Shown here in pieces: positions 1 to 64,000 of a DNA stretch of 64,000 bases. This DNA comes from an uncultured Gammaproteobacteria bacterium (GTDB lineage: Bacteria; Pseudomonadota; Gammaproteobacteria; Steroidobacterales; Steroidobacteraceae): NCBI GenBank assembly GCA_963721095.1, contig CAVRHU010000004.1, positions 142,187-206,186 on the forward strand, in the 5' to 3' direction. The notes below the pieces were generated by a model. That model was not told where the DNA came from. It saw only the letters and a program-made list of their open reading frames with translations, and did no database searches. Each line of letters begins with the position of its first letter. Within the stretch, counting starts at the first letter, position 1. The position numbers were made by a program, and so were the translations under genes.

Positions 1-566
1 ATCCCCCCAAACAGCACCGCCTTCGATTGCCACCACGGCAAGACGGGCCTTCGGGCCGCCGACGCAGCGGTTCCGCGAGCCGCCGGCGAGGCGTTCTTGC
101 TCGGCTCCTGTAACTGCTCCCCCGACAGCAACCGTCGGACGCGCTCAACAAAGGCCGCGGATCCGACTCCGCCCGGCAAGCGCGACCACTGCACCTCCCG
201 AAACCGCTCCGGCACCCGCTCATCATCATCCCGCGTATCGTCGATCACGACTGGCAAGAGGAATGCCTGATCGGCCGAGATCAGGTGAGAGCGATCAACC
301 CCCAGTTTCCACTCCAGCCGAAAATACCCCTCAACCCGATCATGCGTGTTGTGGGAAATGACCGGGATAAACAGCGCACACGCCTTGATCTGCTTGCGGA
401 TCGAGGTATCCCACGCATCCCCGCCCCGAAGCTCGCTACGGTCAAACCACACCTCAATCCCAGCGGATTGCAGTGCCTCGCATATGGTTTCGGCAGCCTT
501 CGCGTCCTGGGACGCGTAGCTGAGGAATACCGCCTTGCCTGTCTCGGTCAAGGCACCGCCAACCAT
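1..566 (-). CDS. TIR domain-containing protein, 5' part (gene continues past the left edge)
   Basis: Own translation: the frame is open from ATG (566-564) down to position 3. It is missing from the ORF track because there is no stop in the window. MVGGALTETGKAVFLSYASQDAKAAETICEALQSAGIEVWFDRSELRGGDAWD...GYFRLEWKLG shows the FLSYASxD / VWFD / RLEW pattern of bacterial TIR domains. A Pro/Ala linker follows, ending ..PWWQSKAVLFGG. Confidence 0.8.
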   Translation of the reverse strand, partial: MVGGALTETGKAVFLSYASQDAKAAETICEALQSAGIEVWFDRSELRGGDAWDTSIRKQIKACALFIPVISHNTHDRVEGYFRLEWKLGVDRSHLISADQAFLLPVVIDDTRDDDERVPERFREVQWSRLPGGVGSAAFVERVRRLLSGEQLQEPSKNASPAARGTAASAARRPVLPWWQSKAVLFGG

Positions 567-814
567 GTCTTACTGCCGCATTTGATTTGGCAAAGGCGAG
601 TTGGGCTCGCGCGCCTAACTCGCCGGCGTCCGAACCGGCGCCGCGATTCCGCGAGCGGCGACGAAAGCCACCTACAAGCATCCCCGCCCCGCAGCTCGCT
701 ACGGTCAAACCACACCACAACGCCCGCCGCGCGCAACGCCTGACACAGCAGCTCCGCGGCAGCCGCATCCTGCGACGCGTAGCTCAAGAACACGGCTTTA
801 CTTAAGTCGGTCAA
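548..814 (-). pseudogene. 5' fragment of a second TIR-domain gene, fused to repeat-derived sequence
   Basis: MTDLSKAVFLSYASQDAAAAELLCQALRAAGVVVWFDRSELRGGDA parallels the first 51 residues of the neighbouring TIR gene, with high nucleotide identity between about 683-722 and 421-460. After about codon 46 the frame runs into the GC-rich repeat (RRRVRRASPTRL...). Confidence 0.7.
570..675. repeat. Partial copy of the recombinase-tail-associated repeat unit (hairpin 595-624)
   Basis: GGCGAGTT-N14-AACTCGCC at 595-624 is the reverse complement of GGCGAGTC-N14-GACTCGCC at 16902-16931, except for one compensatory base-pair change. The flanking CCGAACCGGCGCCG resembles CCGAACGGCCCGGCCG of the 16.9 kb copy. 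Confidence 0.6.
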
Positions 815-987
815 CTAAAGTCTCGACGAGACGGATAATGCGGAGAATGTTGTAATTGGTCTTATCCATCCTCATCGGGGTCATCCTGACGCAAGGATGG
901 CGGAAGGTTGACTGCAACGCAAATCGTTCGTCTGGGCCCGGCAGTTCGAGCTAGCGGTCTAATCCAATCTGTAGTACATTGTAATAC

Positions 988-1209
988 ATGCCCACTTTAA
1001 CCCTTCGTGTCCCGGACGATCTAGATAGAGCCCTGGAGCGCCAGAGCGCCGCACTCGGCATCTCCAAAAGTGATCTCGCGCGCGAGGCGTTGAAGCGCTA
1101 TTTGCGCGTCGCGGAATTTCGCACCCTGCGGACCAAGATGGTCGCTCGCGCTCAGGCCGGCGGATTCAATACCGACGAAGAAGTGTTCGACGCGCTCAAG
1201 AAGAAGTGA
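988..1209 (+). CDS. Ribbon-helix-helix (CopG/VapB-like) antitoxin
   Basis: 73 aa. MPTLTLRVPDDLDRALERQSAALGISKSDLAREALKRYL is a typical RHH N-terminus. Its stop overlaps the toxin start in GTGA. Confidence 0.75.
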   Translation: MPTLTLRVPDDLDRALERQSAALGISKSDLAREALKRYLRVAEFRTLRTKMVARAQAGGFNTDEEVFDALKKK

Positions 1210-1613
1210 GAATCGCTCTTGATTCTTCGGTGCTCATCGCGGCACACATCAGCCGCGCCGGCGTCTGCGCCGAACTCCTCGAAGATATCCTGCTACATCA
1301 CGAGCTGGTGATCTCCGATTTTATTATCGAGGAGCTCACCCGCAACCTTAAGGATAAGTTCCTGTTTCCCGCACGCGACGTGCAGCAAATCACTGCCTTC
1401 CTGCGTCGCGTTGCCATCGTTGTGTTACCCGCCGCTCTGCCGCCGGACATTTGCCGAGATTCTACCGACGTCCCAGTGCTGGGAACCGCCGTCGCTGGCG
1501 AATGCGCCCTACTGATCTCCGTCGACCGCGACCTTCTCGATATTCAAGAGTTTCAACGCATGCCAATCATTCGCCCCGGCGACTATTGGCGTCGCGCGGC
1601 TGCCGTCGAGTGA
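1206..1613 (+). CDS. PIN-domain toxin (TIGR00305-like)
   Basis: 135 aa with a GTG start. IALDSSVLIAA...IIEEL...DVPVLGTAVAGECALLISVDRDLL gives the acidic residues and layout of PIN-family TA toxins. It is translationally coupled to the RHH gene. Confidence 0.75.
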   Translation: MRIALDSSVLIAAHISRAGVCAELLEDILLHHELVISDFIIEELTRNLKDKFLFPARDVQQITAFLRRVAIVVLPAALPPDICRDSTDVPVLGTAVAGECALLISVDRDLLDIQEFQRMPIIRPGDYWRRAAAVE

Positions 1614-1705
1614 CGCGTCCGGAAAATGGCCGCTTGATCGTCAACCGAACCGCTAGCAAACCATACCGAGGGTCCGAGAACGCATCGCGTGTGCTCTTAA
1701 TGCGA

Positions 1706-1888
1706 CTACTTTATCTGCTGCGCCTTCTCCGCCTGCACCCGATCATAGATTTCCTCTCTATGTACGGCCACATCTTTTGGCGCAGCTATGCCAATCCTGA
1801 CCTGATTGCCTTTGACGTCCATCACCGTGACGGTGACCTCCTCACCAATCATCAAGCTTTCCCCGATCTTTCTCGTCAGAATCAACAT
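1706..1888 (-). CDS. csrA: Carbon storage regulator CsrA
   Basis: 60 aa. [60 protein letters not shown] is near-colinear with E. coli CsrA ([48 protein letters not shown]). Confidence 0.95.
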
Positions 1889-1955
1889 CTACAATGCCCC
1901 TTCGTCTCCGCTTGGTATGAATGCTACGGGTCATTGTAACGACTGGGGGAGATAA

Positions 1956-2960
1956 CTACTCCGAAATCATCCCAATCGTCTTGAGCCACGTCTCGACCAA
2001 CTTTGGCCACTGCGCGATCGGCAACTGGCTCGGCCGCAGCCCAAACGCATGTCCGCCGTGCGCGTATAGGTGCATTTCGGTGGGGACGCCGGCTTTCTGT
2101 AGCGCGACATAATAGGCCAACGACTGCTCCACGCCGTCCACGGTGTCGTCCTCGGCTTGGAGTAAGAAGGTGGGTGGCGAGTCGGCGCGTACCGGTATAT
2201 CCGCGCGAAGTTTCAAATCCGTCTCGTCGCGTGTGGCGTGGTCCTCATCCTCGTGCGCCCACAGGTGGCCGGGATAGACGAGAATGGCAAAGTCAGGTCG
2301 GCAGCTTAAATCGTCGGCGGCATCCACGGGCCGGTACGTCCGCTGTGAGAAGTGCGTGCTGACCGCGGCGACCAAGTGCCCGCCGGCAGAAAAGCCGATC
2401 ACACCGACTTTGTGCGGATCGACGTGCCACTACGCCGCGTGTTGGCGCACCAGCCCCAAGGTGCGCTGCGCGTCCTCGAGCGCCGTCTGCACCTTCGGGT
2501 AGACGCGTCGTTTGTTCTCCTCGTCCCACCACGGACCCGAGCCCGGCACGCGGTACTTCAGCAATACGCAAGTGACGCCGCGCGAAGTCAACCAGTCGCA
2601 GATCTCCGTGCCTTCCAAATCCATGGCCAGGAATTGGTAACCCCCGCCCGGAAACACCACCGCAGCCGCACCGGTGTTGCGGCCCTTGGCCGCATACACC
2701 GTCATGGTCGGTCGGCTGACATCGTTAGCCCTGGGCCACCATTCACGTCCTGCGGGCGGACCAACAGATTCCGGTTTCGGGTTAGGTATCACATCGGGTA
2801 CCGCGCCCCGCCAGATCGGCACTTGCGTGTGACCCGGAGAAGGTTGCCACGTGTCCGCACGGACGCCATTGCCGCCAAGTGCTGTGACGACACCAAGAGC
2901 AAATATCAATGCCTTCATCGCGACTTTTGACACGCTCTTTCCTCGGTCCGCATTTGCCAT
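1956..2960 (-). pseudogene. Exported alpha/beta hydrolase (acetyl esterase/lipase-like), interrupted by one in-frame TAG
   Basis: ORFs 2430..2960 and 1956..2402 are in the same frame and are joined as ..LVRQHAA*WHVDPHKVGVIGFSAGGHL. The TAG lies at 2430-2432. A GxSxG nucleophile elbow, the ..AEDD.. motif and a C-terminal HGGHAF are present. There is an N-terminal signal peptide. Confidence 0.8.
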
Positions 2961-3154
2961 ACTTAAGCCTTTCTATGAGCCGGTTCTAAAGGTCACCGTT
3001 ACATCACCCTGAATCCATAGTGGGCGAATGTTACGCCGCTAACATACACACACGCAGTACTATTCATGTTGTTGGCTGTTCGTAGCAGAGGCGCCTGGCT
3101 AGCCAACCCGGCCTATCATTTAGTACCCTCCAAGAGTCTTCCGGAGATACAAAC

Positions 3155-4099
3155 ATGAAACATGATCGCGCGAGAGTCATAGTGAACGCGTTCAGTCTTG
3201 GCGCGATTTTCGGTGTTAGCTCCGCGTCCTTCGCGGCGCACTTACAAGACAGTCCCGTTATTCATATCGAGGACGTGGGTGCATTCTATAAGCTGTACGA
3301 CGGCACCAGTGGACACCCGAGCGCCGATCAACTTCAGCACGACTACCTCGATCCGGGTTCCGACGGCTTGCACAACCTCGCCAAGGTGCGCGATGTCACT
3401 GGGACAAGGATCGCGGACAACATCGCCAAGCACCCCGAGATCTATTCGGATGCCAGGCAATGCATGGCCGTGCTCCCGCGCGTGCGGCAGCGCGTGCAGG
3501 TCGCGCTGCAAAAATTAGGCCATCTGTATCCGGAAGCACGGTTCCCGCCGGTGACCATCGCCGTGGGTCGCGGTAAGCCCGTAGGCGTAGGTAGCCCCGT
3601 CACCGGTCTGCAGATCGGTCTCGAGGCACTGTGCGCGGTGAAGTGGATGGATCCCAATGTCGAGGACAGATTTGTACGCGTCATTGCCCACGAATATATC
3701 CACGTACAGCAGGCCGCGGCGCTCAGTGATGATGAGCATCCCACTTTGCTCGAGAGGTCCCTCCTCGAAGGAGCCGCAGAACTCGGTGCGGAGCTGCTTA
3801 CCGGTCAGCCCGCCGAAGTTACCAGCCCGCAGATGCGGTCAGCAACACAGGGACATGAAAAGGAGATCGAGAGCGCATTTCTTACGGATGAAGACAACAC
3901 CGATCTTGCCAAATGGCTGGACAACTCAAGCTATGACAAGCAAGGTGACTTGGGCTACTGGGTCGGCTATCGCATCGTCAAATCCTACTATCAGCACGCT
4001 GGCGAGAAGCGCCGCGCCCTGCGCGAAATCATAGAGATGACCGATCCAAAAGCGTTCCTGGCAAAGAGCGGGTGGTCTCCCGGCATGAAGCTGCAATGA
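3155..4099 (+). CDS. Exported putative Zn-dependent protease (DUF2268-like)
   Basis: 314 aa with a signal peptide. The HExxH motif lies in VIAHEYIHVQQ. The family assignment is from memory of DUF2268. Confidence 0.5.
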   Translation: MKHDRARVIVNAFSLGAIFGVSSASFAAHLQDSPVIHIEDVGAFYKLYDGTSGHPSADQLQHDYLDPGSDGLHNLAKVRDVTGTRIADNIAKHPEIYSDARQCMAVLPRVRQRVQVALQKLGHLYPEARFPPVTIAVGRGKPVGVGSPVTGLQIGLEALCAVKWMDPNVEDRFVRVIAHEYIHVQQAAALSDDEHPTLLERSLLEGAAELGAELLTGQPAEVTSPQMRSATQGHEKEIESAFLTDEDNTDLAKWLDNSSYDKQGDLGYWVGYRIVKSYYQHAGEKRRALREIIEMTDPKAFLAKSGWSPGMKLQ

Positions 4100-4510
4100 T
4101 ATTTCTTCGTCGGCGGGGCCGTTCGGCCGCGACGCTTCACCATCCCTGGTTCGCTGCGGTCCAGCCAGTCCATCCATGTAGTCGCAGACATGCTGCTCAC
4201 CCATGCCCTCGCCCCGCACGACGAGTTAGAGACGCGCGTAGCAGGCGCGACTCTAACCGCAACGCTACGGTGTCCCTGCTCCGCTGCGGCCCTGCCGGAC
4301 TATCCATAGTCCGGCGTTCGGTGTGTCCACCTCACCCTTCCGGACTGCCGTCCGTTGCCACCTCCCTGTGGCAATTAGCGCTCGAATAACGGCACCGTCG
4401 ACAACTCCTTCCCTGGAGACCTCTTTCTTGGCGCGGCAGCGCCGAGCCGGCTGGGCCGCACCCGGCTTCCGGCGTCCGCCTTCTCCACCTATCTGTCGAA
4501 CCTGAATCAA
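4097..4510. repeat. Dispersed copy of the recombinase-tail repeat unit
   Basis: 4105-4126 matches 16856-16877 at 21/22. 4204-4229 matches 16886-16911 at 23/26. The palindrome TTGCCAC-CTCCCT-GTGGCAA lies at 4355-4374, and a hairpin GTTAGAG/CTCTAAC at 4225-4257. Confidence 0.65.
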
Positions 4511-4651
4511 AGTGCCGGGGTCGGGAATGCGCTTTCGGAAGTAGCCGATCTCTACATCGATGCGCAGATCACCGGGCAATGTACCGTCAACCGCGACGAT
4601 CACTCCGTCGTGCAGAATGTTCCAGATCCCGGGAAAGAAGCCTTCAGTCAT
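4511..4651 (-). pseudogene. 5' fragment of a small unknown gene, truncated by the repeat
   Basis: MTEGFFPGIWNILHDGVIVAVDGTLPGDLRIDVEIGYFRKRIPDPGTLIQV reads like protein and then turns into repeat-derived R/G/A-rich sequence. A paralogous 3' fragment lies at 14689-14847. Confidence 0.35.
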
Positions 4652-4685
4652 CCTAACTGCACCCTTAGCTGCGCTATATTGACGC

Positions 4686-5504
4686 ATGTTTCCCGCACCA
4701 CTCAGACCGACAGCCTATTCACATGGAGAAGCGACTACTGTGAGCATTGAACAACGACTTCGCCGGCTCTTGAGCGTCGCACGCGCAGAGGCAAAGAGAA
4801 ACCTCATAGTAGCAATACTCACGGCCCTCGCCGCGCCTGCGCTGGCCGATGAGCGCGTGAAGATCACGCAATATGAGCAGCAATTATCCGACGCAATCAC
4901 AAACGGCACTTCCGCCGTGTGGGACAAGTATCTCGACCCCGATGTCATCTACGCCGAAGAGGACGACAGCTACAAAGACAAAAACGCGATGGTCAAGGAA
5001 GTCCATCCGCTGCCGCGAGGTCTCGGCGGAGAGATAAAGGTTGAACTTCTCTCCTATCACGAGGACGGCGAAACCGCGGTCGCGCTCTTCCGCCAGCACG
5101 AGATTGAGCGCTATTACGGACAGACGATCCACGCGAGCTATCTGCTGAGCACGGTATGGAAGAAGCGCGCCGACGGCTGGAGGCAGATTGAGGGACAGGT
5201 TCTGGCGGAAAAGACCGACCCGCCGTCGATCGTGCTGCCGACCACCGATCTGCAGAAATTCGCGGGGACCTACAAACTCAAGGATTCCGCGCCAATCTAC
5301 ACGATTACACTAGCTGACGGAAAGCTGAAGGGCGGACGCGCCGGCAAGGTCCCCTCAGAGTGGAATGCCGAGACACGCGACGTGTTCTTCATCAAGGGCG
5401 ACCCACGCATCCGCAAGATCTTCCAGTACGACGCGACGGGCAGAGTCACCGGCTTTGTCGAACGGCGCGAGAGCTGGGATATCGTGTGGAGCAAAGTGGG
5501 TTAG
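4686..5504 (+). CDS. Exported protein with an NTF2/SnoaL-like (DUF4440-like) domain and a C-terminal beta domain
   Basis: 272-aa ORF with a hydrophobic signal-like segment (IVAILTALAAPALA). Composition is consistent with a real gene. The start codon is uncertain. Confidence 0.45.
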   Translation: MFPAPLRPTAYSHGEATTVSIEQRLRRLLSVARAEAKRNLIVAILTALAAPALADERVKITQYEQQLSDAITNGTSAVWDKYLDPDVIYAEEDDSYKDKNAMVKEVHPLPRGLGGEIKVELLSYHEDGETAVALFRQHEIERYYGQTIHASYLLSTVWKKRADGWRQIEGQVLAEKTDPPSIVLPTTDLQKFAGTYKLKDSAPIYTITLADGKLKGGRAGKVPSEWNAETRDVFFIKGDPRIRKIFQYDATGRVTGFVERRESWDIVWSKVG

Positions 5505-5559
5505 GCTTCTTTGGACCGCCCGGTTTGGTGGACACCACCTTTAGGCCATCTTAACTCAG

Positions 5560-5790
5560 TGTCCGGAAAACCGGCTGCAGTCCAATTTGCCGTTGGAGGC
5601 GTTCGTGGCTTTTCGTGGACAGCCAACTCGGCGCCAAAGCCAGCGCCAATCTGTACTCGATCGTAATGACCTGCCGCGCCAACGGCATCGAGCCCTACGC
5701 CTACTTGTGCCATCTGTTTGAGGAATTTCCCAAGGCCAAGATAGCTGAGCAACGAAAGCCTTGTTGCCGTGGAACGCGAAGGCCGCGCTC
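5560..5790 (+). pseudogene. IS66-family transposase C-terminal fragment (frameshifted)
   Basis: ENRLQ.. / RRSWLFVDSQLGAKASANLYSIVMTCRANGIEPYAYLCHLFEEFPKA / ALLPWNAK are found in three different frames. This matches the conserved tail of IS66 TnpC (..GRKNWLF...A..YSLI.T.K.NG..P..YL...LP...LLPWN). Confidence 0.65.
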
Positions 5791-5935
5791 GACGTGGCGG
5801 CCGCTCCGACTGACGCTGAACTCGACGCCTAACCTCAACGCCCCGCATTGCACCTATGATGTTGATCTTCGAGACCTCTACGCCGGCGAGACGGTGCTCG
5901 TGAAGAAGGGGGATCCCGTCGACCGCTCGCATTCA

Positions 5936-7111
5936 TCAATTGCCGTTCTCGCTGCTTTGTCCAAAATCCACGACCATGCCGTTTAAAGGGAGCTCGCCTT
6001 TACGATTCTCCCATACCTTGTCCTTATTCCTGACGCGGTAGTGGTCGATCAGATAGGGTAGTCCCTCGCCTGCCAATAACGTCGGTGATGTCGTCACTTC
6101 GAAATGTAAATGCGGTATGGGTGGATCCCCAGAACAGCCGATGCGCGCCAGAAGCTGGCCGCGCCGCACACGTTCACCAATCTTGACGCGGATACTGCCG
6201 GGCGCGAGATGGAAGTACCAAGCGTATTGGCCGGCGCCAAGATTCAGCACGATCGTGTTACCGCCGACGGTGTCTATTGTTATGGGCACGGCATGATGGA
6301 AGGTTTCAGGTGATCCCGGAGTGTTGTTGGGAATGCCATCGCGGGCCTCCTCTACCGTCGCGTCCGCGACCGCGAATACAGGCTGGTCGTACGAGTAATA
6401 GGAGCGAAGATCCTGCGGATCGCCCGAAAGAATTGAATCCTCCTTCTGGATCATCCAGTCGATGGCGTACCGACGCGAGATGGTCACTTGTCCGTTGATC
6501 GCAAGTATTCCGCGGCGGTGATGATTACTGGGATCATTGCTCGGGCCATCCGACGCTAACCATCCCGCCCCTCTCACAGGGGGAGCGAGCAATTGCAGAT
6601 CGTTGTGGTGAGTATCGACGACGGCACCTTCGATCTTGGAAGTGCTAGTTACAACACGATGGCGCAGGCGCGCGGGTATCCGTGCATGCCCGTCGATGGG
6701 CACCCACATAAAGGCAACAGCCGTCGCGCCGCCACTCAATTCGCTAACGTCGGGCGCCTGGGCGCCAACAGACTGCAAAAGCGCCCCAAGTTGTTTGTCC
6801 TCATAAGAGGCAAGTGGAGTTGCAGACGGTTCTTGATCATCGAGCACGTCTATGCGTTGAAGTTTCATAGAATTAGCGGATAAATTCGTCAGGTACAGCT
6901 CGTACGCAACATACCTATGGCCCGCACTCTGAAATGCGGTCGGCGCGAACGGCGCGCGCATTTCGAGCTGTAGTGGAAATGGCGAAACGGTCGGACTGCT
7001 TTTGGGGCCAGCGTCCGGAACAGCCGAGTAGGCAAATCCACTAGTGACGTAGAGGAGCACCGCGAGCAGGAAGACTCTCATCATTTTCTGACCCCGGTTG
7101 AAATGACGCAT
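5936..7111 (-). CDS. Exported M23 family metallopeptidase
   Basis: 391 aa with a signal peptide. The C-terminus YAWYFHLAPGSIRVKIGERVRRGQLLARIGCSGDPPIPHLHFEV is the M23 HxxxD/HxH region. The start may be at an internal Met near 7084. Confidence 0.8.
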   Translation of the reverse strand: MRHFNRGQKMMRVFLLAVLLYVTSGFAYSAVPDAGPKSSPTVSPFPLQLEMRAPFAPTAFQSAGHRYVAYELYLTNLSANSMKLQRIDVLDDQEPSATPLASYEDKQLGALLQSVGAQAPDVSELSGGATAVAFMWVPIDGHARIPARLRHRVVTSTSKIEGAVVDTHHNDLQLLAPPVRGAGWLASDGPSNDPSNHHRRGILAINGQVTISRRYAIDWMIQKEDSILSGDPQDLRSYYSYDQPVFAVADATVEEARDGIPNNTPGSPETFHHAVPITIDTVGGNTIVLNLGAGQYAWYFHLAPGSIRVKIGERVRRGQLLARIGCSGDPPIPHLHFEVTTSPTLLAGEGLPYLIDHYRVRNKDKVWENRKGELPLNGMVVDFGQSSENGN

Positions 7112-7359
7112 CTATTCCACTCATTCGATCGTTTCGTCGCATCCACTCCGCGCTCCTCGGTTACGCAACCCTATTTATCGCGCAAACGCGGAGTCATGGT
7201 TGTTTATATGCTTACCCAACTTCGGCCGGTGGCCGTCATATCAATTTGAGCATCTATTTTCGCGGCGGAACATAGGCAACGCACGGTTTCGTCCCTTCCT
7301 CCAACGAACTTGTCCCAAGGAGCCTGCGAGAACATGGAGACCAGTCCACAAGGCGTCAG

Positions 7360-7450
7360 CACCGCGCGCTCCCCCCACGCTCTGCGTAGCGCGTCGGCAT
7401 TCCTGTATCTTTCCACGTTCTTCGCCGGCCGGGCTGTTCGGGCGACGCCG
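7360..7450 (-). pseudogene. Orphan 3' tail of a Cre-like tyrosine recombinase gene, plus an adjacent repeat segment
   Basis: Own translation gives ..GRRRTWKDTGMPTRYAERGGSAR, compared with QAGRWKDTRMPMRYAERVLATRGG at 17.0 kb. The upstream CGGCCGGGCTGTTCGGGC (7427-7444) matches CGGCCGGGCCGTTCGGGC (16862-16879) at 17/18. Confidence 0.5.
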
Positions 7451-7671
7451 CGCCCTCTTGCTCTGCCATCCTGTCTTCGCGGAGTCCAGCCTGTGCGTTC
7501 GTGCACAGTCGTTGCGTCTGCGTTCTGACATTTAATCAGAACGCGAGAACCGCGGCAGCGCCCGCACAGGGGCGCCGCGATGGATGGTATGCGTCGCTGT
7601 GTGATAAAAGGCCTTGTTTTATAGGTATTTTATCGTGCATCGAAGATCTTTATCAGGTATGATTATCGCTC

Positions 7672-8982
7672 ATGGAAGGGATGAGTGAGCTGCCCGATGA
7701 TGTGGAGATCTTAAAACAGATCGTCCTCGAGCAGCGCGCCCGGCTCCTCTCCAATAAGCTGCTGATCGAACAACTGAAGCTCGAGCTCTCGAAGCTTCGG
7801 CGCATGTGAGGACGTCTCCGAGGTACTCGAGTACGTGCCGACTCACTTCAAGGTGATCCGCCATGTTCGACCGAAGCTCTCATGCCCAAAGTGCCAGACG
7901 ATCGTGCAAGCAGAGGCGCCTTCGCGACCGATCGCGCGGGGTCTCGCCGGTCCAGGGCTACTCGCCCATGTCCTCGTATCGAAGTATTGCGATCACTTGC
8001 CATTGTACCGGCAGAGTCAGATCTATCAGCGAGATGGGATTGATCTCGATCGCTCAACGCTCGCCGACTGGGTGGGTGCGGCAAGCGCGCTCCTCGATCC
8101 CCTCGTGACCGCGATCAGAGATTACGTCTTCAATGCCCACAAGATCCATGGCGACGATACGCCGGTGCCGGTGCTTTGTCCTGGCCGCGGAACGACGCGA
8201 CAGGGGCGCCTGTGGAGCTACGTGCGCGACGATCGACCAGCGGCCAGCACCGATTCGCCGGCGGTTTGGTTCGCCTACTCCCCGGATCGCAAGGGTGAGC
8301 ACCCGCGCAGGCATTTGCGGGACTTCGTCGGCATCCTGCAGGCCGATGGCTATGCGGGATTTGATCGTCTCTACAACGACCAGGATCCCGATCACCCGAT
8401 CAAAGAGGCAGCCTGTTGGGCGCACTCGCGCAGAAAGTTCTACGATATCCAGGTGGCCACCGACTCGCCCATTGCTAGCGAAGCGCTCACCCGCATCGGT
8501 GAACTCTACGGCATCGAGGCAGAGATCCGCGGCCAATCGCCCGAGATTCGTCGACAGATCCGCAGGGCACGCGCCGGACCGAAGCTCACCGAGCTCCATC
8601 GGTGGCTCATCGCTACGGTGATAAAACTACCGAAGAAGTCAGACCTCGCCGGAGCCATCCATTACGCGCTCGCGCGCTGGAAGGCGCTTACCCGTATTGC
8701 GATGACGGGAGCATCGAGATCGACAACAATGCTGCGGAACGGGCTTTGCGCGCGGTTGCTCTGGGCAGGAAAAACTATCTCTTCGCCGGCGCCGATTGTG
8801 GCGGAGAGCGTGCTGCGGCGATCTATAGCCTGATCGGTACAGCCAAACTGAATGAGCTCGATCCGGAACCCTATCTGAGATACGTGCTCGAGCGCATCGC
8901 AGAACATCCGATTAATCGGATCGAGGCTTTACTCCCATGGAGTGTGGCTCCGATTCTTTGCACCCTGCCATTAGCCGCCTGA
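7672..8982 (+). mobile_element. Decayed IS66-family transposase (TnpC): internal deletion plus frameshift
   Basis: The N-terminus MEGMSELPDDVEILKQ...LKLELSKLRRM* runs directly into ..EDVSEVLEYVPTHFKVIRHVRPKLSCPKC, so the middle is missing. A frameshift near 8694 separates ..ALARWKALTR from YCDDGSIEIDNNAAERALRAVALGRKNYLFAG...LLPWS. Confidence 0.9.
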
Positions 8983-8985
8983 GAT

Positions 8986-9453
8986 ATGCGTCTGCACCCC
9001 GGGTTATTCTCGATCCGCACCCTTTCATGGATTGCCTTTGCGGTGTGCTTAGTCATTTTGCTCAGCATGACCCCGCCCGGCCGATTCGCAGTCGGATTAA
9101 TGCATCCCTGCATCGATTCAACCAAGCAGGTGCTACACGACAGCTCTGGAATCGACTTCACCGTCGTCGAAACCGCGTGCGACACCTTTGGTAACGATGT
9201 ATCTCACAATGTATTCGCTTCAACGAGTGGAAATCCGAGACGCACTCTCCTATTCAAGTACGGCCCCGACGAGCGAAGCCCACTACCGCAGATCGTCGTC
9301 GACGGGAAAACGATTCTAATCTCGATCGATTCGATCGCAGATTTGGTGAAACAGACAGACCGATACGATTCCTACGCAATTCAGTACCACATAAAACATG
9401 TTGAATTTCCCCCAGCTCCCGCCCGCCGCAGATCGGGAGATTCCACTACGTGA
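8986..9453 (+). CDS. Hypothetical membrane-anchored protein in low-GC DNA
   Basis: 155-aa ORF with an N-terminal TM segment (WIAFAVCLVILLS) and balanced downstream composition. GC is visibly lower than the surroundings. It may instead overlap intron domain I if the intron starts at the GTGCG at 9177. Confidence 0.4.
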   Translation: MRLHPGLFSIRTLSWIAFAVCLVILLSMTPPGRFAVGLMHPCIDSTKQVLHDSSGIDFTVVETACDTFGNDVSHNVFASTSGNPRRTLLFKYGPDERSPLPQIVVDGKTILISIDSIADLVKQTDRYDSYAIQYHIKHVEFPPAPARRRSGDSTT

Positions 9454-9799
9454 TATCGAACTACGTCGTCAATGCGGTCATGACCGGACGCTTAGTACGC
9501 CGGGATAAACCGGCGAGAAGGAGAGAATGAAAGAGTCTTACATCGAAGGAGTAGCGATCCACGATGACCCCGAGTCATGCGCGGGCAGCCGTAAGGCTGG
9601 ACGTGAAGTGTTGACAGGGGCACACACAGGTTCGGTATTGAGCCGCGAAATCAGGTTATCTAGGGCGCCGACGCTGTTAAGCGAAGCGGAAGGCAACATA
9701 CGTCAGAGGCGTCATCGCAAGTCTCTGTCTAGCCCTGCGCGGTCGCAGACCCGACACATGTGTGGAACCTTCTTGCGCGAGAACCGGGAGATCCCATAG

Positions 9800-11353
9800 A
9801 TGTCTGCTGCAGATGGTGCATCAGGCCGCTCCGGAAAGGCTAATCGCCGTACCCCGGGGATGCACGTCGATGGGAAGTCGGACGGGTCCGTAGTACCAAC
9901 GAAGCAGCCGAACAAAGCCGAAGGAATGGCCGCGGAGGTTGTGGAGGGAAGGGGCCCGATCAAGGGGAACACGGGCAAGCAAAACGCGTCCCGGACACAG
10001 AGCCGGATCGATGCGCCAAGTGCGCTTGAACGTGTACGCGAAGCTGCAAAGGCAGATAAGAAGAAACGGTTCACGGCGCTGCTGCACCATGTGGACGTAG
10101 ATCGGCTGCGCGAGGCGTACTTTACTTCGAAGAAGCATGCCGCAGCGGGAGTCGACGGCGTTACGTGGCAGCACTATGGCGAGCAACTGGAGGACAACCT
10201 TCGGGCGCTCCATGCCAGAGTGCATCGCGGAGCGTACCGGGCAAAACCCTCGCGGAGAGTGTACATCCCCAAATCAGATGGCCGGCAGCGGCCTTTGGGT
10301 ATCGCAGCTTTGGAGGATAAGATCCTGCAGAGCGCTGTGGTATCGGTGATGAATGCGATCTACGAGAGTGACTTCCTCGGCTTCTCATACGGCTTCCGGC
10401 CAGGACGTGGAGCGCATGATGCACTCGATGCGTTGGCGGTTGGAATTACGGGCAAGAAGGTGAACTGGGTGCTCGATGCGGACATCCGTGGGTTCTTCGA
10501 TACTATCGACCACGGCTGGCTGATCAAGTTTATCGAGCACCGCATTGCGGATCGGAGGGTCCTGCGGCTCATCCAGAAATGGTTGAAAGCGGGGGTCATG
10601 GAACAGGGCAAACGCACGTCAACGGATGTGGGCTCCCCGCAAGGGGCGACGGTATCGCCGTTGCTAGCCAACATCTGTTTGCATTATGCGCTTGATCTGT
10701 GGGTGCAGCAGTGGAGACGGCGGCGTGCGCTCGGTGACATCATCATCGTGCGATACGCTGACGACTTCGTGCTCGGCTTCCAACGTGCCTTCGATGCAAA
10801 GCGGTTCCTTGGGCACCTTCGCGAAAGACTCGCGAAGTTCCGCCTGGAACTGCATCCGGACAAAACCCAGCTTCTTCGGTTCGGGCGGTTTGCCGCCGCT
10901 CAGCGGAAGGAAAAGGGTGAATCCGGTGCACCGCAGACCTTCAACTTCCTCGGGCTGACGCATTGTTGCGGACGCTCGAAAAGTGGGTTGTTCCTGCTGC
11001 TACGTCATACGATACGTTCGCGGTTGACGGCGAAGGTTCATGAGATCACTCACGAACTGCGCCGTCGTCTGCATGAACCGATCGTCTCGCAAGGCAAATG
11101 GCTAGGTGCTGTGCTGCGCGGACATTACGCGTATTACGGCGTGCCGACCAACATCGAGGCGCTCGACGTGTTCCGGTGGGAGGTTACGCATCGCTGGTTC
11201 AAGTCGCTTCGGCGCCGAAGCCAGCGCCGCCGCTTCAACTGGGCGCGAATGGATCGACTCGCGCAACAGTGGCTTCCTCGTGCTCGCATTGTTCATCCTT
11301 GGCCGCAGCAGCGCTTTGCTGTCAGAACCCGAGATAAGAGCCCAGTGCGGTAA
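9800..11353 (+). CDS. Group II intron reverse transcriptase/maturase (no endonuclease domain seen)
   Basis: 517 aa. Motifs seen: KSDGSVVPTKQPNK, RRVYIPKSDGRQRPLGIAALEDKILQ, GSPQGATVSPLLANI, and YADDFV in IIVRYADDFVLGF. A maturase X region (GHYAYYG) is present. No HNH/CxxC endonuclease motif is visible at the C-terminus. The start may be the Met at 9860. Confidence 0.93.
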   Translation: MSAADGASGRSGKANRRTPGMHVDGKSDGSVVPTKQPNKAEGMAAEVVEGRGPIKGNTGKQNASRTQSRIDAPSALERVREAAKADKKKRFTALLHHVDVDRLREAYFTSKKHAAAGVDGVTWQHYGEQLEDNLRALHARVHRGAYRAKPSRRVYIPKSDGRQRPLGIAALEDKILQSAVVSVMNAIYESDFLGFSYGFRPGRGAHDALDALAVGITGKKVNWVLDADIRGFFDTIDHGWLIKFIEHRIADRRVLRLIQKWLKAGVMEQGKRTSTDVGSPQGATVSPLLANICLHYALDLWVQQWRRRRALGDIIIVRYADDFVLGFQRAFDAKRFLGHLRERLAKFRLELHPDKTQLLRFGRFAAAQRKEKGESGAPQTFNFLGLTHCCGRSKSGLFLLLRHTIRSRLTAKVHEITHELRRRLHEPIVSQGKWLGAVLRGHYAYYGVPTNIEALDVFRWEVTHRWFKSLRRRSQRRRFNWARMDRLAQQWLPRARIVHPWPQQRFAVRTRDKSPVR

Positions 11354-11370
11354 CTCCGCCCGCTGGGATC
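11338..11370 (+). ncRNA. Group II intron domain V
   Basis: GAGCCCAGT GCGG TAACT CCGC(CC)GCTGGGATC. It has a 9-position lower helix (8 pairs, one G-A mismatch) containing the AGC triad (11339-11341), a 2-nt bulge on the 3' strand, a 4-bp upper helix and a terminal loop. It overlaps the end of the RT ORF, as in compact bacterial introns. Confidence 0.7.
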
Positions 11371-11640
11371 TGTGCGGGGGGCGGTTGGCACCGTCACGTG
11401 TCAATCGTCCCTACCGCGACCGTCTATCAGCAATGCTGCGACGTTGAATCGCCCTGCTGGGCCGTCGATCTTGGCGATCTTTGCGTCCCTACCACTAACT
11501 TGCGGCGTTATGGTTTTCGTTACCATTGTCGAAGTCCTTTTGCCGCCGAGAATAATTCGGGACTGTGTCGCGAATCGACCACGGCTGACTGTGGCTAACG
11601 TCGCCTATCAGGCTGGCCAACTGGACCATCGCCGGCATAA

Positions 11641-12513
11641 CTACCTGTTAGCCGACTGATGTCTTTCAGTTTCCCCGGCCACAAACGAGTCTAGCAAGCT
11701 AATCCATCGCGTCTGAATCTTCGACCAATTTTTCAATAATGGGCGAGGATACTGGATCTCAACAAACGCATTGAGTTTCTTTGCAACGAATTTTTGCTCG
11801 CAGTCTGCAACGCCCATGTACGGTGGGCCGTCTGCTGCGGTCTTTGCCTCTTCAGCGGTGCAGACAATTAGCGTTGACACCACTCCTGTAGGTCCACGCA
11901 AAAAGTAGACGTCTCGGGCGTCAAGCGCTGATCGATCCACCTCAGGGAGGGCGGGATATTTGTTGAAATCAACGCCAACTCGCTCCAGACCATATTGTGA
12001 TGATTTAACGTCGGGCGCATTTCGTCGATAACAAGTTCTCGACGGGTCGTTTCCGAAACAAAGAGGAATCCCCGCCGTATAAGTCTCTTGGCGAAACCGA
12101 TCCTGCAACCTGTCTGATCCTTGGTTTCCTTTCCCCTGAATCGCCCCCGAACTGACCGTGGCGACCATCGCGTTTGGATTTCGGTGCTCATTGAATTCAT
12201 GCCAGTCGGGGCTCATAGGCGCGAGGTCTGGCCACATTGCGTGAATCAGCAGTATTCGGAACGCTTGATCGCTGAACTTGCGATGCTTCGTCTCCACAGC
12301 GGTCGCGAATTTGCGAGCTATTGGACTTCCGGTGCCATACGCGCTCGGCACGTGGAGGATAGTTTGCCTCACCCCGAGCCGATCTAACGACCACTGAACA
12401 GTATCGAAATCCGTCAACGGAGGTGCTGCGGTATTTGCGAAACCGGGTACGCCAGTGGCGATAATCGCGAGCAGCAAGTTCGCACTCAACGTCGGGAACA
12501 TCCTGTCCTCCAT
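11641..12513 (-). CDS. Hypothetical exported protein in a low-GC island
   Basis: 290 aa with a signal-like N-terminus (FPTLSANLLLAIIATGVPGFANTAAP). No recognisable motifs. GC is visibly lower than the flanking genes. Confidence 0.55.
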   Translation of the reverse strand: MEDRMFPTLSANLLLAIIATGVPGFANTAAPPLTDFDTVQWSLDRLGVRQTILHVPSAYGTGSPIARKFATAVETKHRKFSDQAFRILLIHAMWPDLAPMSPDWHEFNEHRNPNAMVATVSSGAIQGKGNQGSDRLQDRFRQETYTAGIPLCFGNDPSRTCYRRNAPDVKSSQYGLERVGVDFNKYPALPEVDRSALDARDVYFLRGPTGVVSTLIVCTAEEAKTAADGPPYMGVADCEQKFVAKKLNAFVEIQYPRPLLKNWSKIQTRWISLLDSFVAGETERHQSANR

Positions 12514-12562
12514 CCGATGTAACGAATGTTAGCAATTCTGAACGACCCTTTTGCCGCCCGAT

Positions 12563-12973
12563 TTAAGGCGCCCCTTCCATCACCGGGATCTCCCTAAAGT
12601 CATTGTCCCAGCTCGCTCTGTGCGACCCGAAGATGTGCGCATCGGGTTTGAGCGTGACATCGCTATCCAGGCTCCCGGCGGGAACGACCAGCCATCCACC
12701 TTCCAGCTCCACGCTAGGAAGTGCCGACCCGCAAGTCGAGCAAAAGCATTTACTGTGTCGCGTCGATGGCAAGGTGAAGCACGTGATCTTATCCTTCCCA
12801 CTGACCCATCTTAAGTTTGCCCCGGACGCAAACAAGTTGGCGGCGTGTGCAGACCCTGAGTCTTTGCGACAGTGTCCGCAGTGACAAAGATAGAACCGTT
12901 GAAAGTCCCCCTCCACCTCGAAGTGCACAGCCCCACACAGGCAAGAACCGAAATGCATGCGTCGCGAGTCCAC
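12563..12973 (-). CDS. GFA (CENP-V / glutathione-dependent formaldehyde-activating) family protein
   Basis: GSCLCGAVHFEV...YLCHCGHCRKDSG...CSTCGSALP are the Cys clusters of the GFA fold. The GTG start at 12973 lies 7 nt after AAGGAGG. The Met at 12958 is an alternative start. Confidence 0.75.
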   Translation of the reverse strand: MDSRRMHFGSCLCGAVHFEVEGDFQRFYLCHCGHCRKDSGSAHAANLFASGANLRWVSGKDKITCFTLPSTRHSKCFCSTCGSALPSVELEGGWLVVPAGSLDSDVTLKPDAHIFGSHRASWDNDFREIPVMEGAP

Positions 12974-13247
12974 TCTCCATCCTCCTTTTTCCCGCAACCC
13001 GACTTTACCTCTAAATGGGGGCGCAGCGAGTGCCCGCCCAATCAAGTGGGCGCTCCGGTGATTATGGAGCCCGATCCCTGGTGCATGGGTCGCGCAGCGC
13101 GCGACTGACTCCCTCGTTCACAGTATTCTTCAGGCGAGACTGGCAATATCCTCCAGTGTAGGACCTAACCCTAGGTGGCCGTGAAATCCGCGGATTCTCT
13201 CTCACACGCCCCAACTCATTTGGCTAAACTTCTAAGCACAAGTTTGT

Positions 13248-13975
13248 ATGGACACAGAAACCCTTCCTCACGAGCCCTGCGCAAATTGCAGTACTGCAAT
13301 CGTGCCCGGTCAAAATTATTGCGCCAATTGCGGGCAAAAGGCGCCCACGCCGCGCCTGACACTGCATGAAATTGGAGCCGAGTTTGTCCACGCCCTGGCG
13401 CATGTCGATCGCAGCGCGCTGTCGCTGATTTGGCAACTATTAATTCGACCGGGTGTGGTGGCGCGGGATTACGTTGCAGGCAAGCGTAAGCGCTACTTCG
13501 GGCCTTTCGCATTTCTGGTAGTGACCGTCGCGTTTACATCGGCCGTCATTGCCATTTCCGGTTTTCAAGCCGTCACCACCGACGCTCCCAATGGGCTGGC
13601 ATCTTTCTTGCAACAGCATATCAATCTGTTGTTGTTCGTCGAAGTGCCGCTGCTGGCTGCCGCCTGCCGCCTCATAGGAATTCGCGAACCTTTCAACTAT
13701 GCAGAGTACCTCGTGCTTACTTCGTACAGTGCGGGTTTGCATACGCTGTTCTACGCGCTCGTCGTGATCCCGGTATGGTATGTTTTGCGCTCCGACACCG
13801 TACTATTGACGCGACTCTTCTATGTATCCCTGGCGATCGGACCACTGTACCTCGCCTACGGAATGTATCAGTTTCTCCCGGGGCGCCGATTCTCGTCTGC
13901 CATCAAGGGACTGTTCGCGTCACTACTGGCGCAAGCCGCGACGCAGGGCTTAGTGTTCCTCATCGGGTACTCTAT

Positions 13976-13985
<10 letters not shown>
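13248..13985 (+). CDS. DUF3667-like zinc-ribbon membrane protein
   Basis: An N-terminal CANCSTAIVPGQNYCANCG zinc ribbon is followed by LTLHEIGAEFVHAL...RPG..ARDYVAGKRKRYFGPF and several TM segments. Confidence 0.65.
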
Positions 13986-14688
<703 letters not shown>

Positions 14689-14847
14689 TCAGCGCAGCTT
14701 TCGACGCATCGTTGACTGATTAGTTCCGGAAAGCCGGTAGAGGCGCGATTGCTCCGTACAGCCAACGAGCGAAACTTGGATGACAGTGCCGGGGTCGGGA
14801 ATGCGCTTAATGCCGGCCTCACGAAACGTGTGTTCCCCCGGCTCAAC
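14689..14847 (-). pseudogene. 3' fragment paralogous to the small gene at 4511-4651
   Basis: VEPGEHTFREAGIKRIPDPGTVIQVSLVGCTEQSRLYRLSGTNQSTMRRKLR* is preceded by an in-frame TAG. The 23-nt core 14785-14807 is identical to 4511-4533. Confidence 0.35.
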
Positions 14848-14917
14848 CTACAATGCGCTCTTCTCGCCTCACACACCTGATGCGCCAGCAGCCAGCATCT
14901 CCGCCCTACGACGAGGC

Positions 14918-15385
14918 TTATTGAGGCGCGGGTTTCAAAGTTGCCAAATCAAAGCCCAAATCGCCGGGCTTCGCACCGTGCGCTATGCCGTCCGGCGTCA
15001 CGACGAACACCAGCGATCCGCCTCGCCGACCATCGCGCAGCGGATGAAAAGCAATGGTAACGTTCTCACCCGGTTTTAAGGTATCGGCTTGAATGCCGAT
15101 GGATTTTAAGCTCGAAGGTGAGGTGGCCTCGATATCATAGCGTACGCCCTCACTGCCACTGCCGACTGCGCCCATCACGGAAATCCACGAATGCGGATTA
15201 AGGTAGGAGAACTTGATCATTGTGCCGCGCAACACCACGACGCTTTGCGAATCGAACATCGCGAAAGAATGGTGCGCAAAGACTGCCGAGTTGAATAGAG
15301 CAGCCGTAAATACGCTGAGCATGAGACCGAGCCGTTTCAGAGAAACTCTCTCCTGCGATGACATATGATGATCTGCGCTTCTCAC
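14918..15385 (-). CDS. DUF6152-like exported protein
   Basis: A signal peptide is followed by AHHSFAMFD...LRGT...NPHSW, the pattern recalled for DUF6152. The GTG start overlaps the upstream stop in GTGA. Confidence 0.6.
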   Translation of the reverse strand: MRSADHHMSSQERVSLKRLGLMLSVFTAALFNSAVFAHHSFAMFDSQSVVVLRGTMIKFSYLNPHSWISVMGAVGSGSEGVRYDIEATSPSSLKSIGIQADTLKPGENVTIAFHPLRDGRRGGSLVFVVTPDGIAHGAKPGDLGFDLATLKPAPQ

Positions 15386-16371
15386 GGATGCCGCCCAGGG
15401 TTTTGAGTGCCGGACGGCGCAGCGTCGAGCTCTTGAGGCAAGATCGCGATTTGGAATCCGTTTTCATCCATTCTCACGTTCGGGATACACGGCCGATCAC
15501 CCAGAGTGAGATAGTTTCTGGCCACCTTTTTTGAATCCGGCCCCGTCTGTTTGACGCGCCGGAAATAGCGCGTCACGTGCCAAGGTGAAAGCATCGTTAC
15601 CGAATCGGTGAAAGTCATCCGATCTTCGAGCGTATCCGCGTCGATCAGGCGGATGCGCTCGACCATATGCAGCTGATCGCTGAAAGGTGCGGGCGTTTCG
15701 TCGAAATAGCCGCCGATCATGTTGACAGTATCGGCTACCAGGGTGTTGCCCTCCCAATAGCCGGTCGAGTGCCCCGAATAACTCGGCCCGAGCCCTCCCG
15801 TCGATGGATCGCCCTCGATGGAATGCGGGCGCCCATCGAGAAAGATTCGCCGGTTCGTGCGGCCGTAATTTGCATACCAAAGCATAATGTCGGGCGTTTG
15901 AAGGATTTCGATCGCTACAGGCGAGTCCCCGATCATGCGAGGTACTCCGAAAGGGAAGCAGGCCGCGAAATTATCGCGTGACTTACCCTCGGTGGTCTCT
16001 TGGATTAGCTGCAGATACTTCTTCTGGTACTCCGCGTTGTAAGGGATGTCCTTGATATAAGTTCCGGGTAATGGTCCGAACGCCGCCTCGCCGACCGGCC
16101 GCTGCGGCGGATAAACGGTATTGGCGGGATCGAACGTCGGTCCCTGCCCAGATCCCTTCGGCGCCATCGCCGCCCAAGCTCCCGTCATATCCGGTTGAGT
16201 GGCGAGTCGTGATGCGTAAGCAGTAAGCCTAGGTGGTTTGAAGTGATCGGCATTCGCGATTGCTTCGGGGCTCGGCAGATTCTTGATGACCTGACCCACC
16301 CCGGGCATAGCAAAGTCGAGCAAGGTCAATACCCCGAGGACCGTTAGCGAAAAACAATATCGGGCAATCAT
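15382..16371 (-). CDS. Hypothetical exported protein (usual partner of DUF6152 genes)
   Basis: 329 aa with a signal-like N-terminus and good coding composition. It is translationally coupled to the downstream gene. Confidence 0.6.
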   Translation of the reverse strand: MIARYCFSLTVLGVLTLLDFAMPGVGQVIKNLPSPEAIANADHFKPPRLTAYASRLATQPDMTGAWAAMAPKGSGQGPTFDPANTVYPPQRPVGEAAFGPLPGTYIKDIPYNAEYQKKYLQLIQETTEGKSRDNFAACFPFGVPRMIGDSPVAIEILQTPDIMLWYANYGRTNRRIFLDGRPHSIEGDPSTGGLGPSYSGHSTGYWEGNTLVADTVNMIGGYFDETPAPFSDQLHMVERIRLIDADTLEDRMTFTDSVTMLSPWHVTRYFRRVKQTGPDSKKVARNYLTLGDRPCIPNVRMDENGFQIAILPQELDAAPSGTQNPGRHP

Positions 16372-16711
16372 TCAATCTTCTCTTGGCAGCAAGTGTTCCA
16401 GATGTTCTCTACTTATGGCGGTTCATCCGACTCTCGCGCTGCGCCTGAGTCGATCATTGGCCTTGGATTCCTTGAAATCATTCGATCCATCGATTGCCTG
16501 CAGGAAATCCGTCAGTAGATCATTCAGTTGCATTATCTGCGAATTCCAAAGCTAGGCCTAGACACAGGCCCCCCCATGATGCACACGAAGCAATCGGCGA
16601 TAAAGAGAGTGCTCAACCAAACCTCAAGCGGCCGGACGGCTTTCTGATTGGCCATGGAGCCCCTGGTGTTTTCATCGATTTCCGTCAGATTCGGCTTCCG
16701 GACCGCGTCCG

Positions 16712-16995
16712 TTGCCACTTCCCTGTGCCAAGCCGGCATTCAGGCTCGCCCCTGGCTCTTGGCCGCGCGCGCCATGGCGCCGCGCGAGGCCAAGACTTTC
16801 TCACCGTATCGCATCGGCATGCGCGTGTTTCGCCATCTTCCGGCTTGAATATACCCTTCGTCGGCCGGGCCGTTCGGGCTGTCCCTGCCCTCGCCCGGCA
16901 CGGCGAGTCAGGCGCGCGAGCCCGACTCGCCTTCCGGAATCTCAGTCCGCGCACTTTCGATTCCGTTGCCACTTCCGTGTGGCAATGCGCGCCAA
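16712..16995. repeat. Tandem repeat unit (254-bp period) downstream of the Cre-like recombinase gene, including an orphan copy of its last 35 codons
   Basis: Palindromes TTGCCAC-N6-GTGGCAA at 16966-16985 and TTGCCAC-N6-GTGCCAA at 16712-16731. Hairpins at 16935-16965 and 16902-16931. The orphan tail IQAGRWRNTRMPMRYGEKVLASRGAMARAAKSQGRA* lies at 16850-16740. Confidence 0.75.
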
Positions 16996-17921
16996 TCACA
17001 GTTTTCCCTGATCCTGCGCCGCTTGTGCCATCCCGCCTCGCGTCGCCAGTACCCGCTCCGCATAGCGCATTGGCATTCTCGTATCTTTCCATCGTCCAGC
17101 CTGCATTACGGACGCGAGGCTTATGTTCAACGCTAGCAAATCCTGAGCCGCCCCAACCCTTGCGGAATGCCCGGAAATCCTTTCCCACTCTTTCTTCTCA
17201 AGCCCTATCCATTGACCCACTTTCCTGAATACCGTCGACACCACCCCTCCTTGATTCCCCCTTGCTTGATCCATGAGAGACTAGCCTCATCGTCAGCGGC
17301 GACAAATACGCTGTTGCCCCCTCCCCCGTGGTATCCGTCTTCGACCTTCTTATTAATAGAGATCCTGCCCATCCCCCGCTTCCGCAAGATCCTCTACCCT
17401 CAACGAAACCAATTCTTCTCTGCGGCACATTGTGTCGTAAGCCACCGCCAAACGCTCGATCTCGAATGTCTTCGCAAGTTTCTCGGCTCAATCGATAGGA
17501 ACACTTCGATCTCTTCCCAGATCAATTCCCGCGCCTGTTTTTGCCTACCCAGCACATTCCTTCCCATCTCCTTCAACGCCAACCTCACCTCTTCAGACGC
17601 CGTCGGATCCAAAATCCCCGATGCGCGATGCGCCCGCCCAATGGTCGACACATAGCGCCGCACCGTCGCCGGCTTCTTCCCCTTCCCCAAACACTCAAAC
17701 ACAAACGCCCGCACCGTTTTAGCCGCAGCCGTCAACGACTCCACGCGATAGGTCCGACAACTTTCGGTAAAAACGTCCCAATCAGCCTTCCAGGCACGAA
17801 TGGTGTTCTTCGAAAACGCCCCGTGCGCCATCCCTGCCCAATCCGCCAACCGCTCCGCGACTGCCAAACTGCTTGAAACCATTCGCATGAGCCCACGAGG
17901 CAAAACGCCCTGTCCGAACAA
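16996..17921 (-). pseudogene. Cre-like tyrosine recombinase, multiply frameshifted
   Basis: Three overlapping frames carry the protein. The N-terminal SAM-like region is at 17400-17921. The middle part LLIRRSKTDTTGEGATAYLSPLTMRLV is at 17198-17491. The C-terminus SGHSARVGAAQDLLALNISLASVMQAGRWKDTRMPMRYAE is at 16996-17274 and resembles Cre (SGHSARVGAARDMARAGVSIPEIMQAGGW). Confidence 0.8.
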
Positions 17922-18018
17922 GCAGTTTGCAGGCTGATTCGGCTATCCCAATGCCCGCACTGCGACGGTCCGTAGGAACGGGAATGCCTTGTATTCCTTT
18001 GAATCCACGGATTTCATT

Positions 18019-18064
18019 GATGTTGATCTAGCTATGCGTTATTATCAACATAATCATCAACATC
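18019..18064 (+). promoter_or_regulatory. Putative mazEF operator/promoter region
   Basis: Inverted repeat GATGTTGAT (18019-18027) / ATCAACATC (18056-18064), plus the direct repeat ATCAACA twice, in AT-rich DNA 10 nt upstream of the antitoxin ATG. Confidence 0.45.
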
Positions 18065-18073
18065 CGTATAGCT

Positions 18074-18307
18074 ATGAAAACTATCCAAATGACTATTGAT
18101 GAGAAGCTGCTCAAGCTCGTCGACAAAGTGACGCGCAGCCGACGCACCACCCGCTCCGCATTTATCCGCGTCGCTCTGGAAGAGGAGATTCGACGCACCT
18201 TGGTCCGCGAAAAAGAAGCACAGCATGCCGCAGGCTATGCCGACAAACCCGTAGTTCCCCGCGAATTTGATCTCTGGGCGGATGAGCAAGATTGGGGCGC
18301 CGCGTGA
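18074..18307 (+). CDS. RHH-type antitoxin paired with MazF
   Basis: 77 aa. MKTIQMTIDEKLLKLVDKVTRSRRTTRSAFIRVALEEEI has the ribbon-helix-helix pattern. Its stop overlaps the toxin GTG in GTGA. Confidence 0.75.
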   Translation: MKTIQMTIDEKLLKLVDKVTRSRRTTRSAFIRVALEEEIRRTLVREKEAQHAAGYADKPVVPREFDLWADEQDWGAA

Positions 18308-18624
18308 GACGCGGTGACGTGTGTTGGTATTCTTTCAAAACCCCAGACAAGAAACGGCCGGTGCTGATACTGACGCGAGACTCGGCAATCGGCATCTTAA
18401 ACTCCGTGACCATTGCACCCATCACCTCCACAATCCGCAGCATACCCACAGAGGTCGTGCTAACTGAGGCCGACGGTTTGCCGAAAACCTGTGCTGCAAA
18501 CTTCGACAATCTACAGACCGTACCTAAATCCCAAATCGGCAATCGCATTGCTCACCTGACTTCGCGCAAAATGCGGGAGGCGGTCGCCGCGCTGACCTTC
18601 GCACTTGAACTCGATGCTGAATGA
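18304..18624 (+). CDS. mazF: MazF/PemK-family endoribonuclease toxin
   Basis: VRRGDVCWYSFKTPDKKRPVLILTRDSAI...VTIAPITSTIRSIPTEVVLTEADGLPKTCAANFDNLQTVPK is the canonical MazF/PemK pattern. Confidence 0.85.
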   Translation: MRRGDVCWYSFKTPDKKRPVLILTRDSAIGILNSVTIAPITSTIRSIPTEVVLTEADGLPKTCAANFDNLQTVPKSQIGNRIAHLTSRKMREAVAALTFALELDAE

Positions 18625-18705
18625 CATGGTGATTCGAAATGCTAGAACACCACCTGTAACCAAGACGCACAAGCGACCAAAACCAAAAGTCAGGAAGGAT
18701 CACGG

Positions 18706-19050
18706 GTGATCAAACCCATGGGTCTTCACGATACGACGTTCCATCCGACGGCGGCGATGGGGCCACGTCTGGCGGAGGGCCACGACGCGGCCCTCAAGCC
18801 CATACCGCCACTTGGCATCTTCAACGCCGCCGGCGGCCTTCGCTCCACGCCGCAAGATCTAGCGCACTTCGCCGCCGCAATTCTGCCGGGCTCCGGCGCC
18901 CGCATCGCACCCGACGAGCTGCTCGCCGTTCGGCGGCCCGCGCCCTGGATCGGCGGATGCAGGCCCTGGGGTGGGAAGTACTGGATGCCCCGGGAGGCAC
19001 GTTGCCGCACTCAAAACGCTGTTCGCCCCGTTGCAGCGCGTACGCACTCG
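18706..19050 (+). pseudogene. C-terminal fragment of a serine hydrolase (beta-lactamase fold), frameshifted
   Basis: IKPMGLHDTTFHP...EGHD...AAGGLRSTPQDLAHFAAAIL, then ..LGWEVLDAPGG in another frame. No SxxK-containing N-terminal part is present. Confidence 0.55.
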
Positions 19051-19418
19051 AGTCCCCGTCAAAGGCTCGCAAACCAAGGCCATCCCAGCACTGCGTGTCA
19101 TCCTGCGCCATATCCAACGCAGCGATCTCAATGTGAACCTACACCCGCGCCAACACCCGCAACGTGTATCGCAAGACGGTCGACGAGATTGCCGACATCC
19201 GCACAGACGTGGTGGAAAGTAACCGGAGTTAGGCCTCGTGGTTGTCCCGGCACGCGCACGAACCGGCATTCAGCAAGTCGACCTGCGTCTGCGCCGATCC
19301 GGCGCCAAACAAAGCACCACGCTTGGCAAGATTCAGCTGCTTCTTAACGGTGATGCGGGACACATAGTGTTTTGGAAGTAAATCGGGATCAATTCGCGCC
19401 GCGCGGGTCGCGTTGCTG

Positions 19419-20246
19419 CTACCGCCCGCGTCGCCTCCACAAAAACCGCAGCAGATAGAGTCCCGGTATCACGACCAACAGCCACGGCAGAATATACGCA
19501 ACCGCCGTGATGGCCTGAGAAATACCTTCCGACAAGTTGCCAAAGAAGTCCCGCGCAGCCACGCGAATCGGCCGCCAGAAGGCCTTCTGTGCCGTGACCG
19601 ACAAATGGATCGTGACGATGTCCGTGGTCGTTCGCTTCGCCTGATACGCGGCTTGTCCGTTCGCTTTCTCGAGACTCGTCTGCACCGTCGATAATTCAGA
19701 TGCCACCTTGATGGCTGCGTCAATGTTGGTTCCCGCCTTGGTCTGCAACTCGAGCAGCTGTTTGCGGTATGCCGTCAACATTTCAATTCGCGACTGCGTG
19801 TCTTGAATCGCATCCGCCAAATCTTCCACTTGAGTTGAGCGGTGCTCGAGTTTACCCAAACGGGTGGCGAATCCAATCAGATCTTCCACAGCGTTGGGAT
19901 CAATGCGTAGTTTGATGAGGCCGGCGGTATATTGGCCGCTCGAGACGTCGGACTGAAGAATCGCGCAATGATTCGCGGCATCCGCCGTGCAGCGATCTAT
20001 CAGGCTCTGAAAACCGGAACGAAGATCCGATTCCGAAACCTCAATCGACACGCTGTGTTCGCGACTCAAGGTGCTGCCTTGCGCAACTTGTAGATGCTCG
20101 ACCTGAGAGGCCATTAGCGCAGGGCGCTCTGCAAGGTTGCTATTTCGATTGCAAGCGGTCGTGCAGACAAGGCAAATCAGTGTGAGTACTAAAGGCCTTG
20201 CGCGCTGGATTGTGCGGAGCATTTGCGGCCGGGATCTCGAGTTCAT
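19419..20246 (-). CDS. DUF4349-like lipoprotein with a C-terminal TM anchor
   Basis: 275 aa. It has a signal peptide with Cys, a coiled-coil middle, and a C-terminal ..AYILPWLLVVIPGLYLLRFLWRRRGR, as recalled for DUF4349. Confidence 0.6.
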   Translation of the reverse strand: MNSRSRPQMLRTIQRARPLVLTLICLVCTTACNRNSNLAERPALMASQVEHLQVAQGSTLSREHSVSIEVSESDLRSGFQSLIDRCTADAANHCAILQSDVSSGQYTAGLIKLRIDPNAVEDLIGFATRLGKLEHRSTQVEDLADAIQDTQSRIEMLTAYRKQLLELQTKAGTNIDAAIKVASELSTVQTSLEKANGQAAYQAKRTTTDIVTIHLSVTAQKAFWRPIRVAARDFFGNLSEGISQAITAVAYILPWLLVVIPGLYLLRFLWRRRGR

Positions 20247-20587
20247 TTTTTAAGGTTCCTTCCTAAGATTTATCGAAGCGTACAGGCACAAGGGGTCATG
20301 AATAGGCCATTCTAAATGGCTTGCCTCGAGCTACGTTTTATCGAAATAGTTTAATTAAATACTAATATAAATCAGTTATATACTCGCATAACCTGACAAC
20401 CGTTCTTCCTTGCGGCCGCCTTCTCTTACGCTCCGCACATGTTGCGCTATATGGTGGGCTATCGGGCTTCCAAATTTATGCGAGTCTCCCCTCTTCCTCT
20501 GTAAACTCCCGGTGAAGGGATTGGTGCCTGGTGAGATCGTCCCTCCCCTTCGTCCAAGTAAACTAAGCCATCATCCATCCCAATCTC

Positions 20588-21070
20588 ATGGAGACATACC
20601 CGATTAGAGACGCAGAAGTCTCGGAAATCGGACAACTGGCAAGGCTCTGGTTGGATGGCTGGCAAGATGCCCATGCTCATATCGTGCCGGCGGAACTTGC
20701 CAAGGTGCGTACGTTGCCGGCTTTTGAGCAAAGACTCCTAGCGGCTCCAAGCGGCGTGCGCGTGGCCGGGGTAGCAGGAGCGCCGATCGCCTTTTACCTT
20801 CTGAAGGGTGCCGAGCTGTATCAATTTTATGTTTCCTCAAACGCGAGAGGTTCCGGGATTGCCGCAATTCTGATGGCGGATGCTGAAAAGCGGCTTCTCG
20901 AAAGAGATGTACCTACCGCCTGGCTCGCCTGCGCAATTGGCAACGACCGCGCGGCCAGATTCTATGAAAAGTGTGGCTGGTCAAGGATCGGAACAGTGAC
21001 GGACGATGTAGAAATACCCGGCGGCACTTTCCCGCTTAGGGTGTGGCGCTACGAAAAATCCCTTCGGTAA
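20588..21070 (+). CDS. GNAT family N-acetyltransferase
   Basis: 160 aa. The acetyl-CoA binding region is ELYQFYVSSNARGSGIAAILMADAEKRL, followed by FYEKCGW. Confidence 0.8.
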   Translation: METYPIRDAEVSEIGQLARLWLDGWQDAHAHIVPAELAKVRTLPAFEQRLLAAPSGVRVAGVAGAPIAFYLLKGAELYQFYVSSNARGSGIAAILMADAEKRLLERDVPTAWLACAIGNDRAARFYEKCGWSRIGTVTDDVEIPGGTFPLRVWRYEKSLR

Positions 21071-21095
21071 TGAAGTTGCACGTACGGGGCGCCAA

Positions 21096-21680
21096 CTATC
21101 CCGGCTGCGATTCTCGCAGCGGAGCTGTGAGGAGTGCTACCGATGTTTCCGCATTCAGGCGAGCCGCAATATTCCATGCGGCACTCGCCAATGCGCTGGG
21201 TTTATTGGAACTCACGGCTTCGGTGGCGCTCTTCGATATCCGCCAATCCAACGGGGAGACCCCGATTGCGATCTCCTTGTGGAATCGTCGCGCCACCGCT
21301 GCGGCCATTAGCGATGCGGCATCGAGTCCGATATAGGGGCCTAAGCATCTCGACGTGCTGATCTGCGCGGCGCTTCGCCACAGTTCCGGCTCAAAGATCT
21401 GCTGCGCCAAGGCGACACTGACCAAACAAGCCACGTGCCCGACGACCGGGCGATGACTGAACGTAAGGCCCTGCTCGCGAGTCAAGTAAAGATCGAGCCC
21501 TGCTTGGATGATCAACACGGTCGCTCGAACCAGGTTGTCGGAGTCTCGGCATGCACCGGCCGGCGCGGGCGCCAGTGATTGCCCACGCAAAAAGGCTTCC
21601 AATGGCGCGCGACGTAGTCTCGCCTGGAGCGCTCCTTCCCAGCGGCGTGCAATCGCTTCTTTCGGATATACGATTCCCAT
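21096..21680 (-). CDS. Hypothetical protein
   Basis: 194-aa ORF with plausible composition and no recognised motif. Confidence 0.4.
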   Translation of the reverse strand: MGIVYPKEAIARRWEGALQARLRRAPLEAFLRGQSLAPAPAGACRDSDNLVRATVLIIQAGLDLYLTREQGLTFSHRPVVGHVACLVSVALAQQIFEPELWRSAAQISTSRCLGPYIGLDAASLMAAAVARRFHKEIAIGVSPLDWRISKSATEAVSSNKPSALASAAWNIAARLNAETSVALLTAPLRESQPG

Positions 21681-21767
21681 AGGCTGATTCGACTTCGCAC
21701 ACCATCAATAGGACCTGATGATTCATAACTTAATGCGGTCCGTACCCAACAAACTGCGACCCGTGTC

Positions 21768-22249
21768 TTAAAAATGCACTGGAAACGGGCGTCTCGCTGC
21801 GGGATTGCGACGCAGCCGTGTCAGAAGATCAACGCCAAGGTTGACCTGGTTCGTTTCTAAAGCGCTCTCGAGCCCGTCACGCGCCGCGTTTGCCCTGAAA
21901 CTTTGTGGTTGCAAAGACACCACCCCTTTTTTGCTGACCGTTACCGTGGTCGCAGCAAAGGCAAAACTACCAAAAAGCACGTTGCCGTGACCCGCCCCAA
22001 CCGTGACCAATTGTTTGGCGTCGCTTGTCGTGGCTGTAATGATCAGGTGCTGGGTTTTCCGGGGGCCAACCCCGGATCAGGCGAGAGAGTTGCAGACACA
22101 CCTGTGACGGGGACTTTGTCCAGGCGCGTTCGCAGACCCAGTCCCACTTCGATGGTGGAGCAGCCGGCGACTGCACCCAGAGCAAGGAAACCGGGACAAA
22201 CTCGTCCGATTAATTTGACGCGCGTACACGAAGTCAATTTCACCAACAA
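21768..22249 (-). pseudogene. Frameshifted lipoprotein gene
   Basis: The lipobox N-terminus (..FLALGAVAGCSTIEVG..) in ORF 22043..22249 ends at a stop. The rest (..IITATTSDAKQLVTVGAGHGNVLFGSFAFAATTVTVSKKG..) continues in another frame in ORF 21768..22010. Confidence 0.5.
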
Positions 22250-22812
22250 GCCTTCGATGGGATGGCCGACTGAAGTCTACGGCAATCACTGATGGGGCGC
22301 AGCTCCTGCTCCTGTCGCAGGTTGATCATCATGTCCCATCGAGTTTCTAGCTGCGCGACCTTGACCCAGTCCGCTCCTGGCTTGAGAACAACGACAACGT
22401 AAATGCAATCTGAGCCCTTTTTCACCCTCGCGGTCGTTGCACCGAGCGCGGCAGACAGCTGTTCTGGAGAAAGTTTGTACATGCCTCCGCTGATTGCGTC
22501 GACCGCAAGCCCAATGAGTCCACCGATCGCGATATTGCCCCAAACCCAGCCGCTGACACTGCTCGTCAGCGTCAGGTCAGTGGGCTGATACCCGGGAAGG
22601 GAAATTCGGACGACGTGATTTTCCTTGCGCCGAAGCTTTGCAAAGACGGGCGTCGTGCCTGACTGAACATTATCGATCGAAACGGATGCGCCACTTGGCG
22701 TGCTTGAGATCCCAACGTCCTGCCGGGTACCGTGAATAACCGTTGCGCAGCCAGCTAAAGCGATCATTCCGAGCAACGCCGGCGGTCGCGCAATAGTCCT
22801 AAACATGATCAC
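22240..22812 (-). CDS. PEGA-domain lipoprotein
   Basis: Lipobox LLGMIALAGC. SGASVSIDNVQSGTTPVFAKLRRKENHVVRISLPGYQPTDL fits the PEGA pattern. Confidence 0.65.
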   Translation of the reverse strand: MIMFRTIARPPALLGMIALAGCATVIHGTRQDVGISSTPSGASVSIDNVQSGTTPVFAKLRRKENHVVRISLPGYQPTDLTLTSSVSGWVWGNIAIGGLIGLAVDAISGGMYKLSPEQLSAALGATTARVKKGSDCIYVVVVLKPGADWVKVAQLETRWDMMINLRQEQELRPISDCRRLQSAIPSKACW

Positions 22813-22989
22813 TCTCCCTGTGGTTTTTGAACATGCGACAGTGTCCGACTCGCTGTCATTGCTGACTGTGCGCTACTTCACATCCGCTGCTCGCGCTGGT
22901 CTTGGCGCTCGCACCGCTTACGCGGCGCAGGCAGCAAGAAGCCACTTGCGCCCCATCACCGGAGATCTTGCTTGCGAGCACGCCGGCAT

Positions 22990-23421
22990 TCAGATTGGTC
23001 GGGTCAGCAGCCACGCATGAACGATTCCGACAGTCGAGAGCACCAGCAGTCCGAGTAACGCGACTCCAGCAATAAGAAAACCCGAACTGCGCCTGGGCGC
23101 CTCCGCCATGTAGCCTTTGGCATACAAGACGCGCCCGATGAGCCAGACCAGGCCCAAACCCGGGGCCAGGTATCCGGACAGGACTGGATAAATCGTTGCA
23201 AGCCAGAGCAGCGGAAGAAATAGCACGAACTGCTCGAGAGTATTCATCTGCACTCGGAACGCGCGCTCGAATTCGGGCGCGCCGGTCACCGCCGGGGCCT
23301 GCACGCCGTGCTTCCCGCGCATGCGTCCCACCAGCATCATCGTGTACAGTCCCAGAAGTACGGCGACTATGGTCACCGCCGCGCTCAACAAGGTGCCTGC
23401 TGTTGCCAACATGAATTTCAT
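22990..23421 (-). CDS. MAPEG family membrane protein (glutathione transferase-like)
   Basis: 143 aa with four hydrophobic segments. ..RAFRVQMNTLEQFVLFLP...GRVLYAKGY is typical of MAPEG. Confidence 0.65.
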   Translation of the reverse strand: MKFMLATAGTLLSAAVTIVAVLLGLYTMMLVGRMRGKHGVQAPAVTGAPEFERAFRVQMNTLEQFVLFLPLLWLATIYPVLSGYLAPGLGLVWLIGRVLYAKGYMAEAPRRSSGFLIAGVALLGLLVLSTVGIVHAWLLTRPI

Positions 23422-23699
23422 CCCTCCCAGGTGACCTTCTGATTACCGTAGGGACCCGCGCGAGGGTCGCGCCAGCCTCTGGGCGCCATCATACTCGACC
23501 ATCCGAGCAGCTACGAATCTCAGTGGAATCTAGCTGCGCCTCAACTCAACGGGGCCAGCTACCCGCCGTCCACGGGCGCCTCTTCCGCGAATTCTCAATT
23601 CCTGGAACGCCAATCTCTGCGCAATCGACCAAAACCGGAAGTTCCACAATGCCGATCGAGTACTATTGAGTTCGAGACAGCAGTGGGAGTGAAACTTTT

Positions 23700-25046
23700 A
23701 TGATCCGCGGAATCATTTTAGGCGTAGCCGCCCTTGCGCTCATCGCGCTCGCATCCCTTGGTTCATTGCAGTCCGCCAGTGCCGCGGACGCTCCCTCGAG
23801 CGTGGCAGTTTCTAGACATTTTGATGCGGATGCAGCAACCGCCGCATATCTCGCGACAATGACGCCGGCTGCTCGCGCTCGCTCCGACGCCTATTTCGAA
23901 GGCGGCTATTGGCTGATGCTCTGGGACTTTCTTCTTGGACTTCTTGTCGCATGGGCGCTCCTGGCTTCGCGATTCTCAGTGCGTATGCGAGACGTGGCCG
24001 CGCGCCTGACGCGATTCCGCTGGGCACAGACGGCTCTCTATGCCATTCAGTATTTTCTCCTCACGACGCTCGTGACCTTGCCTTGGGCAGCCTACGAAGG
24101 ATTTTTCCGCGAGCGCCAATACGGTATGTCCAACCAGGGACTCGGGGATTGGCTGGGAGATCAGGCCAAGGACTTGGTCATAAGCCTGATCTTCGGGGCG
24201 CTCGCGGCAGTCGCGATCTACGCCGTCATTCGCAAACTGCCCAAAACATGGTCGCTGTGGGGCTCCGCCGTCGCGATTCTCTTCCTAATTTTTCAGATAG
24301 CCATCGGCCCGACCTACTTGGAACCGGTATTCAACAAATTCTACCCGCTGGCCGAGAGCCCGCTGAAGGCACGCATTCTCTCCTTGGCACGCGCCAATGG
24401 AATTCCAGTCAAGCAGGTCTACGAATTCGATGCTTCCAAGCAGACCACCAAAATGAGCGCACATGTCAGCGGCATCGCTGGTTCGGCGCAGATCAGTCTG
24501 AACGACAATCTCATGAATCGAGCTTCTCCGGAAGAAGTGCAAGCCGTGCTGGGTCATGAGATGGGGCACTACGTGCTCAATCACGTGTACAAAGGCGTAC
24601 TGGCAATCGGTGTCCTCATTGTCATTGGCTTTGCCTTCATGTCTTGGAGCTTCAAACGGGTCACCAATAAGTTCGGCGAACGATGGGGATTTCGCGAGGT
24701 CGGCGACGTCGCGGGGTTGCCCTTACTGGTCGCGCTGTTCTCGGTCTACGCGTTCGCGCTGACACCGGTGTTCAATACGATCACTAGATCGATGGAGGCC
24801 GAGGCGGACGCTTTCGGTCTCAACGCGGCAAGGCAACCGGACGGCGCCGCGCAGGCGGCACTGCATCTGGCCGAGTACCGAAAGATGCAGCCGGGAGCCC
24901 TCGAAGAAGTAATCTTCTTCGACCACCCGAGCGGCTGGAACCGCATTCATCGCGCGATGGTTTGGAAGGCCGAGAATGTTTCGGCTGCAGATATTGCTGC
25001 CTACGATGCCCTGCACCACCCTCCCGGTGTCAGCGAAGGACCTTAG
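23700..25046 (+). CDS. M48 family (Ste24/HtpX-like) membrane metallopeptidase
   Basis: 448 aa and multi-TM. The HExxH motif lies in VLGHEMGHYVLNH, with a downstream EAEADAFG. Confidence 0.85.
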   Translation: MIRGIILGVAALALIALASLGSLQSASAADAPSSVAVSRHFDADAATAAYLATMTPAARARSDAYFEGGYWLMLWDFLLGLLVAWALLASRFSVRMRDVAARLTRFRWAQTALYAIQYFLLTTLVTLPWAAYEGFFRERQYGMSNQGLGDWLGDQAKDLVISLIFGALAAVAIYAVIRKLPKTWSLWGSAVAILFLIFQIAIGPTYLEPVFNKFYPLAESPLKARILSLARANGIPVKQVYEFDASKQTTKMSAHVSGIAGSAQISLNDNLMNRASPEEVQAVLGHEMGHYVLNHVYKGVLAIGVLIVIGFAFMSWSFKRVTNKFGERWGFREVGDVAGLPLLVALFSVYAFALTPVFNTITRSMEAEADAFGLNAARQPDGAAQAALHLAEYRKMQPGALEEVIFFDHPSGWNRIHRAMVWKAENVSAADIAAYDALHHPPGVSEGP

Positions 25047-25196
25047 AGATCCAGGCTCGAGTCAATGTTGCCCACACCCGAATCTATTGAGCGTGACCGC
25101 AATCTCGGGCGCAGTACTCGCGCCCGCTCCCGTGGCGGCTGAATCGCGGCCCCTGATCCGTCCCCAACGTTGGGGGCGGCAGTTGATCTGCGCCAG

Positions 25197-25568
25197 TTAC
25201 TTGCGCAATTGCCAACTCACGGGAACCAACGTATTAGACCGGTCCTCGCAGCTGTCGGTCACTTTGATGAAGGTAAGTGCGGTGCCATTCCACGACCAGA
25301 CGTAGGTACCCTTTGTTTGTCCAGACTTGGTACATGCCCATGGCCCTCGGACGTCAGTGAGCTCCACACGGCCTTGCTGAACAATATAGGTGCCGGAAAC
25401 CTCGATCGTTCCGCCTTGGGTTACTTCAAACTTACCCTTCCCATCGAAGACAATGGACAGGTCTTGCGCGTGATAACTTCCTGCCGGGAAGTCGTCGGCG
25501 AACGCCGTGGTACAAATCGCGCACATCGAGATGGTCGCAATCGCGCCGATCAATAGTTGTTTTGTCAT
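25197..25568 (-). CDS. Small exported hypothetical protein
   Basis: 123 aa with a signal peptide (LLIGAIATISMCAICTTAFA). The mature part is beta-rich with paired Cys. Confidence 0.5.
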   Translation of the reverse strand: MTKQLLIGAIATISMCAICTTAFADDFPAGSYHAQDLSIVFDGKGKFEVTQGGTIEVSGTYIVQQGRVELTDVRGPWACTKSGQTKGTYVWSWNGTALTFIKVTDSCEDRSNTLVPVSWQLRK

Positions 25569-25884
25569 AGCGCTATCCTTCTTAGCGAGGCCGCTCTCGG
25601 CCCTTGTATGGTTAGTTCAATAGTAAGAACCGGAAACCGTGCCGCTGCCCGCCATTCTCGTTGCTCGAAAGCCAAATATTCGAAGTTGAACTGCACTGCA
25701 GCATCCATTCGTGGGCAGCTTTTCGTTGCGCTATCATTGGTTAGGTACGCATCAGATGCATACACTCGATCCACGGATCAAGTTACGGGGAGATCCAGTC
25801 CCAGGGAAGCAAATGGCGAGTTACGCTGAACGACTTTCAATGCCGTGAGTCGAACTTCCTTAGGCGAGTCAAAGCGAGGACATT

Positions 25885-26166
25885 ATGCGTAGGCTATTCA
25901 GACTATGGCGCATGAGCCGCAGCGATCTGAGTCTGGTGTGGCGAGCGCTGCGACACCCGGACCGTCCAATTTGGTTGCTACCGGCAGTACTCGCCCTGGG
26001 CTTCTTCGCCCTGGAGCCCTTTAATTTTGCAATTCCGGTATTGGGAGTGGTTGACGATCTTTTTCTACTCCCGTTGCTGCTGCATGGTCTCGCAACAATT
26101 GCCGCGCTTACGACGCTCGCGACGACATCGCGGCCGCGCGACGATCGCGTGGTATCGGTACAATAA
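25885..26166 (+). CDS. DUF1232 (YkvA-like) membrane protein
   Basis: ..ALEPFNFAIPVLGVVDDLFLLPLLL matches the DUF1232 signature (..D.IP..G..DD). Confidence 0.6.
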   Translation: MRRLFRLWRMSRSDLSLVWRALRHPDRPIWLLPAVLALGFFALEPFNFAIPVLGVVDDLFLLPLLLHGLATIAALTTLATTSRPRDDRVVSVQ

Positions 26167-26263
26167 GGTCCTGCGAAGTCCGGGTTCTCTTGTTTTCTAT
26201 CTCGCTAAGCAACCCGCAGTGATGCGGCTTCGCGTTCCGCTGATCCGGACTACGAGCAACGAT

Positions 26264-26656
26264 TCACGGAAATTTTAACTCCCGCATCACCGCGTCAAAC
26301 CGGGGCTCTTTCCGCTACGGATCCCTGAGGATGTCGGTTTTCAGAGCCTCCAGACCCGCATCACGAAGTCGTAGCGCGGTCTCCAGCCATTCGAGGGCCT
26401 TAGGATTGTCGCCGCGCTGCGCGTAAAACGCGGCGTACTGGTAGGCCATGACATCGCCATAGGATCCTTTCAATTTCGAGATCTCTGCGTCCGCATCTGC
26501 ATGCCGGCCGAGCTTGTCATACGTAACTGCCAGGCACCATTGATTCCCCAAAAAGTCTCGCTGCGTTTCGCAGGAGGCGCGTGCGCCTTCAAGATTCCCG
26601 AGCGCGTAATAGGCGAAACAGGTAAAGCGGATCGACAAGCAGCAATTGACGTTCAA
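26264..26656 (-). pseudogene. Orphan C-terminal TPR tail of a large TPR protein, with one in-frame TAG
   Basis: ..YAQRGDNPKALEWLETALRLRDAGLEALKTDILRDP*RKEPRFDAVMRELKFP*. The TAG at 26315-26317 sits where homologues have Leu (..DPLR.EPRF...L.FP is the usual C-terminus). No N-terminal domains lie upstream. Confidence 0.6.
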
Positions 26657-26982
26657 ATCGTTATTTCCTGCACGTCCTGCAATACCTTATGCGCTGCAAC
26701 CATGTCGAGACGAGCATCTTGCACGTCCGGGTTCGGTATCTGCGCGAGGTAGTCCGCACACTTCGCCACACGCGCAGCCACGTTCCAGTGTTTCTTGCTG
26801 GTGTCGTCAGCCAGTATCGCCACAAGCTTATCGAGTTCTTTGCGCACCACCGAGACAGTGTCCGCATAACGTCTTGTCTCGGGAGATGTGTATAGCGAAC
26901 CGCGTTGTTCCAGCAATTTACCGGATGCTTCGGTCAAGGCTAACTCGGCCTTGATTCTCAGAACGGCGCTCATCGGGGTCAT
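26653..26982 (-). CDS. Hypothetical helical protein
   Basis: The start was chosen at MTPMSAVLRIKAELALTEASGKLLEQ. 109 aa, no recognised motif. Confidence 0.35.
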   Translation of the reverse strand: MTPMSAVLRIKAELALTEASGKLLEQRGSLYTSPETRRYADTVSVVRKELDKLVAILADDTSKKHWNVAARVAKCADYLAQIPNPDVQDARLDMVAAHKVLQDVQEITI

Positions 26983-27218
26983 AGGGCCAGTTAACCGTAA
27001 GAGGCTCCCAAAGGTCTTGACGGAGTTCGCAAGATGCAACGCTGAAACCGAAACGAGTCCCCGTTTGGGCCGCCCGCAAAGCCCACTTCCGGTTCGCTGA
27101 CAAACCGACGGCTGATGCACCGATGGATATGTCGCCGATATGGGCATCAAATGGGCAGGCGTTCCTCGACGGCATCGATACCAACAGAGCAAGATTAAGT
27201 TACATCGGGAGCTGGGCT

Positions 27219-27419
27219 ATGAAATGGGCAGGCATGTATCTCGTAGGTTTCATCGTCGTGATTGGCGGAGTCATGGCGGCACTTTGGAAGCTGGGAATGC
27301 TGCAAAGGATCGGCACCGCCTGGGTACTCATCGGGGTCGCGATCCTGATTGGCATCGGCATCATGGTCTCGGTTTCGCATAGCGGCAACAAAGAAAATAT
27401 CCAGATCGACAGGAAGTAA
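27219..27419 (+). CDS. Small two-TM membrane protein
   Basis: 66 aa: MKWAGMYLVGFIVVIGGVMAALWKLG...WVLIGVAILIGIGIMVSV. GGGAG lies 7 nt upstream of the ATG. Confidence 0.45.
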   Translation: MKWAGMYLVGFIVVIGGVMAALWKLGMLQRIGTAWVLIGVAILIGIGIMVSVSHSGNKENIQIDRK

Positions 27420-27457
27420 GATTCGCCGTCGTCCGGACCCTCTTCCGCTGGGACGAA

Positions 27458-28315
27458 TCAGGCGGCGAGATGCGTACCCACATGGCGCCCGATTTGCGCA
27501 AAGATCTCATCGATCTGGCGAGACGTCGGCGCACCACCCCGCGTGTATGCGCAAACCACCACCGGCTCGCCGCGCAACGACCAAGTCACGGCGATGTCGA
27601 TGGAGGCATCCTTGCCATTGTTGCCGGTCTTGTCGGCGATGCGCCAGCCTGCCGGCAGCCCGGCACGCAATCGGTTGTCCCCAGTCTTGCAACCCAGCAT
27701 CCAGCCAGTAAGGAGTTCGCGCGAGCTTGGCGAGAGCACCTTTCCGAGAACGAGTTTTTGCAGGTCGGCACTCATCGCGGCCGGCGTGGTGGTGTCGTGC
27801 GGATCGCCCGGAGGTGTGCGGTTCAACTGCGGTTCATTGTGATCCAGACGGCTGACCGTATCGCCCAGGGATCGCCAAAAAGCCGTGAGAGCGGGCGGGC
27901 CGCCGAATCGCGCCAGCAAAGCGTTGGCACACGTGTTATCGCTGAGCTCAACCGCGGCCGCGCACATGTCAGCCACCGACATGGCGCCCTTGTCCAAGTT
28001 CTGCTTCGCAACGGGAGCCCAATCCATAAGGTCTGCGGGGCGATAGGCGATCATCTCGTCCATGCGGGCCTCGCCGCGATCGACGCGGGCGAGGATGCAG
28101 GCCGCAAGTGATGCCTTGAAGGAGCTGCACATGAGGAAGCGCTCATGAGCCCGCCAGATCAATTCCGCGCCCGTCTTGAGATTCTTCGCATAGACACCAA
28201 TGTGCCCGCCGCTGCCACGTTCATAGTCCGCCAAAGCGCGGAAGGGCGCTCGTTGGGCGAGCACCGGTGACGCGAGGAGCGCCAGCGAACTGCCCAGAAC
28301 GTCTCGTCTATTCAT
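27458..28315 (-). CDS. Class A beta-lactamase with a Tat-type signal
   Basis: All four class A motifs are present: SxxK (CSSFK), SDN (LSDNT), ExxLN (NEPQLN) and KTG (ADKTGN). The N-terminus is MNRRDVLGSSLALLASPVLAQ. Confidence 0.9.
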   Translation of the reverse strand: MNRRDVLGSSLALLASPVLAQRAPFRALADYERGSGGHIGVYAKNLKTGAELIWRAHERFLMCSSFKASLAACILARVDRGEARMDEMIAYRPADLMDWAPVAKQNLDKGAMSVADMCAAAVELSDNTCANALLARFGGPPALTAFWRSLGDTVSRLDHNEPQLNRTPPGDPHDTTTPAAMSADLQKLVLGKVLSPSSRELLTGWMLGCKTGDNRLRAGLPAGWRIADKTGNNGKDASIDIAVTWSLRGEPVVVCAYTRGGAPTSRQIDEIFAQIGRHVGTHLAA

Positions 28316-28409
28316 TCATGCCTCATTGTCGCCTTCCATCAATGATCATCACTCTTTATTCGCAGGCATAGATGAAAAATCCTTGAAGTCATCCGAAATG
28401 GCGCTCCGA

Positions 28410-30449
28410 TCATTTCGGCATTCCATTCAGGCCGCTCGCTTCGCGCAGCGCCTCTCCCCCCAGTCGATACCCGTCCAAGAACACCGTATCCACATGCCGA
28501 AGGTTGGTGAGGTCCTTGGACACGTCCCCCTCCACCAGGATGATGTCTGCGGTCTTTCCAGGCGCGATCGATCCGGTGCGATCGGCCATGCCGGTCATGC
28601 GTGCCGGAATGATGGTGGCGGTCTGCAATGCTTCCGCGTTGCTTAAGCCCGCTTGGGTGTAAAGCTCCAGTTCCCGCACCAGCTCGAGTCCGTAGCCGTC
28701 AGTGCCTGCGACGATCCGCACACCGGCCTGATGGAGCTTTCCCACGAGCTGCACCATCTTGACGAAGCTTCGCCGATAGTCATCGCGCGTGAGACCTTGG
28801 GACAGCGGATAGCCGGCGATCTTCCAATTACGGACGACTGACGGAGGTGCAATCTTTGCAAACGGCGCATACTCCGGCGAGATGGCGCTGCCGTCGGAGG
28901 TCATCAGCGGCTCCCATACCGTCAACGTCGGATCGATGATGGTCTGTCGCCTCGAGAGCTCCGCATAAAAAGCCTTCATCGCGGGGGAATCGAGATCGAC
29001 GTCCTTGCCGTATCTGGCAGGGCCCTCCAGCCGCGCAGCGGTATTGGATTTGTCCACCACATCTTGCGGCATCGCCTGCATCAGGATGAAGTTGATGTGC
29101 GTCACCTCGTCATAGCCGGCCCGCACCGCGTCGAGCGGTCGCATACCGGCGGGCACGTGGCCGTGCACATGCAGGCCGAGTTTATGTGCCTCGGCGGCGG
29201 CCGGAGCGATCCAGGCCGGGTTCATCGATGTATAGAACTTGACGCCCCATAACCCGGCAGCCTTGATCTTATCGACGGCAGCGATTGCCTCTTCCGCCGA
29301 GGAGACCGTGAGCGCTCCTTGCGCGGCCAGGGGGTCCTTGCGATCGATGATCACGGAGATTTTTCCGTCGGGCGCGAGCAGGTCGCCGGCGGCGCGACGC
29401 TTGTAGATGCTCAACGCGTCCTCGATCGTCGTGCCGGGACTTCGATAATTCGTCATACCGGTTGCGACGTTTTGGAGCAGATTCCAATCGTCCCCAACAT
29501 GCTGATGCGAGTCCCATAAGCCGGGCGCCAGGGTCTTGCCGCGCCCATCGATCACGACGGCGTTGGGCGGAGCCTTGATTGATCCCGCCGGGCCCACGGC
29601 AGCGACCTTGCCGTCGGCAATCAACACGGCACGGTCGTGCAGGTACCGCCCCGCGACCGAGTCGAACATCAATACATGATCGACCAGCGTCGGAGTTCGA
29701 TTGGCAGGGCTCAGAAACTGATGCGCGATGCCGCGCACCATCTCGGCTGTCGCCTGATCCTGCAAAGTCTTGAGCTTAGGTCCACTCCCTTCATACCCTT
29801 CCGGCAGCAGGGAAATCACACCTGCATTGCCAAAAAAATGATTGTCGCTGTCGAGCCAAACGGGGGACGGCGAAAAACCATAGCCTCGAAGGAAGGCCAG
29901 CTTGACTGTCTTGGGCCCCTTCGGGCCATCGATCTTAACGGACTGACCGAAAGTGATGCTGGCATGACCAGTCGGGAGTAAGTCGATTCCCTTATCACCG
30001 GCGGCGACCAGCGCCTCAACATCCAGCTCACCGGCAAGCCAGGCCCCACCGTAGGTATTGTAGCGTTTGCTGGCGAACGCCTCGGAGCCGGAATCGACCA
30101 GGGTTTTCCAGTGCGCAACCCCCGCGCCGTCGACGCTGAAATCTTCCGTGGCATCACCCTGATCGGTGTAGCCGCGGATGGCGATGGCAGTAGGCCGGCG
30201 GTCGCTGCCCAAGGTCACAACTTCATCCTCCTCAGTCACCCAACCCCGCAGGGACATTGACATGCGGTACACCACGCGTCCGTCGGGCCGGGTCCACGAC
30301 CAAACATCGCCATGCTTGCCGGCCGTCGAACTGATCGTGTAGTGACGCGCACCGGCGGGCGGTGTGCTCAACCGCTCCTTTGATATCGGCGCGGCGACCG
30401 CGGCGGTCGCGATTGCGGCAAACAGTGGTGCGAGTAACAGTCGGCGCAT
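28410..30449 (-). CDS. Exported amidohydrolase family protein
   Basis: The start was chosen at MRRLLLAPLFAAIATAAVA, with GGGGGA upstream. The metal-binding HxH lies in GLWDSHQHV. The C-terminus ..GTDGYG...PGKTADIILVEGD is typical of the amidohydrolase superfamily. Confidence 0.8.
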   Translation of the reverse strand: MRRLLLAPLFAAIATAAVAAPISKERLSTPPAGARHYTISSTAGKHGDVWSWTRPDGRVVYRMSMSLRGWVTEEDEVVTLGSDRRPTAIAIRGYTDQGDATEDFSVDGAGVAHWKTLVDSGSEAFASKRYNTYGGAWLAGELDVEALVAAGDKGIDLLPTGHASITFGQSVKIDGPKGPKTVKLAFLRGYGFSPSPVWLDSDNHFFGNAGVISLLPEGYEGSGPKLKTLQDQATAEMVRGIAHQFLSPANRTPTLVDHVLMFDSVAGRYLHDRAVLIADGKVAAVGPAGSIKAPPNAVVIDGRGKTLAPGLWDSHQHVGDDWNLLQNVATGMTNYRSPGTTIEDALSIYKRRAAGDLLAPDGKISVIIDRKDPLAAQGALTVSSAEEAIAAVDKIKAAGLWGVKFYTSMNPAWIAPAAAEAHKLGLHVHGHVPAGMRPLDAVRAGYDEVTHINFILMQAMPQDVVDKSNTAARLEGPARYGKDVDLDSPAMKAFYAELSRRQTIIDPTLTVWEPLMTSDGSAISPEYAPFAKIAPPSVVRNWKIAGYPLSQGLTRDDYRRSFVKMVQLVGKLHQAGVRIVAGTDGYGLELVRELELYTQAGLSNAEALQTATIIPARMTGMADRTGSIAPGKTADIILVEGDVSKDLTNLRHVDTVFLDGYRLGGEALREASGLNGMPK

Positions 30450-30685
30450 TGCTTTCCCCCTGCCCAAGATCATCACAGACTGACAAGGCGAAACGAAAAG
30501 CGCAAGCTTCTCCGCTCGCGCAATGAGGCTATGGTCATCCCCGAGAGATGCCACGCGCGTTGAGATTGCGCGAATCACCGGCCCATCATGAACAATGCTG
30601 ACATCCTCTGACAGCTTTCGAGCGTAGTCTCATGGGGCATACAGATCAAAGACTGCTACGTTTCCCTAATGCGCAAAGGCGGACC

Positions 30686-31360
30686 ATGAACTCGCAACGG
30701 ATGACGCTCTACTCCGGCCCCTTGAGCATGTTCGGCGCGAAGGTGCAGATCGCCGCGCTTGAGAAAGCGCTCGACTTTGAACTGGTGATGGTCCCCTACA
30801 CGTCAACTCAAGGATATTTTCCCAAGCATCCCGAAGTGCTGCGCATCAACCCAAAGGCACAAGTCCCCGTGCTGACGCACGGAAATGTCGAAATCTTCGA
30901 TTCAACCCAAATTTTCGAATATCTGGAGGACCTGCAGCCCCGTCCCCCGCTCTGGCCGGCAGAGATATCGGACCGCGCCCTCGCCCGGCGGCTCGAGCAT
31001 CAATCGGACGAAATGTACTTCCCGCACATTATTCGCTTGATGACCACGAAAGATCGCGCGAATGATTTTGCCGCGCAAGCAAGCGTCGCCGCGGCTGCCG
31101 GCTACTACGAAGAAATCGAACGAATTCTCGGGTCCGGCACCTGGTTAGCAGGCGACTACTCCTACGCCGACATCGCTTTTTACATGGCCGCGCTGTTTGG
31201 CGAACGTCACGGGGTCCCCATCACCGCTGCAACTCCCCGCCTACTCGAGTGGCGGAATCGCATGACACAGAGAGCCCCGGTGCGCACCGTGGTTGCAGCC
31301 ATGGCTGAGTGGCTCAAGGCCGCCGGGCGACCCGTGCCGCAATTTATGCTGGCGCTATAG
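30686..31360 (+). CDS. Glutathione S-transferase
   Basis: MTLYSGPLSMFGAKVQIAALEKAL...NPKAQVPVL...EIFDSTQIFEYLED shows the thioredoxin-like N-terminal domain with the cis-Pro/Ser region. The start is either 30686 or 30701. Confidence 0.8.
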   Translation: MNSQRMTLYSGPLSMFGAKVQIAALEKALDFELVMVPYTSTQGYFPKHPEVLRINPKAQVPVLTHGNVEIFDSTQIFEYLEDLQPRPPLWPAEISDRALARRLEHQSDEMYFPHIIRLMTTKDRANDFAAQASVAAAAGYYEEIERILGSGTWLAGDYSYADIAFYMAALFGERHGVPITAATPRLLEWRNRMTQRAPVRTVVAAMAEWLKAAGRPVPQFMLAL

Positions 31361-31540
31361 CGACGGCCGTCCCGATGCCTCTTTCGAGGTATATAAGATA
31401 GAATAATCAATGCTTAGCGATATTCTTATAATCTAATATCTGTATGACGGCGCGCCCAGCTCTCCCGGGAATCAATGTGAATACCGGCGGCCCTTGACGA
31501 GATTCCCCGGCACCCCGCAATACGCGCTTATCCTCGAGCG

Positions 31541-31912
31541 CTACTTTTTGCGCATCGTCGCCGTGATTCTCGCCCACTGCTTGCCTACGCCGGTGCACTT
31601 TTCTTGGGTATAGAACGATTCGTGTGCGGAGATTTCCTTCTTCATCATGTCCCATCCCTCCTGCACAAAGGTGGATCGATCGGGACCGCCGTCGGCGCGC
31701 ATCTTTTCGAAAAACGATTTCGCGGTCTCCTCAGCGCTCGGATCGCTCTTGGCAAGAAAGCCCTTCTTGGCGCAAAGATCGTACTGCGTGGCCGTCCCGC
31801 CCACCAATATGCCTAGTTGCCGGGCCTGCCCTTGATCTTGCGTTGCCACGGCGTTTTGCGCACTCGCCGCGCCGCCCCACATGATCAGTGCCAAACTGAG
31901 AAGCTTCTTCAT
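31541..31912 (-). CDS. Small exported hypothetical protein
   Basis: The start was chosen at MKKLLSLALIMWGGAASAQ. 123 aa. Confidence 0.5.
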   Translation of the reverse strand: MKKLLSLALIMWGGAASAQNAVATQDQGQARQLGILVGGTATQYDLCAKKGFLAKSDPSAEETAKSFFEKMRADGGPDRSTFVQEGWDMMKKEISAHESFYTQEKCTGVGKQWARITATMRKK

Positions 31913-32022
31913 TGCTGTAAATTCCGCTGGTGTAGAACCTACGTTATGATAACGAATGCGGTCCCACAATAATGAGCCGCGCATCACCGTGCCTCTCACT
32001 CCACGGGTAGGATAAAACATCT

Positions 32023-32682
32023 TCAGTGGTTGGTTTTGGCGATCCAAGTCTTGAGCGGCGCCACCCACTCCGCGCGCGGCTGAAAGAATGCTCCATGCTT
32101 CTTGCCCGTCGAGATCTCGATCTCTTTAAATGAGGTTAGATGACTGCGTGCCGCCAGTTTCTTGCAGCTCCCCAGTGAGTCGGACTTCTCGTAGATCGAC
32201 AAGAGATTCCCACCCAAGGCGAGTCCCGGGGCTCCCGAGACGTCCCCTTTTTCGCAAATCGCCAGTAATGCCGTGTTCACCCCGACATCGACCAAGTCAT
32301 TGGATGCCAACGCCGTCAGATACGCGCCCCGAGAAAATCCCACCAGCGTAATGCTCGATGCCTTGACGCCGCCGTCCATCAGTCGCTTCACCCACGATTT
32401 CAGTGTTTCGACATACGAATCATCCAGGCTTTTTGGCCGCTGATAGGCAATGAGATTGAAGCCGCCATTATTGAAAATCGCTTCCTTGATCGCGGGAAAA
32501 TCGTATTGGCCGTATTGCGGGGAAATAGGCTTGGTATCGTCGCCTTCCACGATAAATCCATGCGAGTAGATAACGTAGCGCTCATTTGCATGGATGGCGT
32601 CCGGAAAATGGTCGTAGACCTCGAGGGCACCGCAGCTGAGCGGAGCCAGTGCAATCAAATTCAGCCATAGCATTCGGTACAT
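32023..32682 (-). CDS. Exported alpha/beta hydrolase-like protein
   Basis: 219 aa with a signal peptide. The GxSxG-like elbow is LVGFSRGAY. Confidence 0.5.
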   Translation of the reverse strand: MYRMLWLNLIALAPLSCGALEVYDHFPDAIHANERYVIYSHGFIVEGDDTKPISPQYGQYDFPAIKEAIFNNGGFNLIAYQRPKSLDDSYVETLKSWVKRLMDGGVKASSITLVGFSRGAYLTALASNDLVDVGVNTALLAICEKGDVSGAPGLALGGNLLSIYEKSDSLGSCKKLAARSHLTSFKEIEISTGKKHGAFFQPRAEWVAPLKTWIAKTNH

Positions 32683-32872
32683 ATTTCACCCCATGTTCGC
32701 AGGACATTATCCAACAAATCGGGAATCAGGGCCCGCCCAAATACGCTTTGCAAGTGACGCAAGTGCTCTTACGACTTGTAGGCCCGCAAATCCAAGCCAC
32801 CTGTTGTACATTGCCGTGAATGGAATAGAGTATTGTGCGGCTCTGCAGGCGCGGGGCCGTTCGGAGAAGCGG

Positions 32873-33283
32873 ATGAAGCGGATATTGTCATTGCTGATCC
32901 TGATGACCGGCTCGGTGGCATTCGCAGGCCAAGCGGAATTGCAAGAGCGCCCTCCTACTCCATCCGAAGCAGCACCTGTCGGACGCAGCGCCAACGACGT
33001 TTTGAACGTACTCGCCAAGCGCCTCTCCCTGAGCGAAGATCAGAAGTCAAAAATATTGCCGATCATCATGGAACGACGGCGGAAGGTTCAAGAAATCTGG
33101 GCCTCTTCCATACTATTTGTACGGCAAAAACAGGTACAAGTGCGCGGCATCAACGAAGACAGCGATAGAAGAATCAACGCACTCCTCACCGGGGAGCAAC
33201 AAAAAGCTTACTTTGCGCTGGAGCAGGAAAGGAAAGTTCAGCGCCGGCTTCGGCGTGCGCAGAGCGAGCAGGGCACAAACTGA
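32873..33283 (+). CDS. Periplasmic Spy/CpxP-like (LTxxQ repeat) protein
   Basis: The start MKRILSLLILMTGSVAFA follows GGAGAA. LSLSEDQKSKILPI and LLTGEQQKAYFAL are LTxxQ-type motifs. Confidence 0.55.
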   Translation: MKRILSLLILMTGSVAFAGQAELQERPPTPSEAAPVGRSANDVLNVLAKRLSLSEDQKSKILPIIMERRRKVQEIWASSILFVRQKQVQVRGINEDSDRRINALLTGEQQKAYFALEQERKVQRRLRRAQSEQGTN

Positions 33284-33396
33284 GTTATTTGTCGGCTGGG
33301 CAATATTTCCACCGTCCGATTTTCTTATGAGTGCTTTTTCGCAGCGGTATCGCCGCGACGGATTGTTGCTGCTTGGCCGGCATGGTCAAATAGCAC

Positions 33397-34173
33397 ATGA
33401 CATCGCCAACCGAAATACCCGCGCCCCTGGCCGTCCTGGACGAGATATTTTTGGATCAGGGCCCCGATCGGCCCCGACGTATTCTCGCGGAATATCTGGA
33501 GCCGATGAGGAAGCTCGCGCATCTGCATGTCAAAGACACCGTCGTATTTTTTGGCTCTGCGCGGATCACGGAACAGGGCTCGATGGTGCGCTATTACAAT
33601 GAGGCTCGGGAAGTTTCGAGACGGATTACCGAATGGGCGGCGACGCTCGATCAATTCAACCGTCGATTCGTTGTGTGCTCGGGCGGGGGCGGCGGGATCA
33701 TGGAGGCGGCCAATCGAGGTGCTCAAGACGCCGGCGGAGTGAGTATTGGCCTGAACATCAGCCTCCCGTACGAGCGGCGTCAAAATCCCTATGTAACGCC
33801 CGAATTGAGTTTTGATTTCAATTATTTCTTCATGCGAAAGCTGTGGTTCGCGCACTTGGCCCGGGCACTGGTGGTTTTCCCGGGTGGTTTCGGCACCCTC
33901 GATGAGCTGTCGGAGATCATCACGCTGGCACAGACCAAGAAGTTGGATCGCACGATCCCGATCTTGCTGTACGGCAGCGATTATTGGAGGGAGATTATCA
34001 ATTTCGAGGCCCTGCTCAAGTACGGCATGATCACGGCTGCGGATCTTGAGCTGATGGATTTTGTCGATGAGCCAGAGTCGGTCATGAACCGCCTACGACG
34101 CATTCATGTCGACGATCGGGCGGAGGATGAGACCCCCGCCTTCGCCCGCTCGCGGCAGAGCCGAAAAAGCTAA
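33397..34173 (+). CDS. LOG/TIGR00730 family Rossmann-fold nucleotide-binding protein
   Basis: VVFFGSAR...VCSGGGGGIMEAANRGA...PGGFGTLDELSEI are the family signatures. Confidence 0.85.
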   Translation: MTSPTEIPAPLAVLDEIFLDQGPDRPRRILAEYLEPMRKLAHLHVKDTVVFFGSARITEQGSMVRYYNEAREVSRRITEWAATLDQFNRRFVVCSGGGGGIMEAANRGAQDAGGVSIGLNISLPYERRQNPYVTPELSFDFNYFFMRKLWFAHLARALVVFPGGFGTLDELSEIITLAQTKKLDRTIPILLYGSDYWREIINFEALLKYGMITAADLELMDFVDEPESVMNRLRRIHVDDRAEDETPAFARSRQSRKS

Positions 34174-35750
34174 TCGCCGACGGCAGGTTCCCGGGCGTCG
34201 CCGCCGATATTCGCCATCCCGCGGCCCAGCGTCGACATTCGGATGCCGTAGACGAAATAAATTACAATTCCCACCGCGAGATAAATCAGAAAGAAGTGCC
34301 GGGTGGTCGCCGTGGCCATCAAACTCATGAGCAAGAGCACGCACATACCGGCCCCAAGCACCGGTGTCAGCGGGTACAAAGGGGTCTTGAACGGTCGAGC
34401 CAAGCCGGGTTCACTGATGCGTAAATAGATGACCGTGATGCAGACCAAAGCGAAGGCCGTCAGCGAACCGACGTTCGTGACGTCGCCCAACGTGTCAAGC
34501 GACATAAAGCCGGCCGCGCACATCGCGGCGCAGCCCACGATGATGGTGTTGATCCACGGCGTCCTAAATTTCTTATGGACATAGGACAAGGATTTCGGCA
34601 ACAACCCGTCCCTGGATACGGTGTAGAAAATGCGGGTTTGGCCATAAAGCAGCACCAGCATGACGCTCGTGAGCCCCGCGATGGCACCGATCTTCACGAC
34701 GAGGGCGAACCAGCGAAGACCCATGTGATCGGCCGCCAGGGCAAGAGGCGCCGGAACGTCCAATAGTCCGTAGGGAACGATTCCGACGAGAACGGCGCAA
34801 GTCGCGATGTAGAGCACGGTGCAGATCGTCAAAGCACCCAGAATTCCGATCGGCATGTCCTTGCCGGGGTTGCGCGATTCCGCACCGGCCGTGGACACCG
34901 CCTCGAAACCCAGATACGCAAAGAAAATTACAGCGGCGCCGTGGATTACCCCCACCAGGCCGTATTTGGTGGAATTGTCGCCGGTGACCACGGCAACCAG
35001 CGCTCGACCAATCTGGGCCCAAATTCCCATGGAAGTACCCGGTGCCGGTGCTGGGATTTGTGCGGGGACCAGCGGAATCCAATTGCTTGGGTGCACATAT
35101 CGCGAGCCAATAGCAATAAAGGCGAGCACGATCGAGACTTTGATAATGACGATAACGTTGTTGACCGCGGCGGACTCCGAGACGCCCCGAATCAAGACCA
35201 AGGTAACCAGGGCGACGATCGCGATCGCCGGAAGATTTACGATTCCGGTAGCGATCACGTGGCCCGCTCCATCCATGACCCGTACCCCGGGCGCAGCCGT
35301 GAGGGCCGTGGGGATAGCCACGCCCAGGTCGCGCATCAAGCTCACGAAATATCCCGACCAGCTGACGGCGACGGTCGATGCGGCGAGGCCGTATTCGAGC
35401 AAAAGGAGCAGGCCCATGATCCACGCGGGTCCCTCGCCCATCGAGGCATAGGTATATGAATACGCGGAGCCCGAAACGGGAAGTGCCGAGGCAAGCTCCG
35501 CATAACAGAGCGCAACAAAGGCGCAGAGCAGCCCGGTTATCACAAATGAAACCATGACCGCGGGACCGGCAAATTGTGCCGCGGCGCGGCCCGTGAGGAC
35601 AAAAATGCCTGCACCGATGATGCAGCCAACCCCAAGCAGCATCAGGTTAAGGGCGCCGAGTGAGCGTTTGAGCTCCCCCCGACGGTGCTCGGCTTGGATT
35701 TGCTCGACTGACTTGCGCAAAAAAATGCGCCCTATCCCCGTGCCACCCAT
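34170..35750 (-). CDS. APC-superfamily amino acid permease
   Basis: About 526 aa from MGGTGIGRIFLRKSVEQ. It has 12 or more hydrophobic segments, and ..LMLLGVGCIIGAGIFVLTG.. is the APC N-terminal signature. Confidence 0.85.
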   Translation of the reverse strand: MGGTGIGRIFLRKSVEQIQAEHRRGELKRSLGALNLMLLGVGCIIGAGIFVLTGRAAAQFAGPAVMVSFVITGLLCAFVALCYAELASALPVSGSAYSYTYASMGEGPAWIMGLLLLLEYGLAASTVAVSWSGYFVSLMRDLGVAIPTALTAAPGVRVMDGAGHVIATGIVNLPAIAIVALVTLVLIRGVSESAAVNNVIVIIKVSIVLAFIAIGSRYVHPSNWIPLVPAQIPAPAPGTSMGIWAQIGRALVAVVTGDNSTKYGLVGVIHGAAVIFFAYLGFEAVSTAGAESRNPGKDMPIGILGALTICTVLYIATCAVLVGIVPYGLLDVPAPLALAADHMGLRWFALVVKIGAIAGLTSVMLVLLYGQTRIFYTVSRDGLLPKSLSYVHKKFRTPWINTIIVGCAAMCAAGFMSLDTLGDVTNVGSLTAFALVCITVIYLRISEPGLARPFKTPLYPLTPVLGAGMCVLLLMSLMATATTRHFFLIYLAVGIVIYFVYGIRMSTLGRGMANIGGDAREPAVGD

Positions 35751-35948
35751 CGTTTCATTTCCCCCGTAATCACGGCAGACGAACCGACCATAGCAGATAG
35801 CGACTCTGGTAGCACGGTATTCGCGAGCGGTTGAGGCAGCCGATTCCCAGCGCGACAAGGATGACCGCCTCCAGCAGATTCAGATATTGCGTCACGTCCT
35901 GTCGCGTGATACTTGCGTGTTAAATCCGACGATTGATCGACTACTCCA

Positions 35949-37520
35949 TCAGGGTGTGCCAAACGGCTTGCCGCGCACTTGCGAATAAACGCCATCCAGT
36001 ATCCTGAGCTTGCCGATGGCCCACACGCCATCGCTCGTGATCGGATCTGCAAGATACTGTACTTGCGGTTGGGCATTATCGAACGCCGGCCATGTGGGTA
36101 GGCCTGGGCCGTTCGGGTCGCCGGACTTCGCAAAATTGACCCAATAGCCGGACATCTCGGCGGCGAGGTTGCGGTCACCGCGGGTCCACTGCCACGCATC
36201 TTGATCGAGATGATCGAACACATACCACAGCTCGGCGTAGTGACTTGCGCCCCAGCCTGCGTAGACCGAGCCACTGGGAAACGGGGGCCGCTGCTGAAAA
36301 GAATAATAGAACACTCGATTGTGCCCCGGCTTTGCCTGCAGTCTTGCCCATGCCCACATGTCCCAACCAAAACGGAGGTCGCGCTCGAGATCCAGACGCG
36401 CTTGACGTGCCTCGGCATCGGTCGAGTAAGGATAGGCGGCAACGAGCGCCGGCGGCAACGGCCCGAATGCCGCGGTTAGGTCCGCGGCGAAGGTCGCGGC
36501 TTTCACCTTGGACCCATCGATCAGTGAACGTGCTTCCTCAGTATTTGATCCAATAAGTACGGGGACGTCGTTCTGCCGTCCGGAGGCGAAGACCTCATAA
36601 GGACTCAACGGCAACACGTCGGGTTCGATGACGGGATGCGTAATACTGGCGGCATTGCCACGAAGTAAATCGGACGCGGGAAGTTTGCGCATTTGAGCGA
36701 TGGAGCTGACTCCGAGGGAAGCAAGATACTTCTCTCCCACCGCCTCCGCGTTCGCGAGCAGGTAGTCCGGCGCCATTTGTATCGGTTCGAACAGGCCGCC
36801 ACTCTCGGCAATTGCGCGCTGAAACAAGCCTTTGGCGCGCGGCGAAGCCATGAGTTCGCTCACCGCCATCGCGCCCGCGGACTGACCGGCAATGGTCACC
36901 CGCGTTGGATCGCCGCCGAAGGCCTCGATATTCCGTTGCACCCAACGCAACGCAGCGAGTTGATCCATCAAACCATAATTTCCGGAGGAGCGATGCGCTG
37001 ACTCGCGTGTTAACTCCGGATGCGCGAGCCAGCCCAACGGCCCAAGGCGATAGGCAATGCTGACGAGGATGACGCCTTTTTGAGCGATCTTATCGCCCCA
37101 ATACAACGGCATCGAGGCAGAGCCGGTGCTGTAGCCGCCACCATGAATCCACACGATCACGGGCAGCCGCTCGTTCGCCTTTCGTGCGGGTGTCCAGAGG
37201 TTCAGGTAAAGACAGTCTTCGCTGACGGTGGGCGGCGTTTCTCCCGGCATAGACACGCCGGTTTGCAGGCACGCAGGAGCGAATGCCGTGGCCTTGCGCA
37301 CGCCCTTCCAGGATTTCAGCGGTTGAGGCTCTCGCCAGCGCAGGTCATTCAGGGGCGGCGCCGCGTAGGGGACGCCTTTGTATACAGAAAGACCATTCAT
37401 CTCCAGACCCTGGAGGGCACCCGAATCGATGTGCACCTGCGCCGCAGAGGCCATGCCCGCGCTTAGCAAAAATGAAAACAATACTGCCGACACGCGGCTT
37501 CCTTTCACACGGGATTTCAT
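35949..37520 (-). CDS. Exported type B carboxylesterase/lipase
   Basis: 523 aa. EDCLYLNLW, VWIHGGGY and the nucleophile elbow IAGQSAGA are present. Confidence 0.9.
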   Translation of the reverse strand: MKSRVKGSRVSAVLFSFLLSAGMASAAQVHIDSGALQGLEMNGLSVYKGVPYAAPPLNDLRWREPQPLKSWKGVRKATAFAPACLQTGVSMPGETPPTVSEDCLYLNLWTPARKANERLPVIVWIHGGGYSTGSASMPLYWGDKIAQKGVILVSIAYRLGPLGWLAHPELTRESAHRSSGNYGLMDQLAALRWVQRNIEAFGGDPTRVTIAGQSAGAMAVSELMASPRAKGLFQRAIAESGGLFEPIQMAPDYLLANAEAVGEKYLASLGVSSIAQMRKLPASDLLRGNAASITHPVIEPDVLPLSPYEVFASGRQNDVPVLIGSNTEEARSLIDGSKVKAATFAADLTAAFGPLPPALVAAYPYSTDAEARQARLDLERDLRFGWDMWAWARLQAKPGHNRVFYYSFQQRPPFPSGSVYAGWGASHYAELWYVFDHLDQDAWQWTRGDRNLAAEMSGYWVNFAKSGDPNGPGLPTWPAFDNAQPQVQYLADPITSDGVWAIGKLRILDGVYSQVRGKPFGTP

Positions 37521-37698
37521 GCACGGATCCTTGGGATTGATTGGCTACGCAGCGGCCGGCCTTATGCTGTACATAACCCCGAAACCGCGGAAAAGTTGCT
37601 TCCGCTTCGAAGCGCACCTGCGGTGCGCACGCATCAACGCTGACAGAGAGAGACGCAGGTCTTCGCCGTCTGCTCAACCGATATCAGTCGATCTTTCC

Positions 37699-38289
37699 TT
37701 AGTCGCCGCTTGCATGGCCCGATAGGGCCTTCTGAAACTCGGCGGCCTGCAACATGGAACTCACTGTGTTGACCACCGCGTCCGATAGAACCTCGTAGTA
37801 GTTCTCCGCCTTGTAAGAGCGCCCGAATCGCGTGGCCGCACCTGAGGCGAGACCGTGCCACAAAGTTTTTCCGTTTCGATCGGTCAAGGTGAGCTGTACT
37901 GCCACGTCGGATTTGTAAGTATTCTCCTCGCGGACGAAGAACTTCTTCACCTCCCCATGAATGGTGACCTCGGCTCCGCTATCGACGGTCTTGATTCCCG
38001 CCTGACTGAACAATTCTCGCATGTGCGTGCTGACGAAGGTGCCCACATCGTCGGTGGTGGTCACTGGCTTCGGTTCGCTGTCCTCTCGATTCTCACCGAT
38101 GGCCTCCTTGTTATCACGGTCGTCGGTGAAGGTTGCGATCGTGACGGACGATGCTGTCATCTGGGTGGTACCGAGCCGCAGCTCCGACGTCGGTCGCCAC
38201 TCGAGCGGAATATGCTCGAGAAGCTTCGCTTCCGATGAGGCGGCAACCGAAAAGCTAAGAAGCAACGAAGCGAGAATCGTTCGAATCAT
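37699..38289 (-). CDS. Hypothetical exported protein or lipoprotein
   Basis: The start was chosen at MIRTILASLLLSFSVAASS. No recognised motif. Confidence 0.5.
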   Translation of the reverse strand: MIRTILASLLLSFSVAASSEAKLLEHIPLEWRPTSELRLGTTQMTASSVTIATFTDDRDNKEAIGENREDSEPKPVTTTDDVGTFVSTHMRELFSQAGIKTVDSGAEVTIHGEVKKFFVREENTYKSDVAVQLTLTDRNGKTLWHGLASGAATRFGRSYKAENYYEVLSDAVVNTVSSMLQAAEFQKALSGHASGD

Positions 38290-38567
38290 TGTTAGGCCCC
38301 GGGGTGTCGAGGCGCGCATTTTACCTCAGAGTTCCGATGGACTACGCTCTCTCTCGCACAGCGGGCGTCGAGGGTGGTTACGCGGGCGACCATTTTCCAC
38401 GCCGCCAGATCAGCAGCGTATCGCCGTGGCGCCGGATCGCATCGACCGAAACGGCCCCAAGCTGCAGTCTCAGCGGCGAAGCGCCGCGCGCATGATTTGT
38501 CCGCACTTGAAGCCGTTGACCTATGACGCCACAGAATGTTCCCGGATTCTGCCGGGGGGCGGCTGTT

Positions 38568-39701
38568 TCACCCGATGAGACGACCGGGTCGAAAGAAGTC
38601 GATCGGCTTGTCGGTGGCCTTCGTCATTGCGAGGTCGGCGAGAATCTCTCCGAAGATACTCGCAAATTTGAAACCGTGACCTGAACACGGCGAGGCAAGA
38701 ACAATCTGGGAAGCGCTTGGGTGTAGACCCAATACGAAATGCTCGTCGCTGCTGCGAGTGTAGATGCATACATGTGTCTGCCGGACAGGGCCCGCAGCGG
38801 CCGGTGCGTACCTGCTCATCATGCGTGTGAGGTATGCCTTCTCATGGTCGGAAACATGAGGCCGAAGCTCATCCGCGGTCGCCAGTTCGCCGCCGGATCG
38901 ATGGGATGCGGCCTTGACGCCGCTGCCGCGAAAGTCAGGAAAGCCGTAGATGAGATCGTCCGGAGTCTGGAAGAAGAATACGGGCATGGACGCAGGCCGC
39001 ACCAAAGTCGGCTCGCTGGGTTCAAACCACATCAATGGCTGACGTGTCAGTTTCAACTTGCCACCAAGCTCGGGAACGAGTTCTTGAATCCACGGACCGA
39101 CAGCGACCACTGCGGAACGCGCGTCAATTGTCTCCCCGGACTCGAGATGAACTTCAACGTGGTCACCCACCGGCAGCACCCTCTCAACTCGCGTGCCCAA
39201 CGCAACGGTCGCACCGAGTTTGCTCGCCGACGTCACGAACAATTTGATGGCCTTCTCGGGCTGCAGAATGCCGGCGTCCGGCTGGAAGAGACACTTCCAA
39301 GCGGGTGGGATCGAAAAGGCGGGAAAGCGTTTGTTCACCTGCGCGGGGAGGAGAACCTCATGAGGAATATCGTGCTCTCGCGCCGAGCGCAGTGACCCCT
39401 CCACCAGTGCCGCCGCTTCGATCCCCGCTTCAAGTATTCCGGTGATCGTTAAAATATGCTCGCCTGTGAGGCTCTCCAGACGTTCCCAGGCCTTGTAGGC
39501 CAATCGCAATAAAGGGACATACACCGGGTCTTCGTAGTAAGCCATGCGTATTATCCGGCTCTCGCCGAACGAAGATCCGAGATGATGTCCCGGTTCAAAC
39601 CGATCAATCCCGATGACCTTGCAACCCCGCTGCGCAAGTGCATACAACGCGCTGCTGCCCATTGCGCCCAGCCCAACAACCACAACGTCATAATTACGCA
39701 T
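38568..39701 (-). CDS. FAD-dependent oxidoreductase (monomeric sarcosine / N-methyltryptophan oxidase-like)
   Basis: MRNYDVVVVGLGAMGSSALYALAQRG..IGIDRF..GHHLGSSFGESRIIRMAYYEDPVYVPL shows the GxGxxG dinucleotide fold and the SolA/MSOX-like N-terminus. Confidence 0.8.
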   Translation of the reverse strand: MRNYDVVVVGLGAMGSSALYALAQRGCKVIGIDRFEPGHHLGSSFGESRIIRMAYYEDPVYVPLLRLAYKAWERLESLTGEHILTITGILEAGIEAAALVEGSLRSAREHDIPHEVLLPAQVNKRFPAFSIPPAWKCLFQPDAGILQPEKAIKLFVTSASKLGATVALGTRVERVLPVGDHVEVHLESGETIDARSAVVAVGPWIQELVPELGGKLKLTRQPLMWFEPSEPTLVRPASMPVFFFQTPDDLIYGFPDFRGSGVKAASHRSGGELATADELRPHVSDHEKAYLTRMMSRYAPAAAGPVRQTHVCIYTRSSDEHFVLGLHPSASQIVLASPCSGHGFKFASIFGEILADLAMTKATDKPIDFFRPGRLIG

Positions 39702-39907
39702 CAGAGAATGATCCGAAAGCTGAAACCGATTGCATAAGTTACACCTGTTTGACCTGCGCGGCGGGCGCCCCAATCAGCAAGGAAAACCGCTGCATGGCCC
39801 CTCATTTACGCCCTCCGATTGTGCAACTCGCCAGCGTGCAGTGCAACGTTGACGTTTCACTGGAAAACGCTTACGTTTTACTACCGATTCTAAGGAAGGA
39901 GCCTAAT

Positions 39908-40315
39908 GTGGCCACGGTTCAAGTCCGCTACATCGTTGATAATGTAGACACGTCGATCGAGTTTTATACCAAGCAACTGGACTTTAAGCTCGAAATGCAT
40001 CCTGCCCCCGCCTTCGCTATGCTGTCACGCGGCGGTTTACGTCTGGTATTGAGCGCGCCAAATGCTGCGGGTGGCGGCGGCCAGTCCATGCCGGACGGCA
40101 CGAAACCGAAACCTGGTGGCTGGAATCGCTTCGCGATTGAAATCTTAGATCTCACCGAGCGGGTCGACGCGCTTCGCAAGGCCGGGGCCCACTTTCGCAA
40201 TGACATCGTTACCGGCGTCGGCGGTAAGCAGATCCTCCTTGAGGACCCATCCGGCAATCCCATCGAACTATTTCAGCCGCTCGTCGCGGAGGCGCGCCTC
40301 AAGCCCGACGCATGA
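39908..40315 (+). CDS. VOC (glyoxalase/bleomycin-resistance) family protein
   Basis: The GTG start lies 6 nt after AGGAG. ..VRYIVDNVDTSIEFYTKQLDF...ILLEDPSGNPIELFQP is the VOC pattern. Its stop overlaps the TetR start in ATGA. Confidence 0.75.
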   Translation: MATVQVRYIVDNVDTSIEFYTKQLDFKLEMHPAPAFAMLSRGGLRLVLSAPNAAGGGGQSMPDGTKPKPGGWNRFAIEILDLTERVDALRKAGAHFRNDIVTGVGGKQILLEDPSGNPIELFQPLVAEARLKPDA

Positions 40316-41001
40316 ATCGGCTGGAAGATCCTCGGATCGAGCACTCTCGTCGAAGGGTTCTTCGTGCCTCACTCGACGAACTGGCCGAAGCCGGCTACGG
40401 CGGGTTTACCATTGAATCGGTTGCCGCGCGTTCCGGCGTGGCCAAATCCACGATCTATCGGTACTGGCGAGATAAGCTCACCCTGATCGCTGATGCCTTT
40501 GAGACGTTTCATCAACAGCAGGCGCCCGACATCGCGACCGGTTCGCCGCGCGAGCGGCTGGAACGCATCCTGCAGCACGTGTCCGATATGGTTGCCAAAT
40601 CGATCTTCTCCGCCTGCATGCCGGCTCTTATCGACGGTGCCGAGCGCGATCCGCGCTTGAGGAGGTTTCATCATCGGTTTCAACGCGAAGCCCGCAAACC
40701 TCTCACGGCGGTCATCGCTGAAGGCGTCGCCGCAGGTGATTTCCCTGCCCACCTCAACTCCGAAATTGCCGCTTCGGCACTGCTCGGGCTTCTTTTCTAT
40801 CGGCGCTTGATGACCAGCGAGCCTTTTCGCCCAGAACGTGTCACAGAACTCTTGCAAGCGATTCTTGGGCCGAAGCTCACCCTGTCAAATCCTTCTCACT
40901 TGCGCCGCCGAAAAAAAGGAAACCTGCAGAAAGCCGCTGGTGGCAAGTCAGTTGCAGACCGTTTTGCGGCCAAAAGTCATCGCGCGGTGCCTCAGTCATA
41001 G
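40312..41001 (+). CDS. TetR/AcrR family transcriptional regulator
   Basis: The N-terminal HTH is ..FTIESVAARSGVAKSTIYRYWRDK. Confidence 0.9.
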   Translation: MNRLEDPRIEHSRRRVLRASLDELAEAGYGGFTIESVAARSGVAKSTIYRYWRDKLTLIADAFETFHQQQAPDIATGSPRERLERILQHVSDMVAKSIFSACMPALIDGAERDPRLRRFHHRFQREARKPLTAVIAEGVAAGDFPAHLNSEIAASALLGLLFYRRLMTSEPFRPERVTELLQAILGPKLTLSNPSHLRRRKKGNLQKAAGGKSVADRFAAKSHRAVPQS

Positions 41002-41092
41002 AGTCGAGTCAACGCCGGCAAGCCTCGAACGTTCCTGAACGAACAAGCTTTCATCAACGATCGGATCGCAACAAAATAGGTGGGTCCAAAAA

Positions 41093-42091
41093 ATGCGATG
41101 CAGTACGGTGCCTCGTGGTGTCTGGGTCTTGATGGTCTGCGCGGCTTCCGCCGCCGCAGCCGAGCCGGCTCAAAAGGAGATCTCGATCCCGCTGACCGTG
41201 CGGCAGCTTCCGCACGTCAACACCTATAAAGCGGACGTGAGCATCGGATTTGGCAATCTGCAGCGATTGCCCATCGCGTTTGATACCGGATCGACCGGAC
41301 TGCATGTGTTTGCCGCGGCCCGGCTCGATGCACCCGGCAGCGGCGTGGAGTGTACGGCGATACCGGTGAGTTTTACCGTTGGCAATCCAGGACGGGTGAC
41401 TTACAGCGGCGTGATCTGCAATGCCGTACTGCATTTCCTGGGCTTCACCACGCCCACGGCGGTGCCGGTCGCCTACCTAACATCAGCATCGTGCACACCC
41501 AACAACCCGGGCTGCAAACTTCCGAATTTGAACAGTCCGAAGGCGCACGGCGGCGTCTACGGCGTGTTCGGTGCGGGAATAACCGGACCGATGCCTGTGC
41601 CGAATCCGCTTCTCGGCATCTCGCAGTCTTACCGCATCGAACTGACCCGCGGCGGCGGAAGGTTGGTGCTAGCGGACACGGCAATATCCGATGCCGCGCA
41701 ATTTCCACTCTCGCCGGGTATGCGCACCGGTGTGAAATGGCAGATGGGGCAGGCGTGTCTTTTCGTCAACGGGGCGGCCACGGGGTCCTGTCTCGGAATT
41801 TCCTTCGACACGGGTAACGGTGTGCCTTGGATCCGCGACTCCGATCCGGCCGCCATTCCGCAGCAGAACGGGATCGTGACCCCCGGTACGCAGATTGGCT
41901 TCGCACCGCCGGGCGCGACACGAGCAGCCACCACTATCACCGCCGGCACCGCATTTGCGAACCGAATCAAAGTGCAGCCCACCAACAAAGCACCGCTCAC
42001 AAATAGCGGAATTGAGGCTTTTTTCGATCATGTCGTGGCCTATGACAATTTGAATGGCCGCATTTCGGTCTCCCCAAAACAGGACCACTAA
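41093..42091 (+). CDS. Exported protein with two D-T-G motifs (candidate bilobal pepsin-like aspartic protease)
   Basis: Signal peptide present. IAFDTGSTG has its Asp at 41282-41284 (residue 64). ISFDTGNG has its Asp at 41807-41809 (residue 239). The 175-aa spacing and about 310-aa mature size are pepsin-like. Confidence 0.5.
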   Translation: MRCSTVPRGVWVLMVCAASAAAAEPAQKEISIPLTVRQLPHVNTYKADVSIGFGNLQRLPIAFDTGSTGLHVFAAARLDAPGSGVECTAIPVSFTVGNPGRVTYSGVICNAVLHFLGFTTPTAVPVAYLTSASCTPNNPGCKLPNLNSPKAHGGVYGVFGAGITGPMPVPNPLLGISQSYRIELTRGGGRLVLADTAISDAAQFPLSPGMRTGVKWQMGQACLFVNGAATGSCLGISFDTGNGVPWIRDSDPAAIPQQNGIVTPGTQIGFAPPGATRAATTITAGTAFANRIKVQPTNKAPLTNSGIEAFFDHVVAYDNLNGRISVSPKQDH

Positions 42092-42158
42092 GCCGGCTTA
42101 GGCGGGCCTCTTCGTGCGTTCGCGGCCGAGACATCCGTGTCTCGGCCTTTGCCTCTTT

Positions 42159-44357
42159 CTAGGGAACGCTCGCTGCTTGCGCCGCCGCGATATACGCCTG
42201 CACATCCATCTCCAGCATCAAGCGTTCAGCCTGTAGCTGCTGTGCGGCCGTGGTGACTCGCTTCACATAGCTTGCGTGGTCCGGATAGCGTTCTTGGATC
42301 GATAAACGAGGATCCCCGGCTGCGACCCGCTGCGCTTGGGTCTCCGAGAACGGGATGCGTTGTCCCGACGCGTCGCACCCGTCGACCATCGGCACCGGAT
42401 CACCTGCGACCGGTGCCCGATATGCATACCCCGTGTAGGTCGCCAGCGGTACCGAAATATCCGGCAAGCGGATTCCGGCGATGTCGTTTCCATCGGCGTC
42501 GGCCTTGGGCACGAAGACCCGGTATGGAGTGCCCATCAGGACCGGGGGCTGAACGTCCAGGATCCCTTCGTGGAATCTGGGCCCAAAATCAAACAGATCA
42601 CCCGTGTGCAAGATGCCGTTGTAAAAGACACCGGGGATGTTCGGAAAACCCATGCCTGCCTGCGGCAAGGAAGGGACCAAAGTCCCACTGGCGCGCGTCG
42701 GTACCCGATTCTTTGGCGGCAGCCGTCCAGAACTTACCCATTCGTCCATGTCGACGGTGAGCGCGCGCAAGGTCGTGCTGGCAGTTAGTGGATTTTGCGG
42801 CTGGCGGCAGATTCCGGCCGCCGTGCCGGCGCCGTGCGGCACGCTGGCCAATTGATAGTAGCGAACATTGGGAGTCACATTTAGATCAAGATCATGGCCT
42901 TCCGTGTCCGTCGTGAGCATTGAGCCGCCCTTCGCGTAGTACTCATTCTCCGAGTTCAGCTCGAAGATCTTCGGGCAGGTGTCGGTCCTCAAGCACTCAT
43001 CCAGACGTCCCCGGTACTGACCCGTGGCAGGGTCATAGAGCGCCTGGTTCGCCCACGGAAACTGGAACTCCGGATACCAGCGAGCGATGTGCTGTCGCGA
43101 GGTACGGGTTGGCTGGGCGAAGCGGTAGTTCATGTACACGCCATCCCCGCCACCGATCCAATTGATCATCCCGTCGAACACCCGCTGGTCGCGCCGCCAG
43201 GAGCGGTCATCGCTCCTATCGTCCTTGCCCCGCGCGTGCGATAACTCCGCTTGATTGAATCCGAGCAGCAGGAAATCGTGGGTGGTGCGGCAAGGTTGGG
43301 ACACACACGTCGTGTAGATGGCTTGCACGTCGCCGGCCAACGGGTTGGCGACACCGCCATCGTCGGTCTTCGCGGCGCGCAGAAAGGTTGCAAAATCGCG
43401 CAGCGACGCAAAACCAAGCCCGGCAACCAGTGGATTTTTGGCGATGTACGTAAATTCATAAAGTGCGGTGGGACTGTAGGTACCAGGTCCCCCAAACACC
43501 AGGCCATTGGTTAGCTTGATTGCGGTCAAGGTCGGGTCGGTGTACTGCCATCCTGTCGCTGGGATCGCGATCGGTGTATCGCCGTAATTTTCGCGCACCG
43601 TGAGAGTTGCCTTGGATTGATCTGAGCTCGCCGCTGCATAGTGCAACGCCTCGGTGGCAGCCGTCGCCGTAAAGTCGATATCAAATTCCTCGGTCGAAGG
43701 ACCGGTGATGACCGCGCCATCGCGTTTGGTCGCCACCGGAAAGCTCACGCCGAAGGATGGCGAACTGGTGCTGCCGCTGGGCGTAACGGTGATGTCCCAT
43801 GCCGTGTCGACCACCGTAAACCCCTCGTTCATCAGAAACCCGTTACCCACGGTGAACTTCGCCGGAAGTCCCGAGGTGCACCACGATCTGTCGTTACCGG
43901 TACCGTTGTTGAACGTGCTCAGCGCGGTTGCGCCTCCCCGGTTCGGAAGGTCAAAGATGACACGGTGATTTCCTTGCGAAAGCTTGACCGGCCGAAGAAT
44001 CTGGAAGTCGGCCGAATAGCTCACCATCCCCTTGGCATTTCTCGGCGCATTCTTTATGTCGACGATCACTGCATTCTGCGGACTGGAAGGATCCACCTCA
44101 CCCGTAAAGGTGCCCTGAATGAGTTCGTACTGGCCCACCGAACCGAAGCTCGCGCCTCCAAAAGTCGGCGACTGCACGCAGGTGATGTTGATCTGGGTTA
44201 CGCCGGCATGCGAGCGCGAGGCCATGCCAAACGCCATGATGCCGAGGAGAAAAACTGAAAATAGTGCCGACCGGATGGGATGCCGATGTGGATTCGGAAG
44301 AACCAATTTGACTGTAACCTGACCGCCCCGCGGCAGGTGATTGAATAGCTGCCTCAT
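42159..44357 (-). CDS. Large exported protein, C-terminal half similar to the uncharacterised 'alpha/beta hydrolase domain' family
   Basis: The start was chosen at MRQLFNHL, with AGGAG 6 nt upstream. ..TTCVSQPCRTTHDFLLLGFNQ...RVFDGMINWIGGG...YRFAQPTRTSRQH resembles, from memory, ..GYSQSGRFLR.FLYLGFN...VFDG...RFAQP.R. Confidence 0.5.
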   Translation of the reverse strand: MRQLFNHLPRGGQVTVKLVLPNPHRHPIRSALFSVFLLGIMAFGMASRSHAGVTQINITCVQSPTFGGASFGSVGQYELIQGTFTGEVDPSSPQNAVIVDIKNAPRNAKGMVSYSADFQILRPVKLSQGNHRVIFDLPNRGGATALSTFNNGTGNDRSWCTSGLPAKFTVGNGFLMNEGFTVVDTAWDITVTPSGSTSSPSFGVSFPVATKRDGAVITGPSTEEFDIDFTATAATEALHYAAASSDQSKATLTVRENYGDTPIAIPATGWQYTDPTLTAIKLTNGLVFGGPGTYSPTALYEFTYIAKNPLVAGLGFASLRDFATFLRAAKTDDGGVANPLAGDVQAIYTTCVSQPCRTTHDFLLLGFNQAELSHARGKDDRSDDRSWRRDQRVFDGMINWIGGGDGVYMNYRFAQPTRTSRQHIARWYPEFQFPWANQALYDPATGQYRGRLDECLRTDTCPKIFELNSENEYYAKGGSMLTTDTEGHDLDLNVTPNVRYYQLASVPHGAGTAAGICRQPQNPLTASTTLRALTVDMDEWVSSGRLPPKNRVPTRASGTLVPSLPQAGMGFPNIPGVFYNGILHTGDLFDFGPRFHEGILDVQPPVLMGTPYRVFVPKADADGNDIAGIRLPDISVPLATYTGYAYRAPVAGDPVPMVDGCDASGQRIPFSETQAQRVAAGDPRLSIQERYPDHASYVKRVTTAAQQLQAERLMLEMDVQAYIAAAQAASVP

Positions 44358-44532
44358 TGCCGACTCCTGATACCTGTGGTGATGAGTTTTAATGAAACGT
44401 TGTTCCAGCGGATCGCCCGACATTGTGTATATCGGAATCGGGCGCCAAATGACGACAGCCCTCCATTTTTTCAGCAGGACGATGCCAGGGTCTATAATCG
44501 GACGCTTCTTTTTCACGCTGGCCAAACGATCA

Positions 44533-45702
44533 ATGAAAAACTCAAAACTCGCGCTCGCGCTTTGTTCTGCACTGTTTGCCCTGCCCGTCTCTGCCCAAGT
44601 CGCGCTAAAACCCGATACGCCCAGCCTCCTGTTCTGGACGCCCGAACAACAGAGCACCGGCTATCGAAGCATCGAAAAGATCTACAAGGTCACCACAGTC
44701 AAGCACGGTCCCCGGGTGCACCCGTTGCCCAAAGCCTCCAAACAGCTGTCACCGAGCTGGACGTATGCGGGTCGTCAATGGACGGTCGCCGACTATATGA
44801 GCGCGAATCGAACCTCCGGGGTCCTGGTCTTAAAGGACGGCAAGATCGTGTTGGAGCGCTATGGCCTCAACCGCACGCCCAAAGATCGCTGGACCTCTTT
44901 CTCGGTCGCCAAATCCTTGACCTCCACCCTCGTCGGCGCCGCCATTCAAGATGGCAAGATCAAGGGCCCGGATGCCCTGGTCACTGACTATGTGCCCGAG
45001 CTCAAAGGCTCAGCCTACGATGGCGTCACCGTAAAGGAATTGCTGATGATGAGCTCGGGGGTGAAGTGGAACGAGGATTACACGGATCCGAAGTCAGACG
45101 TGGCGCAGGCAGGCTTTACTGCCAGTGAGCCCGGAATGGATCCGTTGGTGAGTTACATGCGTCATTTGCCGCGCGCCGCCGAGCCGGGAACAAAGTGGCA
45201 TTACGATACAGGCGAGACGGACATGGTGGGCATCCTGGTGTCCAATGCCGTCGGCGAACCGCTCTCGCAATATCTTTCCGAGAAAGTCTGGATCCCCTAC
45301 GGCATGGAGCAGGATGCGGTGTGGATGGTGGACCCATCCGGAAAGCAAGAACGTGGGGGCTGCTGCATTTCGATGACGCTGCGCGACTACGGACGGGTCG
45401 GACAATTCATCTTGGACGGCGGTCAGGCTCAAGGTCGACAGATAGTCCCTTCCTGGTGGGTGCCGCAGGCCACCGCCAAAGAGATTGACAACGGTGCGGG
45501 TGGCTACGGCTATTTCTGGTGGATTCGGGAAAATGGTAGTTACGAAGCGGTCGGCATCTTCGGCCAATCGATCACCACGTTCAAGGACGATCGCTTGGTC
45601 ATTGTCATTAATTCAGCATGGCCGGCGGCCACCAGTCGCGAGTATGGTGCCGCCAGAACTGCGTTCGTCAACGCGTTGCACGAGGCAGCGAAAAACAGAT
45701 GA
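44533..45702 (+). CDS. Exported serine hydrolase (beta-lactamase / class C fold)
   Basis: The start is MKNSKLALALCSALFALPVSAQ. The SxxK motif lies in WTSFSVAKSLTS. Confidence 0.8.
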   Translation: MKNSKLALALCSALFALPVSAQVALKPDTPSLLFWTPEQQSTGYRSIEKIYKVTTVKHGPRVHPLPKASKQLSPSWTYAGRQWTVADYMSANRTSGVLVLKDGKIVLERYGLNRTPKDRWTSFSVAKSLTSTLVGAAIQDGKIKGPDALVTDYVPELKGSAYDGVTVKELLMMSSGVKWNEDYTDPKSDVAQAGFTASEPGMDPLVSYMRHLPRAAEPGTKWHYDTGETDMVGILVSNAVGEPLSQYLSEKVWIPYGMEQDAVWMVDPSGKQERGGCCISMTLRDYGRVGQFILDGGQAQGRQIVPSWWVPQATAKEIDNGAGGYGYFWWIRENGSYEAVGIFGQSITTFKDDRLVIVINSAWPAATSREYGAARTAFVNALHEAAKNR

Positions 45703-45703
45703 A

Positions 45704-47032
45704 TTACGGCGTTGATCCGGCCGCGCGCGCGGCAACAACGGCGTTATCCGCCTGCGCGCGTTCAAAATACCTGCCGAGGAGATAGGCGATCGGAAACCAG
45801 ACGGCCGAAATCACGACTCCGAAGACCGCGAGTCCGGCAACGCCATAGGGCAGCACGGCCGCGCTCAGCCAGGAGGAGGTCAGATCGCCGAAGCGGTAGA
45901 CGACCGTGTCAATGACATTCTTCGCCTTGTATTTGGCCTGCTGATCCACCGCCGTGAACAGCATGTCGCGACTCGGCTTGGCGATGGCATATTCGGCAAA
46001 GCGGCGCACCACCTGGATCGAGGCGAGCACGATGAGCACAGGCGAGAAGATTACCGCCAGGAACGCCACGACCATGATGAGCGGATTGAGCAGCAAGCCC
46101 GTCGTCACGCCGAATCGCCGCACGAAACGACCGGTCCCGAACAGTTGGATCAATACCGCGATGGAATTCGTTGCCAGGTCAATACTTGCGTAGGCTTGAG
46201 TGCGGGCGACACGCGAGACGAAAGCCTTGCTGATCAAATCGCCGAGCTGAAAATAGATTACGGTCGAGATCCAGGTCATGAGCAGCAGGAACAGCGCGAT
46301 CATCAATAGGTAGCGTGACCTGAACAGCAACAGGAAGCCGTCGAATGGATTGCCGCCGAGCCGGTGATCGAGCGAGGTCTTCTGCGCGTCCGAATCCACC
46401 GCCGCGAGTCGGCGCTTTTCTCTTTCCATGAGACGCACCAAGAACGCCGTAATAGCAAACCCGGCCGCCGAAATCAGCAGCAGATTGTTGGTACCCAGCG
46501 CCCGGACGAATAGCACGGTGAACGCAGGGGCGCAGATCGTGCCTACGGTGCCGCCCGCCGCAATAAAGCCAAACAAGCGTTTCGCTTGATCGCTGGAAAA
46601 GATGTCGGCCATCAGGCTCCAAAACACCGAGATCGTCAGTAGATTGAAAGTCGAGACCCAAATGTAGAAAGCCGCCGCGATCCAGTGATCATTGCTGACG
46701 GAGCGAAACAGGAAATAAAAGACGACCAGCGTAATGGCGATAAAGCCGTAGACCCAGGGGAGGAAACTCGCGAGGCGAATGCGGGAGGCAAGGCCGGCAA
46801 ATATCGGCGCGACGAGGAGGCTCAACAAAAACGTGCCGGTAAAGAGTTCCTGCAGATGCGCAACGCCGTAGACCGTGCCCATCGTGTCGCGCAAAGGACG
46901 CAGTATGAAATAACTGGTCATGAGCAGGAAAAAGTAGACGAACGCGGTAAGGGAAACCTGGATCTCGTGCTGCTCGACGCCGGCGATTTGCCGCAGCACT
47001 CGGGAAGGTCCGCTAGGAGTCATCATGGTCAT
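45704..47032 (-). CDS. MFS-type transporter resembling the Npt1/Npt2 (TLC) nucleotide transporter family
   Basis: 442 aa with about 12 TM segments. The N-terminus ..LTAFVYFFLLMTSYFILRPLRDTMG matches the ..Y.ILRPLRD.. signature recalled for this family. Confidence 0.55.
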   Translation of the reverse strand: MTMMTPSGPSRVLRQIAGVEQHEIQVSLTAFVYFFLLMTSYFILRPLRDTMGTVYGVAHLQELFTGTFLLSLLVAPIFAGLASRIRLASFLPWVYGFIAITLVVFYFLFRSVSNDHWIAAAFYIWVSTFNLLTISVFWSLMADIFSSDQAKRLFGFIAAGGTVGTICAPAFTVLFVRALGTNNLLLISAAGFAITAFLVRLMEREKRRLAAVDSDAQKTSLDHRLGGNPFDGFLLLFRSRYLLMIALFLLLMTWISTVIYFQLGDLISKAFVSRVARTQAYASIDLATNSIAVLIQLFGTGRFVRRFGVTTGLLLNPLIMVVAFLAVIFSPVLIVLASIQVVRRFAEYAIAKPSRDMLFTAVDQQAKYKAKNVIDTVVYRFGDLTSSWLSAAVLPYGVAGLAVFGVVISAVWFPIAYLLGRYFERAQADNAVVAARAAGSTP

Positions 47033-47041
47033 GATCTGGTC

Positions 47042-47977
47042 TCAACCGAGCGTCGCGACATACTCCGCCATGCGTACGCGCTCTTTGACATCCGGCAGCC
47101 GCCCGCGTCCTGCGCCGAGATTGTCGATCATGTGCTCGGGCTTGTCGGTACCTGGTATGGCAGCCGTCACGGCGGGATGCGAGAGAATGAATTTTAGAAA
47201 AAACTGGCCCCAGGTTGTGCAGTCGAAATCGGCCGCCCAACCCGGCAACCGGCTGCCCAAGGCCTTGCGAAAAAGCTTCCCACGTCCGAAGGGAAGTGCG
47301 ACCAGCACGCCGGCGCCGACGTCCGCGGCCGTCGGCAGAAGCCGCTCCTCGGCGTCGCGGTTATCAATCGCATAGTCGATCTCCAAAAAATCGGGCTTGC
47401 CCCGTTTGAGGATCGCTTCGGCGGCGGCATAAGCGCCTTTGTAGGTGGTAGTAATGCCCGTATAGCGACACAGGCCTTGTGCTTTCAGCGCATTCAGGCC
47501 GCCCATATCCTGGCCCGGGTCGCGCACATTGTGGAGCTGCAGTGCGTCGACTTTGTCGGTTTTCAGGCGCTGCAAAGACTCTCGTGCTTCGGCGGCCTCG
47601 CCACCCCGACGGTAGTCTTCAAGTTTGGTGGCGATGAAGACACGCGGGCGCAATTTTGTTTCGCTCAAAATGGCGCCAATGACGCTTTCGGCGTCGCCAT
47701 AGGAAGGTGCGGTGTCGACCACACTGCCTCCACCCGCCACGAGCGCGCGGATGACGTCGGTCGGACCAGTCCGCTCCTGGGCGCTGGTTCCCAGATTGAA
47801 GACGCCGGCCGTGCCGACGCCGATCACCGGCAGGGTTTCACCATGGCCGTGCGGAATGGGGCGCACCAAGATCGGCTTCTGCGCATCGACCGCTCTTGCC
47901 TTCGGCATCAAGAAGCTCGCACCCAATCCGCCGCATAAAATTAATGCGTCCCGTCGTGAAAGCTGATCGCCCTTCAT
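47042..47977 (-). CDS. Aldo/keto reductase with a Tat-type signal
   Basis: The start MKGDQLSRRDALILCGGLGASFLMPKARA carries a twin-arginine motif, with GAGGT upstream. AKR-like ..DTAPSYGDAE.. and ..ATK.. are present. Confidence 0.8.
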   Translation of the reverse strand: MKGDQLSRRDALILCGGLGASFLMPKARAVDAQKPILVRPIPHGHGETLPVIGVGTAGVFNLGTSAQERTGPTDVIRALVAGGGSVVDTAPSYGDAESVIGAILSETKLRPRVFIATKLEDYRRGGEAAEARESLQRLKTDKVDALQLHNVRDPGQDMGGLNALKAQGLCRYTGITTTYKGAYAAAEAILKRGKPDFLEIDYAIDNRDAEERLLPTAADVGAGVLVALPFGRGKLFRKALGSRLPGWAADFDCTTWGQFFLKFILSHPAVTAAIPGTDKPEHMIDNLGAGRGRLPDVKERVRMAEYVATLG

Positions 47978-48167
47978 GTGTACCTCGCGCTGAGCCACAC
48001 ATTGGCAGCATAGCATTCCCGGTTGCACGTGCCGTTGCGCCGCACGGGCCGCCTCCGCCCGGGTGGACGGTTCCTTCCACCGAGGCTTAATGCGCCCCAG
48101 CCTCGATCATTCAGTTTTGTCCTATTTCTCATAAGCTATTGATTTTTGTTATTATTGTTACCACCGG

Positions 48168-48196
48168 TTGACACCGGGCCTTGGCTCCCCAAGAAT
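48168..48196 (+). promoter_or_regulatory. Sigma70-type promoter of tRNA-Met
   Basis: TTGACA (48168-48173), a 17-nt spacer, then AAGAAT (48191-48196), followed by the GC-rich discriminator TCGCGCC. An AT-rich UP-like tract lies at 48130-48160. The mature tRNA 5' end is 12 nt downstream. Confidence 0.6.
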
Positions 48197-48207
48197 TCGC
48201 GCCTCTT

Positions 48208-48284
48208 GGTGAAGTAGCTCAGTTGGTTAGAGCACGGCATTCATAACGCCGGGGTCGAGGGTTCAACTCCCTCCTTCACCACCA
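48208..48284 (+). tRNA. tRNA-Met (anticodon CAT), elongator type, with encoded CCA
   Basis: Folded by hand. The 7-bp acceptor stem is GGTGAAG/CTTCACC. There is a 4-bp D stem, the anticodon loop TTCATAA, a 5-nt variable loop, a 5-bp T stem with a TTCAACT loop, and a discriminator A followed by CCA. The overall sequence is close to E. coli elongator tRNA-Met. A lysidine-modified tRNA-Ile2 cannot be excluded. Confidence 0.9.
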
Positions 48285-48298
48285 TCTCCTCGCCCGGA

Positions 48299-48583
48299 TC
48301 AACGCGGCAGCGGCATCTTGGATTGCTCGCTGACACTGTACTGTGCGTACCAATCCGGCCAATTTGCATCCTTCTGACCTGTTCGCTTCTCGTGTTCGCC
48401 ATGCGCCGCCTCGGCGCGGCGCAGGGCGGCCGCGAGTGGCGTCGCGGAGCTGAAGGTCGCGACTTCCGTGTCTATTCGGCCCGGCAATCGTGCGCTCACC
48501 TCCTGCAGCAGCCAGGTGTTACCGTCGGGATCGCAGAAGGAAACGAACGACGAATTACTGCGCCGCTGCGGATCGGGCCCACG
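48299..48583 (-). pseudogene. C-terminal fragment of a glyoxalase/VOC-family gene
   Basis: ..SFVSFCDPDGNTWLLQEVSARLPGRID...LAAALRRAEAAHGEHEKRTGQKDANWPDWYAQY... has no start codon or N-terminal half. The frame abuts the stop of the S10 peptidase gene. Confidence 0.6.
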
Positions 48584-48584
48584 C

Positions 48585-50141
48585 CTAGTGGGCGGCGTAC
48601 ATCTTCATGACGTCGCTCTTCAGTAGAGCCTGGCTCTGCGGGCGGCTGTAGAACATGTGGCCTCCGGGATATTCCCTCACCTGCACGCGGTCCGAATTGC
48701 CCATGATGGGCATTTGGTCGACGATCAGGACCGAGGCCATGAAGGGGCATGAAAGATCATCCCAGCCGTGCACGATCAGCACGCGCATCTTTGGATCGAT
48801 CGCGACGGACTCGCGCAATTCCTTGGCCGAACCGTGCTCAAGGCCGTTGGCTTGCTTCTCCTTGTCCGGCGAGTCCGTCCATAGGTTGTTGACTTCGTAG
48901 CTCAAAGCGTTGTAGCGGCCGCTGTATTTCCACCCGACGGTGCGCGTAACGAAATCCACCATCGCCGTGGTGGTCGGCGCGATGATGCTGTCGAGGATTG
49001 GGTCGTTGGTCTCCTGCGCCGGGGCAAACGGGAACGGGTCGTAAGCCGTCACATTGGAATCGTAGCGGCTGCCGAGTTTTCCCTCGGAGCGATAGACCTC
49101 GCGCAAGTAAGCCTGCGTCTCGAGGCGGCCGCCGGAGCGACGCACGAAATTTGGATCGAGCCCCGACAGCTCCGTAACGCGTTTGACGATTCGTTCAACC
49201 GCCTGCGCATCGGCGCGGCCCTTCAGCAGGTCCTGCACATACTCGGTGCGGGTGTACTCAACGACAGCCGCCATGGCGGCGTCGGTCAGCTTACCCTGGC
49301 GCTCAAGATTCGCTGCCGCGATGCTTGGCAGCGTCAACATCCAGGGAAGCGGCGAAAGATCGCGGTTGTTCGAAGCGGCAGGATCTAGGAAAGGTGACAC
49401 GAGCACCTCGCCGTTCATGGCTACTCCGAGGCGGGTCTGCAGGTAGTGCGTGATGCGCGGGCCGCGAAACCCACCGTAGCTCTCGCCGACCAAGTACTTG
49501 CGGGAGGTCAGGCGTTCATTCTTGACCAACCAGTCGAAGATAATGCGCGACAGATATTCGACGTCTGACTTCGGGTTATAGAAGCGCTTCTTCGCTTCAT
49601 CCTCGGGTACCTGCGAATAGCTGAAGCCGGTCCCCACCGGGTCGATGAATACCAGGTCCGTAAAGCTGAGCCAGGTGCCCGGATTATCGACGGGAGTCGC
49701 CGGATCCGATGGACTGTCGCCCTCCGCACCGAATTGCACGCGTTTGGGGCCGATAGCGCCGAGGTTCAGATACACGGACGCGGCGCCCGGGCCACCGTTC
49801 AGCGCAAAAGTCACGGGGCGGTTGGCTCCCGGCACGGTGTAGGCGGTGAACATGACACTGGCGATGGTCTTACCCTTCTCGTCAAGCACCGGGAGCGAGC
49901 CGACCGTGGCGTCATATTTGAGTTCGCGGCCATCGAGCGTCAACGATTGGCGGACGGTCTTGTCGGCGGGAAATGGCGGCAGGTTGATTTCGTCATCCTT
50001 GTGCGGCTTATCCGCCTTGTCGGCACCCTTTGCAGCGTCGGGCGCCTTGGCAGGTTCGGCGTCTTTGGCGAATGTTGTGGGCGCGACCAGCAAGCCACAC
50101 GCGAGCATCATCGCAAGCAAGGAGTTCTTCAGCATCTTCAT
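48585..50141 (-). CDS. Exported S10 family serine carboxypeptidase
   Basis: 518 aa with a signal peptide. ..WLNGGPG-like LNGGPGAAS, the nucleophile motif LVGESYGG, and a C-terminal ..GGHM.. are present. Confidence 0.85.
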   Translation of the reverse strand: MKMLKNSLLAMMLACGLLVAPTTFAKDAEPAKAPDAAKGADKADKPHKDDEINLPPFPADKTVRQSLTLDGRELKYDATVGSLPVLDEKGKTIASVMFTAYTVPGANRPVTFALNGGPGAASVYLNLGAIGPKRVQFGAEGDSPSDPATPVDNPGTWLSFTDLVFIDPVGTGFSYSQVPEDEAKKRFYNPKSDVEYLSRIIFDWLVKNERLTSRKYLVGESYGGFRGPRITHYLQTRLGVAMNGEVLVSPFLDPAASNNRDLSPLPWMLTLPSIAAANLERQGKLTDAAMAAVVEYTRTEYVQDLLKGRADAQAVERIVKRVTELSGLDPNFVRRSGGRLETQAYLREVYRSEGKLGSRYDSNVTAYDPFPFAPAQETNDPILDSIIAPTTTAMVDFVTRTVGWKYSGRYNALSYEVNNLWTDSPDKEKQANGLEHGSAKELRESVAIDPKMRVLIVHGWDDLSCPFMASVLIVDQMPIMGNSDRVQVREYPGGHMFYSRPQSQALLKSDVMKMYAAH

Positions 50142-50364
50142 CCCTTCATGTTCATGTCAGAAAATCGAGGCCGTTATGGTACGCGATCCTGCTGCCTTAG
50201 GCGCGCCCGTCGCATCCGCTTCTGTCGTAAGAGCGCGCTCGCACCGACAGCCGCGGCGCCGACAAAACCGCACGCCAGACTTAGCGTACACTTCGTCGGC
50301 AGCGCCCCGAGCATGTCCATGAGTCATAGCCGAGTTTTTGCACTTCCCATAGCGGTTTCCAGCA

Positions 50365-51420
50365 TTGCCGTGCGCCACTGAGGACCGGGCGGCAAGCATC
50401 ACAGCGCTTGCGACGTCGAAGTGCGTCGAAGTGGCACGGCTGGTGATGCCCAGTGCCGCAGGTCCTGCGACCGTCTCGACCCTTCGAGAGGCGGAACAGT
50501 TCGCGGCCGCCGGTGTGCGCGATTTGCTTTACGCGGTGGGTATCGCCCTCGATAAGATTCCCAGGGTTGTCGCGCTCCGCGATCGAGGCATCGATCTCTC
50601 CGTCGTGCTGGACAGCCAGGATCAGTCGCACGCGGTCGTGGCCGCGTGCAAGCGCACGGGAATGCGCATTCCTGTGTTGATTGAGATCGATCCGGACGGT
50701 CATCGCGCCGGTCTTCGCCCAGACGACCCACGTATAATCGATATCGGATCTACCCTTATTAAGGGGGGCGCGGAGCTGCGCGGCGTCATGACCCACTCGG
50801 GCGGCTCTTACAGTCAAGCAGGTGCGGCTGCGCACCGCGCAGCCGCCGAAGCGGAACGCTCGGCGGCTCTGAGCGCAGCACTGGCGCTGGGCCGTGCGGG
50901 CCTTCCTTGCGCCGTGGTCAGTGTCGGTTCGACCCCGACCGCGCACTTTGCAGCCGATCTCTCCGGCGTGACAGAAGTGCGAGCAGGCGTATTTGTATTC
51001 TTTGATCTGGTCATGGCCGGCCTTGGTGTCTGTACCCTCGACGACATTGCAATGACGGTTCTGGCCACGGTCATTGGGCATCAGCGCGAAAAAGGCTGGA
51101 TCCTCATCGACGCCGGTTGGACGGCGCTGTCGCAGGATCGCGGTACTGCAAACCAAGCTCTCGACCAAGGTTATGGAGTGGTCTGCGATATCGCCGGCGC
51201 GCCTTACCCCGGCCTCATCGTCACGCGAGTCAATCAGGAACATGGAATCGTCTCGCTGAGATCCGGATCGACCGGGAGCCTGCCCAATCTTGCCGCCGGT
51301 TCGCGTGTCCGCATATTACCGAACCACGCCTGCGCCACCGCCGCGCAGTTCGATCGCTATCACGTATTGAATGAAGCCGATGAAGTGACCGGCGCATGGC
51401 AGCGCTTTTCGGGATGGTAA
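50365..51420 (+). CDS. PLP-dependent D-serine dehydratase / D-threonine aldolase-like (DSD1 family) enzyme
   Basis: ..ATSKCVEVARL.. is the putative PLP-Lys region. ..MTHSGGSY.. is present, and the C-terminus is ..RILPNHACATAAQFDRY. The only start is a TTG, 12 nt after an in-frame stop, and the N-terminus looks short for the family. Confidence 0.65.
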   Translation: MPCATEDRAASITALATSKCVEVARLVMPSAAGPATVSTLREAEQFAAAGVRDLLYAVGIALDKIPRVVALRDRGIDLSVVLDSQDQSHAVVAACKRTGMRIPVLIEIDPDGHRAGLRPDDPRIIDIGSTLIKGGAELRGVMTHSGGSYSQAGAAAHRAAAEAERSAALSAALALGRAGLPCAVVSVGSTPTAHFAADLSGVTEVRAGVFVFFDLVMAGLGVCTLDDIAMTVLATVIGHQREKGWILIDAGWTALSQDRGTANQALDQGYGVVCDIAGAPYPGLIVTRVNQEHGIVSLRSGSTGSLPNLAAGSRVRILPNHACATAAQFDRYHVLNEADEVTGAWQRFSGW

Positions 51421-51427
51421 AGGGCTT

Positions 51428-52372
51428 ATGTCCGTACTGATCGATGCTGAACGCTTGCGCACGCTCACTCCGTGGCCAAGGCTCATCGATGCCCTCCAGA
51501 GTGCATTTCGTGAACCCTGCGACGCGCCTGAACGCATGCATTTTGACCTCGGCGGTGCCGGATCGCTGATCATCATGCCTGCATGGCAGTTGAAAGGGTT
51601 TCTAGGCGTGAAGGTCGTGCAAGTCTTCCCGGGTAATTCGGACATTGGCAAACCGACGGTGCATGGAATGTACATGCTTGCATCCGCCGGCACTGGCGAG
51701 GTCCTATCGCTCATCGACGCCCAAGAACTGACCGCGCGGCGAACCGCCGCCGTTTCGGCGCTGGCATCGAGATTTCTGTCGCGTGCGGCGAGCCGGTGTC
51801 TCTTAGTGATGGGAACCGGACGCCTCGCCTTCGAAGTCGTTTCAGCCCACGCGACTGTCCGCCCGATCGAGCAAGTCCTAATTTGGGGTCGAAATTCCGC
51901 GCGGGCATCAGCGCTTTGCCGTCGCATCTGCGACGAGCTCGACCTGAATGCGCAGGTGGCCGACTCCTTGGACCTCGCGCTCTCGCGTGCCGATATAGTC
52001 TCGACGGTTACCGCAGCCTTCAAACCCATCCTGCCGGGACGCAGCGTCCGCCCCGGCACGCACGTCGATTTGATTGGAGGTTTCACGCCATCCATGCGTG
52101 AAGCCGATGACGACGTGATCCGCTCGGCGGAGATCTACGTCGATATGTTGGCCTCGGCTGTTCGAGAAGCGGGCGACATCGTCGATCCCATCGAGCGAGG
52201 CGTCATCAGCCGATCAGCAATTCGCGGCGATCTATTCGATCTGTGCGCCGGCCGCGCGCCCCTTCGCACCTCGGAAGGCGCCGTCACCGTATTTAAGTCG
52301 GTGGGCCTCGCACTTGAGGATCTGGCCGCAGCAGGCCTCGCCTGGAACTCACTTTCACGAGCGAACGACTGA
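51428..52372 (+). CDS. Ornithine cyclodeaminase/mu-crystallin family protein
   Basis: 314 aa. ..LTARRTAAVSALASRFL...VMGTGRLA...LIGGFTP.MREAD are typical OCD/mu-crystallin motifs. Confidence 0.85.
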   Translation: MSVLIDAERLRTLTPWPRLIDALQSAFREPCDAPERMHFDLGGAGSLIIMPAWQLKGFLGVKVVQVFPGNSDIGKPTVHGMYMLASAGTGEVLSLIDAQELTARRTAAVSALASRFLSRAASRCLLVMGTGRLAFEVVSAHATVRPIEQVLIWGRNSARASALCRRICDELDLNAQVADSLDLALSRADIVSTVTAAFKPILPGRSVRPGTHVDLIGGFTPSMREADDDVIRSAEIYVDMLASAVREAGDIVDPIERGVISRSAIRGDLFDLCAGRAPLRTSEGAVTVFKSVGLALEDLAAAGLAWNSLSRAND

Positions 52373-52389
52373 ATATGTCTTGATGATTT

Positions 52390-53190
52390 TCATCGATGTG
52401 TAACTCTAATGGCCCGCCGGGATCCATCCTGGCTGATCACCTTGAGTCCCGCAACCTGCCCCAGTAGATCGATGATTTCCTCCGCCATGCCGTCCGCCAA
52501 GCATTCCTGAGCCTTCTTTTCACGCGCATCGACGAATGGCAGCACCGCGATCTACTTGCCGGCGATTGGGGCGACCGCCGATGTCTGCGAACCGGCCTGC
52601 TTCGCGGGCCAGTAGCGAATCACGACGCCGACTACCACGGCAGCGGCGAGCAGAAATATCGTGGCGACGATGACGCGCTTAATCGTCAGATAACTGGGTC
52701 GACGTTGACGCTCGGACGGATTACCGCCATCACTGCCCAATCCTGGACTGGTCCAAGACGCGGGTGCCAGGCGTTGTCTCACGGCTTGCGTAAGTTTGGT
52801 CAATGCCGCCGGCATGCCTAAGGCCGCCACATCTATCCACTGCGATTCGCTCAAAAAATACTCAAACGAGCGAGTCAGGGGCGCCGCATCCGTTCGCAGC
52901 ACGATGATTCGCCGTCCTTGTGACGCGGCCCGCTCGGTCTGCCGTCCTACATGCGGCGACGCAAGCGCCTGTTCCGAAAGCACCAGTACAAACACTTTCG
53001 TGCCGCCAATTGCCGCCGCGATCTCATCGTACTGCGATCCTGGCGTGATATCGCGAGGTGCGATCCAGCATTTGATCGCGTGCCGCTCGAGATTCTCAAC
53101 TAAGACGCCTGCGACGGCCGCATCTTGCGAGGCGTAGCTGACGCATACATCGTTGCCCACTGCGGTATCGTTCGGGGTGGTGTCAGTCAT
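52390..53190 (-). pseudogene. TIR-TM-'IAVLPF' module protein: in-frame TAG and loss of the C-terminal (TPR) region
   Basis: MTDTTPNDTAVGNDVCVSYASQDAAVAGVLVENLERHAIKCWIAPRD... is the TIR domain, followed by the TM segment IVATIFLLAAAVVVGVVI. The sequence then reads ..PIAGK*IAVLPFVDAREKKAQECLADGMAEEIIDLLGQVAGLKVIS, with the TAG at 52552-52554. Homology is lost near 52420 and a stop follows at 52390. Confidence 0.7.
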
Positions 53191-53351
53191 TTCGACAAAA
53201 TCAGGATTTTCACGTGCGGCAATCATTGTAGCGGAGCGCCCCGAGCTCTGCCGAAGCCCTGAGTTCGGTCCAAAACGCAACCTATGCGATACTGATGAAT
53301 GGCGCCGATGAGGATTTAATTGCGCGCAAGTTTTTTTGTGAGGTCCACCGT

Positions 53352-54257
53352 ATGACCCGTCGATCGTACTTGGTTGCCGCGAGCTGCGTTTGTTTTACCG
53401 CCTTGCGGGTAGCCGCAGCGCAGATCATTCCAGTTGCTGCGGCACCGATGACCTTGGGCGGCATCGTCAATCAGGATAGTGACGATACACTCGCGTTTAC
53501 CCCGGACGGCCACACCGTTTTCTTTGATCGCAGCGACGGGCCGCACAAGACCATCTTGATTTCACACCGCATCAATGGACATTGGTCTTCGCCACAGCCG
53601 GCAAGCTTCTCGGGCCGATGGTTTGACCAGGATCCGGTAGTGGCTCCAGACGGCAGCTTTTTGCTGTTCAATTCAGATCGGCCCGTGAGTGCTGGCGGCA
53701 AACCGCTGGTGCAAAGCTACTTTGCCGGTGGACCGGGACCGGGCTCGAATATCTGGCGGGTTGAACGCAAAGGAGATCACTGGGGTGATCCGGTCTGGCT
53801 CGGCCCCACCATCAACATTGATGTGTTCATCGATTTCGCGAGTCTGGCCGCCGACGCGACGCTCTATTTCATGCGCTGGGATGCCGCCGAGAAATCCATG
53901 CATCTTTGGCGATCGCACTACCATCACGGCTCATATCTCGCGCCCGAATTTGTGACTCTCGGCGATCCCAAAGAGTCCATTCATGATCCGGCCGTTGCGC
54001 CCGATCAATCGTTCATCGTGTTTGATTCCGGCAAGGTGAAGGGGGGATTGGGGCGATTGTGCATTGCTTTCCGCGAGGGGGATCATTGGGGCCTGCCAAT
54101 CGATCTTGGAGACACCATCAATAAGGACCTTCCCTGGGGTGCGCACCTCGCGCCCGATGCGCGCACGATCTATTTCACCGGCAAGTCCGGTATCCAGCAA
54201 TTTTCTCTTGCGCCTTGGATTGAAGCGCATCGACACGCGGGTTCGAATCGCAGTTAA
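53352..54257 (+). CDS. Exported TolB-like (PD40/WD40-like) beta-propeller protein
   Basis: The start is MTRRSYLVAASCVCFTALRVAAAQ. Repeated ..P.VAPDG..L.F.S.R.. motifs (VVAPDGSFLLFNSDRP, AVAPDQSFIVFDSGK, HLAPDARTIYFTGK) are present. Confidence 0.7.
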   Translation: MTRRSYLVAASCVCFTALRVAAAQIIPVAAAPMTLGGIVNQDSDDTLAFTPDGHTVFFDRSDGPHKTILISHRINGHWSSPQPASFSGRWFDQDPVVAPDGSFLLFNSDRPVSAGGKPLVQSYFAGGPGPGSNIWRVERKGDHWGDPVWLGPTINIDVFIDFASLAADATLYFMRWDAAEKSMHLWRSHYHHGSYLAPEFVTLGDPKESIHDPAVAPDQSFIVFDSGKVKGGLGRLCIAFREGDHWGLPIDLGDTINKDLPWGAHLAPDARTIYFTGKSGIQQFSLAPWIEAHRHAGSNRS

Positions 54258-54364
54258 GCACCGCGGCGTCAAATGATCCACTTACGTATGCGATACGCGC
54301 CGGCCTGGATCGCCGCCGGCGATCGCGGCAATTGGGATCAAAACGGTCGGACATGCCTGGTCTC

Positions 54365-55537
54365 TTATCGGACGGCGCGGCGAAGCCTGGCGAGATCGGC
54401 ATGCCGCGTGGCGATATCGCCGCGATCGGCAGCCAGCCGCAGATCCCGCAGCGTTTCGAGCGAGCGCAGCAGGACCGGCAGCGGGGGTCCGCTGGCGGTG
54501 ATCCCCTCCAAGCTTTGCTCGCTCAGAGTGGACGCGGGCGCCTCGATGAACCGTTTCACCAAACCATCGTGGTGCTGCGCCGCCGCCTGCCCGAACAGGT
54601 CGCAGACTTCTAGGTAGGCGCGGGCATTCAGCTGAAACCAGCCCGCGTGTTTGTAGTCATCGATCAAAGACAGCAACTCGTCCAGCAGGCTCGTCCGCGT
54701 CATACAGTCGCGTAGCCGCGCTTGATCGGACGGCAGCATGAACAGCATTTTGTCGACCAGAAGCTGTGCGTAATACGGATCGTTGGCGCGGCACAGTCCC
54801 AAAAGCAGGTCGATTTCGTTGATGCCGGAAAAATCCCCGGCATTTGCACCGCGATATTCCTGTCGTCCGACGCGGTAAGGCTTGTAGTAAGGCCGCACCG
54901 AATAAAAAAACCGGTCGACATCCAATTGCCTTATCAATCTGTCGTTGAATCGAATCACATCCCGCAGCGCCTGCTTCGCGGCATCGAACATCACATCCGC
55001 CACGGGACTGGAGACTCCAAGATGTACGATGCTCGCGAGCGCATCCGCCGCGCGCTGCAACGAGAGAATTCCGCGCGTGTTCTCGTCAATGAACAGAAAC
55101 TCGTCCGGCAGTGAGGTAAAGCTCTTGCGAACGCCGGCGCGCGCCCTATTGTGAGTCGCCAGGTGTCCGGTCGAGAATCTCGGCGCCATGCCCAAAGATG
55201 CGCCGACGTGCAGCGCAAGCGAGGAGGCCTCGGGGAACGGCGAGCGCTCCTCTCGCGCCGGATTGGTCAATTCGTGGCGCCGCAACGCGCCGAGATACAG
55301 ACCCACGCTGCCAAGCACTCCGTAGGCGCTGTCGAATCCCTCTCCCGTGTTGCCCTCGGCGAGCAATGCGACAACATGTGTATGACCCTCATCGCGCAAC
55401 GAGGCCTTGATCGGGTCTCCGCAGCCGATCACTTGCGCGCGGTCCTCCTTCGCAAAATATAAGTTTTCGAGTTCGGTATTCATCTGAACAAAGGACGTTC
55501 GAATCCAATGCTCGAATTCTTCTGCCCTGCTGCTCAT
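54365..55537 (-). CDS. PrnB/DUF1864-like protein (IDO/TDO-related heme enzyme family)
   Basis: 390 aa from MSSRAEEFEHW, with GAGGTG 3 nt upstream of the ATG. SFTSLPDEFLFIDE.. and FFYSVRPYYKPYRVGRQEYRGANAGDFSGINEIDLLLG parallel P. fluorescens PrnB ([42 protein letters not shown]), quoted from memory. Confidence 0.6.
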   Translation of the reverse strand: MSSRAEEFEHWIRTSFVQMNTELENLYFAKEDRAQVIGCGDPIKASLRDEGHTHVVALLAEGNTGEGFDSAYGVLGSVGLYLGALRRHELTNPAREERSPFPEASSLALHVGASLGMAPRFSTGHLATHNRARAGVRKSFTSLPDEFLFIDENTRGILSLQRAADALASIVHLGVSSPVADVMFDAAKQALRDVIRFNDRLIRQLDVDRFFYSVRPYYKPYRVGRQEYRGANAGDFSGINEIDLLLGLCRANDPYYAQLLVDKMLFMLPSDQARLRDCMTRTSLLDELLSLIDDYKHAGWFQLNARAYLEVCDLFGQAAAQHHDGLVKRFIEAPASTLSEQSLEGITASGPPLPVLLRSLETLRDLRLAADRGDIATRHADLARLRRAVR

Positions 55538-55569
55538 TCGCACCTCATGCTCACTGCGGGCATCGTACC

Positions 55570-56865
55570 TTATGTCGTGACGGTGCTGCGCGCGCGGGAA
55601 TTCGACAGCGCCGCGCAGATTGCGGCAAGTGCAATTAGATATCCTGTTGCCACGGTCAAGACAATCGGTGGCCCCAGCCCCGCCTTCGCCGCGAATAGGT
55701 GCGCAGCCGCCACCGCCACCGCGGTCGGACCGAGCCCGGCGCCAAGCGCCACGTTTAGAAAGAAACTCATGGACATCGCAAGCCCGCGCGAACGATTCGG
55801 TACCACATCGAGAATCGCGGAAAAACCTACCGCGGTCACGATGCCCGACAAGGCAAAATACAGCGGCACACCGGTCAGGACGAAGTTGAATGCCGGCGAG
55901 TTCATGAGCAGCGAGGCCGGCAATATCAACAGCCCTGAATACAAACATACCCGCAGCTTGCGCGGCCATCCGCCCCGCGCCCCGGCGCGATCCGCGAGGG
56001 CGCCGCCGATGAGCACGCCCCCGCCGAAGCCGACCGTCAAAAGCAAACCCAATTCGACGCCGACCTGCGCCGCATCTTTGCCGAAGTCCCTGATGAGCAG
56101 GGTCGGTGCCCAAGCTCCCACGGCATTGTCGACGAACGAAGCCGCTGCCAATACGATGTAGACCGGCAGGACGCGGGCCCAGGGCGTAGTGCGCCAGGTA
56201 CTGCCGTCTGCTGCGCGGGGGGTGGCCAACTCGCCTTCCACAGTTTGCCGAACCGGCTCGCGAATGAGCAAAATTACCACGGCCCACAAGAGCCCGGGGC
56301 CGCCGATTACGAGCAGTACCATTCGCCACGGCGCGTAGCTGGCCACGGGTGTGGCGGCAAGCGCGCCCAATTCGATGGCGTGCAGAACGCCGCCGCCGAT
56401 CAGAATGGCGACGCCGCTTCCCATCGCAATGCCGCTGAGGAAGAATCCAACCGCCGTACCCCGTCGCGAGGGTGGAAAATAATCGCTGATCAGCGAAATG
56501 GCGGCCGGGGAAAGTGCGGCCTCCCCCAGGCCGACCAGAATGCGGCTCGCAAAAATCTCGAGAAAATTGTGCGAAAAACCGCAGGCGATCGTTCCCACAC
56601 TCCAGACTGATACGCCGCAGAAGATGAGGTTGCGCCGCGAAATACGGTCGGCCAGAAGCCCGAGAGGTATACCGGCGACTCCATAGATCACGGCGAACGC
56701 AGTCCCCAAGAGCAGGCTGATCTGGGTATCGCTGATACCCAGATCGCCGCGAATGGGATCGACCAAAAGACTCAACACTTGCCGATCGGTGTACGACAAG
56801 ACCGCCGTTGCAATCAAAATTGCAACGACGGTCCAAGCGTAGGGACGACTGGGATAGGCGGCCAC
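55570..56865 (-). CDS. MFS transporter
   Basis: 431 aa with a GTG start and 12 predicted TM segments. ..LADRISRRN.. lies in loop 2-3, typical of MFS_1. Confidence 0.85.
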   Translation of the reverse strand: MAAYPSRPYAWTVVAILIATAVLSYTDRQVLSLLVDPIRGDLGISDTQISLLLGTAFAVIYGVAGIPLGLLADRISRRNLIFCGVSVWSVGTIACGFSHNFLEIFASRILVGLGEAALSPAAISLISDYFPPSRRGTAVGFFLSGIAMGSGVAILIGGGVLHAIELGALAATPVASYAPWRMVLLVIGGPGLLWAVVILLIREPVRQTVEGELATPRAADGSTWRTTPWARVLPVYIVLAAASFVDNAVGAWAPTLLIRDFGKDAAQVGVELGLLLTVGFGGGVLIGGALADRAGARGGWPRKLRVCLYSGLLILPASLLMNSPAFNFVLTGVPLYFALSGIVTAVGFSAILDVVPNRSRGLAMSMSFFLNVALGAGLGPTAVAVAAAHLFAAKAGLGPPIVLTVATGYLIALAAICAALSNSRARSTVTT

Positions 56866-56874
56866 GCCGAAGCT

Positions 56875-59193
56875 TCAGAACTTGACGTTCAAATCAACAC
56901 CAATCGTTCTCGGCTGGTTCGTGGCGATCCGGTTCAAAATGGAGATGTTCGCCGACAGAGCGCCGGTATCGCTCAACAGCGCCATCTTGTTGGTCAGATT
57001 GTCCGCGAACAACAGGGCAGACCAGCGACCCGACTCCACACCCAAACGGAAGTTGACCAGATCGTAAGCCGGCAGCGTATTGCGTGCGAAGGTGATGTCT
57101 TGGATCGAACTCACGTAGCTGTTGGTAAGGCGCGCGACGAAGTTCATATCATTCAGCAGGGGCTGCTTGTAATTCACGCTGGTGTTGGCGGTCACTTCCG
57201 GCACGTCCAGCAGGCGCTGTCCCGCCACGACACCGGCGGCCGGCAGAGTGGTCGAGTTCGTGGCGTTGGTATATCCGAAGTTCTGTGTCAGTACGAAATT
57301 CGACACCAGCACGGCGATTTCCAGCTCGGCTCCGTAGACCCGTGCCTTGCCTGCATTGGCGGTGAACTTGAAGCCGCACGCCGGAGCCACTTCCTGCTGC
57401 ACGTTCGTCCAGTCTTCATAATAGACGTCGCCGTTGATCGAGACACGCGAGTTGAGGAATCGCATTTTCTCGCCCAGTTCATAATTCCAGACGCTGTCCG
57501 GACCGAACTGAGTCGGAGCCGCCGATGCACAAGGTGGGACAGGGATCGGCGAGTTCGGGCCGCCCGGACGGAAACCCTTGGACACCGTGCCATAGAGGGT
57601 GGTGTTGTCGTCAGGAATGTAGGCGAGGTCCAGCTTCGGAGTCACGCCTGAATTTTGCGCTAGCCCGAACAATGGGTTGCTGGTGCCGTTGGCGGAGACA
57701 CCGCTGACGCTGGTCACCGAATTGCTGTGATACTGGTAGTAGCGCGCGCCCAGGCTCGCCTTCAAGTTATTCGGCAGCAGGTAGGACACCTCGCCGAATG
57801 CCGCGTACTGGTCGATGTCGACCTTGCGATGGTTGTCGGCTAGATTCGTCGTGCCAAAATCTGCATTAAAGCCATCATTGGTGTCGGGATAAAACGAGAA
57901 CACATGCGAGGTCGCGCCAAAGCTGCTGTAGTAGCCGCCCACCAGCCACTGCAACGGACCGCTGCCGGTCGAGGCAAGCCGCAGCTCCTCGCTGAACTGA
58001 CGCGTGTAGTCGTCCTCGGTGATTGATCCCGCGCCGAGTCCAAAGAATGTAGCGCCGCCTTCCGTCACGGTCGCCGTCGATGAATAGGGAAACGCGGCCG
58101 ACGGACCGAAAAAGCCGCCGATGTAATCCTGCATCGCCTCGGAAATGTCCTGGGTTTGATTCTGCTGACGATCCCAGTAGGCCGAGGCCGACACCAGCTG
58201 GAAGGAATCAAAGCTGTACTTGCCCGTCAATGTGTACAGATCGAACTTATCCGCGAAGGGCTCCGATACGTCGAAAGGCTGATAATGAGTTTCCGTCAGC
58301 GGCGGGTTGTCGATCGTGTTCGGCCCATCCTGGGTGAGCGATTGATGCATGAAGCCGAGCGTGATGCTCAAAGGATCGCTGGGCTGGATCAATAGCGTCG
58401 CGCGCCCGGCTTGCAAGTGTTCCGTGTTCGAATGTTGAAAATCTTGCGTAACGGGCGCGCCGGCAACGTCGCCGCGTGCAGTACTGCCGTTGACTTCGGG
58501 AGGAAACGGACTCACGACTTTCCGGTCGATCCACCCATCGATGTATTTGTCCGTGCCGACCAGGCGCAACGCGACCACATCCTGCATCAACGGGATGTTC
58601 AACATCACGTTCTCGGTGTGATTGAAGCCGCCGCCGTTGGTTGTGTCAGAGCCGATGACCTCGACATTGGCGGCGAAGGCCTTCGGGTCGGGTTGGTTGG
58701 TCACGAGTTTGATCGTGCCGCCCATCGATCCCGCGCCGTACAGCGTGCCCTGCGGTCCGCGAAGCACCTCGACGCGGTTCAAATCGAAGAGGCTCGGATC
58801 GATCACCGTCTTGCCGTTCTGCGCCATGGCAGCGGGCGTGAGTATCGCGTCGTCCAGATAGAAGCCGACCGTCGGGGACTCGCCGCCGGTGGAGGTCAGT
58901 CCCCGCATTTCGTACTCAGTCTGCCCGGGGCCCGATGTCTTGAAGGAGATGCCCGGCACTTGTTGGGCGACCGACGCCATGTCCGACAACCCTTGCGCTT
59001 GGAGATCCGCTCCGCTGATCGCGGTCATGCTGATCGGCGTCTTTTGCACCGTCGAGTCACGCTTTTCCGCGGTGACAACGATTTCTTGCAATTCCTGGCT
59101 GGGCGGCGCGGTCTGCGCCCACACCGTGCCGGTCAATGCCGCGCAACATCCCAAAGCGGCGAGCGCTCGCTTGATGCAGTATTGCTTCCTCAT
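56875..59193 (-). CDS. TonB-dependent receptor
   Basis: The start was chosen at MRKQYCIKRALAALGCCAALTGTVWAQ, right after an A7G8 tract. The plug region is (EIVVTAEKRDSTVQKTPISMTAISGADL...RGL...VGFYLDD). The beta-barrel ends in ..GVDLNVKF, with a terminal Phe. Confidence 0.92.
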   Translation of the reverse strand: MRKQYCIKRALAALGCCAALTGTVWAQTAPPSQELQEIVVTAEKRDSTVQKTPISMTAISGADLQAQGLSDMASVAQQVPGISFKTSGPGQTEYEMRGLTSTGGESPTVGFYLDDAILTPAAMAQNGKTVIDPSLFDLNRVEVLRGPQGTLYGAGSMGGTIKLVTNQPDPKAFAANVEVIGSDTTNGGGFNHTENVMLNIPLMQDVVALRLVGTDKYIDGWIDRKVVSPFPPEVNGSTARGDVAGAPVTQDFQHSNTEHLQAGRATLLIQPSDPLSITLGFMHQSLTQDGPNTIDNPPLTETHYQPFDVSEPFADKFDLYTLTGKYSFDSFQLVSASAYWDRQQNQTQDISEAMQDYIGGFFGPSAAFPYSSTATVTEGGATFFGLGAGSITEDDYTRQFSEELRLASTGSGPLQWLVGGYYSSFGATSHVFSFYPDTNDGFNADFGTTNLADNHRKVDIDQYAAFGEVSYLLPNNLKASLGARYYQYHSNSVTSVSGVSANGTSNPLFGLAQNSGVTPKLDLAYIPDDNTTLYGTVSKGFRPGGPNSPIPVPPCASAAPTQFGPDSVWNYELGEKMRFLNSRVSINGDVYYEDWTNVQQEVAPACGFKFTANAGKARVYGAELEIAVLVSNFVLTQNFGYTNATNSTTLPAAGVVAGQRLLDVPEVTANTSVNYKQPLLNDMNFVARLTNSYVSSIQDITFARNTLPAYDLVNFRLGVESGRWSALLFADNLTNKMALLSDTGALSANISILNRIATNQPRTIGVDLNVKF

Positions 59194-59224
59194 ATCCCCC
59201 CCCTTTTTTTGATCGGTCAATTAC

Positions 59225-59237
59225 GTTTCACTGAAAC
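59225..59237. promoter_or_regulatory. Palindrome GTTTCA-C-TGAAAC between the AKR and TBDR genes
   Basis: A perfect 6-1-6 inverted repeat within the 73-nt spacer. Its function is unknown; it could be an operator or an RNA hairpin. Confidence 0.25.
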
Positions 59238-59266
59238 TGTGGGACCTTCAATTCCCAATGTTCTTA

Positions 59267-60325
59267 TCACTGCTGATCGGCAACGCGCTGCTCCGGCAAC
59301 GCATTCAACTCGTACCTCATGATTCGACCATGCGCGCCCGAGCGATCGCGCTCCAATTCGTATACGTCGCCCGACGGGCCGCGCCGCCGGCCAAGGACGT
59401 TTGCAATCGAAGCCAGTTCGTCGGGATGAAGGCGAAGCCCCCCGATCTGCGCGTGCGCCTGAAGGTGCGACGTATTCACGGCGCCGACAATCGCCGCCGC
59501 AACTTGGTCGCGGTCCAGCATCACCCGTGTCGCCACCGAAGCGATATCGGTACCATGAGCCGCCGCGACGCGTCTCAGCACTTCCAGTAGTTCTTGGAAC
59601 AGTCGCCACCCGCCGAAGTCTTCGATAATCAGCTTGTACTTGGCGAGTGAGCGGTTCGCCAGATCCGCCGCGGGAGCGGGCTTACCCAGCCACCGCTCGG
59701 AAAGAAAGCCGCCGCAAACCGTTCCATAGCACAGCAATGCGATGTCCTGAGCCCGACAATAGGCCACCATGCCGTGATTTGGACGATCATCCAACAATGA
59801 GTATTGAACCTGGTGCGATGTGATCGGTATGCCGGCATCGACGAGTTCCTTCAGCCGCGGCGTGTCGAAATTCGTGACTCCAATGCGGGCGATCTTGCCG
59901 CCGCGGCGCAGCCGGTCGAGTTCGAGGGCCGTCTCGACGTAGCGCGGAATCGCGAAATCCCACCAATGAAATTGCACCAGATCGAGTCGCTCCTGCCCGA
60001 GTCGCGCCAAGGAGCGATCGATAATGGCCTCCACCTGCGCACGATCGACCGAGCGCAAATCGGAGAGGTCAGGAACGAACTTGGTATGAATCTGAACCTG
60101 CTTCGCATGCGCAGGGTAAGAGCGCCGGAAATCGCCGATCAGGCGCTCGACACCGGTGTAGATATCCGCACAATCGAAGGTGGTGATCCCAGCATCGACG
60201 AACGTCGCCATGTCCTGTCGCGCTTGTTTTGGATCGATGTCCCCGTGATCGCCGGCGAGGTGCCAGCCACCTTTGATGATCCGCGAAATCGTGTAATCGC
60301 CCGAAAGGGAAATCCGGGGAATCAC
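59267..60325 (-). CDS. Aldo/keto reductase
   Basis: The GTG start overlaps the upstream stop in GTGA. ..TTFDCADIYTG.. carries the catalytic Asp/Tyr region, ..IHTKF.. the Lys, and ..GVTNF.. is present. Confidence 0.85.
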   Translation of the reverse strand: MIPRISLSGDYTISRIIKGGWHLAGDHGDIDPKQARQDMATFVDAGITTFDCADIYTGVERLIGDFRRSYPAHAKQVQIHTKFVPDLSDLRSVDRAQVEAIIDRSLARLGQERLDLVQFHWWDFAIPRYVETALELDRLRRGGKIARIGVTNFDTPRLKELVDAGIPITSHQVQYSLLDDRPNHGMVAYCRAQDIALLCYGTVCGGFLSERWLGKPAPAADLANRSLAKYKLIIEDFGGWRLFQELLEVLRRVAAAHGTDIASVATRVMLDRDQVAAAIVGAVNTSHLQAHAQIGGLRLHPDELASIANVLGRRRGPSGDVYELERDRSGAHGRIMRYELNALPEQRVADQQ

Positions 60326-60696
60326 TTCGGATTCTCGCGCCCGGAAGAAGTCGCAGTTACCTGCGAGTGTGTAAACTGGCGGCGGCCGGTGCGTGTGATC
60401 CGAAAGCGCGTCGGGCAATTCGGATCGGGGCAGGCGACCTCGGCATCCGTGGACATCCAATCATTCGGATCACTCATGCGCTGTTTGGCGGGCAGTATGG
60501 GCAACAATGCAGCCAATGAATAGATTGAAAATCCCTGGCCTGGCGGAAGCTTCAGCATTTCGCCGTGCAGCTCGAAATAGTCACCCAAGCGGGCACCACA
60601 ATAGATCGTTCGGCCAGGCGGTCCTGTCACTTCGACGCGCAGATCGTAGAGTTCGAACCCTTCAGGGTCTTGCGATTCGTTGGGTGTCACCGTCAC
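60322..60696 (-). CDS. TIGR04076-like small protein
   Basis: YDLRVEVTG..GRTIYCGARLGDYFELHG...FSIYSLAALLPILPAKQR...DWM...VACPDPNCPTRFRITR matches the pattern recalled for TIGR04076 (..C....GD.F...G...C..AL..LLP.L.A.QR...W...CPDP...F.I.R). It has GTGA overlaps at both ends. Confidence 0.6.
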   Translation of the reverse strand: MTVTPNESQDPEGFELYDLRVEVTGPPGRTIYCGARLGDYFELHGEMLKLPPGQGFSIYSLAALLPILPAKQRMSDPNDWMSTDAEVACPDPNCPTRFRITRTGRRQFTHSQVTATSSGRENPK

Positions 60697-61394
60697 GCGA
60701 CTCCATCCCGTCGCTGCCAGAGCGACTCATCACTCATCACCAGATCGAAAGCACGGCCAATGTCGGCTTCTAGCGCCCCGCGCGCCCCAACGGCGTCCCC
60801 GCGCGACAACGCAGCGAGCATCTCGAGGTGAAAGTTCGTTCCGCGCCCCTCCCCGCCGTCAAACCGCTCTGACGCTTCGCGCAGATAGGGCCCAAACTGA
60901 AGCCACAGGCTCTCGATGATCGGCAATAAAACCGTGGACCCAGATTGCCGATAGATCGCGAAGTGAAAGGCGCGGTTCTGTTCCGCGCTCTCCTCGGAGA
61001 CATGCTCCTCATCCGTTTCGCTTTGAGCGACGATCAGCCGCTGAAGCGTCGCCAGCGATTCATCGGTCATGTTCGACGCCGCACGCGATATCGCCAGTCC
61101 CTCGATCGCAAACCTCGTTTCCCGCAGGTCCTGCAACGCGCTTTTTGACAGAGCCGGTACACGCACGGTCCGGCTGGGCAAGGTTTCCAGCGCTCTCTCC
61201 ACAGTCAGACGGTTCAGGGCATCGCGAACCGGCATGGCGCTGGTGCCAAACGCTGCCGCGAGTTCGGCAATTTTCAGTTTCTGCCCCGGTTCGAAGCCGC
61301 CGCGCATCAGTTGGTCCCGCAGCGCGCAATAGACGCGCTCCTGGACGGTCTCACGGGCAATGCGCGCTAACCCAAGACTGGCTCGAACGGACAT
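60693..61394 (-). CDS. GntR (FadR subfamily-like) transcriptional regulator
   Basis: 233 aa. The winged HTH is ..PGQKLKIAELAAAFGTSAMPVRDALNRL. The C-terminus is an all-helical FCD-like domain (..FHFAIY...). Confidence 0.9.
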   Translation of the reverse strand: MSVRASLGLARIARETVQERVYCALRDQLMRGGFEPGQKLKIAELAAAFGTSAMPVRDALNRLTVERALETLPSRTVRVPALSKSALQDLRETRFAIEGLAISRAASNMTDESLATLQRLIVAQSETDEEHVSEESAEQNRAFHFAIYRQSGSTVLLPIIESLWLQFGPYLREASERFDGGEGRGTNFHLEMLAALSRGDAVGARGALEADIGRAFDLVMSDESLWQRRDGVA

Positions 61395-61408
61395 CGGTAC
61401 ATCCTGTG

Positions 61409-61424
61409 ATTTGTGATCACAAAT
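61409..61424. promoter_or_regulatory. Perfect 16-bp palindrome ATTTGTGATCACAAAT, candidate GntR operator
   Basis: It lies 15 nt upstream of the gntR ATG. The core TTGT-GATC-ACAA fits the GT-N-AC type operators of GntR/FadR regulators. Confidence 0.6.
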
Positions 61425-61752
61425 TTATAATCAAAGATATTTGGTAATGCAAGTGCTGATTGTCGGGTTTGGCGCCTCCGGGGCAATGGTCGGTGACATC
61501 CACTTCAACGGCGTGCGATGCCTCAGATCCTGCGACGCTGCGAAAACGGGGGCGCACGATCACCTCATGTAATATCTATTAAACAATTGTATATTGTTGA
61601 TTAACAGACGATATTTTTTCTGTGCCGGAACTTCCACGGGCACGCAGAACATAATCGGCAGTACCCCACTCGATCGGCTTTGGCAAAGCCATGCGTGTGC
61701 ACGAAACTCTTCGACGCGAGCACCTCCGGAATCTTCATCCTTCAGCGAACAC

Positions 61753-61995
61753 CTACTGCGGATTGCGGTGTGCGGTTCTCGGCGCAGACTTTTTCGGCGA
61801 GTGCTTATGGTGGGAAGTCTTTGAATGCCCGACGATCGCCGGCTGAATCGGCGCGCCGTACACGTGGCTATTGCTATGAGGATGTGGAATGAAAGAACTC
61901 GGCTTAGCGGCGGTATCGCTGGTCTTGTCGCCGGCCACCGATAACGCGGCGTGCGCGAGCGTGAACGCCGCGAGCATAATTGCAAACCGCTGCAT
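61753..61995 (-). CDS. Small exported His-rich protein
   Basis: MQRFAIMLAAFTLAHAALSVAG is the signal peptide, and AAGGA lies 7 nt upstream. The mature part of about 58 aa has 9 His (IPHPHSNSH, GHSKTSHHKH). Confidence 0.45.
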   Translation of the reverse strand: MQRFAIMLAAFTLAHAALSVAGDKTSDTAAKPSSFIPHPHSNSHVYGAPIQPAIVGHSKTSHHKHSPKKSAPRTAHRNPQ

Positions 61996-62094
61996 GTTGC
62001 TATCCTTTGACTGCGAGCGTTCCGGCCAATATAGCAGCGACAACTCGTCCATACACCGATTGGCGGCATTTTGCCGATTGAATTGATGAACGCA

Positions 62095-62865
62095 TCACAA
62101 TTGGTAGCCCTTTGAACCCACCGCGATGGCCAGGGGGCTGCGAGACTCGCTCGATTGTTTCAATCCTTCGAGGATACTGTGGAAGTCGTATAGCGGCTTC
62201 CACCCCAGCTCGGATCTGGCCTGCTCGTTCACATAGACTCGATCAATCGAAGATGCGCATGGGCCACGTCGGCTATATCAGCGCGCCGATACAAGAATTC
62301 GTTCACCTTCAAGTTGGTGCTGTCGTAACTTAGCCGCGCCGTTTCGTCGTCGTCCTGTTCCGGGAAAAACCGGCCCGTTCGCAACACGATGCTCGGCAGA
62401 CCCCGGTCCCGCGCGAATAGCTCGCATAAGTTCTCGGCGACAAGCTTCGTAATTCCGTAAATATTCTTAGGCATGGCACCGTCTGCTCGGTGATCCATGC
62501 GGCCGGCTCTCCTGCCGGCGGCGAAAGCGCGTGCCCATAGACACTGGTGGTACTCGTAAGAACAAACGAACCAACGCCCGCTGCCGCAGCTTCCTCGAGT
62601 AGATTCAGCGTGCCGGTGACATTGACATCAAGGCTTGCCGGACGTGGCTTGCAATATGGGGCTTGTGGAGCGTCGCGCAATTCAAAACCACATCCGCGCC
62701 CACAAGGCAGTCTTTCACAAAACTGCGATCCGTAATTGAGCCCCGTCGATGCGTGTATGCCGAACTCTTGATATCCAGTCCCATGGCCTCATGCTCGGAA
62801 GTCTGCAGCGTTCGCATGAGCGCTTCGCCCAGGTGTCCGGCACTGCCCGTGACCAGGATTCTCAT
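62095..62865 (-). pseudogene. NAD-dependent epimerase/dehydratase (SDR), multiply frameshifted
   Basis: MRILVTGSAGHLGEAL carries the GxxGxxG motif. The gene continues as ..VNVTGTLNLLEEAAAAGVGSFVLTSTTSVYG.., then ..PKNIYGITKLVAENL.. with the YxxxK motif, then ..LGWKPLYDF... in four different frames. Confidence 0.75.
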
Positions 62866-62931
62866 GCCCTAAATGCACTCCATGTCGCCGTGAGGCTCGT
62901 CGTTGCGATTGGCTCGCTGCGCATCCGCTCG

Positions 62932-63471
62932 TTAACGGACGGGCTCCGAGACGCTTCCGGGCCTTTCGCCAACGCGTGCGCCAACGCCTGAACCTCGCGA
63001 AATGCTGCTCGCAATTACACAACTGATGACGTCCAGCGAAAAGCGGTATCCATCGGCCCAACCGCTCGCGCGAGGTCCCGAAACGTTCAACACCTCAATT
63101 TGATGATCTTCGATGAACTTCAGAATCGCGGCTGCAGCCTCGGCCGGATCGGTTGTCTCTTGCGCCCGAACCAAAATGTAAGGCTTCTTCTCCAAAGCAC
63201 ACAGATTCCGTGTAAGCCGGCTGCCACCTTTCAAGATCTCACTGAACAGGATCGCCGTGCCATTACTGTCCGCGACATTGAGACGCGTCCGTTGCCGATA
63301 GCCGCCTTTTGGCAAAGGTGTCAGCGGATACCGATCGGCGATGACTCCATCCTCAGCCAGTCGGTCCCACGTCACCCAACCACCGCAGGAGAAATGCGCC
63401 GCGAGCGCCGCGTCGAGCGCTGCGCGGTCTACGCCGGTCTGGCCGCCGGAGACTATTTTTTTGAGTGGCAT
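62932..63471 (-). CDS. YpsA/'putative molybdenum carrier' (SLOG superfamily) protein
   Basis: MPLKKIVSGGQTGVDRAALDAALAAHFSCGGW.....DG.I..RYPL is the family N-terminal signature. Confidence 0.7.
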   Translation of the reverse strand: MPLKKIVSGGQTGVDRAALDAALAAHFSCGGWVTWDRLAEDGVIADRYPLTPLPKGGYRQRTRLNVADSNGTAILFSEILKGGSRLTRNLCALEKKPYILVRAQETTDPAEAAAAILKFIEDHQIEVLNVSGPRASGWADGYRFSLDVISCVIASSISRGSGVGARVGERPGSVSEPVR

Positions 63472-63592
63472 GCGCCTGGAATCTTCACAACGAATGCAAA
63501 CGCGGTCTATAGGGCGCAGGATGAAATGGGAGCAGCCGCCAAGTCATCGCGCCGAAGCCCCCGCGCCGGCACTTGGCGCGCAACTGTCATGA

Positions 63593-64000
63593 CTACTGCT
63601 TCGCGTTCCAATCAGGCGTCGGCTCTTGCCGCAAGTGCCGCACAAAAAAATCGTACTGACGCCGCAGCCCGTAATCCACATCGCCGGTGGAGCGAAACAC
63701 ACCGTGGCCCTCATTGGGCACGACCAGAAGGTCGAAATCCTTGCGTGCCTTGATCAGGGCATTCACCACTTGCATGGTCGAGGCCGGATCGACGTTCATA
63801 TCAAGCTCGCCGACTACCAACAGAATATGTCCCTTGAGATTCTTTGCGTTGTCGACCCCGGATGACTTCGCGTAGCTGCCATCGACCGGCCACCCCATCC
63901 ACTGCTCATTCCAATCGATCTTGTCCATGCGGTTGTCGTAACAACCGGCATAAGCGACCGCCACTTTGTAGAATTCCGGATGAAACTCGAGCGCACTCAA
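63593..64000 (-). CDS. S9 family peptidase (prolyl oligopeptidase/DPP-like), C-terminal part; gene continues past the right edge
   Basis: ..[13 protein letters not shown] carries the catalytic Asp region and ..VVPNEGHGV the catalytic His. The frame is open to the window edge. Confidence 0.8.

Follow-up and report, generated by a model that had tools for sequence, protein, structure and literature searches.

In Cre/loxP-type pairs, as in dif-type sites, the recombination core lies next to the recombinase gene and is made of two conserved inverted arms around an identical spacer of 6–8 bp, lox-type arms being of 13–14 bp. Some integrative elements, with their non-autonomous derivatives of the CIME type, insert into the 3′ end of a tRNA or protein-coding gene through one defined crossover point; they bring a copy of this 3′ end, and the displaced original is found at the far junction. 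In the SSV-type model, attP lies inside the integrase gene and integration splits this gene. Integrons are defined by an IntI homologue, by co-oriented cassettes with one site at the end of each, and by attC sites, the ends of which pair through the R″/R′ and L″/L′ boxes across a variable centre. In REP/REPIN-RAYT systems, palindromes of 20–40 nt flank the gene of an HUH/Y1 transposase, and a copy of the repeat is found directly beside the gene of this mobilising enzyme (PMC3116915, PMC2817692). The rAID-1 clusters of Bacteroidales associate a XerD-like recombinase with a co-directional array downstream and with repetitive intergenic sequences (bioRxiv 10.1101/471110). At the RNA level, the SELEX consensus of CsrA is RUACARGGAUGU, and RsmE recognises an ANGGAN hexaloop closed by AC/GU pairs (PMC7652899).

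Here, a stretch of 64,000 nucleotides (the window) is compared with these systems. It carries the remains of a Cre-like recombinase gene and several copies of a repeat named E. E is a previously undescribed four-hairpin repeat of uncultured soil bacteria. Along with a spare gene end, it would have entered the 3′ end of Cre-like recombinase genes many times over, and the window contains a dead, mosaic case of this.

A Cre-Like Recombinase Gene in Decay

The recombinase gene and its neighbour are as follows.

16996–17921, minus strand: decayed mosaic Cre-like tyrosine recombinase pseudogene (reading frames, Pfam PF00589, homologues)
18074–18624, plus strand: MazE/MazF-type toxin-antitoxin pair, divergent, adjoining the recombinase (Pfam RHH_1 and PemK_toxin)

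A sequence-only reading of the window had described a recombinase gene split over three frames and related to Cre, followed by palindromes, hairpins and an orphan gene tail. All these features lie where it had placed them. The gene does occupy three reading frames, between which it shifts at least four times, and about 58 nt present in intact homologues are absent near 17240. It is a pseudogene, without the intact frame of a functional gene.

Tyrosine recombinases are recognised by a catalytic domain with the R..HxxR..Y signature and an N-terminal core-binding domain. The conceptual translation of the window gene matches Pfam PF00589 with 38.5 bits, and its homologues, of about 322 residues, are 75–78% identical to it. 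Among the intact homologues, the motifs GHSxRVG and RMPMRY are invariant. The top match of an intact homologue among solved structures (PDB) is Cre itself (E = 5e-27, residues 44–316), which confirms the proposed Cre-like character; with the Pfam match and the invariant motifs, it places the protein among the Cre-like tyrosine recombinases. An NCBIfam scan gave only sub-threshold matches to Xer-type models and none to the integron-integrase model.

The pseudogene is also a mosaic. Its 5′ half resembles the L037 lineage (87% at 17285–17832) and its 3′ part the L010/L038 lineage (83% to L010 at 16857–17224; 85% to L039 at 16962–17234). The switch occurs at about 17240, a position where relatives have an in-frame copy of E. 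The toxin-antitoxin pair is 82% identical to positions 4204–4962 of L037, and at related loci the recombinase is flanked by toxin-antitoxin pairs of various families.

A Structured Repeat Next to the Recombinase Gene

E is a discrete non-coding unit of 110–270 nt with exact ends, TTGCCAC on the 5′ side and ACGRAGAA on the 3′ side; information content falls to about zero right outside both. The following copies were found in the window.

16856–16985, minus strand: copy A, full short form (covariance-model match 140.9 bits; fold z = -4.55)
16690–16731, minus strand: copy B, truncated, ending after hairpin P2 (covariance-model match 16669–16736, 25.7 bits)
4105–4374, minus strand: copy C, long form of 270 nt (covariance-model matches)
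7377–7500, minus strand: 3′ part of a long-form E, then a decayed third recombinase tail (tblastn; weak covariance-model match)
584–667, plus strand: degenerate short copy on the opposite strand (covariance-model match 25.4 bits, E = 8e-4)

Copy A consists of hairpins P1 (16985–16966), P2 (16965–16935), P3 (16931–16902) and P4 (16899–16864), and ends with CGACGAAG at 16863–16856. The two hairpins that the sequence-only reading had drawn at 16935–16965 and 16902–16931 are real and part of a fold with z = -4.55. P1 of copy A is a perfect 7-6-7 palindrome (two 7-nt arms around 6 nt) with loop ACGGAA. In copy B, P1 is TTGGCAC-AGGGAA-GTGGCAA, with one mismatch, and begins 8 nt past the stop codon of the orphan tail. 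These two recombinase-side palindromes (16966–16985 and 16712–16731) are 254 bp apart and share the flank TCCGTTGCCAC. The 254-bp tandem unit proposed earlier holds as far as the spacing is concerned, and tail, stop codon and first hairpins are indeed repeated; the remainder of E, however, lies between the copies.

Two features go beyond the sequence-only reading: a third palindrome, perfect, at 4355–4374, and a third orphan tail fragment at about 7416–7377. The palindrome is P1 of copy C, which has insertions between P2 and P3 and in the P4 loop, resembles the long-form copies of L001, L007, L024 and L178, and is not followed by a recombinase tail. The fragment, TWKDTGMPTRYAER, comes after a long-form E 3′ part that closes with CCGAACAGCCCGGCCGGCGAAGAA near 7418. 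In the plus-strand copy, P3 is intact and P1 eroded. In all, the minus strand carries four copies of E across 13 kb. The 7-6-7 pattern TTGCCAC-N6-GTGGCAA matches four times in the window for 0.25 expected, and none of 100 shuffled sequences reached four. The window also contains IS fragments and a group II intron. This intron was considered as a guest of E and rejected: its flanks, at about 9532 and 11440, are without E, so that it is unrelated to the repeat.

E is under selection to fold, as a single strand of recombinase sense, into four hairpins. Over 30 copies, 95.5% of the cells at paired positions can pair, versus 84% in shuffled alignments and 26–44% with slid partners, and double changes occur in 24 of the 35 pairs. 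The recombinase-sense strand has 48 G·U or U·G cells versus 16 A·C or C·A. The fold is made of four consecutive local hairpins, and the 5′ and 3′ ends are not paired with each other. E is thereby a well-supported new structured motif. Rfam, run on the window at the gathering threshold and permissively on two E regions, returned only noise at E. Full-text literature searches gave no description of an E-like element, rAID-1 being the nearest architectural analogue.

Several known classes were tried for E. The termini are not inverted copies of each other, and no target duplication is seen when recombinase genes with and without an inserted E are compared, so that a classical, DDE-derived MITE is rejected. 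A role as transcription terminator is also rejected: no T run follows any of the hairpins P1–P4, and no terminator-like site was found in 16400–18200. E has neither a promoter nor a terminator of its own. Finally, a mobile ribosome-binding cassette was rejected as not general. A start codon 5–6 nt past GGAG or GAAG at the E end occurs in five copies (four tail junctions and possibly L181), and a start codon with an open reading frame of at least 30 codons follows 10 of 41 copies, several of these starts being doubtful TTG or GTG codons.

The First Hairpin and Its Loop

The 7-6-7 palindrome had been interpreted as a lox- or dif-type core. It is not a free-standing site; it is P1, the first hairpin of E. 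Its arms vary in a compensatory manner among copies (TTGCGAC/GTCGCAA, TTGCGCC/GGCGCAA, TTGCTAC/GTAGCAA), and in one copy the whole stem is exchanged for CCACTAC/GTAGTGG with the loop kept. Loop positions 2 and 6 vary freely. Such variation is awkward for a crossover spacer, as the spacers of partner sites must match. P1 thus shows neither the conserved arms nor the identical spacer of a core site. The 7-6-7 geometry is found 2–14 nt past the recombinase stop codon in five lineages and is missing at four intact loci.

The loop has a different resemblance. Of 30 copies, 26 have CAC-A-N-G-G-A-N-GUG as P1, 21 carry A(N)GGA(N) in the inner loop of P4, and 19 have a single-stranded GGAAGG or GGGAGG linker. 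E thereby has the sequence traits of a CsrA/RsmA-binding site, namely an ANGGAN hexaloop, AC/GU closure and extra GGA motifs, and its fixed P1 loop, A-N-GGA-N, is closer to the hairpin bound by CsrA/RsmA than to the spacer of a lox site. The sole hint given by Rfam at P1 is a weak match to RsmV.

Distribution of the Repeat

All copies of E come from one clade of uncultured Gammaproteobacteria living in soil. A loose G+C-rich pattern, GCCGGGCGA-N9-39-GAACRGCCCGGC, matched 119 loci in high-GC genomes, among which an nhmmer profile of E recovered no real copy; these loci are evidently chance matches.

More than 90% of the copies lie away from recombinase sequence and have no tail, as does an intergenic copy upstream of a mreB-like gene. 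Hence, E is a dispersed repeat that must also move or persist alone. Recombinase sequence nevertheless abuts the 3′ end of E in 5 of 20 cases in genomes and 7 of 122 in metagenomes (6–25%), versus less than 0.1% expected by chance according to a rough estimate. The enrichment of E at recombinase genes is far above chance. The expectation that copies across the genome would be associated with recombinase genes is thus contradicted by the bulk of the copies and upheld by this enrichment.

Linked copies occur in two settings. In five lineages (the window, L010, L038/L039, L042 and L045), E is found 2–14 nt past the stop codon. In 6 of 120 homologues, it is inserted in frame inside the recombinase open reading frame, at two sites; in-frame insertions inside coding genes are likewise tolerated for the Rickettsia palindromic elements (RPE). 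All recombinase-linked copies are oriented as the recombinase. Four intact recombinase loci have neither a copy of E closer than 10 kb nor an evident inverted-repeat site; a lox-like inverted repeat sought near recombinase genes devoid of E gave nothing common to them. Loci L007, L028 and L038 have three same-strand copies each, and the intervals between copies hold several genes, on both strands. With respect to neighbouring genes, 15 copies are co-oriented and 9 anti-oriented upstream, and 18 and 13 downstream, as counted with a crude gene caller that missed many genes.

Orphan Recombinase Tails

Between copies A and B lies a further feature.

16740–16850, minus strand: orphan recombinase 3′ end of 35 codons with the catalytic-Tyr motif RY (tblastn)

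The orphan tail announced by the sequence-only reading is therefore present (16850–16740). It encodes IQAGRWRNTRMPMRYGEKVLASRGAMARAAKSQGRA*, begins immediately past the 3′ end of copy A and belongs to a different lineage, type II. Its presumed origin, a copy of the gene's own tail, does not hold. By tblastn, the orphan is 88.9% identical to residues 287–322 of P0043 and 68.6% to P0003, the lineage from which the gene's own tail comes; the two window tails share 24 of 36 residues (67%, counted by hand) and have a mean column identity of 81% in the nucleotide alignment. Being closer to P0043 (89%) than to P0003 (69%), the orphan did not arise by duplication of the tail of this gene.

The proposal that gene tails and sites accrete where the recombinase gene ends is, on the other hand, backed by other loci. 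The order recombinase 5′ part, tail, stop codon, E and older tail also occurs in L038, as well as in L221, L222 and L192, whose recombinases belong to another subfamily. The tail types involved are unrelated: the native tail is of type "RYGEKVLASRGAMARAAK" in the window and in L038, where a tail of type "RYAERVLATRGG..DQGKL" stands over it, and of type "AITQAGGWKS.RMPLQYAEKINAARSG" in L221 and L222, where the tail standing over it is of type "RYGEHTLAARGGMAKAAEIQNRS". The window, L038 and L221/L222 thus display a copied 3′ end together with the displaced original at the far junction, as do 3′-end-replacing integrative elements. L038 has, in addition, a cargo gene between one tail and the next E. 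Only C-terminal orphans were found, each with the 3′ end of E directly before it. The SSV-type model was rejected since no locus has an N-terminal orphan fragment.

The junction between E and the tail is variable. Its three classes, in which the tail starts at MASVMQ, at (V)MQ or at W, cover some 10 codons. This is looser than expected of a single site-specific crossover. Some tails are without P1 after them, and some post-stop copies of E have no tail after them.

Possible Mechanisms

The anatomy of the locus, the conserved structure of E, its distribution, the mosaicism of the gene and the recurrence of the module are observed. In the reading that we prefer, to which we give about an even chance (probability of roughly 0.5), the locus would be what is left, dead and mosaic, of a hot spot of recombination formed by a Cre-like recombinase gene and the mobile repeat E, with a tail-replacing module. 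This module, made of a replacement recombinase 3′ end, a stop codon and E, would have recombined into a resident recombinase gene. The crossover, whose position we infer, would be where the last 35–40 codons or so begin, or upstream of this point, and the native tail would have been pushed downstream. The outcome would be the succession recombinase, tail, stop codon, E, second tail, stop codon and truncated E. In att terms, attP would correspond to E with the replacement tail, attB to the recombinase gene around the tail start, and attR to the junction of E with the old tail. Repeated rounds, including larger cargo-bearing versions, may have produced the arrays of E copies and orphan tails. 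In the window, the process would have come to a halt: the recombinase is frameshifted, one E is cut short, and IS fragments have invaded along with a group II intron. Judging from the sequences, this arrangement would fit a mini-element that supplies a gene end of its own on integration; the movement would be catalysed by the Cre-like recombinase itself. Independently, once the arrangement exists, it could be spread and reshuffled without the recombinase, through homologous recombination of tails, or of E copies, with one another.

A broader proposal may be envisaged, which we hold only tentatively and consider rather unlikely. A Cre-family recombinase and a four-hairpin mini-element would form a new mobile system, in which E, with or without tail and cargo, enters the 3′ coding region of the recombinase, swaps its Tyr-bearing C-terminus and leaves orphan tails. 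E would also be a solitary repeat throughout the genome, with CsrA-type GGA loops. Such a system would be the tyrosine-recombinase counterpart of REPIN-RAYT combined with integron-like capture.

The same data may be read from the RNA side. E would then be mainly a dispersed REP- or MITE-like repeat with CsrA/RsmA-type hairpins, working in neighbouring mRNAs, where it could, for instance, titrate or recruit CsrA or make the transcript more stable. It would ride the same mobile islands, moved by unrelated machinery or by homologous recombination; the link with the recombinase would be secondary and the palindrome unrelated to recombinase binding. The GGA motifs of P1, P4 and the linker, with their agreement with the SELEX and RsmE consensus (PMC7652899), argue for such a role, as do the weak RsmV hint, the strand-specific G·U pairs, the copy with the same loop on a wholly different stem and the remoteness of most copies from recombinases. 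However, why E occupies at least four positions in or beside one gene family of about 1 kb, always in the sense orientation, and why its 3′ end precedes every orphan tail would be left unexplained. E, moreover, lacks a promoter and a terminator of its own, and CsrA binding is here a prediction from the loop sequence; what the folded hairpins bind we infer. This RNA-level role as the main one appears to us improbable to the same degree as the broader proposal above.

Less probable still is an integron-like platform, where the Cre-like recombinase would capture cassettes downstream, E would be an attC-like site and the post-stop palindrome an attI-like entry. The small, diverse and mostly co-oriented accessory genes downstream of the recombinase recall such a platform, together with the several same-strand copies of E per locus (in the window as in L007, L028 and L038), the single-stranded fold, a half-P1 junction in L011 and the precedent of the rAID-1 clusters (10.1101/471110). 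But the recombinase is not IntI: no integron-integrase model matched, and the nearest solved structure is Cre. The ends of E are not complementary, unlike the R″/R′ boxes of attC, most copies sit alone in ordinary intergenic regions, and the genes between copies are often on the opposite strand or many per interval. Differing P1 loops would give mismatched spacers in P1-by-P1 exchange, and L037 and L040 have downstream accessory genes with no repeat at all. Lastly, the gene could simply have duplicated its own 3′ end in tandem, on the spot, the hairpins being mere transcription terminators. This would account for the 254-bp spacing and for the flank common to the two palindromes. Yet the tails come from different lineages (67% mutual identity versus 89% of the orphan to P0043), the two E copies differ in form, unrelated genomes and a second recombinase subfamily show this architecture too, and neither T runs nor terminator-like sites accompany the hairpins. 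We consider this duplication highly implausible.

If the link between E and the recombinase gene in the preferred reading is mechanistic, a small structured repeat would be mobilised by a Cre-like tyrosine recombinase and would rewrite the catalytic end of that very gene. Neither such a mobilised repeat nor such a rewriting is described in the literature searched or in Rfam. A tyrosine-recombinase branch would be added to the REP/MITE world, a Cre relative would offer a natural case of modular C-terminus swapping, and a compact recombinase-site pair would become available from uncultured soil bacteria. Since the loops of E match the CsrA-binding consensus, it may also be imagined that mobile DNA spreads post-transcriptional control sites. 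If E is only hitch-hiking, what remains is a decayed integrase locus and a repeat family that is new.

Comparison With Known Systems

The protein is Cre-like over its full length, and in about half of the lineages a dyad-symmetric sequence adjoins its gene, as in Cre/loxP-type pairs (Cre, Dre, Vika). In contrast with these, the P1 arms are of 7 bp and co-vary freely, the 6 nt at the centre change from copy to copy, the palindrome always opens a larger element, and four intact genes have no palindrome.

With integrons and rAID-1 clusters, the locus shares a tyrosine recombinase beside an array region with accessory genes and repeated structured sites; selection on the single-stranded fold of E recalls attC. 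The recombinase is, however, not an IntI homologue, and E is not built as an attC site, lacking the pairing of its ends (R″/R′, L″/L′). E arrays are loose, with most copies solitary, and orphan recombinase tails are described for neither system.

The A(N)GGA(N) loops with AC/GU closure, and the extra GGA motifs in the linker and in the second loop, are also found in CsrA/RsmA-binding RNAs (CsrB, RsmY/Z/V) and CsrA-regulated leaders. E differs from these in being dispersed and multi-copy, without promoter or terminator of its own, and in having longer and more stable stems than typical CsrA sites; its binding is only predicted.

As in REP/REPIN-RAYT systems, E is a short, structured, non-coding intergenic repeat with one copy beside the gene of a candidate mobilising enzyme. 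Here, however, the enzyme belongs to the Cre-like tyrosine recombinases, in place of the HUH/Y1 transposase of these systems. E has 110–270 nt and four distinct hairpins, versus a palindrome of 20–40 nt or an inverted REP pair, and it is placed on one side of the gene only, or inside it, instead of flanking it.

In layout, the locus also resembles 3′-end-targeting integrative elements, CIME-type elements included. The module of this locus holds a functional-looking copy of the target 3′ end, the displaced original 3′ end is an orphan at the far junction, and repeated insertion yields tandem orphans that are 3′ fragments only. Four traits set the locus apart: the junction positions are non-uniform; the smallest module, made of tail, stop codon and E, is of only about 250 bp; the arm opposite to the tail is a four-hairpin repeat that also exists in many solitary copies; and the target is the recombinase gene itself.

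A decayed Cre-like recombinase and an orphan tail

The recombinase relic, the copies of the repeat element E (a coined name, see below) and neighbouring gene remnants lie in the window as follows.

Features of the window
17921-16996, minus strand: tyrosine recombinase gene, split over three reading frames
16985-16856, minus strand: E copy A, full short form
16731 to ~16690, minus strand: E copy B, truncated after its second hairpin
4374-4105, minus strand: E copy C, long form
ending near 7418, minus strand: 3' part of a long-form E, after which comes a third tail fragment, decayed (TWKDTGMPTRYAER)
584-667, plus strand: degenerate E copy
7835-8833, plus strand: truncated IS66 transposase
9532 to ~11440, plus strand: group II intron (Rfam group-II-D1D4-6, 182.6 bits at 9532-9752)
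14401-14670, minus strand: C-terminal fragment of an IS21 IstB helper
18706-19347, plus strand: beta-lactamase-family fragment (profile positions 173-258 only)

The conceptual translation of the recombinase matches Pfam Phage_integrase and retrieves over 3,000 homologues. The best of these, mostly from soil metagenomes, have about 322 residues and are 75-78% identical. An intact homologue, P0003 from locus L038, matches Cre along its full length (E-value 5e-27), so that the label Cre-like is correct. The window retains only a decayed relic of such a gene. About 58 nt are missing near 17240 as compared with intact genes, and the remnant is a mosaic of two lineages. Its 5' part (17285-17832) shares 87% identity with the L037 lineage versus 79% with L038. 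Its 3' part is 83% identical to L010 (16857-17224) and 85% to L039 (16962-17234); over the overlapping stretch 17018-17245, identity to L037 is no more than 71%. The lineage switch, at about 17240, coincides with the missing segment.

A perfect palindrome, TTGCCAC-N6-GTGGCAA, is found ten nucleotides past the recombinase TGA (16966-16985). A second one, with one mismatch, lies 254 bp downstream of it (16712-16731), and a third, perfect, at 4355-4374; the pattern has four matches in the window versus 0.25 expected. The split gene, the first two palindromes, two hairpins and an orphan 3' end of 35 codons (16850-16740) are as the sequence-only reading had described them. That reading took the orphan to be duplicated from the tail of the gene itself, which is refuted by the tail types. 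Intact homologues have two of them, type I ending ...RYAERVLATRGGIAQAAKDQGKL and type II ending ...RYGEKVLASRGAMARAAKxQGRx. The in-gene tail is of type I and the orphan of type II, with 88.9% identity to the tail of homologue P0043 versus 68.6% to that of P0003.

A structured repeat element

The palindrome is not a site by itself. It is the first hairpin (P1) of a larger element, E, since the conserved unit starts at each palindrome and continues through more hairpins to CCGAACGGCCCSGCCGACGAAG. From 5' to 3', E consists of P1, P2, a purine-rich linker, P3 with the loop TCGCGC, P4, in which an outer stem of 7 bp is followed by an internal loop (GA/GAACR) and an inner hairpin, and the 3' end ACGRAGAA. 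Short forms have 110-130 nt, and long forms carry insertions in the P2-P3 interval and in the P4 loop. Conservation ends sharply outside TTGCCAC and ACGRAGAA.

The fold z-score of copy A is -4.55, and compensatory changes occur at 13 of the 35 pairs in an alignment of nine copies. The covariance model derived from that alignment retrieved 30 strong copies. Their paired cells amount to 95.5%, versus 84% after shuffling and 26-44% with slid partners, with both-side changes at 24/35 pairs, these figures being biased towards structure because the alignment was fitted to the model. Read on the recombinase-sense strand, the copies have 48 G·U/U·G cells versus 16 A·C/C·A cells. This excess places the selected fold on the recombinase-sense strand, as RNA or single-stranded DNA. 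The P3 loop is nearly invariant, and the P4 internal loop is conserved despite co-varying stems around it; both look like specific contact points, which the present tests do not explain. No Rfam family matches E and no description of it was found in the literature. E represents a new family of structured repeats.

The five copies in the window are all within its first 17 kb; the covariance-model search found none in 18-64 kb. This first part is an accessory region: besides a group II intron it contains pieces of IS66 and IS21, PIN and MazEF toxin genes and various small genes. The insertion sequence remnants are further signs of its decay. The intron, whose reverse-transcriptase ORF has 517 aa (9800-11353), runs in the opposite orientation to the E copies and has no E at its flanks. 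The beta-lactamase-family fragment, just past the MazEF pair, is probably another gene remnant. A toxin-antitoxin pair, different in each lineage (Phd/PIN, ParDE or MazEF), is located near the recombinase at L037, L038, L039 and in the window (18074-18624). The Phd/PIN and ParDE pairs are directly upstream, Phd/PIN overlapping the recombinase start codon. A KfrA_N gene is often close to these loci. This suggests a plasmid- or island-maintenance context.

Association of E with recombinase genes

A scan for the palindrome plus CGGA, with one genome per species, gave 36 loci. The whole unit is present in about 15, all in uncultured Gammaproteobacteria or Steroidobacteraceae MAGs. E starts 2-14 nt past the recombinase stop in the window, L010, L038/L039, L042 and L045. 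L038 has the order recombinase, E, decayed tail, gene, short E, second decayed tail, and L011 the order E, tail, half-P1. In 6 of the 120 best homologues E is translated in frame inside the gene, after reference position 176 (n=3) or 231-232 (n=3). The in-frame E of L010, L045, P0009, P0049 and P0059 is at the position equivalent to the window's switch near 17240; the gap and the switch could be what an imprecise loss of E left behind.

An unbiased scan used the E 3' end alone as pattern. The 20 matches in genomes all come from MAGs of uncultured soil Gammaproteobacteria or Pseudomonadota, and five of these matches directly adjoin recombinase sequence. Metagenomes hold at least 122 such ends; among the matches listed, seven are immediately next to recombinase sequence and an eighth is 0.7 kb from a recombinase fragment. 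As recombinase-like sequence makes up, by our own estimate, well under 0.1% of a genome, this adjacency is a very large enrichment. Among the matches listed, all recombinase-associated copies are in sense orientation, and more than 90% of copies are solitary in ordinary intergenic DNA, for instance upstream of an mreB-like gene. The tie of E to Cre-like recombinase genes is unusual and strongly non-random.

Two loci show other arrangements. L178 has two diverged copies of a larger unit (2655-3140 and 6647-7060; 77-90% identical, 3.9 kb apart), made of a small opposite-strand ORF without Pfam match (..FTVEEYESNGKTQKKWT.IGAAFPHKEG.GFSIELKAFPVDGRLVVLPPD), then E, then a recombinase tail, of type II in one copy and of a distant type in the other. 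With the junction GAATAGTATGGCG, common to both, the tail ORF has a GGAG-N6-ATG start. At L028, a full E (2309-2446) overlaps the last ~70 nt of a 430-aa ORF (1085-2446) unrelated to the Cre-like family, whose N-terminus we take, by eye, to resemble P4-type integrases; two further copies are 0.3-0.6 kb upstream.

Proposed replacement of recombinase tails

In a more distant recombinase subfamily (L221 and L222), the gene ends ...SVMQAGGWKSARMPVRYGEHTLAARGGMAKAAEIQNRS*, E follows after 8-14 nt, and then comes a second tail, AITQAGGWKS.RMPLQYAEKINAARSGMARAA....; in L192 the first tail is mostly deleted. Because of this recurrence, the module of replacement tail, stop and E ahead of a displaced tail is found in at least two independent lineage pairs. 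Such an arrangement is the hallmark of integrative elements whose target is a gene 3' end and which carry their own copy of it. The target would here be the recombinase gene itself; the smallest module has about 250 bp. Of the accretion of tail and site proposed from the sequence alone, the accretion stands, since the module recurs; the own-tail copy does not, and the lox-like core is doubtful.

An SSV-type split-integrase model is ruled out by the lack of N-terminal orphans: among the matches listed, recombinase orphans are C-terminal fragments only, which tail replacement explains. Tail replacement has two weak points. One is the position of the E/old-tail junctions, which fall into three classes across about 10 codons. 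The other is that, once present, the arrangement could be spread by ordinary homologous recombination, whether tails or E copies are the partners; the mosaic window recombinase may be an example. The mechanism beyond the anatomy is what we infer from these arrangements.

Possible roles of the P1 palindrome

P1 had been read as a lox/dif-like core site on account of its 7-6-7 palindrome. It fits a lox-type core poorly: the arms have just 7 bp and vary by compensatory substitution, one E copy has a wholly different stem with the same loop, positions 2 and 6 of the central six bases differ among copies, and such a site is absent from four intact recombinase loci. The invariant pattern, CAC-A-N-G-G-A-N-GUG, agrees with the high-affinity CsrA/RsmE hairpin (SELEX consensus RUACARGGAUGU, ANGGAN hexaloop, AC/GU closing pairs; PMC7652899). 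GGA is often also present in the P4 inner loop and the P2-P3 linker, and among Rfam families RsmV alone gives a hint at P1, a very weak one. As a lead, E may work mainly at the RNA level through these candidate CsrA/RsmE-type hairpins. Such a role and one in recombination are not mutually exclusive.

The same 7-bp arms occur in an unrelated motif, CCG-TTGCCAC-TGAATC-GTGGCAA-CGGAGTGGCAACGAGA, at L003, L004, L019, L029, L033 and L035 (Actinomycetota MAGs). Its flanks are also conserved in several of these MAGs; it is distinct from E, perhaps an operator or a different RNA motif.

Comparison with known systems

E fails as a terminator, as no run of T follows any of its hairpins, and as a classical MITE, having neither terminal inverted repeats nor a target duplication when filled and empty sites inside recombinase genes are compared. 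Integrons are among the nearest systems, with a recombinase beside an array with structured repeats; the locus fails as one, having no IntI and no attC architecture. REPIN-RAYT, in which the repeat adjoins the gene of its own enzyme, is also near; the locus fails here too, its enzyme and element size being the wrong ones. In rAID-1 clusters a recombinase adjoins an array with structured repeats (10.1101/471110). Also among the nearest mechanisms are integrative elements that replace gene 3' ends, together with their miniature derivatives.

Follow-up and report, generated by a model that had tools for sequence, protein, structure and literature searches.

Why a heme protein of the PrnB family is encoded at the end of a putative operon with genes for uptake, and which reaction it may carry out there, was the question raised by this locus. 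The host is a soil bacterium of the family Steroidobacteraceae. Profile searches with Pfam and NCBIfam were run on genes of the window, which is the whole 64-kb stretch of DNA analyzed, and they confirmed the six packed minus-strand genes and the protein families assigned to them in the first-pass annotation. The overlaps and spacers of the six-gene unit, read from the sequence, were also as claimed.

Organization and control region of the putative operon

The first gene of the unit (60693-61394, minus strand) encoded a 233-aa GntR-family regulator with FCD (FadR-like) architecture, in which an N-terminal winged-helix GntR domain (PF00392, E 3.3e-17) is joined to a C-terminal FCD effector domain (PF07729, E 1e-19). 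Its nearest solved relative was E. coli McbR (4P9F, E 2.2e-27). The second gene (60322-60696, minus strand) encoded a small protein of 124 aa from the TIGR04076 family (59.5 bits, cut-off 33), and the third (59267-60325, minus strand) a 352-aa aldo/keto reductase (AKR; PF00248, Aldo_ket_red, E 1.9e-64). GTGA overlaps were found at both the GntR/TIGR04076 and the TIGR04076/AKR junctions, with the GTG start of the AKR gene overlapping the TIGR04076 stop, and the TIGR04076 gene was translationally coupled on both sides. The fourth gene (56875-59220, minus strand) encoded a TonB-dependent outer-membrane receptor (TBDR) with plug (PF07715, E 2.3e-19) and barrel (PF00593, E 1.9e-35), and was separated from the AKR gene by 46 nt to a TTG start or by 73 nt to the next ATG at 59193. 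The translation showed a signal peptide and a TonB-box-like EIVVTA, and no STN signalling extension was present. The fifth gene (55570-56865, minus strand), 9 nt further on, encoded an MFS permease (MFS_1, E 7.7e-45), presumed to be the inner-membrane importer, whose nearest subfamily was the anion:cation symporters (D-galactonate transporter; TIGR00893, E 3.6e-40, below its cut-off). An MFS gene followed the TBDR gene in 30+ related loci. The last gene (54365-55537), on the same strand, encoded the 390-aa heme protein and was separated from the MFS gene by 32 nt, a gap in which the sequence scan revealed no terminator-like site.

The perfect 16-bp palindrome described near the GntR start, ATTTGTGATCACAAAT, was located at 61409-61424, which placed it 14 nt before the ATG rather than the 15 nt given earlier. 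Four perfect 16-bp palindromes were present in the window, compared with about 1.1 expected from shuffles, and this one was not beyond chance by its mere presence; it was counted as real because of its position and conservation. A promoter-like block was read at 61424-61452 on the minus strand, consisting of a -35 hexamer TTGCAT (61452-61447), a 17-nt spacer and a -10 hexamer TATAAA (61429-61424), and the candidate operator begins at the last base of the -10 hexamer and covers the expected transcription start. The promoter was not flagged by the consensus scan because its -35 hexamer matches only 3 of 6 positions here. About 60 loci, with GntR identities as low as 69%, shared CTTGCA-N17-TATAAA, which shows at the sequence level a conserved, sigma-70-like promoter with the dyad over the -10 and start region.

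Sixty related loci kept the promoter-operator block ahead of their GntR gene, with the TGATCA core of the operator invariant and at least 7 of the 8 dyad pairs kept in 41 of them. In locus L146 the operator was ATCTTTGATCAAAGAT, likewise a perfect palindrome, altered in both half-sites. Moreover, 35 of the 38 near-exact motif matches in 2.19 Mb of related DNA lay within 80 nt upstream of the GntR gene. These comparisons supported the palindrome as a real operator and putative GntR site. In FadR/FCD-type GntR repressors, a dyad operator over the repressor's own promoter is expected for autorepression. The window regulator has the same winged-helix and FCD architecture as these repressors, of which McbR/YncC (4P9F) is the nearest solved, and its palindrome, the predicted binding site, is of the T.GT...AC.A type over the -10 and start region.

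The SO4414-type heme protein and its family-wide partner

Membership of the 390-aa protein in Pfam PrnB/DUF1864 was borne out over its full length: residues 4-388 matched positions 3-386 of the 387 in the PF08933 profile, with 535 bits against a cut-off of 27. PF08933 was the only match, with no hit to Pfam IDO or TDO (Trp_dioxygenase) at E up to 0.01. The protein matched Shewanella SO4414 (1ZEE/2NWB) with an E of 1.7e-139 over residues 5-390, and its AF2 model (pLDDT 91.7) superposed on 2NWB with a TM of 0.94/0.97, an rmsd of 1.0 Å and 53% identity in the structural alignment. 2NWB was deposited as "putative 2,3-dioxygenase in complex with ferric heme", and 1ZEE is the apo form. In a 12-sequence alignment (27-76% identity), H322 was invariant and H323 nearly so, and R87-H88, P119-R120 and R229-G230...G234-D235 were further invariant positions; SO4414 has the same invariant residues, including the histidine of QHH. 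The 390-aa protein is an orthologue of SO4414, a heme-binding protein with the IDO/TDO/PrnB fold. The likeness to IDO and TDO did not go beyond the fold (TM about 0.65 to human IDO1), and some depositors label relatives "tryptophan 2,3-dioxygenase KynA" or "indoleamine 2,3-dioxygenase". SO4414 itself was reportedly called sIDO by Forouhar et al., PNAS 2007. As far as the literature could be searched, no enzymatic activity has been reported for any SO4414-type protein, SO4414 included.

The usual partner of the SO4414-type heme gene across the family was a kynureninase-like PLP enzyme (Aminotran_5/KYNU_C), which was encoded in 22 of 80 related loci and adjoined the heme gene in 13. The two genes were adjacent in L083, L164, L165 and L166, in Shewanella acanthi, in Pseudoalteromonas phenolica and in metagenomes, they were also found together in Novosphingobium, and P0123 is a single protein in which the kynureninase-like enzyme and the heme domain are fused. 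The match of the PLP partner to TIGR01814 (kynureninase) was nearly full-length and scored 65-99 bits, the equivalog cut-off being 246. This pairing mirrors kynA-kynU of the bacterial kynurenine pathway (kynA-kynB-kynU), whereas a formamidase partner was not evident alongside SO4414-type genes. In Shewanella and Pseudoalteromonas the kynureninase-like gene starts 2-4 nt after the SO4414-type gene; in contrast, the window heme gene closes a putative TBDR/MFS/AKR operon, and the 64-kb window contained no kynureninase-like gene. Among the partners of the heme family, the kynureninase-like enzyme, and not the uptake genes, has the deepest and widest distribution.

The five-gene cassette and its association with the heme gene

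Comparison of related loci identified a five-gene cassette, GntR-TIGR04076-AKR-TBDR-MFS, as the conserved unit, and its promoter and operator were conserved too. The TIGR04076 gene adjoined the AKR gene in 71 of the 75 related loci with room for it. Three cysteines (C33, C89 and C94) were invariant in the TIGR04076 protein, whose structure model was of low confidence and matched no known fold. The AKR carried the motifs DCADIY from residue 51, HTKF from 80 and QFHWW from 118, a pattern by which the Asp-Tyr-Lys-His tetrad was assigned; its relatives in the PDB were distant only, the best being MtmW at 87 bits. The GntR-TIGR04076-AKR core was also found in Alphaproteobacteria, on chromids and plasmids of Phyllobacterium, Thioclava, Microvirga and Rhizobium, with the same gene order and overlapping GntR/TIGR04076 junction as in the window and a TIGR04076 protein 60-77% identical. 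These modules, themselves uncharacterised, have a LIV-type ABC transporter with a substrate-binding protein and a second AKR of about 490 aa in place of the TBDR and MFS genes, and contain no PrnB-family gene. The cassette was thereby shown to be a transporter-swapped form of the GntR-TIGR04076-AKR module.

The expectation that orthologues keep the heme gene linked to the TBDR, MFS, AKR, TIGR04076 and GntR genes held in some genomes, but the linkage was facultative. TIGR04076-AKR was nearby in 19 of the 68 informative Steroidobacteraceae orthologue loci (about 28%) and not nearby in the other 49 (72%). Among the 31 cassettes with enough flank, 17 carried the heme gene, while 14 ended at the MFS gene or went on into unrelated genes. 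Where the two were linked, the heme gene followed the MFS gene (9 genome loci plus 2 cut ones, and 16 metagenome loci), preceded the GntR gene and so lay outside the operator-controlled unit (L066, L071 and L118), or followed a TIGR04076-AKR-amidohydrolase set with a LysR regulator, DUF885 and TBDR genes upstream (6 loci). In this last arrangement the AKR was only 64-68% identical to the window AKR and the heme protein 83-91% identical, a difference that suggests a separate association, formed with a paralogous TIGR04076-AKR pair. Deep-branching lineages had the link too, and L133 and L135 kept it at 73% AKR and 60% heme-protein identity. The junction between the MFS and heme genes was far looser than the others, with a spacer of 13 to 638 nt across loci. 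The link, though real, is facultative, and is held by some relatives only.

Such a pattern could also arise if the heme gene were a neighbor with no shared function. The cassette would then be self-contained, and the heme gene would be an independent tryptophan-catabolic gene in a rearrangement-prone region, with its kynureninase-like partner encoded elsewhere and read-through from the cassette incidental. The absence of the cassette from most informative orthologue loci, the cassettes that lack the heme gene, the lack of this gene in every Alphaproteobacterial module examined, and the PLP enzyme as family-wide partner are consistent with this explanation. So are the neighborhoods of the heme gene, which were extremely variable: the commonest neighbor cluster covered 15 of 80 loci, and peptidases, amidohydrolases, an amino-acid permease and hydroxyproline-catabolic genes were among the other recurrent neighbors. 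However, the two gene sets were adjacent in three different orders, one of them with the divergent, apparently paralogous TIGR04076-AKR pair, and deep-branching lineages shared the link; chance adjacency of two specific units among several thousand genes should not recur in this way. The short same-strand gap in the window, free of a terminator, also argues against it. Mere neighborhood is possible, though it falls short of being probable.

The cassette could alternatively serve the heme protein directly. IDO and TDO require reductive activation, and the cysteine-rich TIGR04076 protein together with the NAD(P)H-dependent AKR might keep the SO4414-type heme ferrous. The TIGR04076-AKR pair was what was most often retained beside the heme gene while the transporters varied, and the invariant cysteines and the translational coupling to the AKR gene would fit such a role. 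Nevertheless, the pair is widespread without any PrnB-family gene and so must have a function of its own; enzymes of the AKR superfamily act on carbonyls by hydride transfer, and a role for them as electron-transfer partners is not known. The low-confidence TIGR04076 model, which resembled no known fold, also argues against such a role. A redox partnership was thus judged very improbable.

Catalytic class and proposed function

The heme protein had been described as having motifs that resemble PrnB, the ring-rearranging enzyme of pyrrolnitrin biosynthesis. The shared Pfam family stood, but a specific likeness did not. PrnB (monodechloroaminopyrrolnitrin synthase; 2V7I, 9DFG) has PF08933, the helical heme fold and the core motif RP(Y/F)Y.P.RVG...Y.G in common with the window protein; its matches were partial (E 7e-14 and 2.7e-07, the better of them against 1.7e-139 for SO4414), with an alignment spanning residues 64-293 only. 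The structural comparison with PrnB gave 15-20% identity (about 19%) and a TM of about 0.7, within 0.67-0.75 or, at its widest, 0.65-0.77. The reported absence of prnA/C/D-type halogenase or oxygenase genes was upheld by a gene-by-gene scan of 51-64 kb, covering the operon genes and flanks, and neither prnA/prnC halogenase nor prnD oxygenase genes were found in the gene contexts of relatives that were examined. That the Pfam family is named after PrnB, that NCBI calls relatives "PrnB family protein" and that the fold is shared weigh little against the low identity, the partial match, the missing prn-type partner genes and contexts that all appear catabolic where that of PrnB is biosynthetic, and a true PrnB of pyrrolnitrin-like biosynthesis is effectively refuted, with hardly any probability left to it.

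The best reading of the locus, held with middling confidence, is a GntR-repressed operon for uptake and reduction, to which a gene for a heme oxygenase has been appended whose product probably cleaves an indole-type ring. The locus would be a catabolic uptake operon of this Steroidobacteraceae bacterium, under repression by the GntR/FCD regulator that it encodes. An organic anion would cross the outer membrane via the TBDR and the inner membrane via the MFS permease, and the imported compound or its product would release the repressor. TIGR04076-AKR would perform NAD(P)H-dependent carbonyl reduction of the imported compound; the roles of both proteins are predicted from family membership alone. 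The heme gene appears to have been added at the 3' end in this lineage, and is likely transcribed by read-through across the 32-nt, terminator-free gap. Like IDO and TDO, its product is most likely an oxygenase of an indole-type ring, which it probably cleaves, and it would not perform a PrnB-type rearrangement. The occurrence of a kynureninase-like partner elsewhere points to an aryl-ketone amino-acid product, and the substrate here may be the imported compound or, alternatively, tryptophan that enters the same pathway. Import and heme-dependent transformation of a tryptophan- or indole-like compound, as predicted in the first-pass annotation, is plausible.

A more far-reaching and rather speculative proposal, which we consider somewhat unlikely, is that SO4414-type proteins form a distinct class of heme oxygenase. 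Together with the kynureninase-like enzyme, they would provide a non-canonical pathway that converts tryptophan, or a compound like it, into an anthranilate-type product in two steps. In Steroidobacteraceae the oxygenase would have been rewired to TonB-dependent uptake and TIGR04076-AKR, with the carbonyl formed by ring opening being reduced instead of hydrolysed. If true, an exogenous indolic compound would be degraded by a new catabolic pathway, and TIGR04076 would gain its first assigned function. The link between the heme gene and the uptake operon provides a testable clue to the role of the SO4414-type family.

The predicted six-gene operon and its promoter

Searches against Pfam and NCBIfam recovered six genes on the minus strand, at the positions and in the families reported by the first-pass annotation. 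From 5' to 3' they encode a regulator with GntR and FCD domains (60693-61394), a TIGR04076 protein (60322-60696; NCBIfam 59.5 bits, cut-off 33), an aldo/keto reductase (AKR; Aldo_ket_red, 59267-60325), a TonB-dependent receptor (TBDR; Plug and TonB-dependent barrel, 56875-59220), an MFS permease (MFS_1, 55570-56865) and the 390-aa heme protein (54365-55537). The GTGA overlaps at GntR/TIGR04076 and TIGR04076/AKR, and the intergenic gaps of 9, 32 and 46/73 nt, were likewise read from the sequence. The 32 nt separating the MFS and heme genes contained no terminator-like site, but in relatives this spacing ranged from 13 to 638 nt, so the heme gene was attached more loosely than the other five. 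For the AKR, the nearest characterised relatives, MtmW and YhdN (≤87 bits), were too distant to suggest a substrate. Neither a fold nor a cofactor could be assigned to the TIGR04076 protein, because its AlphaFold2 model was of low confidence (pLDDT 65.6) and had no Foldseek match in the PDB at E <1, and the sequence search against the PDB gave nothing below E 0.36.

Several genes flanking the operon were also recorded. A TIR_2-domain protein (52552-53280, -) is encoded just over 1 kb from the end of the heme gene, past a convergent PD40-repeat gene, and a circularly permuted YpsA (SLOG) protein (62932-63471, -) is encoded upstream of the operon; both domain types are found in defence or signalling systems. 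An NAD-dependent epimerase/dehydratase gene (62229-62865, -) was split across three overlapping frames, which reflects either a pseudogene or assembly frameshift errors.

The palindrome ATTTGTGATCACAAAT at 61409-61424 was perfect over 16 bp as first described, although it ends 14 nt, not 15, before the GntR ATG. Significance could not be drawn from the palindrome alone, since the window held four perfect 16-bp palindromes with about one (~1.1) expected. Two others, at 8906 and 11206, sit within a stretch (7835-11353) where a group II intron lies downstream of an IS66-family transposase ORF (7835-8833), with an Rfam RF02005 match (domains D1-D4) at 9532-9752 (+, 182.6 bits) and a reverse-transcriptase ORF at 9800-11353. 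The remaining one, ATTGCAGTACTGCAAT at 13285-13300, lies by a divergent pair of genes, of the GFA family (12563-13045, -) and DUF3667 (13248-13985, +), and may be a regulatory site.

Conservation was more informative. The 90 nt that precede the GntR gene showed conservation across 60 loci, with GntR identities as low as 69%, in the order CTTGCA, 17 nt, TATAAA and then the dyad. In the window, the -35 and -10 elements lie on the minus strand at 61452-61447 and 61429-61424, and the palindrome begins at the final base of the -10. The TGATCA core was invariant, and at least 7 of the 8 dyad pairs were kept in 41 of the 60 loci; in one locus (L146) the site reads ATCTTTGATCAAAGAT, with both half-sites altered and the palindrome still perfect. 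TTGTGATCACAA was matched (≤1 mismatch) 38 times in 2.19 Mb of related loci, 35 times within 80 nt upstream of the GntR gene; in cassette loci, no copy preceded the heme gene. A consensus promoter scan had missed the window promoter, because its -35 matches only 3/6 positions, and it was conservation that revealed it. The predicted layout is that expected of an autorepressed GntR/FCD operon, and the closest solved relative of the regulator was E. coli McbR. A second dyad-like element was observed in the promoter spacer (61430-61445), reading ACCAAATATCTTTGAT in the window and ATCAAATATCTTTGAT or ATCACAGATCTTTGAT in many loci, which may represent another pair of operator half-sites. An Rfam search of 53-63 kb (E up to 0.1) detected neither a riboswitch nor a leader RNA, and besides the intron a tRNA gene (48208-48281, +; RF00005, 68.7 bits) was the sole RNA-family match in the window.

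Linkage of the heme gene to the uptake cassette

Linkage was evaluated in both directions. In the forward test, 80 heme-protein orthologue loci (73-93% identity), one per genome, were compared. The window arrangement, with the heme gene after the MFS gene, was found in 9 loci and in 2 more on cut contigs; LysR-TIGR04076-AKR-amidohydrolase-heme gene, with DUF885 and TBDR genes upstream, in 6; and the heme gene first, followed by GntR-TIGR04076-AKR-TBDR-MFS, in 2. The linkage noticed in the first-pass annotation recurs in three orders, but 49 loci with adequate flank showed none of them, and in 12 more the flank was too short. In the reciprocal test, the AKR was used as the query in metagenome contigs. 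TIGR04076 adjoined the AKR in 71 of the 75 loci with room, and the five-gene cassette was retained to AKR identities of about 70%. The heme gene lay 3' of the MFS gene in 16 loci and 5' of the GntR gene in one, and was absent from 14 cassette loci with at least 1.4 kb of flank, where the unit ended or a rhomboid, SDR, amidohydrolase or other gene came next. Taken together, the two tests identify the cassette as the conserved unit and the heme gene as its optional sixth member.

The loci lacking one partner would suit a heme gene that is merely a functionally independent neighbour of the cassette, and we consider this a real, if less probable, alternative to a coupled operon, which we rate as about an even prospect. 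Against independence, the association of heme gene and cassette exceeds chance, as judged from the three gene orders, a putative paralogous TIGR04076-AKR pair, outlying loci and the tree. In the amidohydrolase arrangement, the AKR was 64-68% and the heme protein 83-91% identical to those of the window, and this greater divergence of the AKR suggests a second, paralogous TIGR04076-AKR pair. The link was kept in the outlying loci L133 and L135 (AKR 73%, heme protein 60% identity), and linked heme genes were spread over a neighbour-joining tree, from its root and deep branches to the crown clade. In eight Steroidobacteraceae loci (L035, L038, L042, L045, L071, L011, L022 and L050), the heme gene adjoined a MarR-SDR-enoyl-CoA hydratase-acyl-CoA dehydrogenase-RidA-OYE flavin reductase cluster, which resembles a CoA-dependent degradation route for an aromatic or amino acid.

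Homologues of TIGR04076, 60-77% identical, also lie on chromids and plasmids of Phyllobacterium, Thioclava, Microvirga, Rhizobium and others. These alphaproteobacterial loci share the GntR-TIGR04076-AKR order with the window cassette, but carry instead genes for a LIV-type ABC transporter, which are divergent, for a substrate-binding protein, and for another AKR that is unusually long (about 490 aa), as seen in the Phyllobacterium, Thioclava and Microvirga plasmids (L168, L169, L170). Judged by this kept order with another transporter, the Steroidobacteraceae cassette represents a widespread module in transporter-swapped form. In the searched plasmid collection, a single plasmid carried a PrnB-family gene. 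We give little weight to TIGR04076-AKR being a redox partner of the heme protein.

The heme protein and its kynureninase-like partner

The 390-aa product had been likened to PrnB, the heme enzyme of the pyrrolnitrin pathway. The Pfam search gave a full-length match to PrnB (PF08933) at 535 bits, in which residues 4-388 align to profile positions 3-386 of 387, and none to the IDO and TDO families. By phmmer against the PDB, the Shewanella oneidensis protein SO4414 (1ZEE/2NWB) was matched with E 1.7e-139 over residues 5-390, compared with E 7e-14 for P. fluorescens PrnB, where the match is confined to residues 64-293, and E 2.7e-07 for the Flavobacteriales PrnB. The AlphaFold2 model (pLDDT 91.7) gave TM 0.94/0.97 against 2NWB, whose entry title names a "putative 2,3-dioxygenase" with ferric heme, 0.65-0.77 against PrnB at 15-20% identity, and about 0.65 against human IDO1. 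By sequence and structure the protein thus belongs to the SO4414 branch of PF08933; the family and the shared fold stood, but a functional PrnB identity failed on similarity and on cluster context, and the reading of true PrnB chemistry was rejected, retaining only a small weight. H322 (in QHH), R87-H88, P119-R120 and R229-G230...G234-D235 were invariant in a 12-sequence alignment reaching down to 27% identity, a pattern consistent with a conserved site for heme and substrate.

With 379 representative clusters at 50% identity, the family is small. Its SO4414 branch is common in marine Gammaproteobacteria and soil Steroidobacteraceae, and relatives at 85-94% identity came from Steroidobacteraceae MAGs. 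A crystal structure with heme dates from 2006, and Forouhar et al. reportedly named the SO4414 protein sIDO in 2007, with no clear activity. Some depositors labelled relatives "tryptophan 2,3-dioxygenase KynA" or "indoleamine 2,3-dioxygenase", labels that apparently rest on inference. The searched literature assigned no activity to the SO4414 branch or to TIGR04076; all it offered was a fold-prediction note of 2008, a benchmark on heme residues and one unrelated mention. The clade was undiscussed in a 2024 PrnB paper.

Across the branch, the usual neighbour was a class-V PLP enzyme whose C-terminal domain is of the kynureninase type. It was present in 22 of the 80 Steroidobacteraceae loci (adjacent in 13) and beside the heme gene in the distant loci L083 (55% identity), L164 and L165 (52%) and L166 (47%). 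In Shewanella acanthi and Pseudoalteromonas phenolica the PLP gene followed the heme gene by 2-4 nt, the latter locus having a divergent AsnC/Lrp regulator. On a Novosphingobium megaplasmid, the only plasmid found with the heme protein as query and, being unannotated, annotated by hand, it lay near the heme gene with a TBDR, two amidohydrolases and an M20 peptidase. An SO4414-type heme domain was even fused to a kynureninase-like class-V PLP domain in one 767-aa protein (P0123; L082, 313-2616), a Rosetta-stone link of the two families from a single 2.8-kb metagenome contig, in which an assembly or frameshift artefact is possible. Against the kynureninase equivalog TIGR01814, the PLP proteins matched near full length at 65-99 bits (cut-off 246), and are hence classed by sequence as kynureninase-like, not kynureninase. 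The window heme gene differs from this pattern, as no such PLP gene is encoded in the 64 kb.

Proposed pathway and its meaning

In the proposed coupled operon, an organic anion would be imported by the TBDR and the anion-symporter-type MFS permease, and the anion or a product of it would be sensed by the GntR protein. TIGR04076-AKR would reduce a carbonyl, and the heme gene, read through from the GntR promoter, would supply an enzyme oxygenating an indole-type ring. Kynureninase acts on an aryl-ketone amino acid, and by analogy the kynureninase-like pairing argues for IDO/TDO-like ring opening over PrnB-type rearrangement. Speculatively, the AKR could take the same carbonyl type as the kynureninase-like enzyme, which would explain the alternating partners of the heme gene.

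We read the locus as a predicted repressor-controlled uptake operon of a known kind to which a known heme protein has been added, not as a new type of system. Even if the links are not functional, "PrnB family protein" is a misleading name for the SO4414 clade, from which no pyrrolnitrin-like chemistry should be inferred. The gene contexts offer two testable handles on the chemistry of the branch, namely the PLP partner family-wide and the TBDR uptake operon with TIGR04076-AKR here. If these links are functional, the substrate search would narrow to tryptophan-like or aryl-ketone compounds and a role for the uncharacterised TIGR04076 would also be indicated. The locus is valuable as a lead to what two orphan families do.
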